From positions 10,315 through 74,314 of the forward strand of contig CAXYCJ010000003.1 in assembly GCA_964275585.1 (NCBI GenBank): a stretch of DNA of 64,000 nt. Direction: 5' to 3'. The translations under genes and the position numbers were made by a program. Positions 1-64,000 of this stretch are shown here, in pieces (position 1 is the first letter of the stretch; each line of letters starts with the position of its first letter). Source of the stretch: an uncultured SAR86 cluster bacterium (GTDB lineage: Bacteria; Pseudomonadota; Gammaproteobacteria; Magnimaribacterales; D2472). A model generated the notes under the pieces. That model was given only the letters and a program-made list of their open reading frames with translations. It was not told where the DNA came from and did not search any database.

Positions 1-474
1 GAAAAAATCATTCCTAGTAATAAATTCACCTCCATCTAGGCTGCGAATAAATGCAGCGGGATTTCCTGCATAAATACAATTAGGTGGAACATTCTTAGTA
101 ACCACTGATCTTGCGCCTATGATACTGTTCTCTCCAACCGTAACACCTTTGCAAATCATCGCATCCTCACCCACCCAGACATTTTTTTCTAAAACCACTG
201 GCTTAGGCTCGCCAACAACCTTGGTTCGATCATAAATACCATGCCAGTCTGAATCAGTAATGCATGCGCCATGACCAAACATACAGGAATCATCTATTGA
301 GACTTGAAGAGCTGCCATAATTCTCACGCCCGGTGAGATTAAAACGTAATCTCCTATATTAATTTCTCCCTTCCAATCACCAGCATCCCAGCTTGTCATT
401 TGTATGTAGTCGTCTGGGGCAGCAATAAAAGTAGCAAAATTTCCAACACTAATGCTGGAACCAAATAATTTCAT
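1..474 (-). CDS. hexapeptide-repeat (left-handed beta-helix) acyl/acetyltransferase; C-terminus cut by the window edge
   Basis: Absent from the ORF track because its stop lies outside the window. My reverse-strand translation from ATG 474..472 reads MKLFGSSISVGNFATFIAAPDDY..INIGDYVLISPGVRIMA..NVWVGEDAMICKGVTVGENSIIGARSVVTKNVPPNCIYAGNPAAFIRSL.., which shows imperfect hexapeptide turns typical of LbH transferases. The frame stays open upstream to 627, so the start is uncertain (see finding). Confidence 0.7.
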   Translation of the reverse strand, partial: MKLFGSSISVGNFATFIAAPDDYIQMTSWDAGDWKGEINIGDYVLISPGVRIMAALQVSIDDSCMFGHGACITDSDWHGIYDRTKVVGEPKPVVLEKNVWVGEDAMICKGVTVGENSIIGARSVVTKNVPPNCIYAGNPAAFIRSLDGGEFITRNDFF

Positions 475-635
475 AAATTTTGGTTTAAAAAATACCGATC
501 CATTACCTAGATGTTTGAATTGTGGTTTTACAAAACGCTTAACGTATTGCCTATTAACCTTCGATGTTATTTTTTTAAGCCAATATGGCCGATTATCTTT
601 TCTAATTTTTTCTCTCCAGCGATAGCACTACTTGT

Positions 636-2039
636 ATGATAAAGTACCGAGAAATTTCTGGGCTTATTTTTTTGAAAAAATTACTAAAAGAATTAAAACA
701 ACTTCTCAAGATTGGGGTTCCTATCTTTGGATCTCAAATTTCATATATGGGCATGGGTGTTACAGATACTATAGTTGCAGGTCAAGCCAGCGCCTTGGAT
801 TTATCTGGTCTTGCTATTGGAAACGCCTTAACAATGCCAATCTATTTTCTCTTTGGCGGATGTCTTTTTGCTGTAACACCTATAGTTGCTCAGCTTTTTG
901 GGGCTAAACAATATGAAATGATTGGTGAAAAAGTACGCCAAATATTATGGTTAAGCATAGGTATTGGGGTCATTGGGTTTTTTGCCTATCGAAATCTGAG
1001 TTCCTTGATACCATTTTTTGATATTGATCAAGAGATTGCGGTAATCTCTGATGGTTACTTAAAGGCTATGTCTTATGGTTTTGTAGCCAACATGATTTTT
1101 ACATGCCTACGATGTTACAGCGAGGGTATGGGGTTAACTCTTCCAGTATTCTGGATTGCATTTATCGGCATGCTGCTAAATATTCCTTTAGATATAATCT
1201 TTGTATACGGATATTTTGGTATCCCCCCAATGGGTGGTGTAGGCTGCGGAATTGCAACTTCAATTAATGTAGTGGTTGGGATGATGATACTTATTGTGGT
1301 CATTCTTAGAAAGCAAGAATACGCTCAGACAAAAATATTTTCTAGATTCTCCAAGCCAAATAAAGAGACGACTCTTGAAGCTCTAAAATTAGGATTTCCA
1401 ATTGGCTTTGGTCTCTTCGTAGAACTTAGTATGTTTTCTGGTGCAGCATTGATTATTGGCTCCTTGGGAGCAGCGGTTGTTGGTGCTCATACGGTAGCTA
1501 TAAATATTGCAAGTGTGTTCTTTATGCTTCCACTGGCGATTGGTCTTGCTGCAGCAACCCGCATAGGCAATCTTGTCGGTGAAAGAGATCTCTTACAGGC
1601 ACAATATGCATCTTATGTAACTGTACTGGTCTGTTTTGCAGGAGCCTGTCTTAATACAATTTGTATTTATATGCTTAGAGATGGTCTAGTATCTCTTTAT
1701 TCTAACGATATTGAGGTGATTGCAATAGCAGTAAATCTTTTGTTATTTGCAGCAATCTTTCAGATTCCAGATGGCCTGCAAATGGGAGCGCTTGGAAGCT
1801 TGCGAGGCTATAAAGATACTTTCGCACCCATGCTTATGCTGATTGTTACCTATTGGTTTATTGCTCTACCAGTTGGATATGTACTAACTTATTATGGAAT
1901 TTTAGGAAACCCACTAGGAGCTGCTGGAATCTGGATAGGCATGATTACTGGTTTAATATTATTTTCAACATTAATTCTTCCAAGATTGAATTACACCACC
2001 AATAAATTTATTCTTCGAGCTAACCAAGAACCTCTTTAG
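636..2039 (+). CDS. MATE family efflux transporter (NorM-like)
   Basis: 467-aa polytopic membrane protein. It has two MatE-like halves, starting [25 protein letters not shown] and [26 protein letters not shown]. Confidence 0.85.
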
Positions 2040-2885
2040 CTTTAGCTCCAATTTGCAATAAATTCTCGGCAATGTGTACTCCACATTCTTCTAGTTTTTT
2101 TATTTTGTCAGCTGCAGTCCCCTTGCCACCAGCAATAATTGCACCAGCGTGCCCCATTCTTTTGCCGGCAGGAGCCGTTTGCCCTGCTATGTATGAAACA
2201 ACTGGTTTGGTTACATGATCTCTGATAAATTCAGCTGCTTCTTCTTCAGCCGTTCCACCAATCTCACCCACCATTACAATTGCTTTAGTTTGCTCATCTG
2301 CTTCAAAGAGCTTTAATACATCAATAAAAGATGTTCCTGGGATCGGATCACCTCCAATACCCACGCATGTGCTTTGACCCAAGCCTAAATCAGTTGTTTG
2401 TTTTACCGCTTCGTAAGTTAATGTTCCAGATCTAGAAATAATACCTACCGAACCTGACAAATGAATGCTGCCTGGCATAATTCCAAGTTTAGCCTCTCCA
2501 GGGGTAATGACTCCGGGACAGTTTGGTCCAATTAACTGAATGCCTAGTTCATCTATACGTTTTTTTACAATAAGCATATCAAGAGTTGGCACACCTTCAG
2601 TGATACAAATAATTAATTTAATGCCGGCATCTGCTGCCTCTAAAATTGAGTCTTTGCAAAAAGGTGCAGGCACAAAAATAATTGAAGCATTTGGTTGAAC
2701 TGCTTCCATTGCATCATGAACAGAATTAAATACTGGAGCACCTAAGTGAGTTTGTCCACCTTTACCAGGTGTAACGCCGCCAACAATATTTGTTCCATAC
2801 TCAATTGATTGCTCTGAGTGTAATGTTGCTTGAGATCCTGTAAAACCTTGAACCAAAAGACGAGTATTTTTATTAACTAATATGC

Positions 2886-2889
<4 letters not shown>
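2020..2889 (-). CDS. sucD: succinyl-CoA synthetase alpha subunit
   Basis: 289 aa. Motifs: [34 protein letters not shown] and the MGHAGAII phospho-histidine loop. Follows sucC with a 4-nt overlap. Confidence 0.97.
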
Positions 2890-5467
<2,578 letters not shown>

Positions 5468-5473
5468 TCACCT

Positions 5474-6697
5474 TCATATATTTAATAGCAATTTTTCTGG
5501 AGATTCTAATTGATCTTTGATGGCAATTAAGAAAGCTACAGCTTCTTTACCATCAAGCAATCTATGATCGTAGCTTAAAGCTAAATACATCATTGGACGA
5601 ATGACTACTTCTCCATTTAGTGCAATGGGTCGATCTTGAATCGTATGCATGCCCAAAATTGCAGTTTGTGGAGCATTTAAAATTGGAGTTGACAGCAAGG
5701 AACCAAACACACCTCCATTTGAAATAGTGAACGTTCCGCCTTGCATGTCTGCAATTGATAATTTCCCATCTTGAGCTTTAACAGAATAATCTAGAATAGA
5801 TTTTTCCACATCTGCCAATTTAAGATTATCTGCATCCCTTATAACTGGAACAACCAAACCCCTATCAGTCGAAACTGCCACTCCAATATCTTGAAAACCA
5901 TGATACACAATATCACTACCATCCATTGATGCATTCACTACTGGAAATTTCTTTAAGGCCTGAACAGCTGCTAAAACAAAGAACCCCATAAAACCAAGCT
6001 TGACGCCATGCTCAGCCTTAAATTCCTCGCCAAATTTTTTTCGTAGATCTTTAATTGGCTTCAAGTCCACCTCATTAAAGGTTGTTAGCATAGCCGTTTC
6101 CTGTTTTACGCTTACAAGCCTCTTAGCAATTGTCGAGCGCAATCTAGACATAGGAACGCGCTCCTCATACCGATCAGATCGCTGAGTTACAATATTTTCT
6201 GAAGTAGAACGAGATACTTTTTTATTAGTGACCGCTTGATCTGGCTGCTCTAGATGGTTGACGATATCAGCTTTGGTAATTCTTCCATCCTTGCCCGAAC
6301 CATTTATTTCTTTTGGATTTAACTCATGTTCTTTAATTAATTTTTCTGCAGCCGGTCCATTTGATTTAGCAACAGTACTAGCTTCAACAACAACATTAGA
6401 TATCTTTTCGCCCTTCAAAGCCTTGGAGTTATTTACTTGAGGGGAATCATTGGAATCTGGTTGCTCCATAAACTCTGCAATAAGCTCTGCACTTTGGACT
6501 ATTTCTCCAGCTGGTTTCAGAACTCTAGAGATTATTCCATCAAAAGGAGCTACGACCTCAAGCACTACCTTGTCAGTTTCGATCTCTGCAATAACCTCAT
6601 CCTGCTTTACAAACTCACCTTCTTGCTTAACCCAATTTGCAATTGTTCCATCTGCCACTGACTCTGGAAAGGTGGGTGATTTAATTTTTATAGCCAT
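5474..6697 (-). CDS. sucB: 2-oxoglutarate dehydrogenase E2, dihydrolipoyllysine succinyltransferase
   Basis: 407 aa. One lipoyl domain ([13 protein letters not shown]) and the catalytic SYDHRLLDG motif. Confidence 0.95.
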
Positions 6698-6709
6698 AAT
6701 ATTTTTTCT

Positions 6710-9523
6710 CTAAGTTGTAAAAGCTTCTAAAACCAAAGCCTCTTGTTGCTGATTATGTAATTTATTCAAACCAACAGCAGGTGCTGCTGAAGCTTTGCGA
6801 CTAACCAACCGGATTGCCTGAGCATCTATCCGATCTAAAACTCTTTGAAGTCTATGACGATGGCTAAACCAAGCGCCTTGATTACTAGGTTCTTCTTGGC
6901 ACCAAATAAAATCTTTAGTATTTGGGTAGGTTTTTAAGATTGCCTCTAAAATATCATACGGAAATGGGTAAAGCTGCTCAATTCTAAGTATCGCAGTATC
7001 TGTAATGTTAAGATCTTTTCTCTTTTGCTCTAAATCATAAAAAACTTTTCCAGAACACATAAGAACTTTAGTTACTTGTTCAGATTTCACTAATTCATCA
7101 TTAATTACATATTGAAATGAGCCCTCGGTTAAATCAACAAGCTCTGAAACTGCTTTTGGATTTCTCAGTAAGCTCTTAGGAGAGATCACAATCAATGGCC
7201 GTCGCATGCTTCTAATAGTTTGCAATCTCAACAAATGATAAATTTGAGCAGGAGTGCTTGGAACACAAACCTGAATATTTTCATCTGCACAGAGCTGAAG
7301 AAACCTTTCTAATCTAGCGCTGCTATGTTCAGGACCTTGTCCCTCGTAACCATGCGGGAGCAACATAACTAATCCAGAAAGTCTTTCCCATTTATGTTCA
7401 GCGGATACAATAAATTGGTCTATAACTACTTGAGCACCGTTTACAAAATCACCAAATTGAGCTTCCCAAATAACTAAACCAGAGGGTCGTGTTGCTGAGT
7501 AACCATACTCAAAGCCTAATACTGCCTCTTCAGATAACAGAGAGTCATAGATATCAATAGTTGTTCCAGCTTTCTCTGCAATTCGAGTCAAGGGCATAAA
7601 ACCCACACCATCTATTTGGTTTAAAACTACGGCATGCCGATGAGAAAATGTCCCTCTGCGAATATCTTGACCAGTAAATCTTATGGGATAGCCTTGATCA
7701 AGGAGAGTTGCATATGCCATGTTTTCAGCAAAACCCCAATTTAAAGGGGCCGTACCATTTGCCATATCCAATCTCTCAGCAAATATTCTTTGTACTTGCT
7801 TTTGAAGTACAAATTCCTCGGGTGGAGTGAAGATAACCTCAGCTAATTTTTGAAACTTCTCTGTATTAAATAAAGGATCAATTTTTTGATCGCCTTTTTG
7901 GTTGATATAAGGTGACCAGTCAAACCATGAAGACTTATTAGGTTTTGTGGCAAGGTTATGAGCAACTGAACTTCCTTGCTCTAATGTAGTTCTGTATTTT
8001 TTTTCTATCTCTGTGCAATCTGATTCGTTAATTACATTATTTTTAATCAAGAGTTTTTGGTAGATATCTTTTACAGATGGATGGGTTGAAATCTTCTGAT
8101 ACATCAAGGGCTGAGTGGAAGATGGCTCATCTGCTTCATTGTGACCACGTCGGCGATAGCAGAACATATCAATTACAATGTCTTTTTTAAAATTATGTCT
8201 GTATTCACAAGCCAATTTTGCTGCAAAGACCACCATCTCAGGATCGTCTCCATTGACATGAAGCACTGGTGCTTCAATCATTTTTGCTACATCAGTAGCG
8301 TATTGGGTAGAGCGAGAATCTTCTTCATTTGAGGTAGTAAAGCCAATTTGGTTATTTATGATTACATGAATCGTTCCACCCACTCCGTAACCTCTTGTTT
8401 GAGACATCTGAAGGGTTTCCATCACAACACCTTGCCCGGAAAAAGATGCATCACCATGAATTAAAATTGGAACAACTAATTTTTTTTCATTATCTTGAAG
8501 TCTGTCTTGCCTGCCTCGCACAGAACCCATTACCACTGGATCTACTATTTCTAAGTGAGAGGGATTATTTGCTAGAGAAACATGCACCTCTCCATTTGGA
8601 GTCAAGATATTTGTTGAGAACCCAAGATGATATTTAACATCGCCTGTGCTAGCACCCTCTAATTCATAATTTTCTTCAAATTCTGTAAATAATTCCTTGG
8701 GAGATTTTCCCAATACATTGACAAGGAGATTTAAGCGACCACGGTGCGCCATCCCGAAGCATACTTGCTCGGCACCAAAAATTCCACAGTTCTGAATCAA
8801 GCTATCCACCAATGGAATAAGTGATTCAGATCCATCAATACCAAATCTCTTCATGCCCGGATACCTTGATGCTAGAAATTTAGCTAGCCCTTCTGCTGAA
8901 CTCAAACGCTTTAATATATATTTTTTCTCTTCATGATTAAAATTTAAATTTCCTAAGTTTGGTTCTAAGCGTTGCTGAAACCATACTCTTTCCTCCATCG
9001 AGGAAATATAATTATATTCAATGCCGAGTGTCCCACAATATATATGCTCTAAGGCCTTTAATATTTCTTTTAGTGTTGCAGAATCTTGGTTTATTTTTAA
9101 GGTATCGGTATTGAAAACTTCTGACAAATCTGAATCATGCAATCCATGAAACTCTAGATCAAGATCATCACAATGCCGAATTATTTTTAGGCCCAATGGA
9201 TCAAGCCGAGCTTTTTGATGGCCTCTATTACGGTAGGCTTGAATAAGTTGAATTACTCTAACTTGCCTCTCATCTTGGATGACTTGATTCAGGGCATTGC
9301 GGAGAGGTGTATTTACTTGCGTCTCTTTCAGTCGATCGATGACTTCTTGGTGCGATACTTCTTCATGTTCGCTCTCAACAACTGGCAGAGAGTCAAAATA
9401 TAATTTCCAGTCATTAGGAATAGATGAAGGATCACTAAGATAGGACTCATACAAAGATTCCAAGTATGAACTTTGCCCTCCTGAAGTATGGGAGGTAGAC
9501 CAGGAATCCTCCATATTATTCAT
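6710..9523 (-). CDS. sucA: 2-oxoglutarate dehydrogenase E1 component
   Basis: 937 aa with typical E1o length and motifs (GMAHRGRLNLLVNVLGK, LHGDASFSGQGVV, LLPHGYEGQGPEHSSARLERFLQL). Confidence 0.95.
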   Translation of the reverse strand: MNNMEDSWSTSHTSGGQSSYLESLYESYLSDPSSIPNDWKLYFDSLPVVESEHEEVSHQEVIDRLKETQVNTPLRNALNQVIQDERQVRVIQLIQAYRNRGHQKARLDPLGLKIIRHCDDLDLEFHGLHDSDLSEVFNTDTLKINQDSATLKEILKALEHIYCGTLGIEYNYISSMEERVWFQQRLEPNLGNLNFNHEEKKYILKRLSSAEGLAKFLASRYPGMKRFGIDGSESLIPLVDSLIQNCGIFGAEQVCFGMAHRGRLNLLVNVLGKSPKELFTEFEENYELEGASTGDVKYHLGFSTNILTPNGEVHVSLANNPSHLEIVDPVVMGSVRGRQDRLQDNEKKLVVPILIHGDASFSGQGVVMETLQMSQTRGYGVGGTIHVIINNQIGFTTSNEEDSRSTQYATDVAKMIEAPVLHVNGDDPEMVVFAAKLACEYRHNFKKDIVIDMFCYRRRGHNEADEPSSTQPLMYQKISTHPSVKDIYQKLLIKNNVINESDCTEIEKKYRTTLEQGSSVAHNLATKPNKSSWFDWSPYINQKGDQKIDPLFNTEKFQKLAEVIFTPPEEFVLQKQVQRIFAERLDMANGTAPLNWGFAENMAYATLLDQGYPIRFTGQDIRRGTFSHRHAVVLNQIDGVGFMPLTRIAEKAGTTIDIYDSLLSEEAVLGFEYGYSATRPSGLVIWEAQFGDFVNGAQVVIDQFIVSAEHKWERLSGLVMLLPHGYEGQGPEHSSARLERFLQLCADENIQVCVPSTPAQIYHLLRLQTIRSMRRPLIVISPKSLLRNPKAVSELVDLTEGSFQYVINDELVKSEQVTKVLMCSGKVFYDLEQKRKDLNITDTAILRIEQLYPFPYDILEAILKTYPNTKDFIWCQEEPSNQGAWFSHRHRLQRVLDRIDAQAIRLVSRKASAAPAVGLNKLHNQQQEALVLEAFTT

Positions 9524-9531
9524 GGTATGGA

Positions 9532-10272
9532 TTAAATAGCCCCATCTGAAGCAATAATACTGCTTTGATTTTTTTTATTAGTTAGAAGCATTGACTTAAT
9601 CTTGCCAATTGCATGATTCGGATTTAAATCTTTAGGACATACACTTACACAGTTCATAATTCCATGGCAACGATAAACACTAAAAGGATCTGAAAGATCT
9701 GATAATCTCTCTGATGTCTTGGTATCTCTAGAGTCCGCAATAAATCTATAGGCTTGAAGCAAAGCAGCTGGACCAACAAATTTATCTGGATTCCACCAAA
9801 ATGATGGGCAGCTTGAAGAGCAACATGCACATAAGATACATTCATAGAGGCCATCAAGCTTATCTCTATCTTCAGGCGATTGAAGCCTTTCGGTGACAGG
9901 AGGCTCTGTTTCATTTTGTAAAAAAGGTTTAATTTTATCGTACTGGGCATAGAACTCAGTCATATCAACCACTAGATCCCTTATCACTGGAAGCCCAGGC
10001 AAAGGTCGAAGATCAATTTTATTCTTTTTGATTACTGAGGAAATTGGGGTAATGCAAGCTAATCCATTTTTTCCATTTATGTTCATTCCATCAGAACCAC
10101 ATACTCCTTCCCTGCATGAGCGCCTATAGGAAATGGAAGAATCCTTTTCTTTAAGTATATTAAGCAACTCTAAAAGCATGATATCTTTTTCAGGCTTTTC
10201 AATTGAATATTTTTGCATATAAGGAAACTTATCAGTCTCTGGGTTATATCGGTAAATATTTACATCAATCAT
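9532..10272 (-). CDS. sdhB: succinate dehydrogenase iron-sulfur subunit
   Basis: 246 aa. Cys clusters CREGVCGSDGMNING, CILCACCSSSCP and CHGIMNCVSVCP. Confidence 0.95.
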   Translation of the reverse strand: MIDVNIYRYNPETDKFPYMQKYSIEKPEKDIMLLELLNILKEKDSSISYRRSCREGVCGSDGMNINGKNGLACITPISSVIKKNKIDLRPLPGLPVIRDLVVDMTEFYAQYDKIKPFLQNETEPPVTERLQSPEDRDKLDGLYECILCACCSSSCPSFWWNPDKFVGPAALLQAYRFIADSRDTKTSERLSDLSDPFSVYRCHGIMNCVSVCPKDLNPNHAIGKIKSMLLTNKKNQSSIIASDGAI

Positions 10273-10292
10273 TTTAAATCTCTCTTTCGTAA

Positions 10293-10931
10293 TTAATATG
10301 TTCTAATTTTCGGTTCAAATGTATCTACTTTGGTTGGTTCGAAATTGACCTCTCTTTTACTCAACGTCTTAGTCTCGGGGTCATATAATGAGTGACATAA
10401 CCAGTTTTCATCATCTCGCTCCTTGAAATCGTCTCTGGCATGAGCTCCCCTACTCTCTGTTCTCTTGAGAGACGCAATGGCTGTTGCTTCTGCGACCTCA
10501 AATAAGTTTTGAAGTTCAAGGGCCTCAACTCTACTTGTGTTAAAAGCCAAGCTTTTATCTTTCAAGTGAAGGTTTGATATTTTTTCTCTTATCTTTTTTA
10601 GCGCTGAAACGCCAGTTTCCATATAATCACCTCTGCGAAAGACCCCAAAATAATTCTGCATAACTGACTGAAGTTCTCGCTTCACTTCTGCAACTTCATA
10701 ACCACCAGTTGAATGATTCAAAGTATTTAAGCTAGTAAGAGCGCTATCAATATCATCGCTAGTAGCATCAGCTACACCGCCACCAGATTTCAGAGAATCT
10801 TGAATATGAAGCCCAGCCGCTCTTCCAAATACCACTAGGTCAAGGAGAGAATTTTCCACCAAGTCTATTAGCACCATGCACAGATACACATGCAGCTTCA
10901 CCAACTGAAAATAATCCTGGAATAGTTTCAT
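10293..10931 (-). CDS. sdhA: succinate dehydrogenase flavoprotein subunit, C-terminal fragment (gene split by a frameshift)
   Basis: Only the part from about 10855 downstream is SdhA-like ([20 protein letters not shown]...[11 protein letters not shown]...). The N-terminal 25 aa of this ORF are out-of-frame read-through of the upstream fragment. Confidence 0.85.
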
Positions 10932-12081
10932 CTACTCCATTTAATTGTTTAAAGGCTTGGCCATGAATATTAGTTGGCGTGCCACCCATCATGTAGTGAC
11001 AAGTTGGTACGACTGGAATGGGTTCATAAATAGGATCTACGCCAGCAAATGTTCTAGAAAGCTCACAAATACCTGGTAATTTAGAATTTAAAACATCTGC
11101 ACCTAAATGATCCAATTTTAATAAAACATGGTCTTTATTTTCACCGCACCCTCTACCCTCTAATATCTCAAGAACCATTGATCGTGCAACCACATCTCGA
11201 CCCGCTAAGTCTTTTGCATTTGGGGCATATCTCTCCATAAATCTTTCTCCATCAGCATTAATGAGGTAACCTCCCTCGCCTCTACATCCTTCAGTCACTA
11301 GAGAACCTGCTCCATATATGCCTGTAGGATGAAACTGCCACATCTCCATATCTTGTGCAGGGAAGCCTGCTCTTAGAGCCATTCCTAAGCCATCTCCTGT
11401 ATTAATTAAGGCATTTGTTGTTGATGAGTATATTCTCCCTGCTCCACCAGTTGCCATTACAGTTGCCTGAGCTTTTAGATATGCCACTTCACCTGATTCA
11501 ATGGAAAATGCAATAACTCCGGTTACTTCCTCTGATTGATTTACAACAAGTTCAACTGCAAACCATTCATTTAAAAAATTTGAGCCTTCCTTGATATTGT
11601 TCTGATAAAGAGTGTGAAGTAAAGCGTGGCCTGTCCTATCAGCTGCTGCGCAGGTTCGAGCTGCTTGCCCTCCTTTACCAAAATCTTTAGATTGACCTCC
11701 AAAAGGTCTTTGATAGATTCGCCCATTCTCAAATCTCGAGAACGGAAGACCCATATGCTCCAATTCAAATACAGCCTTAGGTCCTTCTGAACACATGTAC
11801 TCAATTGCATCCTGGTCTCCAATATAATCTGATCCCTTCACCGTGTCATACATGTGCCAGCGCCAGTCATCATCTGGGTCAGCGCTACCTATGGCACAAG
11901 TAATTCCTCCTTGAGCAGAAACTGTATGTGATCGAGTTGGGAAAACTTTAGAAACAACTGCTGTTTTTAAACCTGATTTAGCAAGCTCAAGTGAGGTTCT
12001 CATTCCTGAGCCTCCTCCACCTATAATCAAAGCATCAAATTCTAAAATTGTAATATTTGATGAGTTTAAAATATCTTGCAT
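10840..12081 (-). CDS. sdhA: succinate dehydrogenase flavoprotein subunit, N-terminal fragment (gene split by a frameshift)
   Basis: [17 protein letters not shown] fold, the [10 protein letters not shown] covalent-FAD histidine motif, and [13 protein letters not shown] followed by 4 aberrant residues and a stop. Start set at MQDILNSS (12081) rather than the longest ORF (12120). Confidence 0.88.
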
Positions 12082-12446
12082 AAGCCTAACCCCAGATAAT
12101 AAATAAAGCGAACAAAGCAAATGCAGAGCCCCAAAGAATATATTAAAAAAGAATAAAAATTTCTAATTATGTCGGCATATTGAACAAAAGAAGTGTTGAG
12201 GAAGCCTAAAGTTCTTCCTGTCAGATAATCTGTACCAATCGTCCACAAACCAACAAAAGAATGCAAAAGTACAGCTACCGATGCAATGCTAGTGGTAGCT
12301 TTAAAAAGAAAAGAATTAGCAAAAATCATCCAAGTATCAAAGCTTATAATTTGGGTGGTAGTAAAAAATACAGAAATCCAGGTAGTATAAATAAGCAGGA
12401 ATACTGCTGAGATTCTTTGAATATACCAAATCAATGAGCCACTCAT
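12066..12446 (-). CDS. sdhD: succinate dehydrogenase membrane anchor subunit
   Basis: Small 3-TM hydrophobic protein between sdhC and sdhA. Start set at [14 protein letters not shown], which gives an ATGA overlap with the sdhC stop; the ORF-track start at 12488 would run through sdhC. Confidence 0.8.
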
Positions 12447-12709
12447 AGAACAACTGCTCTCATGACAAGCATAACGAGAATGGACCAAAGAACAAAAACA
12501 AGCATGGATGAAACCTTAGAAGCTTTCAGTGACTCTCCAATATGAATGTCCATCAGTAAATGACGAACTCCAGTTAAGACGTGGTAAGCAAAAATAAGGA
12601 AGCTAAAAGCAACAAATGTTGTAAATATAGTAGATGTTTGGAATAAGCTTTGAATTACGAGAAAATTAGCTTCTGACTTAGTTGAATAATGTAACAAAAA
12701 TAAACCCAA
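12443..12709 (-). CDS. sdhC: succinate dehydrogenase cytochrome b556 subunit, C-terminal fragment (frameshifted)
   Basis: 88-aa ORF with the HVLTGVRHLLMD heme-ligand region (E. coli HVVVGIRHMMMD, from memory). It lacks the N-terminal RPV...HR.SG part, which lies in another frame upstream. Confidence 0.75.
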   Translation of the reverse strand: MGLFLLHYSTKSEANFLVIQSLFQTSTIFTTFVAFSFLIFAYHVLTGVRHLLMDIHIGESLKASKVSSMLVFVLWSILVMLVMRAVVL

Positions 12710-12839
12710 AGGGAAGTGTTAGGAAAAATATATACATTCCTGAAAGCCTATGCGTTATGGATGATATTGCAGATATAGGAAGGCTAATTTTTAATAGATT
12801 GATATGGACGGGTCTTCGATCATGTAATTTATTAGACAT
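12678..12839 (-). CDS. sdhC: succinate dehydrogenase cytochrome b556 subunit, N-terminal fragment (frameshifted)
   Basis: 53-codon ORF below the track cut-off, from my own translation: MSNKLHDRRPVHINLLKISLPISAISSITHRLSGMYIFFLTLPFGFIFVTLFN*. It matches the SdhC N-terminus pattern RPV-x-L-x-L..I.FP..AI.SI.HR.SG. Confidence 0.7.
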   Translation of the reverse strand: MSNKLHDRRPVHINLLKISLPISAISSITHRLSGMYIFFLTLPFGFIFVTLFN

Positions 12840-12896
12840 TTGTTCCTTGTAACTAAATGTAAGGTCTAAATTATACGGAATCTATAGTGGAAAGTC

Positions 12897-14282
12897 CTAT
12901 TTTTTTGATTTTTTGACGTGTTTAACTAATCTTTTTTTCTTTTTAATCTGTCTTGCAGACAGCTCATTTTTTTTATCTTTAAAAGGGTTATCTCCTTTCT
13001 TAAAAATGATATTAAGTTCAATACTTTTAAGATTTAATTCTTCTCTAAATGAGTTAATCAAATATTTTTTATAGTTTGCAGGAATTTTGCTCGAAAAATT
13101 TGAGTGTATAACGAGCTTGGTTGGATGGATTCCACCAAAATGAATATATCTCATCTTAATTTGTCGTCCTGCAATACTTGGAGTATTGGTTGCATTGGTA
13201 AACTTTTCAAGAAGATTATTTAGCTTTCCTGTTGAAAATTTAGTTGTTGAAATCTTGTTAACTTTTGCAAGGGTATTAAATAATTTTTTAAAGCCAGTTT
13301 TTTGTAATGCAGAAATTTGCATAATAACTAAGTCATTCAAAACAGAGTTATGATATTTTTTAGATTCAAGAAGTGTGCTTAATTCACTTTCAGTTAATTG
13401 ATCAACCTTATTCAGTGCAATTACTACTGGTTTTCCATATCCGCGAATAAGATTAAGGATTCTTAGATCTTGATCTACCACACCATCAGAGACATCAATT
13501 AACATTAGCACTATATCCGATTCATCTACTGCATGCATTGCCCTGACATATGAGAAGTATTCAACTGCATGACTTTGTTTATATTTTTTTCTAATGCCTG
13601 CGGTATCAATAAATACAAACTCCTCAGCATCATAGGTAAAGGGAACATGGATTGAGTCAATTGTCGTGCCAGGAATCTCAGAAACAATTAATCTATCTTG
13701 TTTTGTGAATTGGTTAATAAAAGTAGATTTACCAGCATTAGGCCTTCCAATAACAGCTATTTTTGTTCCTGGAGCATCAAGACCTATGCCTTCTTCCAAG
13801 TTATCTGCTATGTATGACTGTAACTCTTGAATACCTCTAGAATGTTCAGCACTAATTTCATGCAATTGACCTGATCCAAGCTTTAATAAATCTTCTTGAG
13901 CATTTGATCTATTTTTAATATCTATTTTATTAAGAACTACTAGAAATGGCTTATTAAGTTCTCTAATAGTTTGTAGTAGATTTATGTCGTCAGCTGTAAG
14001 TTCTTCGGAACCATCTATTAACAACAAAATAAGATTTGAGTCTTCTGCAGCAATTAATGCTTGCTCTGTAATTGCTTCACTGAATTCAGTAACCTCTGAG
14101 CCAACGCCACCAGTATCAATCACTAAATACTGCTTATTTTTAATTTTTATATAACCAAAATTTCTATCTTTGGTTAGGCCAGAAAAGTCAGAAACAATAG
14201 CATTTCTGCTTTTGGTAAGCTTATTAAATAGGGAAGATTTTCCTACATTCGGTCGGCCAAGAATTGCTATTGAATTTAACAT
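12897..14282 (-). CDS. der: ribosome-associated GTPase Der (EngA)
   Basis: 461 aa. Two tandem GTPase domains (GRPNVGKSS..DTGG..NKID and GRPNAGKST..DTAG..NKVD) and a Lys-rich KH-like tail. Confidence 0.95.
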   Translation of the reverse strand: MLNSIAILGRPNVGKSSLFNKLTKSRNAIVSDFSGLTKDRNFGYIKIKNKQYLVIDTGGVGSEVTEFSEAITEQALIAAEDSNLILLLIDGSEELTADDINLLQTIRELNKPFLVVLNKIDIKNRSNAQEDLLKLGSGQLHEISAEHSRGIQELQSYIADNLEEGIGLDAPGTKIAVIGRPNAGKSTFINQFTKQDRLIVSEIPGTTIDSIHVPFTYDAEEFVFIDTAGIRKKYKQSHAVEYFSYVRAMHAVDESDIVLMLIDVSDGVVDQDLRILNLIRGYGKPVVIALNKVDQLTESELSTLLESKKYHNSVLNDLVIMQISALQKTGFKKLFNTLAKVNKISTTKFSTGKLNNLLEKFTNATNTPSIAGRQIKMRYIHFGGIHPTKLVIHSNFSSKIPANYKKYLINSFREELNLKSIELNIIFKKGDNPFKDKKNELSARQIKKKKRLVKHVKKSKK

Positions 14283-14297
14283 TTATGAGAATCATTG

Positions 14298-15443
14298 TTA
14301 GAGCGTAATTGCAACTATATTAGAATCCTGATCAATAATATAAGCAAGATCTCTAAAAGTTACGATGCTCTGAATTGGTTTTCTTGTTGCTTTTTTTCGA
14401 CCAACGGTCTTGCCTGTTAGTGGGTTAATTGCATGCACATACCCATCTAAATCTCCAACTAACATTACATTGTTGAAAACAACGCCATTGGATAATTCCC
14501 TTCGTAAATACTCTTCAGATGTCCATGATGGAGCAAGATTTGCCGATGAAAATGATAGAATTGAACCATCGTCTTGAATAACCATAATCATATTTTTAGC
14601 AATCACAGGTGAGTGAAAAGAAGAAGCATTTGCATTCCAGACAGGCCTTTTTTGCGCCATATCAAAAGCAGTTAAATTTCCCTGATAATTGGTAGCAAAA
14701 ATTAATTGCTTAAGTGAAACTGGAGCAGAATCAGCATCTATGAGGTTCTCAAGTTCTGATGACCCTTCAACAAAGGATATTGGGCCATCCCAGAGAAAAA
14801 AACCTGTATCTAGCTGAAATACACCCAATCTTCCGTTATCAAAAGTTGATATTACTGTTCCATTTTCAATAATTGGCTCTCCTGTTCCTCGAATAGTTAA
14901 AGCTGGTAATTGAGACCTAAAGGCCCATTTTCTCTCTCCAGAAGAAGCATCCAGGGCAATTAGCTCTCCTACAGAATTCTTAACAAGAACTAATGCAGCA
15001 TCAATAACAGCATTAGATAACACTTCACCTCCGATATTTTGCTCCCATAAAATTTCTTGAGTATTTAAATCAATAGCTATAACAAAACCATTGACATCAG
15101 ATACAACTAATTTTCCATAGCCTGCTGCTATTCCAGCAGATAAAGATCGATCAAGATTTAGCGTCCAATTAATCTTTCCTGATTTAGGGTCAAGCGAAGC
15201 AAGATTACCCTCAGGATCTGCTGTAAGCATTTCGCCTGAATAAAAAGATGGCTTAAAGGCGCCTAAATCATTTTCACCTTTAAAAGATTTTTTCCAAGCA
15301 ATTGAAACTGCATAATCCTCTTGAAATGATTGTAATTCTGAAGGCTCGGTGGTCTCTTCCTCGGTTTCATCTGACCAAAAATTCAACGTAGAACATGAAG
15401 AAAATACTCCAAGCAAAATAGCCAATATTAAGTTTTTTTGCAT
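14298..15443 (-). CDS. bamB: outer membrane protein assembly factor BamB
   Basis: 381 aa. Lipoprotein signal (LGVFSSCS) and PQQ-like beta-propeller repeats. Conserved position between yfgM and der. Confidence 0.88.
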   Translation of the reverse strand: MQKNLILAILLGVFSSCSTLNFWSDETEEETTEPSELQSFQEDYAVSIAWKKSFKGENDLGAFKPSFYSGEMLTADPEGNLASLDPKSGKINWTLNLDRSLSAGIAAGYGKLVVSDVNGFVIAIDLNTQEILWEQNIGGEVLSNAVIDAALVLVKNSVGELIALDASSGERKWAFRSQLPALTIRGTGEPIIENGTVISTFDNGRLGVFQLDTGFFLWDGPISFVEGSSELENLIDADSAPVSLKQLIFATNYQGNLTAFDMAQKRPVWNANASSFHSPVIAKNMIMVIQDDGSILSFSSANLAPSWTSEEYLRRELSNGVVFNNVMLVGDLDGYVHAINPLTGKTVGRKKATRKPIQSIVTFRDLAYIIDQDSNIVAITL

Positions 15444-15447
15444 GAGA

Positions 15448-16092
15448 TTATTGGTTCAATTTATTAATTTTAATTTTTAAGAGTGATTTCTGGGATTCAT
15501 CTTGCATATTGCTCATAGAAAGAGAGTACTGAGCAAGTGCTAGTTCAGTTTTTCCTAATCCAGCCAAAGCATCTCCATTCATCTCATTAACCATAGGATG
15601 TTCAGATTCAGAATTCAAGGAATCTAAAACTTCCAAGGCATTAGAATACCTCTCTTTACTAAGTTCAATTCTTGCAATATTTAATCTAGCGAGTGAATTT
15701 ATAAGATCATTACCAAATAGACCAGACGATACTGATAAAAGTTCTTGAAAATTATTTAAAGCCCCATCTAGGTCTCCCTCTCTTGCAAGCTGTGCACCTC
15801 TGATCATCCTGGCAAGTTGAGCATATCCTGTGCTGCTATAGTTTTGTTGTAGCAAATTGAAATCTTCAGAATCTTTTTCGCTATCTTGGAGCTGGTCTCC
15901 TATGCCGAGCATCCAAGCATCATATAGTTCTGCTGCTTGTGTATTTTGATTGTTAACGTATGAACGATAGCTTAAAGAGGAAATTGCAACTAAAAACACA
16001 GACACAAAAATTATCAATAAAGTGTTTTTATTATGCTTAAAAAAATCAATGATCGCTGAAAATCTTTCCTCATCTGAGTCATATTCTGTCAT
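15448..16092 (-). CDS. yfgM: YfgM family TPR-like membrane protein (ancillary SecYEG subunit)
   Basis: 214 aa. N-terminal single TM followed by TPR-like helices. Canonical hisS-yfgM-bamB-der synteny. Confidence 0.8.
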   Translation of the reverse strand: MTEYDSDEERFSAIIDFFKHNKNTLLIIFVSVFLVAISSLSYRSYVNNQNTQAAELYDAWMLGIGDQLQDSEKDSEDFNLLQQNYSSTGYAQLARMIRGAQLAREGDLDGALNNFQELLSVSSGLFGNDLINSLARLNIARIELSKERYSNALEVLDSLNSESEHPMVNEMNGDALAGLGKTELALAQYSLSMSNMQDESQKSLLKIKINKLNQ

Positions 16093-16100
16093 TTTGTCTC

Positions 16101-17345
16101 CTAAAGATTTTTATAAATATCTAATAAGCTGTCTATATCTAGTAATTGCTGTTCTCCCTGCTCACCAAGATCCTTCCAAAGCACTTTATTACTATCAATC
16201 TCTCGATTTCCAATGATGATCGCAAAATTACAATTATTCTTATTAGCTCGCCTGAGCTGAGATTTTAAGCTGTTATTTAACAAGAAGGTATCCAGAATCA
16301 CTTCATCATTTGCTGCCCTTAAATCATCAGCTATTTTATAGGTTTTTTGGTCAAACTGCTCGACTGTATAAATTAATGCAACTTTTGTTTTTAAATTGAT
16401 GCTTTTTACCATCATTATGTCAATGATTCGCTCAAGACCTATAGCAAAACCAATAGCACTCATTTCTTTGCCGCCTAACTGGGTTGATAGATTGTCGTAA
16501 CGCCCTCCACCTAAAAAAGCATCTTGAGCGCCAAGTTCTGGGGAGGTAACCTCAAAAACAAGTCCAGTGTAATAATCGAGTCCCCTAACAAGGGTCGTGT
16601 CAATTAAAATATCGCAATTATTTTCATAACTTTTAGCTAATTCTTTTAAAAAAGTCTTAGATTTATTAGATATATAGTCATCAAACTTAGGAGCACCTTC
16701 CAAAAGTAACTGTGTTGACTTTTCTTTGGAGTCCAAAACTCTCAAAGGATTTGCACGCAATCTTGCAACATCCTTCTCATGAAGGTCTTTGATGCGAGGG
16801 GTAAGATATGAAACTAATGCTTTGCAAAAATTTTCTTTTACTTCAGCATCACCTAAATGATTAATTTTAATAGTAAAGTTTTTAATTTCCAGTAATTTAT
16901 TAATTAGCAAGACCATGGAAATTAATTCATATTCTGATGAGCCCTCTTGATAACCAAGATACTCAACTCCAACTTGATGGAATTGCCTAAAACGTCCTTT
17001 TTGAGGTCTCTCATATCTGAACATTGACCCTTGGTACCATAACTTTTGGCTCTCATGTTCTTGCTTCTTTTGAATAACTGCTCTTATCACACCTGCTGAA
17101 CCCTCAGGTCTCAAGCTAATACTTTCATCATTACGGTCTAGGAAACTATATAACTCTTTATTAACTATATCTGAGGAATTCCCAACAGAGCGACTAAAAA
17201 GCTCTGTAGATTCAAGAAGCGGTGTTCTAATTTCTTTGGCGTTGAAGACTTGAAAAACTTTAAAAAGTATAGACTCTAGCAATTGCCATTTCTCCAAATC
17301 TTCTGGAAATAAGTCTGGCATGCCTCTTAGTGACTGGATCTTCAC
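16101..17345 (-). CDS. hisS: histidine--tRNA ligase
   Basis: 414 aa. LRGMPDLFPED start, class II motifs (MFRYERPQKGRFRQFHQ, GGGRYD). Confidence 0.95.
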   Translation of the reverse strand: MKIQSLRGMPDLFPEDLEKWQLLESILFKVFQVFNAKEIRTPLLESTELFSRSVGNSSDIVNKELYSFLDRNDESISLRPEGSAGVIRAVIQKKQEHESQKLWYQGSMFRYERPQKGRFRQFHQVGVEYLGYQEGSSEYELISMVLLINKLLEIKNFTIKINHLGDAEVKENFCKALVSYLTPRIKDLHEKDVARLRANPLRVLDSKEKSTQLLLEGAPKFDDYISNKSKTFLKELAKSYENNCDILIDTTLVRGLDYYTGLVFEVTSPELGAQDAFLGGGRYDNLSTQLGGKEMSAIGFAIGLERIIDIMMVKSINLKTKVALIYTVEQFDQKTYKIADDLRAANDEVILDTFLLNNSLKSQLRRANKNNCNFAIIIGNREIDSNKVLWKDLGEQGEQQLLDIDSLLDIYKNL

Positions 17346-17348
17346 TGA

Positions 17349-18446
17349 TTAACCTTTTGCAATAATGTTGGATAATTTATTTTTTTCAAGCTTTTCTCTT
17401 ACCTGTTCTTCTATTGTATCAACAAGTTTCTCATTAGAGACTTTTTTTAAAGGGGATCCGTCAACATACAATAGATTACTTGGGCCTCCAGTCAGCCCAA
17501 CATCAGCTGCTTTTGACTCCCCTGGCCCATTTACATAACAACCAATAATTGCCACTTCAAGATCTTCAGCTATGCCCTCAAATCTATTTTCTAACTCATT
17601 CACAACCTCAATTACGTTAAAGTTTTGTCTTGAACAACTTGGACATGCAATAATTCTGATGCCACGACTTCTTAAATTTAAACTTTTTAAGATATCCCAT
17701 CCAATCTTAATCTCATCTACAGGATCAGATGCAAGAGAAACCCTAATAGTGTCTCCAATTCCATCTGAAAGAAGTAACCCTAATCCGATAGAAGATTTTA
17801 CGGAACCTGCTCTATAGCTTCCAGATTCAGTAATACCAAGATGAAGTGGTTGATCAAGCAATTTTGAAAACTTTCTGTAGCTTTCTACGGTCATTTTAAT
17901 ATTTGATGCTTTTAGACTTAATTTAAAATTATTAAAATTATATCGATCTAATATCTCTACATGCCTTAGTGCAGATTCAACTAACGCATCTGAGTTTGGT
18001 TCTCCATATTTTTTTTGCAAGTCTTTCTCTAATGAGCCAGCATTAACACCTATTCTGATTGGCACATCATTATCTTTTGCAGCTTGAATAATCTGCTGCA
18101 CCTTGCTTTCTTTACCAATGTTTCCAGGATTAATTCTCAAGCAATCAGCAGAATCTGCAACTAGAAGAGCAATTTTGTAATCAAAGTGAATATCAGCTAC
18201 AAGCGGAATTGAAACTGCTTTTTTAATCTCTTTGAACGCTTTTGCACATTCTTTGTCAGGAACTGACACTCTAACAATATCTGCTCCAGCAGCTTGCAAA
18301 TCTTCGACTTGCATAATAGTTGCCTTTATATCAGCAGTATTAGTATTAGTCATTGACTGAATAGATATTGGGTTATCTCCGCCAACACCTACATCTCCAA
18401 CAAAAATTTGGTTTGTTTTTTTTCTAACGATCCAAGAATCATTCAT
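17349..18446 (-). CDS. ispG: 4-hydroxy-3-methylbut-2-enyl diphosphate synthase
   Basis: 365 aa. [16 protein letters not shown], and the [15 protein letters not shown] Fe-S cysteines. Confidence 0.95.
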
Positions 18447-19017
18447 TAATTATCTCGGCAGAAGATTCGTTTAGTTTATTGTTACCATTGGTTAAGTCAG
18501 TATTGCTTTTATTCATTAAAAAATTAACCTGGGTATATGCTTCATTAATTTTATGCCTATAATCATATGGTAAATTAGTGGCTTGATTTGAAATAATATC
18601 TTCAGAAGAGCCCGAATGGCTTTCCGGTATATCTAATTCTGTATCTTCTGACGGAATTAGAAAGAAGATTAAAATCATTAATAGAATTAATGATCCAAAA
18701 ATAAAAAATTTAATATTTTTTTCAATAAAGCTATCTTCTTGTACTTGATTTTCTGCTTCATGTGCAGCAACAACCTCAGCATTATAAATATCAAAAAAGT
18801 CTATATTAATCCCTAAAAAATTAGCGTATTTTTCAAAATATTTTACTGCAAACATTCTTGCAGGAAAAATGGAATAATCACCTGACTCAATAGCTTTAAT
18901 ATAATCAATATTGATGAGAGTTTCAGCTGCCACCTCGCCTAAACTCAACGAGCGACTCAATCTTTCGGTTACGAAGGCTTTACCTATTTTGCCTGTTTTT
19001 GCTGATTTAAGATTCAT
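18439..19017 (-). CDS. rodZ: RodZ-like HTH/transmembrane cytoskeleton protein (short form)
   Basis: 192 aa. XRE-type HTH ([25 protein letters not shown]) plus one TM ([18 protein letters not shown]). Sits in the rlmN-rodZ-ispG slot. Much shorter than E. coli RodZ. Confidence 0.7.
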
Positions 19018-20099
19018 TGGGTATTGACTAAATTAATGGTATTTTTACCTTTAATGCTATTAGTTAGCTTTCCTACAAGTTGACCGCAGGCACCATCTAT
19101 GGCATCTCCTCTTGTAACTCTAAGGGTTGTTATTACTCCCTTGCTAATTAAATATTTTTTAAAATTATTAATTACAGGCTCTTGGGATCTAGAATAATGA
19201 CAGCCATCAAAAGGATTAAATGGAATTAGATTCACCTTACATGCAAGGCCTTTGAGCCTATTCACTAGTTGTTTTGCATGCTCAATAGAGTCATTAACTC
19301 CATCAATAAGAATATATTCGATTGTAATTGTTTTTCTTTTGCTTTGATCTTTAAGATAGTTTTTACAAGCTTCTAAGAGCGCATCTAGTGGATATTTTTT
19401 ATTAATGGGTACAATTTCATCTCTTAATAGGTCATTAGCTGCATGGAGTGATATTGCTAGCGAAACATCGGTTCGAGATGCTAGCTTATTAATTTCTGGC
19501 ACAATTCCAGAAGTGCTGAGAGTGATTCTTCTTTTTGAGAGACCATAAGCATTTTGATGTTGCATTATAGAAATAGAATTTAAAACAGGTTCAATATTTA
19601 ACAGTGGCTCTCCCATTCCCATAAATACAACATTAGAAATAAATTGAGAGGGTTGTTGATAAAAATTAGCAATCCATAACTGACCGATAATCTCATCATG
19701 AGTTAAATTTCTTTCAAATCCTTGGGCTCCAGTAGCACAAAATGTACATTGAAGAGCGCATCCAGCTTGTGAAGAGATACAAAGAGTTAGTCGCTTCTTC
19801 TCAGGTATTTTAACCATTTCAATCATGGATCCTGATTCTAGTTTGATTAAGTACTTTTGGGTGCCTTCAGGAGATAGTAAGCAGTCCTCAACAATAGGGG
19901 GCTTTGCTATAGCCATCTCAGTTAGTCTCACTCTTAAATCTAAACTAAAATCTGTCATTTCTAGGAAATCAAGAACACCTCTCTGATGAATCCATTTCAT
20001 TAGTTGGGAGGCTCTAAACTTCGGCTGATTAATTGAGTCAAAAAATTCTACTAAGGACTCATGCGAGCACCCTAATAGATTAATTTTATTCTTAGGCAC
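19014..20099 (-). CDS. rlmN: 23S rRNA/tRNA adenine-C2 methyltransferase, radical SAM
   Basis: 361 aa. CALQCTFCATG radical-SAM cluster, MGMGEPL, GACGQL. Confidence 0.93.
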   Translation of the reverse strand: MPKNKINLLGCSHESLVEFFDSINQPKFRASQLMKWIHQRGVLDFLEMTDFSLDLRVRLTEMAIAKPPIVEDCLLSPEGTQKYLIKLESGSMIEMVKIPEKKRLTLCISSQAGCALQCTFCATGAQGFERNLTHDEIIGQLWIANFYQQPSQFISNVVFMGMGEPLLNIEPVLNSISIMQHQNAYGLSKRRITLSTSGIVPEINKLASRTDVSLAISLHAANDLLRDEIVPINKKYPLDALLEACKNYLKDQSKRKTITIEYILIDGVNDSIEHAKQLVNRLKGLACKVNLIPFNPFDGCHYSRSQEPVINNFKKYLISKGVITTLRVTRGDAIDGACGQLVGKLTNSIKGKNTINLVNTQ

Positions 20100-20103
20100 T
20101 CAA

Positions 20104-20523
20104 TTAAAAGATTTCGCTGTCTTCAAAAAAATAGTTTATCTCTCTTGCTGCGCTTTCTGGTGAATCTGAGCCATGAACAGCATTAGCATCAATAGTTTCT
20201 GCAAAATCTGCTCTAATGGTTCCTGGTTCTGCTTCACTAGGATTCGTTGCGCCCATGAGCTCTCTATTTTTTAACACAGCATTCTCTCCCTCTAAAACTT
20301 GAACAAAAACTGAAGCTGAGGTCATGTATTCCACAAGGTTTGGAAAGAAGGGTCTTCCTTCATGCTCAGCGTAAAATCCTGCAGCTTTTGCTTCATCCAT
20401 ATGAATTAGTTTACCAGCAACAATTTTTAATCCGCTCTCTTCAAAGCGATCAATAATTTTACCAATAATATTTTTTGATGTTGCATCTGGCTTGATAATT
20501 GAAAGTGTTCGTTCTAATGACAT
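20104..20523 (-). CDS. ndk: nucleoside diphosphate kinase
   Basis: 139 aa. [11 protein letters not shown] and the NAVHGSDS active-site histidine. Confidence 0.96.
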
Positions 20524-20558
20524 AAGGTGACTCCTAAATGGGCGGTATTATAGGCGAG

Positions 20559-20759
20559 TTAATCTGATTCATCCATCCATGCCATCTGAATTGCTTCAAG
20601 TATTCTTTCATTGGAACTGTTTGGGTCATCCTCAAAATTATCTAAAGTACAGATTTTTTGATGCAAATCAGGAAAACTGATCCACTGAGGATCAAGTTCT
20701 GGATAAGTATCATGTAAATCTATAGCGATTTCCAGTATATCTGACCATTTATACTTCAT
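20559..20759 (-). CDS. iscX: Fe-S assembly protein IscX
   Basis: 66-aa acidic protein (KWSDILEIAIDLHDTYPELDP) immediately after fdx. Confidence 0.85.
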   Translation of the reverse strand: MKYKWSDILEIAIDLHDTYPELDPQWISFPDLHQKICTLDNFEDDPNSSNERILEAIQMAWMDESD

Positions 20760-21097
20760 TAGTGATCTTCTGAAACCTGATTAATTGTATATTTAGGTAA
20801 CTCAATAGTGAAAGTACCTTCCTTTGGTATCGTCTGACAGCTTAAACGGGATTCATGCTCTAAGCCCCATGCTTTATCGAGTAAATCTTCTTCAGTTTCA
20901 GATGCTTCATCAAGAAGATTGAATCCATCTCTAACAATAATATGACAGGTTGTGCATGCGCAGGACATTTCGCATGCATGCTCTATCTTAATGCCTTCCC
21001 TGAGAGCTGCTTCGCAAATTGATTCATCAATGTTGGTCTCAAATTCAGCTCCATCTGGACAAAGCTCAAAATGAGGCAATAATTTAATAAACGCCAT
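20759..21097 (-). CDS. fdx: ISC-type [2Fe-2S] ferredoxin
   Basis: Start set at MAFIKLLPHFELCPDG (ATG 21097), 1 nt after the iscA stop. Cys motif CEMSCACTTCH...C. The longer track ORF would overlap iscA. Confidence 0.9.
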   Translation of the reverse strand: MAFIKLLPHFELCPDGAEFETNIDESICEAALREGIKIEHACEMSCACTTCHIIVRDGFNLLDEASETEEDLLDKAWGLEHESRLSCQTIPKEGTFTIELPKYTINQVSEDH

Positions 21098-21098
21098 T

Positions 21099-21446
21099 TC
21101 AAATAGTAAAGCTTTCCCCGCATCCGCAAACAGCTTTTGCATTGGGGTTATGAAATTTAATACCTTTATTTAAGCCTTCTTCAGAATAATCAACCATGCT
21201 ACCTTTGAGGTAGCTTAGACTATCCGGATCAACATAAATTTTGCACCCACCTTTATTAAAAATAAAATCATTTTTTGTTTCAGGCTGACCATCAACATAA
21301 TCAAAGAAATATTCATATCCAGAGCACCCCGCCTTCTTTACCCCTATTCGCACACCTTGACCCTTGCCGCGACTCTGGATGCTTGAGGTAAAATGTGAAA
21401 TTGCTTTATCAGAGAATTTGAGCTCTTCGGAAGAAAATTTTTCCAT
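21099..21446 (-). CDS. iscA: iron-sulfur cluster insertion protein IscA
   Basis: 115 aa. GCSGYEY and C-terminal NPNAKAVCGCGESF. Confidence 0.93.
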   Translation of the reverse strand: MEKFSSEELKFSDKAISHFTSSIQSRGKGQGVRIGVKKAGCSGYEYFFDYVDGQPETKNDFIFNKGGCKIYVDPDSLSYLKGSMVDYSEEGLNKGIKFHNPNAKAVCGCGESFTI

Positions 21447-21448
21447 AA

Positions 21449-21853
21449 TTATTGTTTCTGTTCGTAATCCTCAATGGCCTGCTTGATAGAATCTTCTGCT
21501 AAGACAGAACAATGTATTTTAATTGGAGGTAGCTCAAGAGCTTCAACAATATCAATATTTTTAATTTCTTTGGCTTCTTCAAGAGTCCTGCCCATTAACA
21601 TTTCAACAAGCTCGCTAGAGGAAGCAATGGCAGATCCGCAACCATATGTCTTAAATTTTACATCTTTAATAATATGAGTATTACCTTGTCGCTCACATTT
21701 GATTTGGAGTTTCATGACATCGCCACACGCTGGCGCTCCCACCATACCCGTACCAATATTCATTTCTTTAGGATCAAATCTTCCAACATTAAACTTAGCT
21801 GGTTCATTAATAGTGTTTTCAAACTTATCTACTACTTTTTTACTATATGCCAT
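21449..21853 (-). CDS. iscU: Fe-S cluster scaffold IscU
   Basis: Start set at MAYSKKVVDKF. Motifs GAPACGDVMKL, KTYGCGSAIASSS and LPPIKIHCS. Confidence 0.95.
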   Translation of the reverse strand: MAYSKKVVDKFENTINEPAKFNVGRFDPKEMNIGTGMVGAPACGDVMKLQIKCERQGNTHIIKDVKFKTYGCGSAIASSSELVEMLMGRTLEEAKEIKNIDIVEALELPPIKIHCSVLAEDSIKQAIEDYEQKQ

Positions 21854-21869
21854 AAATACCTCCCAATAT

Positions 21870-23096
21870 TTAGTGCGTTTGCCAATCAACCGTATCTAGA
21901 TCAATGCCATCAAGATACATTTCCCATAGAGGTGATAGCTCCCTAAGCCTTTCAACAGCATGGTTAATTAAAGAAAGTGTATAATCAATATCTTCATCGG
22001 TAGTAAATCTGCCAAATGAAAACCTAATAGAACTAGATGCCAGCTCATCTTTCCTTCCCAATGCCCTCAGCACATATGATGGCTCTAAACTTGCTGAGGT
22101 ACAAGCTGATCCGGATGATACAGCAATATCCTTCAAAGCCATGATTAATGATTCTCCCTCAACGTATGCAAAACTAATATTTAGTATATTGCTAACTTTG
22201 TTTTTAATATCACCGTTTACATAAATTTCTTCAATTTTTGATACAGAGTCATAAAATTTTTTATGCAAACTCTCAATTCTTTTTTTATCAGCAGACATTT
22301 CTTCTTTAGCGATTCTAAAGGCCTCTCCCATTCCAACAATTTGATGAGTCGGCAAGGTACCAGATCTCATGCCTCTTTCATGGCCGCCTCCATGAATTTG
22401 AGCTTCAATTCTTACTCGTGGTTTACGAGATACAAATAAGGCGCCAATACCTTTAGGGCCATATGTTTTATGGGCAGAAAAAGACATTAAATCTACCGGC
22501 AATTCAGATAAGTTTATTTCTACTTTTCCTGTGCTTTGAGCTGCATCAACATGAAAAAAGATGCCCTTCTTTCTGGCAAGTGATCCAATCTCTTGGAGAT
22601 TATTAACCGTGCCTAGCTCATTGTTAATATGCATAATAGAAATTAGAACAGTATCTTCTCTAATTGCGTCTTCTATCAAGCTGGCTGTTATAAGACCGCC
22701 CTCGCTAGGCTCTAAATATGTTACTTCAAAGCCCTCTCTTTCAAGCTGCCTGCAAGCATCTAACACTGCTTTATGTTCAATTTTAGAAGTAATGATATGC
22801 TTGCCTTTTGATTGATAAAAATTTGCAATGCCTTTGATGGCAAGGTTATCTGCTTCAGTGGCACCTGAAGTCCAGACTATTTCTCTTGGATCGCAACCAA
22901 CTAAATTAGCCACATGAGACCTTGCTTCCTCGACTGCCTCTTCTGCTTTCCAGCCAAATTTATGGGAGCGAGAAGCTGGATTACCAAAATTTCCATCTAG
23001 CGTTAAATGATCAGAGATCTTTTGCGCAACCCTAGGGTCAACTGGAGTTGTGGATGCGTAGTCTAAGTAGATTGGAAGATTGATATTGGTGCCCAT
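21870..23096 (-). CDS. iscS: cysteine desulfurase IscS
   Basis: 408 aa. [15 protein letters not shown], the [15 protein letters not shown] lysine and the SSGSACTS active cysteine loop. Confidence 0.96.
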
Positions 23097-23533
23097 TACT
23101 GTATTTCCTTTAGATATATATTGGGACGCTCAGCTGATTTAACAAGCTCAGTGATTGAAATATCACTTAGAAAGCCATCCACGACATTATTGAGATCATC
23201 CCATAACTGATGAGAGTTGCATCTTTTTCCAGCGTGACAAGTTGTTGTACCAGCGCAGTTTGTAGAGTCTAAGTTTTCTTCAACGGCATGCATGATATCT
23301 TTGATTGAAATATTTTTAGGGTCATGTGCATATACATACCCACCATTCCTACCTCGAATACTCTTAACCAGCCCCGCAACTCTAAGTTTTCTAAATAATT
23401 GTTCTAGGTATGCATGATCAATGCCTTGACGGTTTGCAATCTCTTTTAAAGCAACTGGTTTAGAGTTAAGCGATAAAAATTTGAGATCTGCTAATGCATT
23501 AACCGCGTAGCGACTCTTGGTAGTAAAATTCAT
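23096..23533 (-). CDS. iscR: Fe-S cluster regulator IscR (Rrf2 family)
   Basis: 145 aa. [11 protein letters not shown] Rrf2 HTH and three clustered Cys ([13 protein letters not shown]). First gene of the isc operon. Confidence 0.92.
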
Positions 23534-23539
23534 GTGGTT

Positions 23540-23567
23540 ATTATGAATACCCGAGTTAATTAGTCAA
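23540..23567 (-). promoter_or_regulatory. putative sigma70 promoter of iscR (TTGACT-N16-CATAAT), -10 ending 6 nt before the ATG
   Basis: The minus strand reads ATGCAAATTAAACTTGACTAATTAACTCGGGTATTCATAATAACCACATG. The -35 (23567..23562) overlaps the last purC codons and stop; the -10 is at 23545..23540. I see no Shine-Dalgarno between the -10 and the ATG. Confidence 0.5.
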
Positions 23568-23571
23568 GTTT
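23547..23571. promoter_or_regulatory. IscR type-1 binding site
   Basis: The plus strand ATACCCGAGTTAATTAGTCAAGTTT matches the type-1 consensus ATASYYGACTRwwwYAGTCRRSTAT (as I remember it) at 22 of 25 positions. It spans the -35/spacer of the putative iscR promoter. Confidence 0.6.
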
Positions 23572-24279
23572 AATTTGCATTCCTAATCTCTCTGCAACTT
23601 CTCCATAAGATTCAATGACATTACCAAGGTCTTGACGAAACCTATCTTTGTCCATTTTTGTCAGAGTATCCTTGTCCCATAAGCGACAGCCATCAGGAGT
23701 AAATTCATCTGCTAAAAGTATCTTGCCATTAAATTTTCCAAATTCTAATTTAAAATCTACCAAAATTAAATTAGCTTTTTTAAAAAACTCTACTAAGATA
23801 TTGTTAACTTTTAATGTTAATTCCTGCATTGCATCTGCTTCTTCTTTGGATGCCCAGCCAAATGATTCAATATGATGATCTGTTATTAAAGGGTCCCCAC
23901 GATCATCATCTTTAAGAAAAAATTCAAACAGAGGGGGATCAAGTATGAGACCGTCCTCTATACCCAATCTTTTGCATAATGATCCTGTTGCCCTATTTCT
24001 AACTACACATTCTATAGGGAACATTTCTAGCTTGTATACTAAAGATTCATTACTGGAAAGTAATTCAATGAAATGGGTCTCTACTCCCTTAGAAGATAAG
24101 AATTCCATTACAAAAGCGTTAAATTGATTATTAACCTTACCCTTATTATCTAGGGCTTCCATCTTCTTACCATCAAAAGCTGATGTATCATCTCGGAATT
24201 CCATAATCAACTGTTCAACATTAGAAGTTGTGTATAAAGATTTAGCCTTTCCAGCTGTAATTTTAGATAGCTTTTCCAT
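23560..24279 (-). CDS. purC: phosphoribosylaminoimidazole-succinocarboxamide synthase
   Basis: 239 aa. LYTTSNVEQLIMEFRDDTSAFDG and LADEFTPDGCRLWD motifs. Confidence 0.95.
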   Translation of the reverse strand: MEKLSKITAGKAKSLYTTSNVEQLIMEFRDDTSAFDGKKMEALDNKGKVNNQFNAFVMEFLSSKGVETHFIELLSSNESLVYKLEMFPIECVVRNRATGSLCKRLGIEDGLILDPPLFEFFLKDDDRGDPLITDHHIESFGWASKEEADAMQELTLKVNNILVEFFKKANLILVDFKLEFGKFNGKILLADEFTPDGCRLWDKDTLTKMDKDRFRQDLGNVIESYGEVAERLGMQIKLD

Positions 24280-24284
24280 ATTTT

Positions 24285-25283
24285 TTAACTCAATAACTCA
24301 TTAATCTTTGATATTAGGGCTTCAGCTTCTTCCTCAGATCCTAGTAGTGATTCAACCATAATATTTGTTTTACCCTTTATTGTTTGAAGTATAATTTTAA
24401 ATTCAGCCTCTTCTCCTAGCAATAGAGAATTATTATTTTCATCATCGCGGAAATTTAAAAAAGAGAACCATCCCCTATTTTCAGATTCAACCGAATAACT
24501 CACTAAAAAAATACCATTATCTCGATCAATATCATTTGAGGTAATATTTCCAGCCTCAAGTGCTCTGCTAACTGCAGACCAGGCTCTATTAAACCCAAGG
24601 TTTAATTCAATAATCGTTTGATCATTGACATTAAATATCTTTGCTTTTTTTCGATCATTCAAGTTCTGAGCAGCTAATGATGTTCCTGAAAATGATGAAA
24701 CAGAGCTTGCAAAAAATTGAACAATTTTTTCAAGCTCGCTTTGAATAAATTCTGGACTTACATCAATGGTCTCCATATTGTCATTGGAATAAATGGATAG
24801 AAAAATTTCAGTGGAGGCTTCCTTGATACCATGCTCAACAGCAATTCTAAAATTCCGATCATCTGAATATTTAATACGCATAATTCCAGTCTCTGGATCT
24901 GCATCAAGAATAGTCATTGATGAGGCTTCAAAATAATTCTTTGTAATAGGCCAAGAAGTAGATGGCAGAGTTTCTATGTATACCCACATCAATTCCCCCA
25001 ATCTTCTTAACTGGACTTCATTTGATTCCCCAGACGAAAAGATTTGCCTGGGCACTGGGACATCTTGGACTTCTGCAGGAGCAATACCTTCAATGATTGG
25101 AGGATAGTGATCATCTTTACTAATTTCTAGATTAGCATTTGGAAGTTTTAACTCAGGAGCAACCTCGTCTTTGAAAAAGTCATGTTTAGTATCTGGAAAT
25201 AAACCTTCGGGCCCTGAAATATATGAACATGAAGAAAATAAGAGTGGCAGACATATTCCAAAAAATAAATATAAGTTTTTCAT
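24285..25283 (-). CDS. bamC: outer membrane protein assembly lipoprotein BamC (NlpB)
   Basis: 332 aa. Lipoprotein signal LLFSSCS. The call rests mainly on the conserved dapA-bamC-purC arrangement known from E. coli. Confidence 0.7.
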   Translation of the reverse strand: MKNLYLFFGICLPLLFSSCSYISGPEGLFPDTKHDFFKDEVAPELKLPNANLEISKDDHYPPIIEGIAPAEVQDVPVPRQIFSSGESNEVQLRRLGELMWVYIETLPSTSWPITKNYFEASSMTILDADPETGIMRIKYSDDRNFRIAVEHGIKEASTEIFLSIYSNDNMETIDVSPEFIQSELEKIVQFFASSVSSFSGTSLAAQNLNDRKKAKIFNVNDQTIIELNLGFNRAWSAVSRALEAGNITSNDIDRDNGIFLVSYSVESENRGWFSFLNFRDDENNNSLLLGEEAEFKIILQTIKGKTNIMVESLLGSEEEAEALISKINELLS

Positions 25284-26179
25284 AGTAATTTTAATTTTAT
25301 CATCTCATTTAATAACTTTTCTTTATAATTATTTCCAAGAGGAATAAGAGGCAATCTAAGGCCTGCTTCAATTTTATTCATTCTCTCTAACATCCATTTT
25401 ACTGGAATTGGATTAGATTCAATGAATAAAAGTTCATAAATTGTAGTAAAAATTTTGTTTAGTTCTTGTGCTTCATCCAATTTAAGGTTGAGATTTAAAT
25501 TACATATCTGTGCAATCTCAGCAGGCAGTATATTTGCTGCAACTGAAATCACACCATCTCCTCCTTTTGACATTAATGAATTAAAGGTGGAGTCATCACC
25601 AGATAAGATATAAAAAGGCTTCTGATCAAATCTCTTTTCAGAGATAGATAGTAGCTGATTTAGTCTTTCTGGATCAGAAACTGCCTCTTTAATACCAACA
25701 ATGTTTGGATGCTCTGATAGTCTCTCAACAGTATGGGGTTGAAGATCACAAGCAGTTCTGGAAGGAACATTATATAAAATCTGAGGTATCTCAGCCGAAT
25801 CTGCAATTTTAGTATAATGCTGAAATAGTCCTTCTTGATTAGGCTTATTGTAATAAGGAGTTACTATTAGGGCAAAGTTTGCTCCCAATGAAGCTGCCGT
25901 TTGAGTTAATTCGATGGCTTCTTGGGTAGAGTTAGCACCTGTACCAGCAATCACTGTAATTCTTCCATCTGCAAACTGAATAGCTTTTTCAATAATTTCA
26001 AGGTGCTCAGATACCGTGACAGTTGACGATTCACCGGTTGTGCCAACAACTACAAGACCGCTAGTTCCGGATTGAATATGCCATTCAATTAATGAATATA
26101 AAGATTTGTAATCCAGGCTCCCGTCAGGGAACATTGGAGTAACTAAAGCTACAAAACTGCCTTGTAGGGGTTGCATCAT
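25280..26179 (-). CDS. dapA: 4-hydroxy-tetrahydrodipicolinate synthase
   Basis: 299 aa. GTTGESSTV, YNVPSRT and the GIKEA Schiff-base lysine. Confidence 0.95.
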   Translation of the reverse strand: MMQPLQGSFVALVTPMFPDGSLDYKSLYSLIEWHIQSGTSGLVVVGTTGESSTVTVSEHLEIIEKAIQFADGRITVIAGTGANSTQEAIELTQTAASLGANFALIVTPYYNKPNQEGLFQHYTKIADSAEIPQILYNVPSRTACDLQPHTVERLSEHPNIVGIKEAVSDPERLNQLLSISEKRFDQKPFYILSGDDSTFNSLMSKGGDGVISVAANILPAEIAQICNLNLNLKLDEAQELNKIFTTIYELLFIESNPIPVKWMLERMNKIEAGLRLPLIPLGNNYKEKLLNEMIKLKLL

Positions 26180-26226
26180 GTATGTTTTCAGTAAAAAATG
26201 AAACTATACACTTTTTAAGGAAAAAA

Positions 26227-26700
26227 ATGGCTAAAAATTTAGTAGGTAAGAAATGTCCAACATTCAAGGCTGATGCAACAAGTGAAGAAGTGATCTCTAA
26301 TGCAACATTTAAAAATAAAAATGTTGTAATTTATTTCTACCCTAAAGATAGCACTCCGGGATGCACAACTGAAGGGCAGGATTTTAGGGATAACTACAAA
26401 GCATTTAAAAAATTAAATACTGAAATTCTTGGAATCTCAAGAGAGTCTATTAAATCTCATGAAAATTTTAAATCGAATCAAAGTTTTCCGTTTGAGCTGC
26501 TCTCTGATCCAGATGAAAAAGTATGCAAGGCGTTTGACGTTATGAAACTTAAGTCAATGTATGGCAGGGAGTATATGGGGGTAGATCGGAGTACGTTTAT
26601 TATTAACTCAAATGGTAAAGTACACAAAGAATGGCGTAGCGTTAAAGTTAAAGGCCATGTACAAGAAGTCTTAGAGGAAGTAAAACTACTTAAAAAATAA
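26227..26700 (+). CDS. bcp: thiol peroxidase Bcp (peroxiredoxin)
   Basis: Start set at MAKNLVGKKCP (AAGGAAA Shine-Dalgarno upstream). YFYPKDSTPGCTTEG peroxidatic Cys motif. Confidence 0.9.
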   Translation: MAKNLVGKKCPTFKADATSEEVISNATFKNKNVVIYFYPKDSTPGCTTEGQDFRDNYKAFKKLNTEILGISRESIKSHENFKSNQSFPFELLSDPDEKVCKAFDVMKLKSMYGREYMGVDRSTFIINSNGKVHKEWRSVKVKGHVQEVLEEVKLLKK

Positions 26701-26704
26701 GATG

Positions 26705-27760
26705 TTAACTTGGGAGATTATCAGGCCAAGCATTCCATATTGCTTTGATTAAAGTGGCAATTGGAATTGCAAAGAACACGCCCCAGAAGCCAAAGAGACT
26801 CCCGAAAATAAATACAGCCAAAATAATTGCAACCGGATGAAGTTTTACTGCGTCAGAAAAGAGAAGAGGAACTAGTAAATTACCATCTAAAATCTGCAAA
26901 GCTAGATATGAGCCCATTAACAGCCAAAATTCAAACGTAAGATTAAATTGAAGCAGCCCAACTGCCGCAACAGGAATCGTGACAATGAATGCTCCCAAAT
27001 ATGGTATCAAAACAGAAAAACCAACCAAAACTGATAAAAGTGCAACATACTCTAGGCCAAAATATAGAAAAATTACTGCAGCTAATGAGCCAACAATAAC
27101 TATTTCAATTGCTTTGCCTCTAGCGTAGTTGCTAAGCTGCCCATCCATTTCAACCCAAATACTTTTTAACATCATCCGTTCTTTCGGCAAGATGCTAAGA
27201 AATCCAGAAATAATTGCTTTCCTGTCATACAAAAAGAAAAATACAAGAATTGGTAGCAAGATTATATTCACTGCAACAGCTAAGGTATTTTGAATGCCAG
27301 TAATTGAAGCTTTTAAAAAATCTTGTGAAATAGAGGTAATTTCTCCAGAAAGACTCTGTAAAAATGCAGTAATTTGATCTGAAGAAACTAAGTCAGGATA
27401 TTTGCCAGGGATTTCTTGGGCAAACAACATGAGTGAATTAACCCATTTAGGAATTTCTAAGATTAATGATTGGAGTTGTTGATAGACAACGGGAATTAAC
27501 CAGATCATTAATGCAAGGCCTAATAGCAAGAAAAAACTATAAGTAAGAACAAATGCCAGTGATTGCCCTAAACCATAGGACTGCATTCTGTTCTGCATTC
27601 CTAGTAGCAAATATGCAAATATAATACTAACCAAAAAAGGTGTAAGAATATTTCCAAAAAAGAAAAGAATTAAGAATGCGACGACCACTAGTAAAGAAAA
27701 AACTAAGGTCTCTTCATTAGAAAAAATTTTTCTTAATAAATTATTTATCTCTTCTAGCAC
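26705..27760 (-). CDS. perM: AI-2E/UPF0118 family permease (PerM-like)
   Basis: 351-aa polytopic protein. C-terminal PLLFSDAVKLHP..FGFWGVFFAIP is typical of the family. Adjacent to bepA, as perM (yfgO) is in E. coli. Confidence 0.75.
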   Translation of the reverse strand: MLEEINNLLRKIFSNEETLVFSLLVVVAFLILFFFGNILTPFLVSIIFAYLLLGMQNRMQSYGLGQSLAFVLTYSFFLLLGLALMIWLIPVVYQQLQSLILEIPKWVNSLMLFAQEIPGKYPDLVSSDQITAFLQSLSGEITSISQDFLKASITGIQNTLAVAVNIILLPILVFFFLYDRKAIISGFLSILPKERMMLKSIWVEMDGQLSNYARGKAIEIVIVGSLAAVIFLYFGLEYVALLSVLVGFSVLIPYLGAFIVTIPVAAVGLLQFNLTFEFWLLMGSYLALQILDGNLLVPLLFSDAVKLHPVAIILAVFIFGSLFGFWGVFFAIPIATLIKAIWNAWPDNLPS

Positions 27761-27847
27761 TTTTTATATTTTATTTTGTCTTAGAAATGATATGTTAATT
27801 GAAATTAATCAATAGTGTAAGTTTCTTAATGGTTCGTAAATAAAGTA

Positions 27848-29278
27848 ATGTTTTTTAAATACCTTCTTTTTATATTATTTCTATTTTCTCAAAGCCTTCT
27901 TGCTCAGGCTGAAGACCTAAATTTACCTGATTTAGGTGATCGAGTATCCGGTGTAATATCTTTGGAACAAGAAAAAACTCTTGGGCAAAGTTTCTTAGAG
28001 CAAGTCTATGCTCAAGCTCCACTGATAAATGATCCAATAATCCAAGAATATACTGAATTACTAATTTACAGGCTCTCTGAAACCTCTGAGGTTGTTGATC
28101 GTGAATTTACGATTATTTTAATAGATGAAAAGTCATTAAATGCTTTTGCTGCTCCAGGAGGGGTGATTGGAGTAAACGGTGGATTATTTTTAAATGCAGA
28201 AAATGAGGCTCAGTTATCATCTGTTTTGGGGCATGAGTTGGCTCATCTCAGTCAACGACACTTTGCAAGAAATGTTCTAAGAGGAAGGGATACAAATTTA
28301 GCATCTTCATTAGTAATGGTTTCAGCCATTGCATTGGCAATTGTTGCAAACAATCCAACCGCATTCATTGCTGGACCAGCGGCCTTAGCTCAACAAAAAT
28401 TACGATATAGTCGAATCTTTGAAAGAGAGGCTGATCGATATGGATTTAATAACTTAATTGCTGCTGGCTATGATCCAGCTGGGATGGGTCAGATGTTTGA
28501 AAATATGGCTAAAATCAGGAAACTGTCTGGTGACAACCCACCTGAATTCCTACTCACACATCCAATTACTTCATCAAGAATTAGTGATGCATTTAATGCT
28601 GCAGATCAAATTGAATTTACAGGAGGAAAGAAAAATACAATTAATTTTGAATTTGTGAAAGGAAGGCTTAAGGCTAGATATTTATCATCATCACCTCAGG
28701 CTGATGTGAGGTATTTTAAAAAACTGTATGAAAGCACTCCAAGCAATGAAAATAAATATGCATATATTATAGCTCTTAAAAATAATGGTCAGTTCATAGA
28801 GGGGCTGAGCTTGATAGAGGAAGTGATAGAAAAATACCCAAAAAATTTAATCCTCAATACTACAAAAGCAGAGATCTTATTGTCTGGTCAGCAATTAGAC
28901 CAAGCAGATAAGTATATTGAAAAAGTGCTAAATATTTCTCCAGGAAATTACCCTGCTTCAATTGTGAAGTCAAAAATATTAAGCGCAAAAAAAGAAAGCA
29001 TTAGGTCTGAAGAAGTTATAAGAGATCTTTTAATAACTAAAAATCGTGATCCGAATTTGTGGATGCATTTATCAGAAATTCAAAGGGCTGGGAAAAATAT
29101 TGTTGGCTATCACTTGAGTCGGGGTGAGTACTATATGTTATTGGGTGATTTTAACAATGCTCTGAATCAATTTCAATTTGCACTGCGACTATCAGGGAAT
29201 TCATTTCAAACATCAGAAACTATTATGACTAAAATTAAATTTGTACAAGATAGGTTGGGTAAAAAAAGAGGTCTTTAA
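27848..29278 (+). CDS. bepA: periplasmic M48 metalloprotease/chaperone BepA (YfgC)
   Basis: 476 aa. Signal peptide, HELAHLSQRH zinc motif and a C-terminal TPR region. Confidence 0.88.
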   Translation: MFFKYLLFILFLFSQSLLAQAEDLNLPDLGDRVSGVISLEQEKTLGQSFLEQVYAQAPLINDPIIQEYTELLIYRLSETSEVVDREFTIILIDEKSLNAFAAPGGVIGVNGGLFLNAENEAQLSSVLGHELAHLSQRHFARNVLRGRDTNLASSLVMVSAIALAIVANNPTAFIAGPAALAQQKLRYSRIFEREADRYGFNNLIAAGYDPAGMGQMFENMAKIRKLSGDNPPEFLLTHPITSSRISDAFNAADQIEFTGGKKNTINFEFVKGRLKARYLSSSPQADVRYFKKLYESTPSNENKYAYIIALKNNGQFIEGLSLIEEVIEKYPKNLILNTTKAEILLSGQQLDQADKYIEKVLNISPGNYPASIVKSKILSAKKESIRSEEVIRDLLITKNRDPNLWMHLSEIQRAGKNIVGYHLSRGEYYMLLGDFNNALNQFQFALRLSGNSFQTSETIMTKIKFVQDRLGKKRGL

Positions 29279-30591
29279 GAAGCAATCTTTTCCTTTGGTG
29301 GAATTTTAAAACCTAGCAAAGCTACACATCCCGCAAAAGGTATTGCTAATAATGGTACCTGTGAGAATGCCACTCCAACTGATTTAGAAATTAAGATAAA
29401 GCCACTACCTGAAAAATCTCCTAAACGAACAAGAAATGTATCAACTAAAACAGATGATTTATAACGATCTACTTTCTTAAGGTAGCTAAATATTAACTCT
29501 CTGGTTGGCTTGTTAACACCATACTCAAATAGTCTTAAAATAATAGTTACAACAAAAACATACCCAATGGTAGGAGCCAAGAAATAACCAATAAAAACAC
29601 CTGTGAATAAAAATCCGTAGCTCATTAAAATATATTTAGGGCCCACAATACGCATTATTGCTGCTGTTAAAAAAAATTGAGTGAATAAGGTCAGGATTGT
29701 GACTGTCTGCTCTATCTGACTAAAGAAGATAATCCTATCACCTCCATCTGATGACCAAGCATTTACTATTTCAACCGATGTAATCCAATGAACTGTCATG
29801 AGAGCTGTCCAAAGATACATATAGAGACCAATAGAGCGAATTTGAGAAGATGAAATTAAATTTTTAATAGCATCAAAGCTTGATCCTCCAGGTGACTCAT
29901 TGATTCCCTCTAAATTGGAGAATCGCTTCATAAGACTAAGTCCTGCCATCAGTGCCAAAAAAAGAAAAACTATAGCAATCATTGTAAAAAAAACAATGCC
30001 CGATTCATTAAAAGTTGAGGCTAACTGTTTAGAAATTTCTGAGCCAAGATAGGCTCCCAAAGATCCTCCAGCAGCTATTACTCCATAAACATTTGCAGCA
30101 TTGCCTCCTCTGAACAGATTAATAATTACAACCCAAAATATAGAGACAACAAAAAAAGAATAAACGTTACACCAAATATAAAATATCTGACTTAGAGAAA
30201 TAGATGATGAGGGATCAAAGAATTGCCATTTATAGAATATCTGACTTAGAGAGATAGATGATGAGGGATCAAAGAATTGCAATAAAATAATAAACCCTAG
30301 TAAATTACTAATAAAAAAAGAATAGCAACCTATCAACACACCCCTTAAATTTTTTCTTGAAGCCAGCCATGAATAAACTGGGTTCAATAACAACATAACC
30401 AATGCACCGACCCCAAGCAGATATGGAAGAATTTCAGAATTTTGAACTGCCATCTCATTTCGTACTGGTCTTAAAATATACCAAGAGCATAAAACCAAGA
30501 AGAAGAAGAAACCTGCAAGAATTGATTCTTTTGTAAACGATAAAGTAATTCTCTTTATGGTTTGAGCAACGGAATTAGAAATTTTTTTCAT
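29275..30591 (-). CDS. MFS-type transporter, ATP:ADP antiporter (TLC)-like; substrate unknown
   Basis: 438 aa, about 11-12 TM. WYILRPVRNEMAV and IFYIWCNVYSFFVVSIFWVV..N resemble TLC/NTT-like carriers. Contains an 18-aa tandem duplication. Confidence 0.55.
   Translation of the reverse strand: MKKISNSVAQTIKRITLSFTKESILAGFFFFLVLCSWYILRPVRNEMAVQNSEILPYLLGVGALVMLLLNPVYSWLASRKNLRGVLIGCYSFFISNLLGFIILLQFFDPSSSISLSQIFYKWQFFDPSSSISLSQIFYIWCNVYSFFVVSIFWVVIINLFRGGNAANVYGVIAAGGSLGAYLGSEISKQLASTFNESGIVFFTMIAIVFLFLALMAGLSLMKRFSNLEGINESPGGSSFDAIKNLISSSQIRSIGLYMYLWTALMTVHWITSVEIVNAWSSDGGDRIIFFSQIEQTVTILTLFTQFFLTAAIMRIVGPKYILMSYGFLFTGVFIGYFLAPTIGYVFVVTIILRLFEYGVNKPTRELIFSYLKKVDRYKSSVLVDTFLVRLGDFSGSGFILISKSVGVAFSQVPLLAIPFAGCVALLGFKIPPKEKIAS
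30172..30279. repeat. 54-bp x 2 direct tandem duplication inside the transporter CDS (50/54 identical)
   Basis: Unit A (30172..30225) is ccaaatataaaatatctgacttagagaaatagatgatgagggatcaaagaattg. Unit B (30226..30279) is ccatttatagaatatctgacttagagagatagatgatgagggatcaaagaattg. They encode QFFDPSSSISLSQIFY(K/I)W twice, in frame. Confidence 0.95.
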
Positions 30592-30633
30592 TAATTTAAG
30601 GTTTGGTGAGAACTAAAACTAAAGATGAATGAA

Positions 30634-30709
30634 TGGTGGGTCGCACAGGATTCGAACCTGTGACCAATTCGTTAAAAGCGAACTGCTCTACCAGCTGAGC
30701 TAGCGACCC
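30634..30709 (-). tRNA. tRNA-Lys (anticodon UUU), CCA encoded
   Basis: The minus strand GGGTCGCTAGCTCAGCTGGTAGAGCAGTTCGCTTTTAACGAATTGGTCACAGGTTCGAATCCTGTGCGACCCACCA folds as a cloverleaf. Acceptor GGGTCGC/GCGACCC, D stem GCTC/GAGC, anticodon stem GTTCG/CGAAT with loop CTTTTAA, T stem ACAGG/CCTGT with loop TTCGAAT. A tRNA-Lys follows cpoB in E. coli too. Confidence 0.95.
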
Positions 30710-30737
30710 AAGAGAGGATTCCATAAAAAAGATGTGA

Positions 30738-31385
30738 TTATTCCATATTTGCCAATAACTGCAAGGCTTGCAAGGCTAAAGAGGAAGCATTACTATCTGG
30801 AAAAGTTTGAACAACAAACTGATATTTAATCTTCGCTGCACTAGTCTCATCAGACATCATAAAGATATCTCCAATCTTTTTATGAGCCAGTGGGGTCCTA
30901 AAGTGATCGGGGTAAACTACTGTCAGGGTTTGAAAAAAATCATTACTTTCAATCAAGCTAGATTCTTGTAAAGAAATTTCTCCTAACCAGAAGAGACTAA
31001 GAGGAATTTTTTCATCGTCATTAAAATTATTAACTAAATATATAAAAGATTTTTTTGCAGCTTGAGAATCATTGTTATCAAATAATGCTTTTTTTGCTTC
31101 TTTGTAAACCTCTTCAATGCTTTGGCTCTCATTAATGCCTTGGAACCTGAAAGTGCTCTCTTCCGCCATCACATTACTCTCAGACGAACTTAAGGTTTCT
31201 GATTGAACAGAGCCTTCGTTTAACAGTTTATCAATTAAGTAAGATTGTGATTCCAGCTCACTTCTTAGCGCAGCTAATTCTACCTCTAACTCCTGGATCT
31301 TTAAAAATAAGATGTCTGAAGCATCGCCCTCCTGAGCATCTACAAAAAAAGATGCAGAAATAAGTACTGCAAGAAGAAATCTCAT
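30738..31385 (-). CDS. cpoB: cell division coordinator CpoB (YbgF), short form
   Basis: 215 aa. Signal peptide, coiled coil (LKIQELEVELAALRSELESQ) and a TPR-like C-terminus. Last gene of the tol-pal cluster. Confidence 0.8.
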   Translation of the reverse strand: MRFLLAVLISASFFVDAQEGDASDILFLKIQELEVELAALRSELESQSYLIDKLLNEGSVQSETLSSSESNVMAEESTFRFQGINESQSIEEVYKEAKKALFDNNDSQAAKKSFIYLVNNFNDDEKIPLSLFWLGEISLQESSLIESNDFFQTLTVVYPDHFRTPLAHKKIGDIFMMSDETSAAKIKYQFVVQTFPDSNASSLALQALQLLANME

Positions 31386-31396
31386 TTGATAAAAAA

Positions 31397-31873
31397 TTAT
31401 TTAATTTCTACTCTTCTATTTTTTGACCAGGAGGTATCATTTGAGCCTAGAGATAAAGGCCTCTCTTCGCCATAGCTTTTCGTAATTATGCTATTTCTTT
31501 TAATACCGTTAGCCATTAGATAATTTGCAACGGACTCAGATCGTCTTTGACCCAGTGCTAGATTGTACTCTCTTGTACCCCTTTCATCGGCATGACCCTC
31601 AAGAGTAATAGTGATATTAGGATTTTTTTTCATCAACTCTACTACCCCTTTTAACGCTTGAATTGATCTGCTTGTTAGATTAAATTCATCATATGCAAAA
31701 TAAACTACAGCATTCGCAAGAACTGCTTGGCTGGACATAGATTTTGGGGTAAGGCTCACTCCGGAAACACTTTGATCTGCAACAGATTCTTCGGTTACTT
31801 GAAGAGAGCTACAGGCAGAAAATAGCACCAAAACAGCTAACGAAAAGAAAGTGTTATTAAATTTATTCATCAT
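31397..31873 (-). CDS. pal: peptidoglycan-associated lipoprotein Pal
   Basis: 158 aa. Lipobox LFSACSS and an OmpA-like domain (LEGHADERGTREYNLALGQRRSESV..NRRVEI). Confidence 0.95.
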   Translation of the reverse strand: MMNKFNNTFFSLAVLVLFSACSSLQVTEESVADQSVSGVSLTPKSMSSQAVLANAVVYFAYDEFNLTSRSIQALKGVVELMKKNPNITITLEGHADERGTREYNLALGQRRSESVANYLMANGIKRNSIITKSYGEERPLSLGSNDTSWSKNRRVEIK

Positions 31874-31891
31874 ATTTACACCTATTTAAGA

Positions 31892-33178
31892 TTATCTTAA
31901 GAAATTAGACCAAGCAGGTTCTCTTACTTCACCTTTTGATGCTGGTAATTTAAACCTTGCTCCACTAAGGCTAAATCCTGCAAGCATACTTAAGTCTTTT
32001 TCCTTAATTCCATAGATTACCATATTACCATTGGGAGCAACACTAGGAGATTCGTCCATTTTTGCCTCTGTCAATATTCTAATAAAATTTTCTTTTTTAT
32101 ATTTTAAAGCGATGTGAAATAAACCGTCTTCAGATCTATGGACAAAAATGATCCCCTCTTCCTTAGGAAGATATGAAGCCTTAGCATTGTAACTGCCCTC
32201 AAAAGAAATGCGCCGAGCTTTAGGGTTTAATTTCCTAAGGTTTAATTCATATATTTGAGGAGAGCCAGATCTTCCGCTAGTAAATAGTATTTTATTGCCT
32301 TTGGGTGACCATGAAGACTCTGTATCAATTGCAAACTGATTAGTCATTCTTGTTAAAACTCTATCATGAAGACGTAAGATATAAATTTCTGCATTGCCAT
32401 CTTGATATAATGTTAAAGAAAGATATTTTCCATCTGGCGACCACGAGGGTGAGCTTATTTGCGTCTCTTTTGAAAGAACTGACTCCCTCTCACCTGAGGC
32501 AATGTCTTGGATAAAGACTTTTGCAATGCCCGTTTCGAAAGAAACATAAGCAACCTTTCTGCTATCAGGCGACCAAGCAGGAGAGATAATCGGCTCTGGA
32601 CTAGCTAGAAGAACTTTTTCATTTTCGCCATCGGCGTCGGCTAACATTAAGTTATAACGTGATTCCGGCTTGGATGACTTAATTTCATTTACATAGAGTA
32701 ACCTTGTAGATGCAATGCCCTTAATTCCGGTGATTGATTCATAAATTCCATCACTAGTATAGTGCCCAAGCTGCCTGAGCTGATCAGGAATACCAAATAC
32801 TTTTGAGTTGCGTATCTTCTTCTTTTTTAAAATATCATAAATTTCATAATTTACATCTACAAAATTCTTCTCTTGGATCACAGATCCAGTAACGAGATAA
32901 TCCATACCTAATATCTTCCAGTCACTATAATTTATCTCTTCATCTACAATTTTAAGTGGTGATAAGAGTTCTTTATCAAGGATAAAAAATTCACCTGTGC
33001 GCCTAAGATCGTTTGAAATAATGTTATGTAATTTTTTAGAATCTATCCTATTGCCTTCAAAAGGTATCATTGCGATTTTATAGGGATCTTCAGAACCTTT
33101 GGTGATTTCTAAAAAGAGCTCTCCGAAACACAGTGAAGACAAAAATAAAAATATTGATATGAAAGATTTTTGAATCAT
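31892..33178 (-). CDS. tolB: Tol-Pal system beta-propeller protein TolB
   Basis: 428 aa. Signal peptide and repeated SP.WSPDG blades (SPAWSPDSRKVAYVS, SPSWSPDGKYLS, SWSPKGNKILFTS). Confidence 0.95.
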   Translation of the reverse strand: MIQKSFISIFLFLSSLCFGELFLEITKGSEDPYKIAMIPFEGNRIDSKKLHNIISNDLRRTGEFFILDKELLSPLKIVDEEINYSDWKILGMDYLVTGSVIQEKNFVDVNYEIYDILKKKKIRNSKVFGIPDQLRQLGHYTSDGIYESITGIKGIASTRLLYVNEIKSSKPESRYNLMLADADGENEKVLLASPEPIISPAWSPDSRKVAYVSFETGIAKVFIQDIASGERESVLSKETQISSPSWSPDGKYLSLTLYQDGNAEIYILRLHDRVLTRMTNQFAIDTESSWSPKGNKILFTSGRSGSPQIYELNLRKLNPKARRISFEGSYNAKASYLPKEEGIIFVHRSEDGLFHIALKYKKENFIRILTEAKMDESPSVAPNGNMVIYGIKEKDLSMLAGFSLSGARFKLPASKGEVREPAWSNFLR

Positions 33179-33807
33179 GAAGGATTAAAGCTAATGGCAA
33201 TTATTTTAAATTCTTTTTCATATAAATCCTTTGAAAGAGCATTAAAAAAATTAAATGTCTCCACCCTTCTAACTGCTTGAAGAGCAGAATTATCAAATCT
33301 AATATTTCCACTACTCATAATTAAATTCACTTTTTCTATTCGGCCCGAAGACTTAATAAATAGCCTAAGGTTTGCAACTAAATCACTAGGTATATTTCTG
33401 GGCTTCATCCAAGCACCCTCTATAGTTTTAATAATATTTTGAGAGATTATTGCAATTTCTTGTTCCTCTTTGGTTGTCTCAACATCTACTTCTTGCTCCA
33501 ATAGAACAGATATATCAGATTGTAATAATAATTTTTGTGGCTTAGTTAAGATAGAAGGTGTGACTAGAGTCGTTTCAGTTACTATTTGATTCTGATTGAC
33601 TGATGAGCTCTGCTTCACTGGTATGATATTTTTTCTCTTCTCAACTTTGATATCAGATTCAAATTTAAGTTGGACCTGCAAAGGCTTAGATAATAAAATT
33701 CTTTCTAATGTATTGGTATCGAAGGTTCCATATAGATATAGGAATATTGCTGCATGAGTACAAAATGAAAATAAAGAAGCATGTAAGTATCGAGAATTAG
33801 CTATCAT
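33175..33807 (-). CDS. tolA: Tol-Pal system protein TolA (short)
   Basis: 210 aa. N-terminal TM, a linker, and a C-terminal TolA/TonB-like domain. Position between tolR and tolB. Confidence 0.75.
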   Translation of the reverse strand: MIANSRYLHASLFSFCTHAAIFLYLYGTFDTNTLERILLSKPLQVQLKFESDIKVEKRKNIIPVKQSSSVNQNQIVTETTLVTPSILTKPQKLLLQSDISVLLEQEVDVETTKEEQEIAIISQNIIKTIEGAWMKPRNIPSDLVANLRLFIKSSGRIEKVNLIMSSGNIRFDNSALQAVRRVETFNFFNALSKDLYEKEFKIIAISFNPS

Positions 33808-34219
33808 AGCCAGTGGTTATAATGCCAACTTTCTGAATACCTAAACTTTGGATACTTGCCATCCCCTTAGCAACAAAATTAAATGGAACATTTGCATCAC
33901 TCTTAAAAACAATTTCAATGTCAGGGTTTGCTTGGTAGATAATATTAGCTTTATTTTTTAATTCCCTCAGAGAGATTGGTAATTCTTCCTCTCCAAGATT
34001 AAGAAAATATTTACCGGTACTATCAATTGATATAACCAAAGGCTCACTAGAAATAGACATTTTAGTGGTATCAGTTGTTGGAAGATCAACCTCAATTCCT
34101 TGGATTAATAATGGTGATAAAACCATAAAGATAATCAATAGCACCAGCATGACATCAATGTATGGCACTACATTAATTTCAGCATTTAATTTTTTTCTTT
34201 TACCAATTCGATATATCAA
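33797..34219 (-). CDS. tolR: Tol-Pal system protein TolR (ExbD family)
   Basis: 140 aa. INVVPYIDVMLVLLIIFMV ExbD/TolR signature. Confidence 0.92.
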   Translation of the reverse strand: MIYRIGKRKKLNAEINVVPYIDVMLVLLIIFMVLSPLLIQGIEVDLPTTDTTKMSISSEPLVISIDSTGKYFLNLGEEELPISLRELKNKANIIYQANPDIEIVFKSDANVPFNFVAKGMASIQSLGIQKVGIITTGYDS

Positions 34220-34896
34220 AGCTTTGTTTTAACTGTTTGTCTGTAAAGTATACTTGCTAGCTCTTCGCCAAATACTGAAGATTGTTGAAGTTGAGAGTCT
34301 GATTCGGAGGCAAATTTATTGTATGCAACAACTGCCGGAATTGCTGCAAATAAACCAAGTGCAGTTGCAACCAGGGCTTCTGAAATACCTGGGGCAACAG
34401 CATTAATAGTTGCTTGCGTAGCATCTGAAAGACCTTGGAATGAATTAATAATGCCCCACACTGTTCCAAACAGCCCAACATAGGGGCTAACTGAACCAAC
34501 GTTAGCAAGGAAAGGAAGATGGTGCATCAATGATTCTTCCTCTCGTGCCAAAGAAACACGAATCGCACGATTAACACTCTCTAAGTCCTCAATTGTGATT
34601 TTCTGACCATCTCCTAGTCTTAAAAATTCATTAAACCCATGCTTGAAAACACTAAGGGAGCCAACCAGCTTCTCTCGAGGAATATCTTTTATACTATCAT
34701 GCAGTTCACTTAAGTCCTTGCCAGACCAAAATTGCTCTTCGAAAGAAGAGTTAGCTGCTTTGATTCTATTTAAATTAAAATATCTTTCAAAAATTACTAT
34801 CCAGGATACAACAGAAATAATTATTAAAATAACCATGACAGCTTGAACTATAAAACTAGCTTGAAGGAATAAATCTATTACAGAAAAGTCATTCAT
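34216..34896 (-). CDS. tolQ: Tol-Pal system protein TolQ (MotA/ExbB family)
   Basis: 226 aa. LANVGSVSPYVGLFGTVWGIINSF and APGISEALVATALGLFAAIPAV motifs. Confidence 0.93.
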   Translation of the reverse strand: MNDFSVIDLFLQASFIVQAVMVILIIISVVSWIVIFERYFNLNRIKAANSSFEEQFWSGKDLSELHDSIKDIPREKLVGSLSVFKHGFNEFLRLGDGQKITIEDLESVNRAIRVSLAREEESLMHHLPFLANVGSVSPYVGLFGTVWGIINSFQGLSDATQATINAVAPGISEALVATALGLFAAIPAVVAYNKFASESDSQLQQSSVFGEELASILYRQTVKTKL

Positions 34897-34902
34897 TATG
34901 TT

Positions 34903-35322
34903 CTACCTAAATAAATCTAATAGTTTTTGTGGAAAAGCTTTTGGCTTACCTATATCTCTTCTAAGGTAGCATACCTCAACGATTCCATCGCAAATGAGTG
35001 TATCATTTTTTAATCTCAAAGCAGATTGAAAAAATTTTATACGGGCTTTGCTAATAAGCTCAACCTCACTTTTTATTACCAGCTGATCATCTAACTTCGC
35101 TGAGTTACGATAGTTTAAAATAATTGACTTAACTATATAAGTCTCTTTATTAAGCAATGCATCTACTTGGGAAAGCTTATGATCTATAAGAAACTGAGAT
35201 CTTGCTCTCTCAAAATATTTTAAATAATTTGCATGGTATACAACCCCTTGAAAATCTGTGTCTTCAATAAAAACCTTGCAAAGAAAGTCCTTACACTTGA
35301 AAAGTTGATTCATGTTGCTCAA
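34903..35322 (-). CDS. ybgC: tol-pal associated acyl-CoA thioesterase YbgC (4HBT fold)
   Basis: 139 aa. VFIEDTDFQGVVYHANYLKYFERAR hot-dog thioesterase motif. The start may be the second Met (35313). Confidence 0.88.
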   Translation of the reverse strand: MSNMNQLFKCKDFLCKVFIEDTDFQGVVYHANYLKYFERARSQFLIDHKLSQVDALLNKETYIVKSIILNYRNSAKLDDQLVIKSEVELISKARIKFFQSALRLKNDTLICDGIVEVCYLRRDIGKPKAFPQKLLDLFR

Positions 35323-35713
35323 TATCTACTTGAAAAAGGTGCCTAAGAATTTCAACAAAGTCTTCCCACATCAAATCAATTGTCATAGGTGAAAATTCAA
35401 GCTCAGATGATAATGCTCCAGCTAAAATTCTTACTTTGATTGGACGACGATTAAATTTATACACTAAGGCTGGAAAGCCACCCTCGGCGGTAGCTGCTAA
35501 AACTTGATCCCACCATTCAGAAGATGGTTCAGCTCCATCGCCATACCTTTTGCATTCAATGCACCATCTTCCAAGTTTCAAATCTGGTAATTCTTTCGTG
35601 CGAGTTTGCTCTAATATCCTCTTCACGGGCTGTTTTAAATCTAACTGTTCCATCAATAAGTTACCAATTTCTCTTTCAAAATTAGCACCTTTTGTTCTAG
35701 AATTAATTGCCAA
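35291..35713 (-). CDS. PD-(D/E)XK nuclease, Hjc-like putative Holliday-junction resolvase
   Basis: 140 aa. TTG start 2 nt after the yebC stop; 3' end overlaps ybgC. Motif set: K8-G-ANFERE15, P43-D44-L and C-I-E53-C-K55, then GFPALVYKFNRRPIKV. This is the ordered E..D..ExK core and the N-terminal KGxxxER typical of archaeal Hjc-type resolvases. Confidence 0.6.
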   Translation of the reverse strand: MAINSRTKGANFEREIGNLLMEQLDLKQPVKRILEQTRTKELPDLKLGRWCIECKRYGDGAEPSSEWWDQVLAATAEGGFPALVYKFNRRPIKVRILAGALSSELEFSPMTIDLMWEDFVEILRHLFQVDIEQHESTFQV

Positions 35714-35715
35714 AA

Positions 35716-36453
35716 CTACTCCTCAACTTCAAAACTATCAGGGAATTCTGCATTAGTATGAACTTCTTGAACATCATCTAAATCATCCATAAAATCCATG
35801 ATCTTTAATACTTTTTCAGCTTCTTCTTGATCCAGGTGAATAAGGGTTTCGGCTCTCATGGTTACTTCAGTATTCAAGGTCTCAACTGCTTTAGCCTTTA
35901 ATGCCTCAGCAACGATGGAAAGGTTTGAAGGAGCTGTGATCACTTCATAGAAATCATCTATAACAGTAAAATCTTCAGCACCTGCATCAAGTACAATTTC
36001 CATAATTAAGTCTTCACTATGAGATGTTGAGACATGGATAACTCCTAATTTATTAAACAGGTAGGCAACTGAACCATCTGTGCCCATGTTGCCACCAAAT
36101 TTAGAAAAAGCATGGCGTACATCTGCTACTGTCCTATTTCTATTATCTGTCATAGTTTCAACTAGAATAGCAACTCCGTTTGGTCCATATCCCTCAAAAG
36201 TAAGCTCTTCAATGATTCCCATCTCCCCTGTACCAGAACCTTTTTGAATGGCTCTTTTAATTGTATCTTTTGGCATATTAGCTGCATTAGCTTTATCCAA
36301 GGCTAATCTTAACCTTGGGTTATCATCAGGATCTGGTCCGCCCTTAGCAGCAACTGTAATTTCTCTTATAACTTTTGTCCAAACTTTTCCTCTGGAAGCA
36401 TCTTGTCTTGCTTTTCTGTGCTTAATGTTTGCCCATTTAGAGTGACCTGCCAT
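35716..36453 (-). CDS. yebC: YebC/PmpR family transcriptional regulator
   Basis: 245 aa. MAGHSKWANIKHRKARQDASRGK signature. Confidence 0.95.
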   Translation of the reverse strand: MAGHSKWANIKHRKARQDASRGKVWTKVIREITVAAKGGPDPDDNPRLRLALDKANAANMPKDTIKRAIQKGSGTGEMGIIEELTFEGYGPNGVAILVETMTDNRNRTVADVRHAFSKFGGNMGTDGSVAYLFNKLGVIHVSTSHSEDLIMEIVLDAGAEDFTVIDDFYEVITAPSNLSIVAEALKAKAVETLNTEVTMRAETLIHLDQEEAEKVLKIMDFMDDLDDVQEVHTNAEFPDSFEVEE

Positions 36454-36456
36454 TAT

Positions 36457-38220
36457 TTAGTCCTTCTCAACAATTGATTGAATATGAATCTCCTCTAATT
36501 GCTTCTTATCAATCGCTCCAGGGGCATCAGTCAATAAGCATGAAGCGCTTTGTGTTTTTGGAAATGCAATAACATCCCTAATATTAGTTGTATTGGATAA
36601 GAGCATAGCGATTCTATCTAAACCAAAAGCAATACCTCCATGAGGCGGACAGCCTGATGACAAGGCTGCCAATAAAAAACCAAATTTTTTCTCAGCTTCG
36701 TGAGATGGGATTCCTAAGATATTAAAAATTTCACTTTGCATAATTGGATCATGAACTCTTAAAGAGCCTCCTCCTAACTCATAACCATTTAAAACAAAAT
36801 CATAGGCGCAGGCCAAAGACTCATCTGGGTTAGCTGTTAATTGTTCTAAAGTAACAGCTGGAAGGGTAAAGGGGTGATGCAATGAAGTAAGGTTATTTTC
36901 TTTATTCCTTTCAAACATTGGGAAATCAATAACCCAACATGGAGCCCATTCAGAAACATTTAATTTTAAGTCTTCTCCTAATTTTTTTATTAAAGAGCTC
37001 ATTGATAAATTCACAATATTTGCATTACCAGCACCAAAGAAAATCATGTCATCATTTTTAACTTTTAGGGCAGAAGTAATCGAATCAATGGTCTCTTGCT
37101 GAAGAAACTTTAAAATTGGCGATTGCAATCCATTTTCTTCACCTAATGCTACTACCTTTATGTAAGCAAGTCCTTTGGCTCCTAACGTTCCTACAAAATC
37201 CGTATATTCATCAATTTTCTTTCTAGTCAGAACTGCTGCACCTGGAACTCGCAATGCCACAACTCTTGCAGCTGGATCGTTTGCAGGACCAGAAAAAACT
37301 TTAAATTCTTCATGCTTAACTAATGCAGAGATGTCCTCTAGCTTTAGTGGAATTCTAAGATCTGGCTTATCACAACCATATTGAGCAATTGCATCTTTGT
37401 ATGTAATGCGGGGTATTTCAGCGACTTCGTAATTTGTAAACTCTGATAAAAGTGAAGTAATCAGTTCCTCACCCAGATTCATAATATCCTCGGTATTGAT
37501 AAAAGAAGCTTCAATATCTACTTGAGTAAATTCTGGCTGTCTATCTGCGCGAAGATCCTCATCCCTAAAACATCTAGCAATTTGATAATACTTATCAAGG
37601 CCACCAATCATCAACAGTTGTTTAAAAAGCTGCGGTGATTGAGGCAAAGCAAAAAAATCGCCTGGATGAACTCGACTAGGAACCAAGTAATCACGAGCAC
37701 CCTCAGGAGTGGCTCTGGTTAAAATAGGTGTTTCTATTTCATTATAATTATTGACCTCCAAAACAGATCTAATCTTAGAAGTAATTTTTGCTCTCTTTAT
37801 CAACCTTGCGCTTACTTCAGGGCGCCTTAAATCAAGAAATCTATTTTTTAATCTAATATCCTCACTAACCTCCTGGTACTCATCTAAGGGAAATTTTGGA
37901 GTATCTGCTTTGCTGTAAATCAATAAATGTTTTGCTTCAATTTCAATTTCTCCTGTTTCCATTTTGGGATTAATAGCTCCTTCAATTCTAGGTATGACCG
38001 AGCCTTTAACATTGACAACAAATTCACTCCTGCATGAGTCAGCTAAATCAAAGACTTCCTTAGAAGCAGGATTAAAGACTACCTGAACAATCCCATGTAG
38101 ATCTCTAATGTCTAAAAATATTACTCCGCCATGATCTCGTCTTTTATGTACCCAACCAGATATTTCAATGTCTTTTCCAATATCTAAGCTTGTAATATCT
38201 CCGCAATAATGTGATCGCAT
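36457..38220 (-). CDS. aspS: aspartate--tRNA ligase
   Basis: Start set at MRSHYCGDI (E. coli MRTEYCGQL, from memory). Motifs FFALPQSPQLFKQLLM, RCFRDEDLRADRQPEFTQ and GGIAFGLDR. Confidence 0.95.
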   Translation of the reverse strand: MRSHYCGDITSLDIGKDIEISGWVHKRRDHGGVIFLDIRDLHGIVQVVFNPASKEVFDLADSCRSEFVVNVKGSVIPRIEGAINPKMETGEIEIEAKHLLIYSKADTPKFPLDEYQEVSEDIRLKNRFLDLRRPEVSARLIKRAKITSKIRSVLEVNNYNEIETPILTRATPEGARDYLVPSRVHPGDFFALPQSPQLFKQLLMIGGLDKYYQIARCFRDEDLRADRQPEFTQVDIEASFINTEDIMNLGEELITSLLSEFTNYEVAEIPRITYKDAIAQYGCDKPDLRIPLKLEDISALVKHEEFKVFSGPANDPAARVVALRVPGAAVLTRKKIDEYTDFVGTLGAKGLAYIKVVALGEENGLQSPILKFLQQETIDSITSALKVKNDDMIFFGAGNANIVNLSMSSLIKKLGEDLKLNVSEWAPCWVIDFPMFERNKENNLTSLHHPFTLPAVTLEQLTANPDESLACAYDFVLNGYELGGGSLRVHDPIMQSEIFNILGIPSHEAEKKFGFLLAALSSGCPPHGGIAFGLDRIAMLLSNTTNIRDVIAFPKTQSASCLLTDAPGAIDKKQLEEIHIQSIVEKD

Positions 38221-38224
38221 GCTT

Positions 38225-38521
38225 TTAACTTTCTTCATTAGGCTTCTTTTTTAAAATTTTTGATGTACCGGTAGTTTTTTTAGTTTCTTTAGGCGTATCT
38301 GACTTATGCTCCTTATTGTCTACTATATTCTTTTTAGCACCAGTTTTAAAATCAGTTTCATACCACCCGCCGCCCTTTAATCTAAATGAAGGAGCAGATA
38401 CTAGTTTTTGTAGAGATTTTTCATTGCATTCTGGGCAAGTTTTAATAGGGTTATCAGAAAATTTTTGAATTATTTCTAATTGATGCCCGCATTTCGAGCA
38501 TTTATAATCATAAATAGGCAT
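38225..38521 (-). CDS. FmdB-family zinc-ribbon protein with Lys-rich tail
   Basis: 98 aa. MPIYDYKCSKCGH..CPECN double CxxC knuckle. Confidence 0.8.
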   Translation of the reverse strand: MPIYDYKCSKCGHQLEIIQKFSDNPIKTCPECNEKSLQKLVSAPSFRLKGGGWYETDFKTGAKKNIVDNKEHKSDTPKETKKTTGTSKILKKKPNEES

Positions 38522-38574
38522 AAGCGTCTAAAAAAATATAGAATTATAAACTAAATGAAAACTCAAATATAAAA

Positions 38575-39855
38575 ATGTTTTGGACTAAGACCTTTATCCC
38601 CACATTAAAAGATGCCCCTCAAGATGCAGAAGTAATTAGTCATCAATTAATGCTGAGAGCTGGAATGATTAGAAAAGTGGCATCTGGAATATATACATGG
38701 CTTCCACTTGGTTTAAAGGTACTAAGAAAAATTGAAAACATTGTAAGAGAAGAAATGAATCTGACTGGTGCGCAAGAAGTTTTAATGCCAATGGTTCAGC
38801 CTAGAGAGTTATGGGAGGAAACAAAAAGATGGGACAAAATGGGTCCTGAGCTTTTAAGAATAAAGGATAGGCACGACAGAGATTTTTGTTTAGGGCCTAC
38901 TCATGAGGAAGTTATTACTGATGTTATTAGGAGTAATCTTAGGAGCTATAAAGAATTGCCTTTAAACGTTTATCAAATTCAAACTAAATTTAGAGATGAG
39001 ATTAGACCTCGTTATGGGGTAATGAGGGGTAGAGAATTCTTAATGAAAGATTCATATAGTTTCGACATTGATGAGATATCTTTAAATGCTAGCTATCTTT
39101 CAATGAGAGAGGCCTATAAAAGAATTATTGAAAGAATAGGACTTGAATACAAAATAGTTAAAGCTGATTCAGGGGCAATAGGCGGTGATACATCTGAAGA
39201 ATTTCATGTCTTAGCAGAAAACGGTGAAGATACCATTGCTATCAGTAATGAGTCTGAATTTGCTATTAATAGTGAACTACTTCTGAAAGATAATGAGGAT
39301 ATATCTTCGCTTGAGGGTAAGCCTTCTCCAGATGGAAAGGGAACTATTCAAATTAAAAAAGGAATAGAGGTAGGTCATATTTTTCAACTTGGAGAAGTTT
39401 ATACCGATATTATGAAAGCAAACGTTCTAACCAAAGATGGTAAAGCTCAAAATTTATTTATGGGTTGTTATGGTATTGGGGTTTCTAGACTAGTCGCTGC
39501 ATCAATAGAACAAAATAATGATGATAAAGGAATTATTTGGCCTGAAAATATTGCTCCTTATGAAGTAAACATTATTGCCATTGGTTATGATAAAGAGTCG
39601 AAAATAAAACAAGCATCTCTTGATCTATATTGGGAGCTTTCCTTGATGGGGTATGAAGTTCTAATAGATGACAGAAAAGATGGCTATGGAACTAAGATGA
39701 AAGATGCTGAGTTAATAGGAGTTCCCATCAATGTCATAATTGGAAAGAAATTCTTAGAAAGCCAAGAAATTGAGTTAAAACATAGAGATGGCCAGAGCTC
39801 AACTAATAATATATCTGATATTAAAACAATTTTTGAGCATTACAAAGATAGATAA
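38575..39855 (+). CDS. proS: proline--tRNA ligase, bacterial type lacking the INS editing domain
   Basis: 426 aa. [30 protein letters not shown], motif 2 [21 protein letters not shown] and [21 protein letters not shown]. About 12 residues replace the roughly 170-aa insertion of E. coli ProRS. Confidence 0.93.
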
Positions 39856-41034
39856 TTAAATTCTCTCAATAATCGTCGCGTTAGCTGTTCCGCCGCCTTC
39901 ACATATTGCCTGAAGACCATACCTACCATTGGTACGTTCTAATTCATGAAGTAAGGTTGTCATTAATTTTGCTCCGGTCGCACCTAAAGGGTGCCCAAGT
40001 GCCATTGCTCCCCCATTTACATTAAGTTTATTCATGTCTGCCTTCAAATCAATTGCCCAAGAAAGAGGCACTGGAGCAAAAGCTTCATTAACTTCATATA
40101 AATCTATATCATCAATATTTAGATTTGCTGCTTTTAATACTTTGTGGGAAGCCGGTATTGGCCCGCCCAACATCAGGATTGGGTCATCTCCCACAACACT
40201 AATAGCAGTTATTTTAGCCCTAGGGTCAGTTTTAACTTTCTTTAAACCCTCATCATTACAAATCATAACTGCAGCTGCACCATCAGTTATTTGACTGGCA
40301 TTGCCAGCAGTAATGACTCCGCCATCGGTAACTGATTTCAAGCCTGCTAGAGCCTCAAGATTAGCATCATAGCGAATGCCCTCATCTAAAAAAACCATAT
40401 CTGTTTTGCCTTCAGCATTTTTAGCTTGCATGGGTAAGATTTCTCTATCAAAATATTTTCCTTCTACGGCTGCGATTGCTTTTTGATGGCTGCTAAAAGC
40501 AAATGCGTCCAAGTCTTCTCTAGACAGGTTCCATTTTTTAGCCATCAGCTCAGCACCTGTAAACTGTGAAAAGAAAATACCTGGATATCTAGCTTTCATA
40601 CCCTCAGAATCAAATGGCACACCGTGACCAGCTTCATAACCATCCTTTATACTAGCGCCAATTGGAACCATGGACATATTTTCTACACCCCCACCTATAA
40701 CAACATCTTGAGTACCTGACATCACGGCTTGAATTGCAAAATGGATTGCTTGCTGTGATGAGCCGCATTGCCTATCAACTGAAGTTCCTGGAACAGATTC
40801 TGGTAAACTTGAAGCTAAGATTGCATTTCTAGCAACATTGCCTGACTGAGCGCCTACTTGATCAACGCAGCCAAAGATTACATCATCAATTAATGCAGGA
40901 TCAATGCCTGTTTGCAAGACAAGCTCATCCAAAACTTTAGCTCCAAGATCTGCAGGGTGCCATTGACTTAGGCTTCCGTTTTTCTTTCCTCCAGCTGTTC
41001 TGACTGCTGAAACTATATATGCATTATTTGACAT
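39856..41034 (-). CDS. acetyl-CoA C-acyl/acetyltransferase (thiolase)
   Basis: 392 aa. VDRQCGSSQQA active Cys, NEAFA, GHPLGATGA, and CEGGG in place of the usual CxGGG. Confidence 0.92.
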   Translation of the reverse strand: MSNNAYIVSAVRTAGGKKNGSLSQWHPADLGAKVLDELVLQTGIDPALIDDVIFGCVDQVGAQSGNVARNAILASSLPESVPGTSVDRQCGSSQQAIHFAIQAVMSGTQDVVIGGGVENMSMVPIGASIKDGYEAGHGVPFDSEGMKARYPGIFFSQFTGAELMAKKWNLSREDLDAFAFSSHQKAIAAVEGKYFDREILPMQAKNAEGKTDMVFLDEGIRYDANLEALAGLKSVTDGGVITAGNASQITDGAAAVMICNDEGLKKVKTDPRAKITAISVVGDDPILMLGGPIPASHKVLKAANLNIDDIDLYEVNEAFAPVPLSWAIDLKADMNKLNVNGGAMALGHPLGATGAKLMTTLLHELERTNGRYGLQAICEGGGTANATIIERI

Positions 41035-41168
41035 TACTCTCTCCTAATTAGAAAGAGTATCTTAATCAATTTTTAGCTCACATAACAACCTAAAAATATT
41101 GATAAGGTAGATTATCTTGGATTAGATTACGATTTATCTGAACTTTTAGACATAACTTCTAAATAAAA

Positions 41169-41909
41169 TTAGAACTTATAGATAAAATTAGTTGAGAATG
41201 ACTGATCTGATTCATTGGCTAAATCAGGTGGATCTTTATCAATAGATTCGGAAAACTGTATTTGAATATTGAATTTTTTAGAAATTGGTATATTAAGTGA
41301 TAGAAGTAATGATGCCTTGAAATCTTCATTTGGCTGATCAATTGAAGGTTGTAAGAATAATGAAGTATCTAAACTTATATCATTATTAAAATTAGTTTCT
41401 CTATGTACATACATATTTAGCCTATCAGTATCTTTCTTAACTCCATTCAAGGTTTCTTCTTTTTCCTTTAGAATGCTTAATCCCACTTTGTATTTCTGAA
41501 CTTTATTAAATCTAATCCCTGCTCCTATTAAATTTCTTTTTTTATAAGATTGGAAAGGATTTTCAGTAGTCTGAATGTAAGTTTCAAAATCAAAAGTTCT
41601 ATCTAATTTCCATAAAATTCTTGCATGTCCAAATGTTGATTCATCTTCGGTTGCATTATCTTTGGTTCGTTCTGATTTATTAAATACAAACAGTGATTCT
41701 ATTGATTCATTGTTTGTAATATATGCAAGTGTGATGTTGAAATCATCTCTATTTTCATTTCCTCTAGATGAATCTAAACTAATACCAGCAGATCTAAAGG
41801 TGCCAAGCTCACCTGAGCGCCTTAATTCTTCAATATCTACTATAGGCTGAGAAAATCCTGAATTAGCCATCAGCATCAAAGAAATAATAATTTTTTTAAA
41901 GCATGGCAT
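41169..41909 (-). CDS. DUF481-type outer membrane beta-barrel protein
   Basis: 246 aa. Signal peptide, alternating beta-strand pattern and C-terminal aromatic (..NFIYKF). Family assignment is from general resemblance only. Confidence 0.55.
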   Translation of the reverse strand: MPCFKKIIISLMLMANSGFSQPIVDIEELRRSGELGTFRSAGISLDSSRGNENRDDFNITLAYITNNESIESLFVFNKSERTKDNATEDESTFGHARILWKLDRTFDFETYIQTTENPFQSYKKRNLIGAGIRFNKVQKYKVGLSILKEKEETLNGVKKDTDRLNMYVHRETNFNNDISLDTSLFLQPSIDQPNEDFKASLLLSLNIPISKKFNIQIQFSESIDKDPPDLANESDQSFSTNFIYKF

Positions 41910-41921
41910 TAATTAACTAAT

Positions 41922-41950
41922 AACGTATTTAATAATAATTATAATACGTT
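41922..41950 (-). terminator. possible weak hairpin terminator downstream of recA
   Basis: AACGTATT (41922..41929) and AATACGTT (41943..41950) form a perfect 8-bp stem with a 13-nt loop. There is no clean U-tract on the recA strand. Confidence 0.25.
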
Positions 41951-41964
41951 TGTCTGAAAAGAGA

Positions 41965-42972
41965 TTACTTCTTAGCAGTCTTATTAACTGATGGAATATA
42001 AGCTGTTCTTATTTCTTTGACTAAAGCATCCCTTATCTTAGTATTTTCTTTTAAAAACTTGCTAGCATTTACCTTTCCTTGGCCAATCTTCTCACCATTA
42101 TGGCTATACCATGAGCCTGATTTTTCAATTAGGTCAAGTTTTTGTCCTAATTCTAAGATCTCACCTTCAGTATTAATGCCCTCTCCATACATAATCTGAA
42201 ATTCAGCTTGCTTAAATGGAGGTGATACTTTATTTTTTACCACTTTAACGCGAGTTTCATTTCCAACAACCTCCTCTCCCTCTTTTACCGCACCAATACG
42301 TCTAATATCTAATCGAACAGATGAGTAGAATTTTAGAGCATTGCCTCCTGTGGTTGTTTCAGGATTTCCAAACATCACACCAATCTTCATTCGAATTTGA
42401 TTTATAAATATAACCATTGCATTAGATCGTTGAATATTCCCAGTAATTTTTCTTAAAGCTTGTGACATTAATCTTGCTTGCAGACCCATATGATGATCGC
42501 CCATATCGCCTTCAATTTCAGCTCTTGGAGTCAATGCTGCAACTGAATCAATAACTATTAAATCAACACTTCCGGATTTAACTAACATATCAGTGACCTC
42601 TAAGGCTTGTTCTCCTGTATCTGGCTGCGAAAGGAGAAGCTCATCAACATTAACGCCAAGCTTTTGAGCATAATTAGGATCTAAGGCATGCTCAGCATCA
42701 ATAAATGCTGCTGTGCCACCTGCTTTTTGGCACTCTGCAATAGCCTGTAATGTAAGGGTAGTTTTACCAGAAGACTCTGGTCCAAAAATTTCAACTACTC
42801 TTCCCTGTGGCAAGCCGCCAATACCTAAGGCAATATCAAGCCCTATTGATCCAGATGATATTGAGGGCATATCAACAATTTCTCTATCCCCCATCTTCAT
42901 AACAGTTCCCTTTCCAAACTGTTTTTCAATCTGAGACAGTGTCTCGTTTAGGTTTTTTTCTTTGTCTGACAT
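41965..42972 (-). CDS. recA: recombinase RecA
   Basis: 335 aa. [12 protein letters not shown] Walker [10 protein letters not shown] and [16 protein letters not shown]. Confidence 0.98.
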
Positions 42973-42983
42973 AACTTACTCCT

Positions 42984-43003
42984 TACTGTATGTATGTACA
43001 GTA
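42984..43003. promoter_or_regulatory. LexA (SOS) box upstream of recA
   Basis: TACTGTATGTATGTACAGTA is a perfect CTGT-N8-ACAG palindrome (gammaproteobacterial consensus TACTGTATATATATACAGTA). On the recA strand it is flanked by TATAAT (43010..43005) upstream and AAGGAG-N7-ATG downstream. Confidence 0.75.
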
Positions 43004-43106
43004 TATTATAAATAAAAATAATGCAAATTAAATATTATCAAATTCATGCTGACTTGTGCATCAGTCATTGATAAAATCTAATACATTCCATTAAAAAACT
43101 TTTAGC

Positions 43107-43430
43107 ATGGCGTTTATAGTTACTGAATCCTGCATTAAATGTAAGCACACAGATTGTGTTGAAGTCTGTCCTGTCGATTGTTTTTATGAAGGTCCAAATT
43201 TCTTGGTCATTCATCCAGAAGAATGTATTGATTGTGCCCTGTGCGAACCTGAGTGCCCTGTTGATGCAATTTTTTCAGAAGATGAGCTGCCTAATAATCA
43301 AATACCTTTCATTGAAATAAATGCAGAGCTTAGTGAAATCTGGCCTAATATCACGGAAGAGAAAGATAAACTTCCTGAGGCCCAGAAATATAAAGAAATA
43401 AAAGATAAAATTCATCTACTCGAAAGATAG
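43107..43430 (+). CDS. fdxA: 7Fe ferredoxin (Azotobacter FdxA type)
   Basis: 107 aa. [18 protein letters not shown] and [16 protein letters not shown] cluster motifs. Confidence 0.93.
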
Positions 43431-43451
43431 TAACTGGTTTCGCTAGAAAGT

Positions 43452-44093
43452 TTAAAATTGCAATTGGGAGGCTTGAATTGGTTTCCCATTTTTTCTAAGT
43501 TGAAACCTTAGCATTGGATAGGACGCTTCTGAATTACCAACATGAGCTATCATCATCCCCCTTGAGACCTCATCCCCTGACTCAACAAAAATTTTATCGC
43601 AATGTGCGTATAAGCTCAGGTAACCATCTGGGTGCGATATCATAACTAAATTTCCATACCCTGGAATATCTGGTCCTGAAACTACTACTTTCCCAGCATA
43701 CACGGAATGAATAGGCTCACCTTGCTTTTGTTTATAAATTAACCATGAGCTCGCTGTGATTTCAGGCTTAGCATCTCCATTCAGTGGTGCATGCCATTGC
43801 TTAGGTGGTTGCAAAGAAACCAAGGCGGATTTATTAATTTCTCTATTAAAGGTTAATTTTTGATTTGGATAAATAATGTATGGTTTTTCAATATTATTAT
43901 TTTTGATGATCGATTGTGGATCTAAATTAAATTTCAATGCTATCGACCAAACTGAATCTCCTTTCTCCACAAAGTAGAAATGATCTAGTTTGCTAGGAAT
44001 TAAAGTGGTGAAGTTTTCTCTCAATACTTCAAAAGAGGCGCACCCAGATAGAAGAAAAATAAAAATTAAAGAAATATCTCTTAATCGAATCAT
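43452..44093 (-). CDS. nlpD: LysM/M23 (LytM) domain lipoprotein NlpD
   Basis: Start set at MIRLRDISLIFIFLLSGC (lipobox); the longest ORF starts at 44111. LysM segment YFVEKGDSVWSIALKF. The M23 region ends LRFQL where active enzymes have LHFE. Follows pcm as in E. coli. Confidence 0.85.
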   Translation of the reverse strand: MIRLRDISLIFIFLLSGCASFEVLRENFTTLIPSKLDHFYFVEKGDSVWSIALKFNLDPQSIIKNNNIEKPYIIYPNQKLTFNREINKSALVSLQPPKQWHAPLNGDAKPEITASSWLIYKQKQGEPIHSVYAGKVVVSGPDIPGYGNLVMISHPDGYLSLYAHCDKIFVESGDEVSRGMMIAHVGNSEASYPMLRFQLRKNGKPIQASQLQF

Positions 44094-44094
44094 G

Positions 44095-44835
44095 TTAAAT
44101 GGGAAAACCATAATTAAATAAGAAGTATCCTGAGGAAAAAATTAGGCCGGAAAAAAGAAATGTGAGTTTCTGTTCATGCTGGGAATATAGAGAATTGATA
44201 AGCCTCGGTAAAGCTAAAAGTGAAATCAGGCAACCTAATCCAAATGGGATTAATAAATCAAAATTAAATTCAGCAAGTGCTTGAACAATAGGTTTCCAGA
44301 CTCCCAAAATAAGCAATATTGCACTTCCAGAAATACCAGGAATTAAAAAAAACGAGAAGGCTAAAATACCAGCTAAAAATATATACAAAATATTTATTTC
44401 ACTTGAATTAATATCTAATATATTGATAAAAAACCCCAGTATTACTCCAACCAAAAGAAAGATAAGTAAATATGGATTTTGAAGAGCATCTTTAAAGAAA
44501 TTAGCTACATAGATTGATAAAAAAATCATTGAAGACCCCAAAAATAATGAGAAGTATTCTTTATAGTCATTAAGCAACCAATCTATTCCTTTTGAGCAAA
44601 GTAAAATTGCAATGATCATTGAAATCATTAATGGGATAGAAAGTGAGAGTTGAAAGGTCTTAGAAAGTTTAGAGATGCTCACAGTGAAATTCTTTAATCT
44701 CAAGTTAGTTAATATTGATATTAAATTTGGGTATATTTTAAAAATAACAGCTATTGTTGAGCCAGATATACCTGGTATTAATTCGGCAACTCCCATACAA
44801 AAACCTGCAATTGCATATTTAATTTGAACGTTCAT
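44095..44835 (-). CDS. DUF368 family membrane protein (PopT-type polyprenyl-phosphate transporter family)
   Basis: 246 aa, about 8 TM. Duplicated ELIPGISGST / FLIPGISGSA motif, characteristic of DUF368. Confidence 0.75.
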   Translation of the reverse strand: MNVQIKYAIAGFCMGVAELIPGISGSTIAVIFKIYPNLISILTNLRLKNFTVSISKLSKTFQLSLSIPLMISMIIAILLCSKGIDWLLNDYKEYFSLFLGSSMIFLSIYVANFFKDALQNPYLLIFLLVGVILGFFINILDINSSEINILYIFLAGILAFSFFLIPGISGSAILLILGVWKPIVQALAEFNFDLLIPFGLGCLISLLALPRLINSLYSQHEQKLTFLFSGLIFSSGYFLFNYGFPI

Positions 44836-45518
44836 GTTCGAGTATCTCCATTTGAAATGCCAGGAAGCATTGGAACAAATGCAACGTCCTCATATATTAC
44901 TTCTTCATGTTCTAATTTGCTCTTTTTGGTTATGACAAAAAGTTTCTGCTGTCCATCTAGCCCTACTGGAATTACTAATTTTCCATTAATCTCTAATAAA
45001 TCTAATAATTCCTCTGGATATTGCCTTGGAGCTGCCGCACAAATAATTCCATCAAATTTAAGATCTCCCTCCCAGCCATTGAACCCATCAGCATGTTTCA
45101 CCATCACATTTCTAATTTGAAGCTCTTGAAGATTTTCTCTAGATCTTATAACTAAAGGTTTAATCCTCTCAACGGCAAAAATATCATTAGAGAAATAAGA
45201 TAAAACAGCAGATTGATATCCGCAACCAGAGCCAATTTCAAGCACTCGATTAAAAATCTTACCTCTTTTAGTAGTATGAGAGATTAAATGTTCTGTCATC
45301 TTAGCAACTATATATGGTTGCGATATTGTTTGCTTATAACCAATGGTTAAAGCTCTATTTTCATAAGCCCTACTCCACAAAGCTTCGTCCAAAAAAATAT
45401 GTCGTGGGACCTGAGTTATGGCATCAAGAACACGAAAATCTTTTATGCCCATCTCTAACAAGAGTTGGATCATTTGCTCCTTCACTCTTGTAAAGGTAAA
45501 TCCTGAGCTACTCATCAA
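44832..45518 (-). CDS. pcm: protein-L-isoaspartate O-methyltransferase
   Basis: 228 aa. TISQPYIVAKM and the VLEIGSGCGYQSAVLS SAM motif. Confidence 0.94.
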   Translation of the reverse strand: MMSSSGFTFTRVKEQMIQLLLEMGIKDFRVLDAITQVPRHIFLDEALWSRAYENRALTIGYKQTISQPYIVAKMTEHLISHTTKRGKIFNRVLEIGSGCGYQSAVLSYFSNDIFAVERIKPLVIRSRENLQELQIRNVMVKHADGFNGWEGDLKFDGIICAAAPRQYPEELLDLLEINGKLVIPVGLDGQQKLFVITKKSKLEHEEVIYEDVAFVPMLPGISNGDTRT

Positions 45519-46257
45519 AAAAGATATCCCTATAAATGTCTAAGTCTGATTCATTTGCAGTTAGATTGTAATCAAGTATGGAGATAGAAATGTATTTTTC
45601 ATGTATGGCGTGAATATCTGTCTTCTGTTGTCCAGGGAGGAGAGTGCCTGAGGGACCAAAACTATAAAAAGTTGAAGAGCCATTAGTCCTGATAAAATCA
45701 GGAATATCAGGAATTCCTCTTTTGCCCAACCTTGTTAATTTAATTCCTTGAATTTGCGATGAGGGTAAGTCGGGGAAGTTAACATTTACAAGTAAATTTC
45801 TATCTGAAGGAAGTTTAGTGACTTGATTTACAATCATTGCCGATTTCATGGCAATAAAATCTAAATTTTTTGGTGTAAATGCTGCAACTGAAAAAGCAAC
45901 GGGTACATATTTTAATCTTCTTCCTGCTATAGCCGCACCTACTGTTCCGGAATAAAAGATATCTTCGCCTAAGTTTGCGCCTAAGTTTATTCCTGAAACA
46001 ATCATATCTATTGGGTCTGAAATAATGGAAAGCAGGCCTAGATAAGAACAATCAGCAGGCGTTCCTGAAACTGCATGAATATTTTTAGAAATTTCTTTGA
46101 CTTCAATTTCTTTGCGTAAACTAATTGCAGCGCTCATGCCACTGCAATTTTCTCTCGGTGCAATCAAGAAAATTTTATGCTCAAGGCTAAGGGCTTTGTG
46201 TAGCTCAGTGATTCCATTAGCCCTATAGCCATCATCATTTGTTAATAATATATTCAT
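45508..46257 (-). CDS. surE: 5'/3'-nucleotidase SurE
   Basis: 249 aa. MNILLTNDDGY and GINLGANLGEDIFYSGTVGAA. Confidence 0.95.
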   Translation of the reverse strand: MNILLTNDDGYRANGITELHKALSLEHKIFLIAPRENCSGMSAAISLRKEIEVKEISKNIHAVSGTPADCSYLGLLSIISDPIDMIVSGINLGANLGEDIFYSGTVGAAIAGRRLKYVPVAFSVAAFTPKNLDFIAMKSAMIVNQVTKLPSDRNLLVNVNFPDLPSSQIQGIKLTRLGKRGIPDIPDFIRTNGSSTFYSFGPSGTLLPGQQKTDIHAIHEKYISISILDYNLTANESDLDIYRDIFFDE

Positions 46258-47411
46258 CCAATAGCCCGTAATGATGCTATGGCATGTACAGCAATTCCAT
46301 TACCTTCTCCAATAATACCCATCCCTTCTGCAGTGGTTGCCTTAATTGCAATAGCATTTTCTTTTATCTTTAGTATCTTTGATAGGGTGCTTTTGATTTT
46401 GACAACATAAGGACCAATCTTTGGTTGTTCGCAGACAATTACAAAATCAATATTTACTGGTTCCAATCTTTGCTTACCAAGTAACTCTAAAGTCTTTTCA
46501 AGAATAATGATGCTACTTAAATTCTTATTTTCTGGATCAGTATCAGGAAAATAGAACCCTATGTCATTGAGCCCTCCAGCTCCCAGCAAAGCATCAGCAA
46601 GTGCATGTAACAATATATCTCCATCAGAATGAGCGATAATTGAGAGCCCGCAATCAATAAACACATTCCCAAGTAGAATTCCTTTGCCTGGTTCAAATCT
46701 ATGAAAATCTATCCCTCTTCCAATCCTAGAATCCGATCGAAAAGTTCTATCTAGATCTGTTGGAAATGTTATTTTTGTATTAGATCGATCCCCTTTCACT
46801 GCTTTTACCTTAAAGCCGGCTTCTTCCATAGCTTGTGCTTCATCAGTTAAATTCTTCTTGGAATCCATTAATTTATTTAAAGCTATTTTTAATGACGAAG
46901 TGTAAAAAATTTGCGGTGTTTGCACTAAAACAAATTTATCTCGATTGATTGGAATAAAATGGTTATTTCTTATTTCCCTTAATGATTCAGAGATTGAGAT
47001 GACTGGATAGATTCCTTCTATATTCTTATCAGCCTCAAGCTCATCTAATAAATAAATAAATTGCTCATGACTAAGCCAAGGTCTAGCCGCATCATGTACA
47101 GCTATAATGTCAATTTCATCTGAATTTACTTTAGATAGTGAATTAAAGACTGATTGACTTCTTGTTCTCCCTCCAGCAGTAAGGATAATTTTTGGATCAT
47201 TGGCAAAAGATTGGGAGTCTATCCACGTATCATCTGAATCTACTGAAATGTAGATTTTTTGAATGCATGGAAAACTAATAAAAAAATTAATCGTTACTTC
47301 CAGCATAGTTTGACTGCCTAACATTGAATATTGTTTAGGGACCGAATTTTGAAATCGAGCACCAATTCCTGCCGCAGGAACAATAACGCCAACACTTTTA
47401 TTTTGGTTCAT
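46254..47411 (-). CDS. ispDF: bifunctional IspD/IspF (MEP cytidylyltransferase / MEcPP synthase)
   Basis: 385 aa. N-terminal VIVPAAGIGARF..VHDAARP (IspD) fused to GIDFHRF..AHSDGDILLHALADALLGA (IspF). Confidence 0.92.
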   Translation of the reverse strand: MNQNKSVGVIVPAAGIGARFQNSVPKQYSMLGSQTMLEVTINFFISFPCIQKIYISVDSDDTWIDSQSFANDPKIILTAGGRTRSQSVFNSLSKVNSDEIDIIAVHDAARPWLSHEQFIYLLDELEADKNIEGIYPVISISESLREIRNNHFIPINRDKFVLVQTPQIFYTSSLKIALNKLMDSKKNLTDEAQAMEEAGFKVKAVKGDRSNTKITFPTDLDRTFRSDSRIGRGIDFHRFEPGKGILLGNVFIDCGLSIIAHSDGDILLHALADALLGAGGLNDIGFYFPDTDPENKNLSSIIILEKTLELLGKQRLEPVNIDFVIVCEQPKIGPYVVKIKSTLSKILKIKENAIAIKATTAEGMGIIGEGNGIAVHAIASLRAIG

Positions 47412-47706
47412 CTTTCTTAGATTCCTTAAAACTCAAAAATTCTTCATCTTTGTAGATTAGGCTCAACTCCTCACGAGCAAATTTTTCTGCATGCGCATCA
47501 TTTTTTTGTCTGCTTTGAATTCCTGATTCAAGAATATTATTTTCAATAGCAATAACATTATTTTCATTAATTAATAATTCATTCTCATCTTGAAGTTGAA
47601 TAAAGCTTTTTTTACTATCTACACCAAAGAAAAGATTGTAAAAGGCTGCGATAATGAAAATTACAACCAACCAATTTAAGATTTTAACCAAAAACATTCT
47701 TGGCAA
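47398..47706 (-). CDS. ftsB: cell division protein FtsB
   Basis: 102 aa. N-terminal TM plus a coiled coil. Lies in the eno-ftsB-ispD slot. Confidence 0.85.
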   Translation of the reverse strand: MPRMFLVKILNWLVVIFIIAAFYNLFFGVDSKKSFIQLQDENELLINENNVIAIENNILESGIQSRQKNDAHAEKFAREELSLIYKDEEFLSFKESKKDEPK

Positions 47707-48973
47707 ATTTTAGATTTTTTTGTTCTGCTTCAATCCATAATAATCTATTATATTTTGCCACTCTATCAGATCGACATGGGGCTCCAGTTTTGATTTGGCC
47801 AGTTCCAAGTCCAACAGATAAATCTGCAATAGTACTATCTTCTGTTTCACCTGATCTATGAGATATTATTGATTTATAGTGATTTAAATTACCAAGATGA
47901 ATTGTTTTCATTGTTTCCATGATAGTGCCAATCTGATTGAATTTAATTAATATTGAATTCCCAAGAGATTCATCGATACCTCTCTGGAGCTCATCAGCAT
48001 TAGTGACAAAAAGATCATCTCCAACCAATTGACATTTTTTTCCTAAGGCGCTTGTAAGGTTCTTCCAACCACTAAAGTCGCTTTCATCCATTCCATCTTC
48101 TATAGATAATATTGGATATTGAGATGTTAAAGATTGAAGGTATTGGACAAATTCATCTGAATTGAGTTTGGTAGATTCCCCTTTTAGATGATACAGACCA
48201 TTTTCATAAAATTCTGATGCGGCACAATCAAGAGCAATTCCAACATCAATTCCAGGTCTAAGGTTGTTGTTTTCAATTGCACATAAAATTAATTCAATTG
48301 CTTCTTGGTTAGACTTAAGATTTGGCGCAAAACCTCCTTCATCGCCAACACCGGTGCTTAAGTTCTGGTCCTGTAATAATTTTTTTAAACCAGCATAAAT
48401 TTCTGTTGCCCACTGCATCCCTTGATAGAAAGATTTCGCACCTATAGGCATAATCATAAACTCTTGAATATCAAGATTATTATCTGCATGCCCTCCACCA
48501 TTAATAATATTTAACATGGGAGTTGGAAGTTGCATGTCTAGTTTGCTTCCATTGATGTCATAAAATACTTTATTAATGTATTGATAAAGAGGTAGCTCTA
48601 ATACTTTTGCTCCAGCACCAAGAGCTCCAAGAGATACTCCCAAAATAGCATTTGCTCCAAGTTTTAATTTTGTGTCTGTTCCGTCCAAAGCTATCATCTT
48701 TTCATCAATAGCTTTTTGATTTGTGACTTCCATGCCCAAAAGAGTGGGAGTAATAATATTGTGAATGTTATCAATGGCTTTTTGGACGCCTTTTCCATTA
48801 AATTCTTTGCCGCCATCTCTTAGCTCAACAGCCTCTCTTGAGCCTGTGGATGAACCGCTAGGGACCATTGAGGTTGAAGAAATTCCATTCTCAAGATCAA
48901 TTTTACATGAAATGGTAGGGGTGCCCCTAGAATCAATAACCTGCAGGGCTTGAATTGACTTGATTTGTGACAT
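47684..48973 (-). CDS. eno: enolase
   Basis: 429 aa. VIDSRGTPT, SGSSTGSREA and SHRSGETED. Confidence 0.98.
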   Translation of the reverse strand: MSQIKSIQALQVIDSRGTPTISCKIDLENGISSTSMVPSGSSTGSREAVELRDGGKEFNGKGVQKAIDNIHNIITPTLLGMEVTNQKAIDEKMIALDGTDTKLKLGANAILGVSLGALGAGAKVLELPLYQYINKVFYDINGSKLDMQLPTPMLNIINGGGHADNNLDIQEFMIMPIGAKSFYQGMQWATEIYAGLKKLLQDQNLSTGVGDEGGFAPNLKSNQEAIELILCAIENNNLRPGIDVGIALDCAASEFYENGLYHLKGESTKLNSDEFVQYLQSLTSQYPILSIEDGMDESDFSGWKNLTSALGKKCQLVGDDLFVTNADELQRGIDESLGNSILIKFNQIGTIMETMKTIHLGNLNHYKSIISHRSGETEDSTIADLSVGLGTGQIKTGAPCRSDRVAKYNRLLWIEAEQKNLKFAKNVFG

Positions 48974-48975
48974 TG

Positions 48976-51443
<2,468 letters not shown>

Positions 51444-51496
51444 TTAGTTTGTGATGGGAATACAGAATATCAGATTATGAAACTAATAAAAACTAA

Positions 51497-52576
51497 TTAG
51501 GCAGATTCTTCGAATAAAGGTCTAGATAAATCAGCCCAATCTATATCTGCATCGCTCTTGGATGAGGCAAATTCTAAGATTCCAAGATCATCAAATTTTT
51601 TCTTAACAGAGTCTCTTAACAATCCTATTCTTCTTAAGTTCGGCATCACTCTTTGAAATAATAGTTTTTGAAAATGCTTATTAATATCGGTTCCTAATTG
51701 AAACTGCCTTGCATCCTCAACATCCCAACCAAAGTGCTCAAAGACATCAGTTGATAGCAATCTTTCTCTGCTCAACCAACAGGCCTCATAAGCAAATTGT
51801 GCTCTTTCTTCTTTTTCTTCTTCGGTTAAAGTATCAACAAATTCTTCTAAATAATTTATCCCAAACGTAACATGTCTTGCCTCATCTCTAATAATTAAAC
51901 CCAACATATCATGCAGGACTGGATCCCTTGTTAACTCCCTTGATGTTTGAAATGCAGCCAATGCCAGTCCTTCAATAATAATTTGCATGCCAATAAATTT
52001 TAGATCCCATCTCGGATCAGTAAGAATTTTATCCAAAATTGATTTAAGTGCATTACCAATGGGGTACATCATTTTAATTCTTGTTTGTATATATTTATTA
52101 AATGCTTCAACATGACGAGCTTCATCAAAAGTTTGAGATGCTGCATAAAGCTTTGCATTATATGTTGGTGCACAAGAAGTTAATTGCGATGCCACCAAAA
52201 GTGCGCCCTGCTCTCCGTGCAGAAACTGGCTTTGACTCCAGGCAATTCTATGATTTAAAAAATCAACTTTTTTTTGATCAGAAAATTTTTGATATGGAGC
52301 ATAATCATCCCAAAATATTGGCGTTGGTTCAGTTAATTTTTCAAAAGGTCTTGACCAATCTATATCAAGCTCAACATTCCAATTTAGTTCTTTACCAAGC
52401 TCATAAAGCTTCTTAATTCTATTATCCTGATGGGTGTAGTCCCAATTATAAGAGCCAGATAATGGAGTTTTAAAAATCTCAGCAATATCATTTGCAACTT
52501 GTTCGGTCATGAAAGGAGGTAAGTCTTCTTCCAGTTGAATTTCCCTTGGGTTGTCGTCTATATATTTAATCTTCAT
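51497..52576 (-). CDS. ferritin-like diiron-carboxylate protein, function unassigned
   Basis: 359 aa. Ligand pattern E122 (LHGEQGA), E152-A-R-H155 (DEARHVEAF), E202 (IIEGLA), E232-A-R-H235 (DEARHVTFG), i.e. two E-x29-ExxH units. Its start overlaps the alr stop by 4 nt. Confidence 0.65.
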   Translation of the reverse strand: MKIKYIDDNPREIQLEEDLPPFMTEQVANDIAEIFKTPLSGSYNWDYTHQDNRIKKLYELGKELNWNVELDIDWSRPFEKLTEPTPIFWDDYAPYQKFSDQKKVDFLNHRIAWSQSQFLHGEQGALLVASQLTSCAPTYNAKLYAASQTFDEARHVEAFNKYIQTRIKMMYPIGNALKSILDKILTDPRWDLKFIGMQIIIEGLALAAFQTSRELTRDPVLHDMLGLIIRDEARHVTFGINYLEEFVDTLTEEEKEERAQFAYEACWLSRERLLSTDVFEHFGWDVEDARQFQLGTDINKHFQKLLFQRVMPNLRRIGLLRDSVKKKFDDLGILEFASSKSDADIDWADLSRPLFEESA

Positions 52577-53625
52577 ACGTTTAGGTATTGCCTTTTAACT
52601 CTTGGACTTAGTTTGCTCATAAGCTCATAAGAAATCAAATTATTTTTTTTAGCATTTGCATTAATTGAGAGATCTTCAGACCAAAATTCACACCAGTCTC
52701 CAATTACACATTGGGATAAATTCGTAATATCAATAGAAAGAAGATCCATACTAACTCGTCCAAGAATTGGAACCATTTGATCATTTATGCTTACATATGT
52801 TCCATCAACAGCGGTTTGCGGGAACCCATCAGCATATCCGCAATAAACAATGGCAAGTTTTGTATCTCGACTGATTTTAATGCGACCACCGTACCCAACT
52901 CTTTCACCAGATTTTAAATTTTGAACAGCTACAATCTGACTACGAAACCTCATTGCTGTTTTAAGGTTTAAAAAATTCGACAAGCCACCATACATCCCAA
53001 TACCAATTCTAGACCAATCATAAGCATGCTCAGGAAAGTTCATGGCTCCATTAGAATTTAATATACTGCGCTGCATGCTTTTACCAACATTTGTCCATGC
53101 TTCATTAAATCTAAAAAATTGTTCTTTGTTTAATTTATCTTCTGGATTATCAGAACACGCTAAATGACTCATTAATACATTAGAGCTCTTAAAAAAATCT
53201 GTAAATTGATCTAGTTTATTTAATTCCACTCCCAGCCTGTTCATGCCTGTATTGACTTTCAACCAAAAAATTAAATCGTCTTTATATTTGAGTGCTAAGG
53301 GTAATTGCGCCAAAGAATGAAGTACCGTCCATATATTATTCTTTTCTAATAAGTCATAGGATTCAGATGAGTAAACTCCTTGCATCATTAAAATAGGCTT
53401 TAAGGAGCTCTGACGAACCATCTGAGCCTCTTCCATTCTGACAACACCAAACCCATCAACACTATCATTAAGAGCTTTAATGGCTGTCTCAAGGTCATGC
53501 CCATAAGCGTTACTTTTAACAATACCCATAAATTTAGAGGAATCTGGGAGCTGACTTCGAATAATTTGGATATTATTTCTGACTAACTCATAGTCAATAA
53601 TGAGCTCAGAATTAGGTTGGATCAT
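52573..53625 (-). CDS. alr: alanine racemase
   Basis: 350 aa. GIVKSNAYGHD PLP-lysine motif and RVGYGG..GRVSMD. Confidence 0.9.
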   Translation of the reverse strand: MIQPNSELIIDYELVRNNIQIIRSQLPDSSKFMGIVKSNAYGHDLETAIKALNDSVDGFGVVRMEEAQMVRQSSLKPILMMQGVYSSESYDLLEKNNIWTVLHSLAQLPLALKYKDDLIFWLKVNTGMNRLGVELNKLDQFTDFFKSSNVLMSHLACSDNPEDKLNKEQFFRFNEAWTNVGKSMQRSILNSNGAMNFPEHAYDWSRIGIGMYGGLSNFLNLKTAMRFRSQIVAVQNLKSGERVGYGGRIKISRDTKLAIVYCGYADGFPQTAVDGTYVSINDQMVPILGRVSMDLLSIDITNLSQCVIGDWCEFWSEDLSINANAKKNNLISYELMSKLSPRVKRQYLNV

Positions 53626-54992
53626 TGAAAGTCTTCGTAAAAGCTATCTACGGCAAAATCTTCAAATCTAGTAAATTCTTTAAGAAAAGTTAAATTTACT
53701 TTTCCTATGGGGCCATTTCTTTGCTTGCCGATAATAATTTCTGCTTTATTACCATCTTCAGAGTCGTCGTTGTAAACAATATCTCTATAAATAAATAAAA
53801 TAACATCTGCATCTTGCTCAATTGCACCAGAATCTCTTAAATCAGACATCACAGGCCTCTTATTGGGTCTTTGCTCAACTGCTCGATTTAACTGAGATAA
53901 AGCAACAACAGGGACATTTAAGTCTTTAGCAAGCATTTTTAATGATCTCGAAATTTCAGATATTTGATTTACTCTGTTTTCAGTTGATGCTGGGAGCTGC
54001 ATTAGTTGAAGATAATCAACCACGATTAATGAAAGCCCATTAGGCTCTTGCCTGTAAATTCTTCTTGCTCTTGCACGAAGCTCCATTGGAGTAATCATCG
54101 AACTGTCATCAATATATAATGGAAGATCTTTTAAGGCCGATGAAGACTCCATAAACCTTTTTAAATCATTTTTATTCATGGATGCTGATCGAACTTTTTG
54201 TTGGTCAATTTTTGCATGGCTAGCAAGGAGCCTGGTTGTTAAAGACTCAGCAGGCATTTCTAAACTAAATACCAATACGCCGCCTTGGACATCTTTATTA
54301 GTAGTCATGTTCTCAACAATATTCATTGCTAGAGCAGTCTTCCCCATACTCGGCCTTGCTGCAATAATAATAAGATCTCCATCTTGGAAACCCATTAACT
54401 CTTTATCTAATTCTTTATAACCGGTAGAGGCACCAAGCAGAGAAGAGCCTGCTGCTGCTATTTCATTCAACTTATCGATCGTTTTTGGTATTAGCTCATC
54501 TAATTTCTGAATGTTTGATGAAGTTCTACTTGCCTCATCATTCAATGAAAAAATCTTCGTCTCAGCTTCATCTAAAAGAGATTCTGCATCTTTGCCTTGA
54601 GGATTAATAATTAACTCTGAAATCTCAGAATTAATTTTCATTAATTTTCGTGCGATAGATTTTTGCCTGATCATCTCAGCATACGCTTCTAGATTTGCTG
54701 CCGATGGGCTAGAGGAAGCTAAATCAATAAGATAATTCTTTCCACCTGCTCGAGTTAAAAGATTTTTACTATCCAAGCGACCAGAAACAGTTAAGGGATC
54801 TAGGGGTTTATTCGAGTGAACAAGCTCTCCCATTGATTGAAAGATATTTTGATGATCTTGACCCTCAAAATCTGAGGAGGCAATAATCAAGCTAACATTA
54901 TCATACCTCTCAGTTTCAAGCATTAGCCCTCCTAAAACAGCTTTTTCAAGGTCTCTGACTTGTTCGGTATTTTCTATAGACTTACTGGACAT
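53622..54992 (-). CDS. dnaB: replicative DNA helicase DnaB
   Basis: 456 aa. ARPSMGKTALAMN Walker A, VVDYLQLM, LSQLNR and RNGPIG. Confidence 0.97.
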   Translation of the reverse strand: MSSKSIENTEQVRDLEKAVLGGLMLETERYDNVSLIIASSDFEGQDHQNIFQSMGELVHSNKPLDPLTVSGRLDSKNLLTRAGGKNYLIDLASSSPSAANLEAYAEMIRQKSIARKLMKINSEISELIINPQGKDAESLLDEAETKIFSLNDEASRTSSNIQKLDELIPKTIDKLNEIAAAGSSLLGASTGYKELDKELMGFQDGDLIIIAARPSMGKTALAMNIVENMTTNKDVQGGVLVFSLEMPAESLTTRLLASHAKIDQQKVRSASMNKNDLKRFMESSSALKDLPLYIDDSSMITPMELRARARRIYRQEPNGLSLIVVDYLQLMQLPASTENRVNQISEISRSLKMLAKDLNVPVVALSQLNRAVEQRPNKRPVMSDLRDSGAIEQDADVILFIYRDIVYNDDSEDGNKAEIIIGKQRNGPIGKVNLTFLKEFTRFEDFAVDSFYEDFQ

Positions 54993-55028
54993 AAATATGA
55001 TTTTTACATCATATTATAAAGAAGACAA

Positions 55029-55475
55029 CTACTCTGGTTGAACTGAAACTTCTACAGCGCAGGAAACTTCAGGATGAAACAGTAAAGTAATAGAATGCTC
55101 GCCTAATTCCTTAAGAGGACCATCGGGAAGTTGAACAACACTTTTATCAACAGATAAATCAATTGCACTAAAAGCTTCAGAGATTTCTCTTGTACCAACT
55201 GAACCATAAAGAGCACCCTCTTCTGTAACTTGCACTTTAATCTCAACTTTTGAGCCTGCAATAGAGTCTGCTAGACCCTGGGCATTTGCCATTGCATCTG
55301 CTGAAGCTGCTGCTAATTCAGATTTCTTGCTTTCCACATATTTTAAATTCTCATCTGATGCAAACATTGCTTTCTTTTTTGGGATTAAAAAATTTCTTGC
55401 ATAACCAGAACTCACTTCAGCCACATCACCAATATCACCAAGTTTTTGGATTTTATCTAAAAGTATAATTTTCAT
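55029..55475 (-). CDS. rplI: 50S ribosomal protein L9
   Basis: 148 aa. MKIILLDKIQKLGDIGDVAEVSSGYARNFLIPKKKA. Confidence 0.96.
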   Translation of the reverse strand: MKIILLDKIQKLGDIGDVAEVSSGYARNFLIPKKKAMFASDENLKYVESKKSELAAASADAMANAQGLADSIAGSKVEIKVQVTEEGALYGSVGTREISEAFSAIDLSVDKSVVQLPDGPLKELGEHSITLLFHPEVSCAVEVSVQPE

Positions 55476-55478
55476 AAT

Positions 55479-55670
55479 TTATCTATGTGAATCTGTGTAT
55501 GGAAGCAAGGCAAGAAATCTAGCTATCTTAATAGACTTTGTTAATTTTCTTTGTTCGGAGGCGCTAATGTTAGAAACTCGTGCAGGGATAATTTTTCCTG
55601 TTTCTGTGATGTACCTTTTTAAAAGGTCAATATTTTTATAATTAAAGTTCTTTTTTATATCTTGAGTCAT
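55479..55670 (-). CDS. rpsR: 30S ribosomal protein S18 (short N-terminus)
   Basis: 63 aa. [33 protein letters not shown]. Confidence 0.93.
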
Positions 55671-56122
55671 TACTCACCTTCCTGTTTTTCTTTAGCATCA
55701 TCGTCTTTGTTAGGCTCACTTGCAGTAGTAAGTACTTTTGTGATTGTCGGTTGTTTTTTAGTCATAACATCTATATCTTCTGCTGGAGCTTTCTTTGCTT
55801 CTCTTGATTCAATCATTAACATTGAATCTTCCGTTGAAATTAAATCAACTTTTAAAATCAGGTGTCTAATAACAGATGTATCGTATTTAAGCTTAGTTTC
55901 AAGTTCGAGAGCACCTTCTGCAGGGCCTTCTAGTTGATAAATGGCATAATGGCCTTTGTTGTGATCAAGGATACTATAAGCCAGTTGCCTTCTTCCAATA
56001 TTTTCTAATTTCTTAACCGTAAAACCAATGCTTGATAGGATTTTCTCAAACTTAGATTGAAAATCATCAAACTTTGAGGATGTATCTGGGTTAAGTATTA
56101 ATGTTAATTCGTAATTATTCAT
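55670..56122 (-). CDS. rpsF: 30S ribosomal protein S6 (extended C-terminal tail)
   Basis: 150 aa. [15 protein letters not shown]-like [16 protein letters not shown], followed by a charged tail. Confidence 0.93.
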
Positions 56123-56177
56123 ATTCTTCCTTATGAGTTAGTAGATTTTTTGAACATCAAAAAACCAAGGAGCGTGA

Positions 56178-56206
56178 ATTCTAAGGTAAATACATCCAGC
56201 AATCAA
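56178..56206 (-). promoter_or_regulatory. putative sigma70 promoter of the rpsF operon (TTGATT-N17-TAGAAT)
   Basis: The minus strand reads ..AATTATTGATTGCTGGATGTATTTACCTTAGAATTCACG.., and the -35 overlaps the ftsA stop codon. An AAGGAAG Shine-Dalgarno precedes the rpsF ATG. Confidence 0.4.
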
Positions 56207-57432
56207 TAATTATTTTTTAAGAATCCAAAGGCTTTATCAAAAAAAGTTTTATTATTTTCTAAAGCGTATCCTTGTTTCATTTGATCAAAGCCGAATCCAA
56301 CTAAGCCTAATGAAGTAGCATATATTGGATTTTTAAGGACCGATTCCATTCCATTAAATTTTTCTGGTATTCCTAATCTCACACTTGTTTGGAATATAGA
56401 TTCAGCCAAAGCAACAGCTCCCTCCATTTTTGAAGTGCCACCTGTCAGAACAATCCCAGCAGGAATTTTGCTTTCAAAACCATTGCGTTTTATTTCTGCC
56501 TTGACCAGATCGAATAATTCAACATACCTAGGCTCAATAATTTCAGCCAACGCTCTTCTTGATAACTCTTCAGGAGGTCTTCCGCCTACCCTGATAACTT
56601 CTAAAGTTTCTCCGTCTTGAGTTAATTCCGCTGCAGCACATCCATGCTTTTGTTTAATATCTTCAGCTTGTGCTGTTGGAGTACGAACAAGCGCCGCTAT
56701 ATCACTGGTAACTTGATCCCCAGCAATTGGTATAACTCCAGTAAATGATATAGAGCCCGATTTAAAGATTGCAATATCTGTGGTGCCCCCACCAATATCT
56801 ACCAAACACACTCCCAATTCCTTTTCATCCTCTGAGAGAACAGAGTAAGAACTTGCCAGCTGCTCTAAGACAAAACCATCTACACCAATTCCACATCGTT
56901 TAACGCATTTCTCAATATTTTGTATTGCATTGTTTGCGCAGGTTACTAAGTGCACATGAGACTCTAGTCGAACTCCTGACATACCCAATGGATCTCTAAT
57001 AGAGTCTTGATCATCAATAACATATTCTTGAGGCAAGACATGAAGAACTCTTTGATCAGAAGGTATTGCTACAGCCTGAGCTGCCTCAATAACTCGGTCA
57101 ATATCTCCTGGGGTTACTTCTTTGTCTTTTATTCCAACAATTCCATGAGAGTTTAAACTGCGAATATGATTGCCAGCAATTCCCACAAAAACATTTTTAA
57201 TTTTACCTTCAAAAGATGCTTGAGCCTGATCAATGGATTTTTGAATTGCATCAGTAGTAGCATCAATATTAACAACAACACCTTTTTTTAATCCGCTTGA
57301 AGGATATGATCCCATTGAAATCACTTCTATAGAATGTTGGTCAATGTATTTTCCAATAATACAAACTACCTTAGATGTACCAATATCTAACGCAACAATA
57401 TAGTCAGAATCTTTTGTTCCATTATTTGCCAT
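56203..57432 (-). CDS. ftsA: cell division protein FtsA
   Basis: 409 aa. YIVALDIGTSKV and VDIGGGTTDIA actin-fold phosphate motifs, plus a C-terminal amphipathic helix FFDKAFGFLKNNY. Confidence 0.96.
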   Translation of the reverse strand: MANNGTKDSDYIVALDIGTSKVVCIIGKYIDQHSIEVISMGSYPSSGLKKGVVVNIDATTDAIQKSIDQAQASFEGKIKNVFVGIAGNHIRSLNSHGIVGIKDKEVTPGDIDRVIEAAQAVAIPSDQRVLHVLPQEYVIDDQDSIRDPLGMSGVRLESHVHLVTCANNAIQNIEKCVKRCGIGVDGFVLEQLASSYSVLSEDEKELGVCLVDIGGGTTDIAIFKSGSISFTGVIPIAGDQVTSDIAALVRTPTAQAEDIKQKHGCAAAELTQDGETLEVIRVGGRPPEELSRRALAEIIEPRYVELFDLVKAEIKRNGFESKIPAGIVLTGGTSKMEGAVALAESIFQTSVRLGIPEKFNGMESVLKNPIYATSLGLVGFGFDQMKQGYALENNKTFFDKAFGFLKNNY

Positions 57433-58078
57433 AATTCAATGCTGCTCCATCTTTATATCTTAAATCAATAATACTCGGTGTTAGGTTATTTTCTAACAAA
57501 TATTTAAGTGTTAAGGAGAGTCTTTGATATATATCTGAAGAAAGTTGATCGCCCAAATTAATGCGTAAATTATTATTCATAAAAATAAACCAGCCTTCAG
57601 CTGGGTTGAAGTTTATTGATTTGATATTAAAATTTGCAGTCTCAAAAAGAATTAAAAATTTATCCTCTGTATTACTCCATGTCTTTGTATATTCAATAGG
57701 CATAATAAGCTTGATAAGCTCAGGGTGACCTCCATCATATAAAAATTTAGACAGCTCCTTATCTAAATAAAATTTATCGTTCCAAATATATTTTGGTTCC
57801 TTGCTCATGATAAAAATTTCAAGAGGAGCAAATGCATTTCTTTTAATTAAAAATGTATCAATCCAATTCTGTTGATTTAAATACTTAGATAGTTGCGAAG
57901 CAGGTAGATAATTATCAATAGCATGGATCAGCTCTGTTTCTTTCTGAAGAGCAGGTATAGTTTCAAAGGAAATAATGACCCTTTGGTTTGTGTTATTGCT
58001 GCAGCCTAGAGTAACCAATAAGAAGATCAAAGGGTGGATGAAATTCTGTTTAATTGCCATTGATAATTTCTTGTACAA
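57422..58078 (-). CDS. ftsQ: cell division protein FtsQ (short)
   Basis: 218 aa. N-terminal TM followed by a POTRA-like region. Position between ddl and ftsA; sequence similarity is weak by eye. Confidence 0.7.
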   Translation of the reverse strand: MYKKLSMAIKQNFIHPLIFLLVTLGCSNNTNQRVIISFETIPALQKETELIHAIDNYLPASQLSKYLNQQNWIDTFLIKRNAFAPLEIFIMSKEPKYIWNDKFYLDKELSKFLYDGGHPELIKLIMPIEYTKTWSNTEDKFLILFETANFNIKSINFNPAEGWFIFMNNNLRINLGDQLSSDIYQRLSLTLKYLLENNLTPSIIDLRYKDGAALNYGK

Positions 58079-58964
58079 GGGATTTATAGTCTAAGCCAGC
58101 TATTGCTGCCGATTTTGGAAATAGGCTATGAGAAGTCATTCCAGGAACTGTATTAACTTCCATGATATAAAATAAACCTTGGCTATCCTGCAAAAGATCA
58201 ATACGAGCCCAGCCTGTGCACTCTAAAATATCAAATGTTTGGATGCATAAAGATTCTAAACTTTTCCTGTCATCTTGAGAGAGTGCTGTCTCAATAAACT
58301 GAGTATCTGTGTTGATATATTTAGCTTCATAATTATAAAAAGTTTCAGTTGTAAGTATCTCAACTGGTGGCAGGCATTTCCCATTAAGAACAGGGACCGT
58401 AAGTTCTTTGTGATCAATGCATTCTTCAAAAATGAATGGTCTATTTCTATCCTTGCAATCGTGAATTGCATTCTGCAAATCCAAGTTATTTGATATCTTA
58501 AATACATCAATACTGGAGCCATCTTCCTGGGGTTTTAAAAATAAGTTATCAAAAGGCCTAAATCTATTAAATGGAGAAATATCCAAGTCTGGCATGATCT
58601 CAGATAAACCACTGATTGCAAGCCATTGTGGTGTCAGGATATTATGTTTTTTTAGGAACTCCTTGCACCTATTTTTATTCCAAGTGTTTTCACAACCGTT
58701 GGCACTACTTCCTGAAAAAAGAATGTCTTGTCCCTGTAGAAGGTTTTGTAAAGCTCCAGATTCTCCGTCTTCACCATGCAGTGCAATAAATATATAATCA
58801 TGATCCTTGATGGTCTCTTGTGAGAATTCTTTAGGGTAATCAATAAGACTTGCTTCGTATCCAAGAAGAAGAATCGCTTCAAAAATACTTCTTCCACTTT
58901 CTAATGAAACCTCTCTCTCAGAGGAATTGCCTCCGTATAAAACTGCTATTTTTTTAATTTCCAC
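58050..58964 (-). CDS. ddl: D-alanine--D-alanine ligase
   Basis: 304 aa. IAVLYGGNSSEREVSL, FIALHGEDGESGALQ and EVNTVPGMTSHSLFP. Confidence 0.95.
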   Translation of the reverse strand: MEIKKIAVLYGGNSSEREVSLESGRSIFEAILLLGYEASLIDYPKEFSQETIKDHDYIFIALHGEDGESGALQNLLQGQDILFSGSSANGCENTWNKNRCKEFLKKHNILTPQWLAISGLSEIMPDLDISPFNRFRPFDNLFLKPQEDGSSIDVFKISNNLDLQNAIHDCKDRNRPFIFEECIDHKELTVPVLNGKCLPPVEILTTETFYNYEAKYINTDTQFIETALSQDDRKSLESLCIQTFDILECTGWARIDLLQDSQGLFYIMEVNTVPGMTSHSLFPKSAAIAGLDYKSLVQEIINGN

Positions 58965-60346
58965 TGCTCTTTAATTGCTTGATTTAATTTTGAAATAGTT
59001 CCAGCTCCTTGGGTAATCAGGATATCGAATTCTGTGGCATTTTTATAAATCCAATCAGTAACGTTGTTATTTAAAATATATGAAGCATGTCCATTATTTT
59101 TATTTATTTGAGCTACTAATTTTTTAGAAGAAATTCCAGGTATTGCTTTTTCGCTAGCGGGGTATATATCAAGAACGAGCAGCGAGTCTAACTTAGACAA
59201 AACTTTTACGAAATCATTAAAAAGTTGTTTTGTTCTTGAGAAACGATGCGGTTCAAAGATCATGCAAAGTTTTTTCTTTGGAAATTTTTCTTTAGTAGCT
59301 AGCAAGGTAGCTAAAATTTCCGATGGATGATGACCATAATCATCGATCATTGTTATGAAAGTGCTGCCAATGCAAAGTCTTTCAATCTCAAATCTTCTTC
59401 CAACTCCTTTAAACTCTTTAATGCCTTTTTTTATACTTGGAATTGATATTTTTTCTTCTAATGCCACACAAATTCCCGCGACAAGGTTTAAAAGATTATG
59501 TCTACCACTAAGCACTGAAGTGAATTTATAAAGTTTTTTTAGATGGCTATCAAATAATTGAAATTTTTGAGATCCATTTATTAACTCTACATGGATTATT
59601 TGAAATCTATTTCTTTCTGAGAACCCAAAGCTAATTTGCTTTCTATGAATGGATTTAGCAATTTTTCGAATATTTAGATCGTCTAAATTAAGAAAGATAT
59701 GGCCATAAAAAGGTAAGTTTTCTGAGAAGCTGATGAAAGATTGATTTAATTTTTCTTGGCTGGATTCATAAAAATCTAAATGGTCATTATCAATATTTGT
59801 TATTACCGCTACCTCTGGCTGAAGATGTAAAAATGAACCATCACTTTCATCGGCCTCTACTATCATATAGTTTCCCTCTCCTAAATTTGAGCTCCTTCCA
59901 ATGCTAAGAACCTGTCCTCCAACAACATATGTTGGGCTAAGCTTCGCTGAATTAAATATACTGGCAATGATACTTGTGGTAGAGGTTTTACCGTGGCTAC
60001 CAGCTACTGCAATGCTCCGATATGGTTTCATTAGAGTTCCTAGCATTTCTGCCCGCGGAATAATTGTAATATTTGATTTTTTAGCAAAAACTAATTCTTT
60101 ATTTCTTTGCGCTATTGCAGAGGAAGCAACAACAAGATCAGCTTTTTTAATAAGCCTGGGTTCGTGGCCAATTTGTACCTTTGCGCCTAGCTGTTTTAAC
60201 TCTTTGACTTCATCGGTTAAAAAAAGGTCTGAGCCAGAAATATTGAAACCTCGCTTTTGTAAAATAGTTGCTACTCCTATCATCCCAGAGCCGCCAATTC
60301 CAATCATGTGAATATGTTTAAATTTTTGAAAACCCAATGATCTCAT
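58946..60346 (-). CDS. murC: UDP-N-acetylmuramate--L-alanine ligase
   Basis: 466 aa. HMIGIGGSGMIGVA, the AVAGSHGKTSTTS P-loop and DDYGHHPSE. Confidence 0.95.
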   Translation of the reverse strand: MRSLGFQKFKHIHMIGIGGSGMIGVATILQKRGFNISGSDLFLTDEVKELKQLGAKVQIGHEPRLIKKADLVVASSAIAQRNKELVFAKKSNITIIPRAEMLGTLMKPYRSIAVAGSHGKTSTTSIIASIFNSAKLSPTYVVGGQVLSIGRSSNLGEGNYMIVEADESDGSFLHLQPEVAVITNIDNDHLDFYESSQEKLNQSFISFSENLPFYGHIFLNLDDLNIRKIAKSIHRKQISFGFSERNRFQIIHVELINGSQKFQLFDSHLKKLYKFTSVLSGRHNLLNLVAGICVALEEKISIPSIKKGIKEFKGVGRRFEIERLCIGSTFITMIDDYGHHPSEILATLLATKEKFPKKKLCMIFEPHRFSRTKQLFNDFVKVLSKLDSLLVLDIYPASEKAIPGISSKKLVAQINKNNGHASYILNNNVTDWIYKNATEFDILITQGAGTISKLNQAIKEQWKLKK

Positions 60347-60353
60347 TGCTAAA

Positions 60354-61394
60354 TTATATAATTTTTAAGATTGAACTTAACATCCTTTTAGAGGCTTGCA
60401 AATGATCTATTTTGCTTACAGGATTCTGCCAATTTAAGTATAATTTTTTATTATAAATTTTTTGTAATCTGTTGCTCAAAAGATTAAGTGATTCATGCTC
60501 CTCATGAATTAATCCTTTTTTTAAATTAGAAATTTCTTGGGCATTAAGTAGTTGATGATTATCAATTGAGGATGGCAGAGGGATCATAAGACAACCTCTT
60601 CCCAGGCTTGAGACTTCTGATAGCGTTAATGCTCCGGCTCTACAAATTACAAAATCAGACCATCTGATTATTTCTTGAGGTGATTGATAGAATTCAGCGA
60701 CCTCAACGGTAATTTTGGAAGAATATAAATCTTTAACTCCCTCAGACTTATTGACTCCAGACTGGTGTTTGATATTTAAGGATGCATCTAAAGAGTTGAT
60801 CGCAATAGGAATATTGTTATTTATAAATTCTGAGCCTTGACTCCCTCCAGTTACATATATTTTTATTGTCTCTGATGTTGCCCTATTGAAATCTTGATTA
60901 GTATCAAAAGCTCTAATTGGGTTTCCAACTATCTGCATATTCTTTTTTTTACCTTGATGTAAAGGAAAGCCTAAGAAAACAATTTTAGCAAATCTAGTCA
61001 ATAACTTATTCGATGTTCCAAGTACAGAATTTTGCTCATGAAGAATTAAATATTTACGACAAATAATCGCTGCTATACCAACTGGAAGTGAAACATACCC
61101 CCCAAAACAAACTACGAAATTTATTCTATGATGAAATATATAAAATATTGTTTTAATTGTAGATATTACCAATCTGATAATAGATTTAATTTGATCTAAG
61201 AAACCTTTTCCTCGAAATCCGCTCATGGGTACAGTCAATAACTGGATGTCATGCTCAGGAACTATCTTGGACTCAAAACCTTTTGTTGTACCCACCCAAA
61301 TAACCTCATGCTTTTGATTGATACATTCTCTAGCAAACTCTAAGGCAGGAAAGACATGCCCTCCAGTCCCAGCAGCTGTTATCAAAAATTTCAT
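60354..61394 (-). CDS. murG: undecaprenyldiphospho-muramoylpentapeptide beta-N-acetylglucosaminyltransferase
   Basis: 346 aa. AAGTGGHVFPAL, and GGSQGS in place of the usual GGSLGA. Confidence 0.93.
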   Translation of the reverse strand: MKFLITAAGTGGHVFPALEFARECINQKHEVIWVGTTKGFESKIVPEHDIQLLTVPMSGFRGKGFLDQIKSIIRLVISTIKTIFYIFHHRINFVVCFGGYVSLPVGIAAIICRKYLILHEQNSVLGTSNKLLTRFAKIVFLGFPLHQGKKKNMQIVGNPIRAFDTNQDFNRATSETIKIYVTGGSQGSEFINNNIPIAINSLDASLNIKHQSGVNKSEGVKDLYSSKITVEVAEFYQSPQEIIRWSDFVICRAGALTLSEVSSLGRGCLMIPLPSSIDNHQLLNAQEISNLKKGLIHEEHESLNLLSNRLQKIYNKKLYLNWQNPVSKIDHLQASKRMLSSILKII

Positions 61395-62500
61395 TATTTT
61401 AGAACCTTGTTTTCAAAATTAATTCTTAAAACCATTCCTATCATAAACATAAATAAAACAAGACTAGTGCCTCCATAGCTAATAAAGGGCAAGGTCAACC
61501 CTTTGGTTGGTAACATACCTAGATTAACGCCAATATTAAATAGGGCTTGTACAGCAATCAGAGTTCCGGCTCCAAAAGCTACAAGACCTTGAAATAATCG
61601 TCCAAGCTCTATTGCCTTGATTGAGGTAGTAACTATCCCAAAGATTAAAGCAATAAAAAGAAAGATAACAATAAGACTTCCGGCAACTCCAAATTCTTCT
61701 ACTAATACAGCAAAAATAAAATCTGTATGAGGTTCAGGGAGATATAAGTTTTTTTGCATTCCATTTCCAAGTCCCACACCAAACCATTCTCCTCGACCTA
61801 TTCCAAGCAACGCATTGCCTAGCTGCCAGCCTGCTTCAGTAAAATCTGCAAATGGATCTCTAAAAGAGATTAATCTTGCATACCTAAAAGGAGTCAGAAA
61901 TACTGCAGAAGTTGCAAGAGCCCCCATCAAAGAAATCAATAAAAAAAATTGTGGGAATGAAATACCTGCAAAGAATAATATAGCAATTACAAGCATACCA
62001 ATTACTAGAGTGGATCCTAGATCTGGTTGATTCATAATCAGAAAACCAAATATGGCTAAAACAATTAAAGGTCTAAAGAATCCTAGTGTAGTGTTAATTT
62101 CGCCGAGTCTTCTGACGCAATACCCTGAGATATAAATTAGCAAAGCTAGTTTGCTTACCTCAGATGGTTGAACGTTTATAGACCCAAATCTAATCCATCT
62201 AATGCTTCCATTTACCTCTGTCCCAATCCCTGGAATAAACAATGCTATTAGCAATATTAATGAGGATAACAAAAAGAACCAATCATTATTATAAAATAAA
62301 TTTGAAGGGATGCTTAAAGCAATCATAGTTGCAAATACACCAATAATTAGAAAAATTATCTGCCTAGTCGCAAAATGAAATGGATTGCCATACATTTCTT
62401 CTGAAACATAAACACTTGAAGACGCTACCATCACTACGCCCACAAATAGTAGACAGATAAATGGCAAAATAATAAAAATATTATCTCTATCAATTGCCAT
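61394..62500 (-). CDS. ftsW: peptidoglycan glycosyltransferase FtsW (SEDS family)
   Basis: 368 aa, about 10 TM. QPSEVSKLAL, PEPHTDFIFAV and LPFISYGGTS. Confidence 0.93.
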   Translation of the reverse strand: MAIDRDNIFIILPFICLLFVGVVMVASSSVYVSEEMYGNPFHFATRQIIFLIIGVFATMIALSIPSNLFYNNDWFFLLSSLILLIALFIPGIGTEVNGSIRWIRFGSINVQPSEVSKLALLIYISGYCVRRLGEINTTLGFFRPLIVLAIFGFLIMNQPDLGSTLVIGMLVIAILFFAGISFPQFFLLISLMGALATSAVFLTPFRYARLISFRDPFADFTEAGWQLGNALLGIGRGEWFGVGLGNGMQKNLYLPEPHTDFIFAVLVEEFGVAGSLIVIFLFIALIFGIVTTSIKAIELGRLFQGLVAFGAGTLIAVQALFNIGVNLGMLPTKGLTLPFISYGGTSLVLFMFMIGMVLRINFENKVLK

Positions 62501-63545
62501 ATATCTCCTGAACTAATTCTTTAAAGTGATCTCCGCGTTCCTCAAAATTTTTATAATCATTTCCGCTTGGGTGACCTGGTGAAAAAAGAATGCTCGCGGT
62601 GGAATTTTCCATTTTAATTGCATACATTGTAGAAGTCAGGCCTTGATTATGAAATAGTATTTTTTTTGGATGAGATACTTTTTTATATATTTCTCTTGCG
62701 TGGCGTCCAAAAATAAATACCTTCTTAGGGCCAATGATTTTATACTTTTGATATTGTTCTTTGTTGGGATCTCCACACAGAATCAGGAAGTAAGAGTGAG
62801 TCATCTTATCTAATGCAAATTCTAAAGCAGCTAAATTAGTTGCCTTTGAATCGTTAATGACAAAAATTTTTCGTTCATAAACAAGCTCAAATCTATGCTG
62901 TAGGTCTTTAAGTTGAATATCTTTTAAGTCTCTATAATGCATACCCGTGACCATTGACCATAGTTTCTTTGGGTCTGATTCTTCTGTTGAGACTTTAGAT
63001 TCTTTAATTCTATTTTTGACTCTTGCGTACTCATTAAAACTTACATGATGATCAATGTGATCTGGTGAAATGTTTAAAAGAACCCCTAAATCCAATTTTA
63101 TTTCTTGAACCTTTTCAAGCTGGAAACTAGAAAGTTCAATAATGGAATATGCGCAAGAGTTAATATTGTCTAAAACTGGGTTGCCGATATTGCCAACTAA
63201 CTGAGAGTCCTCAAGGAGTTGATGTAAATGATAGCAACAAGTGCTTTTTCCATTTGTGCCAGTAATTCCTATCTTATAGGAATGATCTTCTTGAAAAAAA
63301 ATATCTATATCAGTTAAATAGGATATTTGATCAAACTCTCCATTTTGATAAATCTTTTTAAGATTAATTCCTGGGCTTAAGTAAATCATCTCATAAGATT
63401 TTAATTTTTCTCTATCAGGTAATTTAGATGAGACATTGGAATGAGTCTTTTCTTCATCATAGATATCGAAATCTATGCCTTTTTTAATTAGATATCTTTC
63501 AAAGGATTGACCTGTGATTCCATAGCCAAATATTAAAGACCTCAT
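62490..63545 (-). CDS. murD: UDP-N-acetylmuramoylalanine--D-glutamate ligase (unusually short)
   Basis: 351 aa. GITGTNGKST P-loop, ELSSFQLE, NISPDHIDHH, HRFELV..INDSKATN and NFEERG. Lies in the mraY-murD-ftsW slot. Confidence 0.85.
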   Translation of the reverse strand: MRSLIFGYGITGQSFERYLIKKGIDFDIYDEEKTHSNVSSKLPDREKLKSYEMIYLSPGINLKKIYQNGEFDQISYLTDIDIFFQEDHSYKIGITGTNGKSTCCYHLHQLLEDSQLVGNIGNPVLDNINSCAYSIIELSSFQLEKVQEIKLDLGVLLNISPDHIDHHVSFNEYARVKNRIKESKVSTEESDPKKLWSMVTGMHYRDLKDIQLKDLQHRFELVYERKIFVINDSKATNLAALEFALDKMTHSYFLILCGDPNKEQYQKYKIIGPKKVFIFGRHAREIYKKVSHPKKILFHNQGLTSTMYAIKMENSTASILFSPGHPSGNDYKNFEERGDHFKELVQEIYGN

Positions 63546-63554
63546 TTAATTATT

Positions 63555-64000
63555 TTATCTAAGTTTTAGTGTTGCCAGTGCAAAGAGAACAAGCACAAAA
63601 GTAATAATCCAAAAACGGACAATTACTTTTGGTTCAGCCCAACCTTTAAGCTCAAAATGATGGTGAATAGGAGCCATTAAAAATACTCTTTTACCTCTTA
63701 GTTTAAATGAGCTTACTTGGATAATAACGCTCAGGGTTTCCATAACAAACACTCCTGCCATAATTGCAAAAACTATTTCATGTCTAACTAAAACAGCCAA
63801 GGTTCCAAGAATGCCTCCTAAGGTTAGAGAACCTAGGTCACCCATAAAAATTTGAGCTGGGTAGGTGTTGTACCAAAGAAACCCAATTCCGGCTCCTATA
63901 AGTGCTCCACAAAATACAATCAATTCACCTGTTAGAGGGTGAAAAGGAATAAATAAGTAATTAGCTATGATCTGGTTACCCATTGCATACGCAATAAGCC
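63555..64000 (-). CDS. mraY: phospho-N-acetylmuramoyl-pentapeptide transferase, C-terminal part (5' end outside window)
   Basis: [24 protein letters not shown] and a terminal TM. The reading frame continues to the window edge. Confidence 0.93.

Follow-up and report, generated by a model that had tools for sequence, protein, structure and literature searches.

The locus considered here raises the question of what takes over from RuvABC when the ruv genes are missing from the place where they usually lie. As far as we know, nearly all bacteria possess RuvA and RuvB, both of which serve as common marker genes for bacterial phylogenomics. The window (the whole 64-kb stretch of SAR86 DNA that was analysed) also encodes RecA, by whose strand exchange Holliday junctions arise in E. 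coli, so that junction intermediates needing processing are to be expected. A tblastn search of the window with E. coli RuvA, RuvB, and RuvC gave no match at E <= 0.01. Between yebC and ybgC, where ruvC-ruvA-ruvB would be looked for, lies a single short gene currently annotated as encoding a hypothetical protein. A sequence-only reading had proposed that it encodes a Holliday-junction resolvase of the archaeal Hjc type that may have displaced the RuvABC resolvasome, or at least RuvC.

The coordinates given in that reading, a 140-aa ORF with a TTG start 2 nt past the yebC stop and a 23-32 nt overlap with ybgC, were confirmed (Table 1). The yebC stop codon TAG occupies 35716-35718, which leaves a gap of 2 nt (35714-35715) before the TTG of the nuclease gene, and the 3' end of the ORF overlaps ybgC by 32 nt if the latter starts at the TTG at 35322, or by 23 nt if it starts at the ATG at 35313. 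A Shine-Dalgarno motif, GAGGAG, is situated within yebC codons 5 nt ahead of the nuclease start, an arrangement that argues for translational coupling of the nuclease gene to yebC. A promoter/terminator scan of the operon yielded no signal above shuffled background and none at the ORF borders. The proposed embedding of the ORF in the aspS-yebC...ybgC-tolQRAB-pal string is borne out by Pfam matches (yebC, ybgC), tblastn (aspS, tolQ), and annotated orthologous loci.

Table 1. Features of the nuclease locus and recA in the window (positions in the 64-kb stretch).
Feature	Position	Strand	Basis
PDDEXK_15 nuclease gene, Hjc-like, 140 aa, TTG start	35291..35713	-	ORF, Pfam and PHROG matches, AF2 model, Foldseek, hhalign
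GAGGAG Shine-Dalgarno motif, the last two sense codons of yebC	35719..35724	-	direct sequence reading
yebC (TACO1/YebC family)	35716..36453	-	Pfam PF01709/PF20772; 54% identity to E. coli YebC (tblastn)
ybgC (4HBT thioesterase), first gene of the tol-pal cluster	34903..35322	-	ORF and Pfam
aspS, upstream member of the aspS-yebC-[ruvCAB]-ybgC-tol string	36457..38238	-	ORF, tblastn, Pfam annotation of the orthologous gene
tolQ-tolR-tolA-tolB-pal-cpoB, downstream rest of the string	30738..34896	-	ORFs; Pfam annotation of orthologous loci
recA	41965..42972	-	ORF; orthologue with RecA_N/RecA_C; 97% identity in L001

The premise that this position is the usual ruvCAB slot was borne out by comparison of loci. 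In a sample of 80 yebC-anchored loci, mostly gammaproteobacterial, ruvC directly follows yebC in 70, and 52 show the order yebC-ruvC-ruvA-ruvB-(ybgC)-tolQ. Four Pseudomonas loci (L018, L047, L065, L068) read aspS-yebC-ruvC-ruvA-ruvB-ybgC-tolQ, while the E. coli order is aspS-nudB-yebC-ruvC...ruvA-ruvB. All six SAR86-type lineages sampled (the window; L001; L093-096; L102/103; L104/105; L026) carry yebC-PDDEXK_15-ybgC-tolQRAB instead; the gene is thus conserved at the yebC/ybgC junction in every SAR86 lineage sampled. The Pfam-annotated orthologous loci read aspS-yebC-PDDEXK_15-ybgC-tolQ-tolR-tolA-tolB-pal, the same string as in the window. A contig scan anchored on the YebC pattern HSKWANIK contained one SAR86 locus and one related locus among the matches listed.

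The encoded protein belongs to a phage nuclease family. It matches Pfam PF24608 (PDDEXK_15, “phage putative PDDEXK endonuclease”) over residues 4-97 with 30.0 bits against a gathering cut-off of 27 (E = 5.8e-7), and the PHROG family phrog_244 with E = 1.6e-11. PF24608 is matched by all 47 aligned relatives (best E-value 1.7e-19), among which the other Pfam matches are two stray ones, in one member each. The motifs singled out beforehand as a catalytic pattern are every one present in the ORF: K8-G9-A10-N11-F12-E13-R14-E15, P43-D44-L45, I52-E53-C54-K55, and G79-FPALVYKF-N-RRP91. They include the PD-(D/E)XK catalytic set of a helix-1 Glu, D, and E-x-K (E13, D44, E53, K55). Across the 47 family members (24-70% identity), G9, E13, R32, D44, E53, and K55 are invariant, while some phage members differ at R14 and K86. 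The PF24608 match, 472 homologues, and the invariance of E13, D44, E53, and K55 show that the ORF is not a chance one. Single-sequence searches of the PDB and NCBIfam with the protein returned no matches. Placement in a non-resolvase family was looked for as well, and neither Pfam, NCBIfam, nor PADLOC gave a restriction, Vsr, or defence-family match.

Outside SAR86, the sampled members of PF24608/phrog_244 are found on phage-sized contigs (<= 60 kb) in replication/recombination modules. Phage BLAST and contig look-ups place them next to ERF or Sak4 annealases, Cas4/DUF3799 exonucleases, SSB, and primase-helicases. In SAR86, unlike in these phages, the gene belongs to the chromosomal core, in single copy and with conserved synteny. 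Its family membership and this distribution identify the SAR86 gene, as far as sequence comparison can tell, as phage-derived. Phage annotations of phrog_244 read “RusA-like Holliday junction resolvase”, a misnomer for the fold: the protein has no Pfam match to RusA, and the alpha-beta PD-(D/E)XK fold of its model corresponds to Hjc rather than RusA. Biochemical characterisation of PF24608 or phrog_244 members was not found in the searchable literature, where phrog_244 was the sole one of the three terms (PF24608, PDDEXK_15, phrog_244) with matches.

The claim that the nuclease is of the Hjc type is supported, with one refinement. The protein lies outside the Hjc Pfam family: PF01870 matched neither the window protein at E <= 1 nor any of the 47 relatives at E <= 0.01. 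Remote homology to Hjc is nevertheless indicated by several comparisons. When PDB sequences were searched with a family profile, eight of the 10 matches (E = 0.012-0.98) were Hjc/Hje, with motifs in register, and hhalign against a small Hjc profile returned 96.4% probability over 87 columns. An AF2 model built on the 47-sequence family alignment reached pLDDT 92 and pTM 0.87, and each of the five models scored above 90. In a Foldseek search of the PDB with this model, every one of the top 17 matches was to Hjc/Hje; their probabilities span 0.66-1.00, the first 14 reaching at least 0.92, the best E is 5e-4 (2wcw), and TM-scores are only 0.45-0.60 at an rmsd of 4-7 A (1gef, TM 0.53/0.60). In BFVD, the top match (TM 0.81) was unnamed, and several weaker ones were named Holliday junction resolvase, Hjc, or RecU/PrfA. 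An earlier AF2 run, whose alignment was shallow and held just 22 closely related SAR86 sequences, gave one confident model out of five and no Foldseek match at E <= 0.001, and was discarded; RecU appeared only as a weak match with the first, low-confidence model. RecU (PF03838) had no Pfam match and no profile-versus-PDB match, and was outside the top 50 Foldseek matches of the confident model.

The residues essential in P. furiosus Hjc are E9, R10, R25, D33, E46, K48, and K81 (review PMC10956419). In the profile-versus-PDB and hhalign alignments they correspond to E13, R14, R32, D44, E53, K55, and K86, all seven of which are invariant in 22 SAR86 orthologues. With Hjc/Hje (PF01870; 1gef, 2wcw, 1hh1, 1ob8), the SAR86 protein shares the PD-(D/E)XK core, the size of about 120-140 aa, and the succession of an N-terminal [KR]-K-G-x3-E-R helix, a D, and E-x-K. 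It differs in having additional helices at the C terminus (residues 116-137) and a W67-W68-x-Q70 motif, and its family occurs in phages and in a single bacterial order rather than in archaea; dimer formation and junction cleavage are here only predicted. Judged from profiles and the model, the nuclease is a remote homologue of archaeal Hjc, with Hjc/Hje as its closest solved relatives. Given that its own family is a phage one with only a remote relation to Hjc, “phage-derived Hjc-like” is the more accurate label.

The sequence-only reading had named an intact ruvCAB elsewhere in the genome as part of the evidence that would speak against it; the published marker table lists RuvA, RuvB, and RuvC as absent in SAR86. 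In the closed genome of the SAR86 isolate HIMB1674, the markers RuvA_N, RuvA_C, RuvB_C, and RuvC are missing (Ramfelt et al., 2024; PMC11582366, Table S1); for 27 of the 28 missing markers, the absence is systematic in 732 environmental SAR86 genomes as well (PMC11582366). Across 47 genome columns of Table S1, nearly all ruv entries are 0. GCA_001627995.1 and GCA_002402175.1 are among the few genomes in the table with positive scores for Ruv markers. RadA, RecN, MutS, MutL, and Rep are lost in SAR86 too (PMC11582366, Table S1). The RecF, RecO, and RecR markers are present, and YqgF/RuvX (PF03652), which could in principle cut junctions, is kept (PMC11582366, Table S1). The absence of RuvABC is thus read from the marker table of published genomes, and the nuclease gene from the window and the loci of the six lineages. 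That the arrangement had not been described, as claimed at the outset, is correct in part: that SAR86 lacks RuvABC has been published, in a paper that names no substitute. A literature search for SAR86 together with ruvB found no paper.

Taken together, these results favour, with a probability of roughly 0.7, the reading that a domesticated phage Hjc-like nuclease, probably acting as a dimer, is the Holliday-junction resolvase of SAR86 and a non-orthologous replacement of ruvCAB in place. The displacement proposed earlier is supported in every part that could be checked computationally, i.e. the relation to Hjc, the slot, the absence of RuvABC, and the lack of matches to non-resolvase families. 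An ancestor of the SAR86 order (Magnimaribacterales) would have acquired a PF24608 nuclease from a phage, which then took the place of ruvC-ruvA-ruvB between yebC and ybgC. By analogy with Hjc, a homodimer would bind the four-way junction made by RecA, and each active site (E13, D44, E53, and K55 with Mg2+) would nick one of the two strands of like polarity, with R14, R32, and K86 probably contacting the DNA. The nicked duplexes could then be sealed by DNA ligase. Without positioning by RuvAB, branch migration might be spontaneous, driven by RecA, or carried out by RecG if SAR86 has RecG. Dimerisation, junction specificity, in vivo role, and the source of branch migration are putative, drawn from the Hjc analogy. 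Hjc itself nicks 3 nt to the 3' side of the crossover, and an archaeal Hjc restores repair in RuvC-deficient E. coli (review PMC10956419).

How far the replacement extends beyond RuvC is a separate matter. With chances somewhat short of even, the phage-derived Hjc-like dimer may constitute the entire resolvasome of SAR86/Magnimaribacterales, with neither a RuvAB-type nor a RadA branch-migration motor. A reading with a lower, though still appreciable, chance holds that the nuclease resolves junctions and replaces RuvC only, its partner motor (a divergent RuvAB, RecG, or another translocase) having been missed by the marker HMMs. The model for such a division of labour is RecU of Firmicutes and Mollicutes (PF03838), likewise an Hjc-related PD-(D/E)XK resolvase that replaces RuvC non-orthologously in a whole bacterial lineage. 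RecU is not known to lie at the ruvC locus. Its lineages retain RuvAB, with which RecU works, whereas in SAR86 the markers for RuvA and RuvB are missing too. Each CheckM marker is one Pfam domain scored against a fixed cut-off, and the marker list contains RuvB_C but not RuvB_N, leaving room for an overlooked motor; RecG, moreover, lies outside the published marker set, and suppression of E. coli ruv mutants by RusA needs RecG (review PMC10956419). Against a missed partner, both RuvA domains, RuvB_C, and RuvC are all lacking in the closed genome and in nearly all of the 47 genome columns; the branch-migration helicase RadA is absent too; and the locus retains neither the ruvA-ruvB slot nor any spare DNA.

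RusA, the product of the cryptic prophage DLP12 known from the rus-1 suppressor of E. coli ruv mutants, is a parallel for the replacement as a whole. It is a small, phage-derived, dimeric resolvase, the dimer being only predicted for the SAR86 protein, and it alone compensates the loss of RuvA, RuvB, or RuvC in E. coli when RecG is present (review PMC10956419). RusA therefore provides a laboratory counterpart to the replacement that SAR86 seems to have undergone naturally. The two proteins are unrelated in both fold and sequence. Moreover, the E. coli gene for RusA lies silent in a prophage until a mutation activates it, and so differs from a fixed core gene that replaced an operon in place.

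The PD-(D/E)XK fold supports many other activities, and the nuclease might have been domesticated for a different core job, acting on stalled or reversed forks, flaps or other branched DNA, damaged or foreign DNA, or RNA. SAR86 junctions would then be removed by YqgF/RuvX or by helicase and topoisomerase dissolution, or double junctions would be avoided. Such a role is unlikely, even though one orthologue bears the UniRef label “Restriction endonuclease”, the first Foldseek match below the Hjc entries is a restriction enzyme (3ndh), and YqgF/RuvX is retained; having shed much of its repair toolkit, from RadA and RecN to MutS, MutL, and Rep, SAR86 may also have little need of junction resolution. 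It would have to accommodate the conservation of all seven Hjc-essential residues, DNA-binding ones included, the junction resolvases that make up the 17 closest solved structures, and the recombination modules that house the phage relatives. PADLOC defence-system models do not match the nuclease, and the locus holds no methylase partner, the adjoining genes being yebC and ybgC. The exact positional replacement of ruvCAB would be left as an unexplained coincidence.

The nuclease gene is under purifying selection as strong as that in its housekeeping neighbours. Its pN is 0.075 against a pS of 0.77 (pN/pS about 0.1), a pN lower than for AspS, YebC, TolQ, and TolB, and identity to the deepest lineage is 57%, compared with 55% for AspS and YebC. 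A selfish or decaying prophage remnant, inserted by chance between yebC and ybgC and devoid of a cellular role, is suggested by the phage-borne rest of the family but effectively refuted already by these conservation data (conservation of the protein exceeds that of AspS, YebC, and TolQ), by the constant position with no other phage genes nearby at the sampled loci, and by the coupling to yebC, the ybgC overlap, and a GC content equal to that of adjoining genes, i.e. fully ameliorated, and is thus highly improbable.

SAR86 is among the most abundant bacterial groups of the surface ocean; it is free-living, and recombination shapes its population structure. If the nuclease is the substitute for RuvABC, it would explain how Holliday junctions are handled in a RecA-positive, free-living, and very abundant bacterium, and a testable function would be at hand for the uncharacterised phage family PF24608/phrog_244. 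The case would be an unusually clean non-orthologous displacement, in that a phage gene would have taken over from the displaced operon both its exact slot and its translational coupling, and it bears on how SAR86 recombination may run on a minimal toolkit. Should the reading without a branch-migration motor be true, a free-living bacterial order would resolve its junctions in the archaeal or phage style, as a natural counterpart of the RusA suppressor experiment.

The synteny premise of the sequence-only reading, that ruvC-ruvA-ruvB normally lie between yebC and ybgC, proved correct and general. Among 80 yebC-anchored loci, mostly from Gammaproteobacteria, on which E. coli RuvA, RuvB and RuvC (NC_000913) and the window proteins were placed by tblastn, ruvC directly follows yebC in 70. 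Fifty-two carry the complete yebC-ruvC-ruvA-ruvB-(ybgC)-tolQ string, 40 of them with aspS just upstream as well; all four Pseudomonas loci reaching through tolQ (L018, L047, L065, L068) have it. The order yebC-PDDEXK_15-ybgC-tolQ was found in only two of the 80, a SAR86 single-cell genome (L001) and SZUA-1006 (L026), a deeper AT-rich relative in which the whole proS/Zn-ribbon/aspS...tolB synteny is shared. Other SAR86 orthologues show the same arrangement, among them those on JGI contigs 1.10 and 1.14 Mb long and in two NCBI assemblies, so the synteny argument holds. The yebC-ruvC linkage is common, not universal, in Gammaproteobacteria: four Acinetobacter loci (L056, L066, L067, L076) have no ruvC after yebC within the fetched stretch. 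In a Methylococcaceae MAG (L039, DAOUSJ010000038.1, 8720..8771), ybgC-tolQ comes straight after yebC with neither ruvCAB nor PDDEXK_15, the ruv genes having been moved, or lost without replacement at the locus; an empty slot alone is therefore no proof of genome-wide ruv loss.

The ORF is tightly embedded in the string proS / Zn-ribbon-aspS-yebC-ORF-ybgC-tolQ-tolR-tolA-tolB-pal-cpoB, its neighbours being yebC (PF01709/PF20772) and ybgC (4HBT) by Pfam, with recA ~6 kb upstream. The ORF listing and the raw sequence bear out its coordinates and start, the 2-nt gap after yebC, and the overlap of its 3' end with ybgC, which amounts to 32 nt with the TTG start of ybgC and 23 nt with the ATG start. 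The final two sense codons of yebC, GAGGAG, lie 5 nt 5' of the TTG of the ORF and form a textbook ribosome-binding site, through which the two genes would be translationally coupled. At the ORF borders, scanning for promoters and terminators gave no signal above shuffled background. A small Zn-ribbon gene keeps its position in every SAR86-type locus with genes listed upstream of aspS. Elsewhere, the window consists of ordinary housekeeping chromosome. A tandem duplication of 54 bp (1.9 copies, 96% identity) repeats 18 residues (…FFDPSSSISLSQIFY[KI]W…) of a membrane protein of 438 aa for which no Pfam match was found; the gene at the matching position of another SAR86-type locus (L093) encodes 414 aa. 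The duplication may be a genuine insertion specific to this strain, or else an error of assembly.

Coordinates of the nuclease gene, its surroundings and compared features
Feature	Locus and position	Strand	Remarks
PDDEXK_15 ORF	window 35291..35713	minus	140 aa, TTG start; ORF listing and raw sequence
yebC stop codon TAG	window 35716-35718	minus	raw sequence
Zn-ribbon gene (PF09723, FmdB family)	window 38225..38521	minus	directly upstream of aspS, overlaps aspS start
Zn-ribbon gene counterpart (PF09723, FmdB family)	L026 2321..2605		upstream of aspS
ORF of membrane protein	window 29275..30591	minus	contains tandem duplication
Tandem duplication	window 30177..30280		inside ORF 29275..30591
Phage PF24608-family member	L086 5001..5453		labelled "RusA-like Holliday junction resolvase"
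Phage PF24608-family member	L088 5001..5465		labelled "RusA-like Holliday junction resolvase"

The protein had been read as an Hjc-type resolvase, an assignment that stands as remote homology by profile comparison, with the fold search pointing the same way, and fails as family membership. All motifs were found at the residues proposed (KGANFERE 8-15, PD44L, IE53CK55, G-FPALVYKF-N-RRP 79-91). Its score against Pfam PF24608 (PDDEXK_15, "Phage putative PDDEXK endonuclease"), 30.0 bits, exceeds the curated threshold of 27, and it matches phrog_244 (E = 1.6e-11); NCBIfam, PADLOC and a single-sequence PDB search gave no matches. The protein is placed in phage family PF24608 as a remote homologue of Hjc, and not in the Pfam Hjc family, which neither it nor any of 47 relatives matches. 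A search of 5.8 billion proteins returned 472 homologues, the best 120 being 65-100% identical, nearly all 139-142 aa long and, where named, from SAR86 or Gammaproteobacteria; 606 clusters emerged when a profile was run against 1.84 billion cluster representatives. In a 47-member PF24608 alignment (24-70% identity), G9, E13, R32, D44, E53 and K55 are invariant, and R6, K8, Q36, W67, W68, Q70 and P81 nearly so.

The relationship to Hjc emerges from several comparisons. Searched against all PDB sequences, the family profile yielded 10 matches, eight of them archaeal Holliday-junction resolvases Hjc/Hje with motifs in register (best match 1gef, E = 0.012), and profile-profile comparison with a small Hjc alignment gave 96.4% probability over 87 columns. 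AlphaFold2 with a deep alignment produced a confident model (pLDDT 92, pTM 0.87; all five models > 90), for which Foldseek places 1-17 in the PDB are all Hjc/Hje entries (2wcw, E = 5e-4; TM-scores 0.53/0.60 for 1gef and 0.52/0.58 for 1ob9), followed by the restriction enzyme entry 3ndh. Compared with predicted viral structures, the model scores up to TM 0.81, and several lower-ranked hits carry the names Holliday junction resolvase, Hjc or RecU/PrfA. Seven residues are essential in P. furiosus Hjc (E9, R10, R25, D33, E46, K48, K81; 2024 review, PMC10956419); in both alignments they correspond to E13, R14, R32, D44, E53, K55 and K86, all invariant in 22 SAR86 orthologues. Hjc/Hje are the nearest solved relatives, with the PD-(D/E)XK fold class and the essential residues in common; the nuclease of the window belongs to a separate sequence family and bears extra C-terminal helices. 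Phages of Providencia, Klebsiella and Stenotrophomonas hosts annotate PF24608 members as "RusA-like Holliday junction resolvase" (phrog_244 label); given that model and Foldseek indicate a PD-(D/E)XK/Hjc-like fold rather than that of RusA, this label is rejected as a propagating misnomer.

No RuvA, RuvB or RuvC homologues were found in the window by tblastn. Of 28 markers missing from the closed SAR86 isolate genome, 27 are also systematically lacking across 732 environmental genomes of the group (Ramfelt et al., 2024, ISME J 18:wrae227; PMC11582366). Table S1 of that study lists as missing PF01330 and PF07499 (RuvA N- and C-terminal domains), PF05491 (RuvB C-terminal domain) and PF02075 (RuvC), along with RadA, RecN, MutS (domains I and II), MutL, Rep, YbaB/EbfC, ClpB and RF3, in the closed SAR86 genome and nearly all 47 genome columns shown; RecF, RecO, RecR and YqgF/RuvX are present (PMC11582366). 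The missing repair markers amount to a very reduced repair and recombination toolkit, which may be tied to the resolvase swap. The main text of PMC11582366 contains no occurrence of Ruv, Holliday junctions or resolvase, and our literature search found no paper pairing SAR86 with ruvB and none mentioning PF24608. The absence of RuvABC is therefore already published; its replacement, it appears, is not. Three "putative SAR86" genomes in Table S1 are positive for Ruv markers (GCA_001627995.1, GCA_002400575.1, GCA_002402175.1): one has RuvA and RuvC without RuvB_C, one RuvB_C alone, and one the full set together with most of the remaining "missing" markers. Misclassified or contaminated bins could explain this, as could retention of ruvCAB in these lineages; the latter case would help to date the swap.

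Between the window and L001, the ORF shows pS 0.77, with synonymous sites saturated, and pN 0.075, lower than AspS (0.134), YebC (0.098), TolQ (0.110) and TolB (0.120). Its protein is 57% identical to that of the deepest lineage, L026 (AspS and YebC 55%, TolQ 50%, TolB 43%), and its GC content of 37.4% equals that of its neighbours. These conservation data exclude a decaying prophage remnant. The nearest non-SAR86 relatives reach at most ~41-42% identity, every sampled one on a phage-like contig, some adjoining a DUF3799 exonuclease and VapE primase, some ERF and DnaB-primase, others lysozyme, tail or terminase genes; relatives in annotated phages lie amid genes for Cas4-type exonuclease, Sak4 annealase, SSB, RNase H, ligase and primase-helicase. 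With SAR86 sequences left out of the profile, 667 clusters were found, the best 120 all on contigs no longer than 60.5 kb and five of these named "Holliday junction resolvase" by JGI; SAR86 copies, in contrast, occur on contigs as long as 1.29 Mb. The simplest history is that a recombination nuclease was captured once, long ago, from a marine phage and then became fixed as a core gene.

By homology with Hjc, a homodimer of the protein would bind RecA-generated four-way junctions, and two Mg2+-dependent active sites (E13, D44, E53, K55) would cut one strand each, both of like polarity, yielding duplexes sealable by ligase; dimerisation, junction specificity and in vivo role are what we infer here. 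Without RuvAB and RadA, positioning of the junction would fall to spontaneous or RecA-driven migration, or to RecG if the cell has it. Archaeal Hjc restores repair in E. coli lacking RuvC, and, provided that RecG is available, ruvA, ruvB and ruvC mutants are suppressed by RusA, a prophage resolvase (PMC10956419), which makes the proposed mechanism plausible. In a variant of this reading, the resolvase would work with a motor missed by the marker HMMs, most plausibly RecG. A domesticated nuclease with a different substrate, junctions being handled by YqgF/RuvX or by dissolution, is considered unlikely.

RecU, the known PD-(D/E)XK resolvase displacing RuvC in bacteria, occurs in lineages that retain RuvAB, and RusA, the known phage resolvase compensating for RuvABC loss, is a laboratory suppressor of unrelated fold. 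The novelty would lie in the combination: in nature and across a whole lineage, all three ruv genes replaced in place, by a phage-derived Hjc-like nuclease, in a dominant free-living marine order. The bioinformatic case for this putative resolvase is strong, and the uncharacterised PF24608 family gains a testable function.
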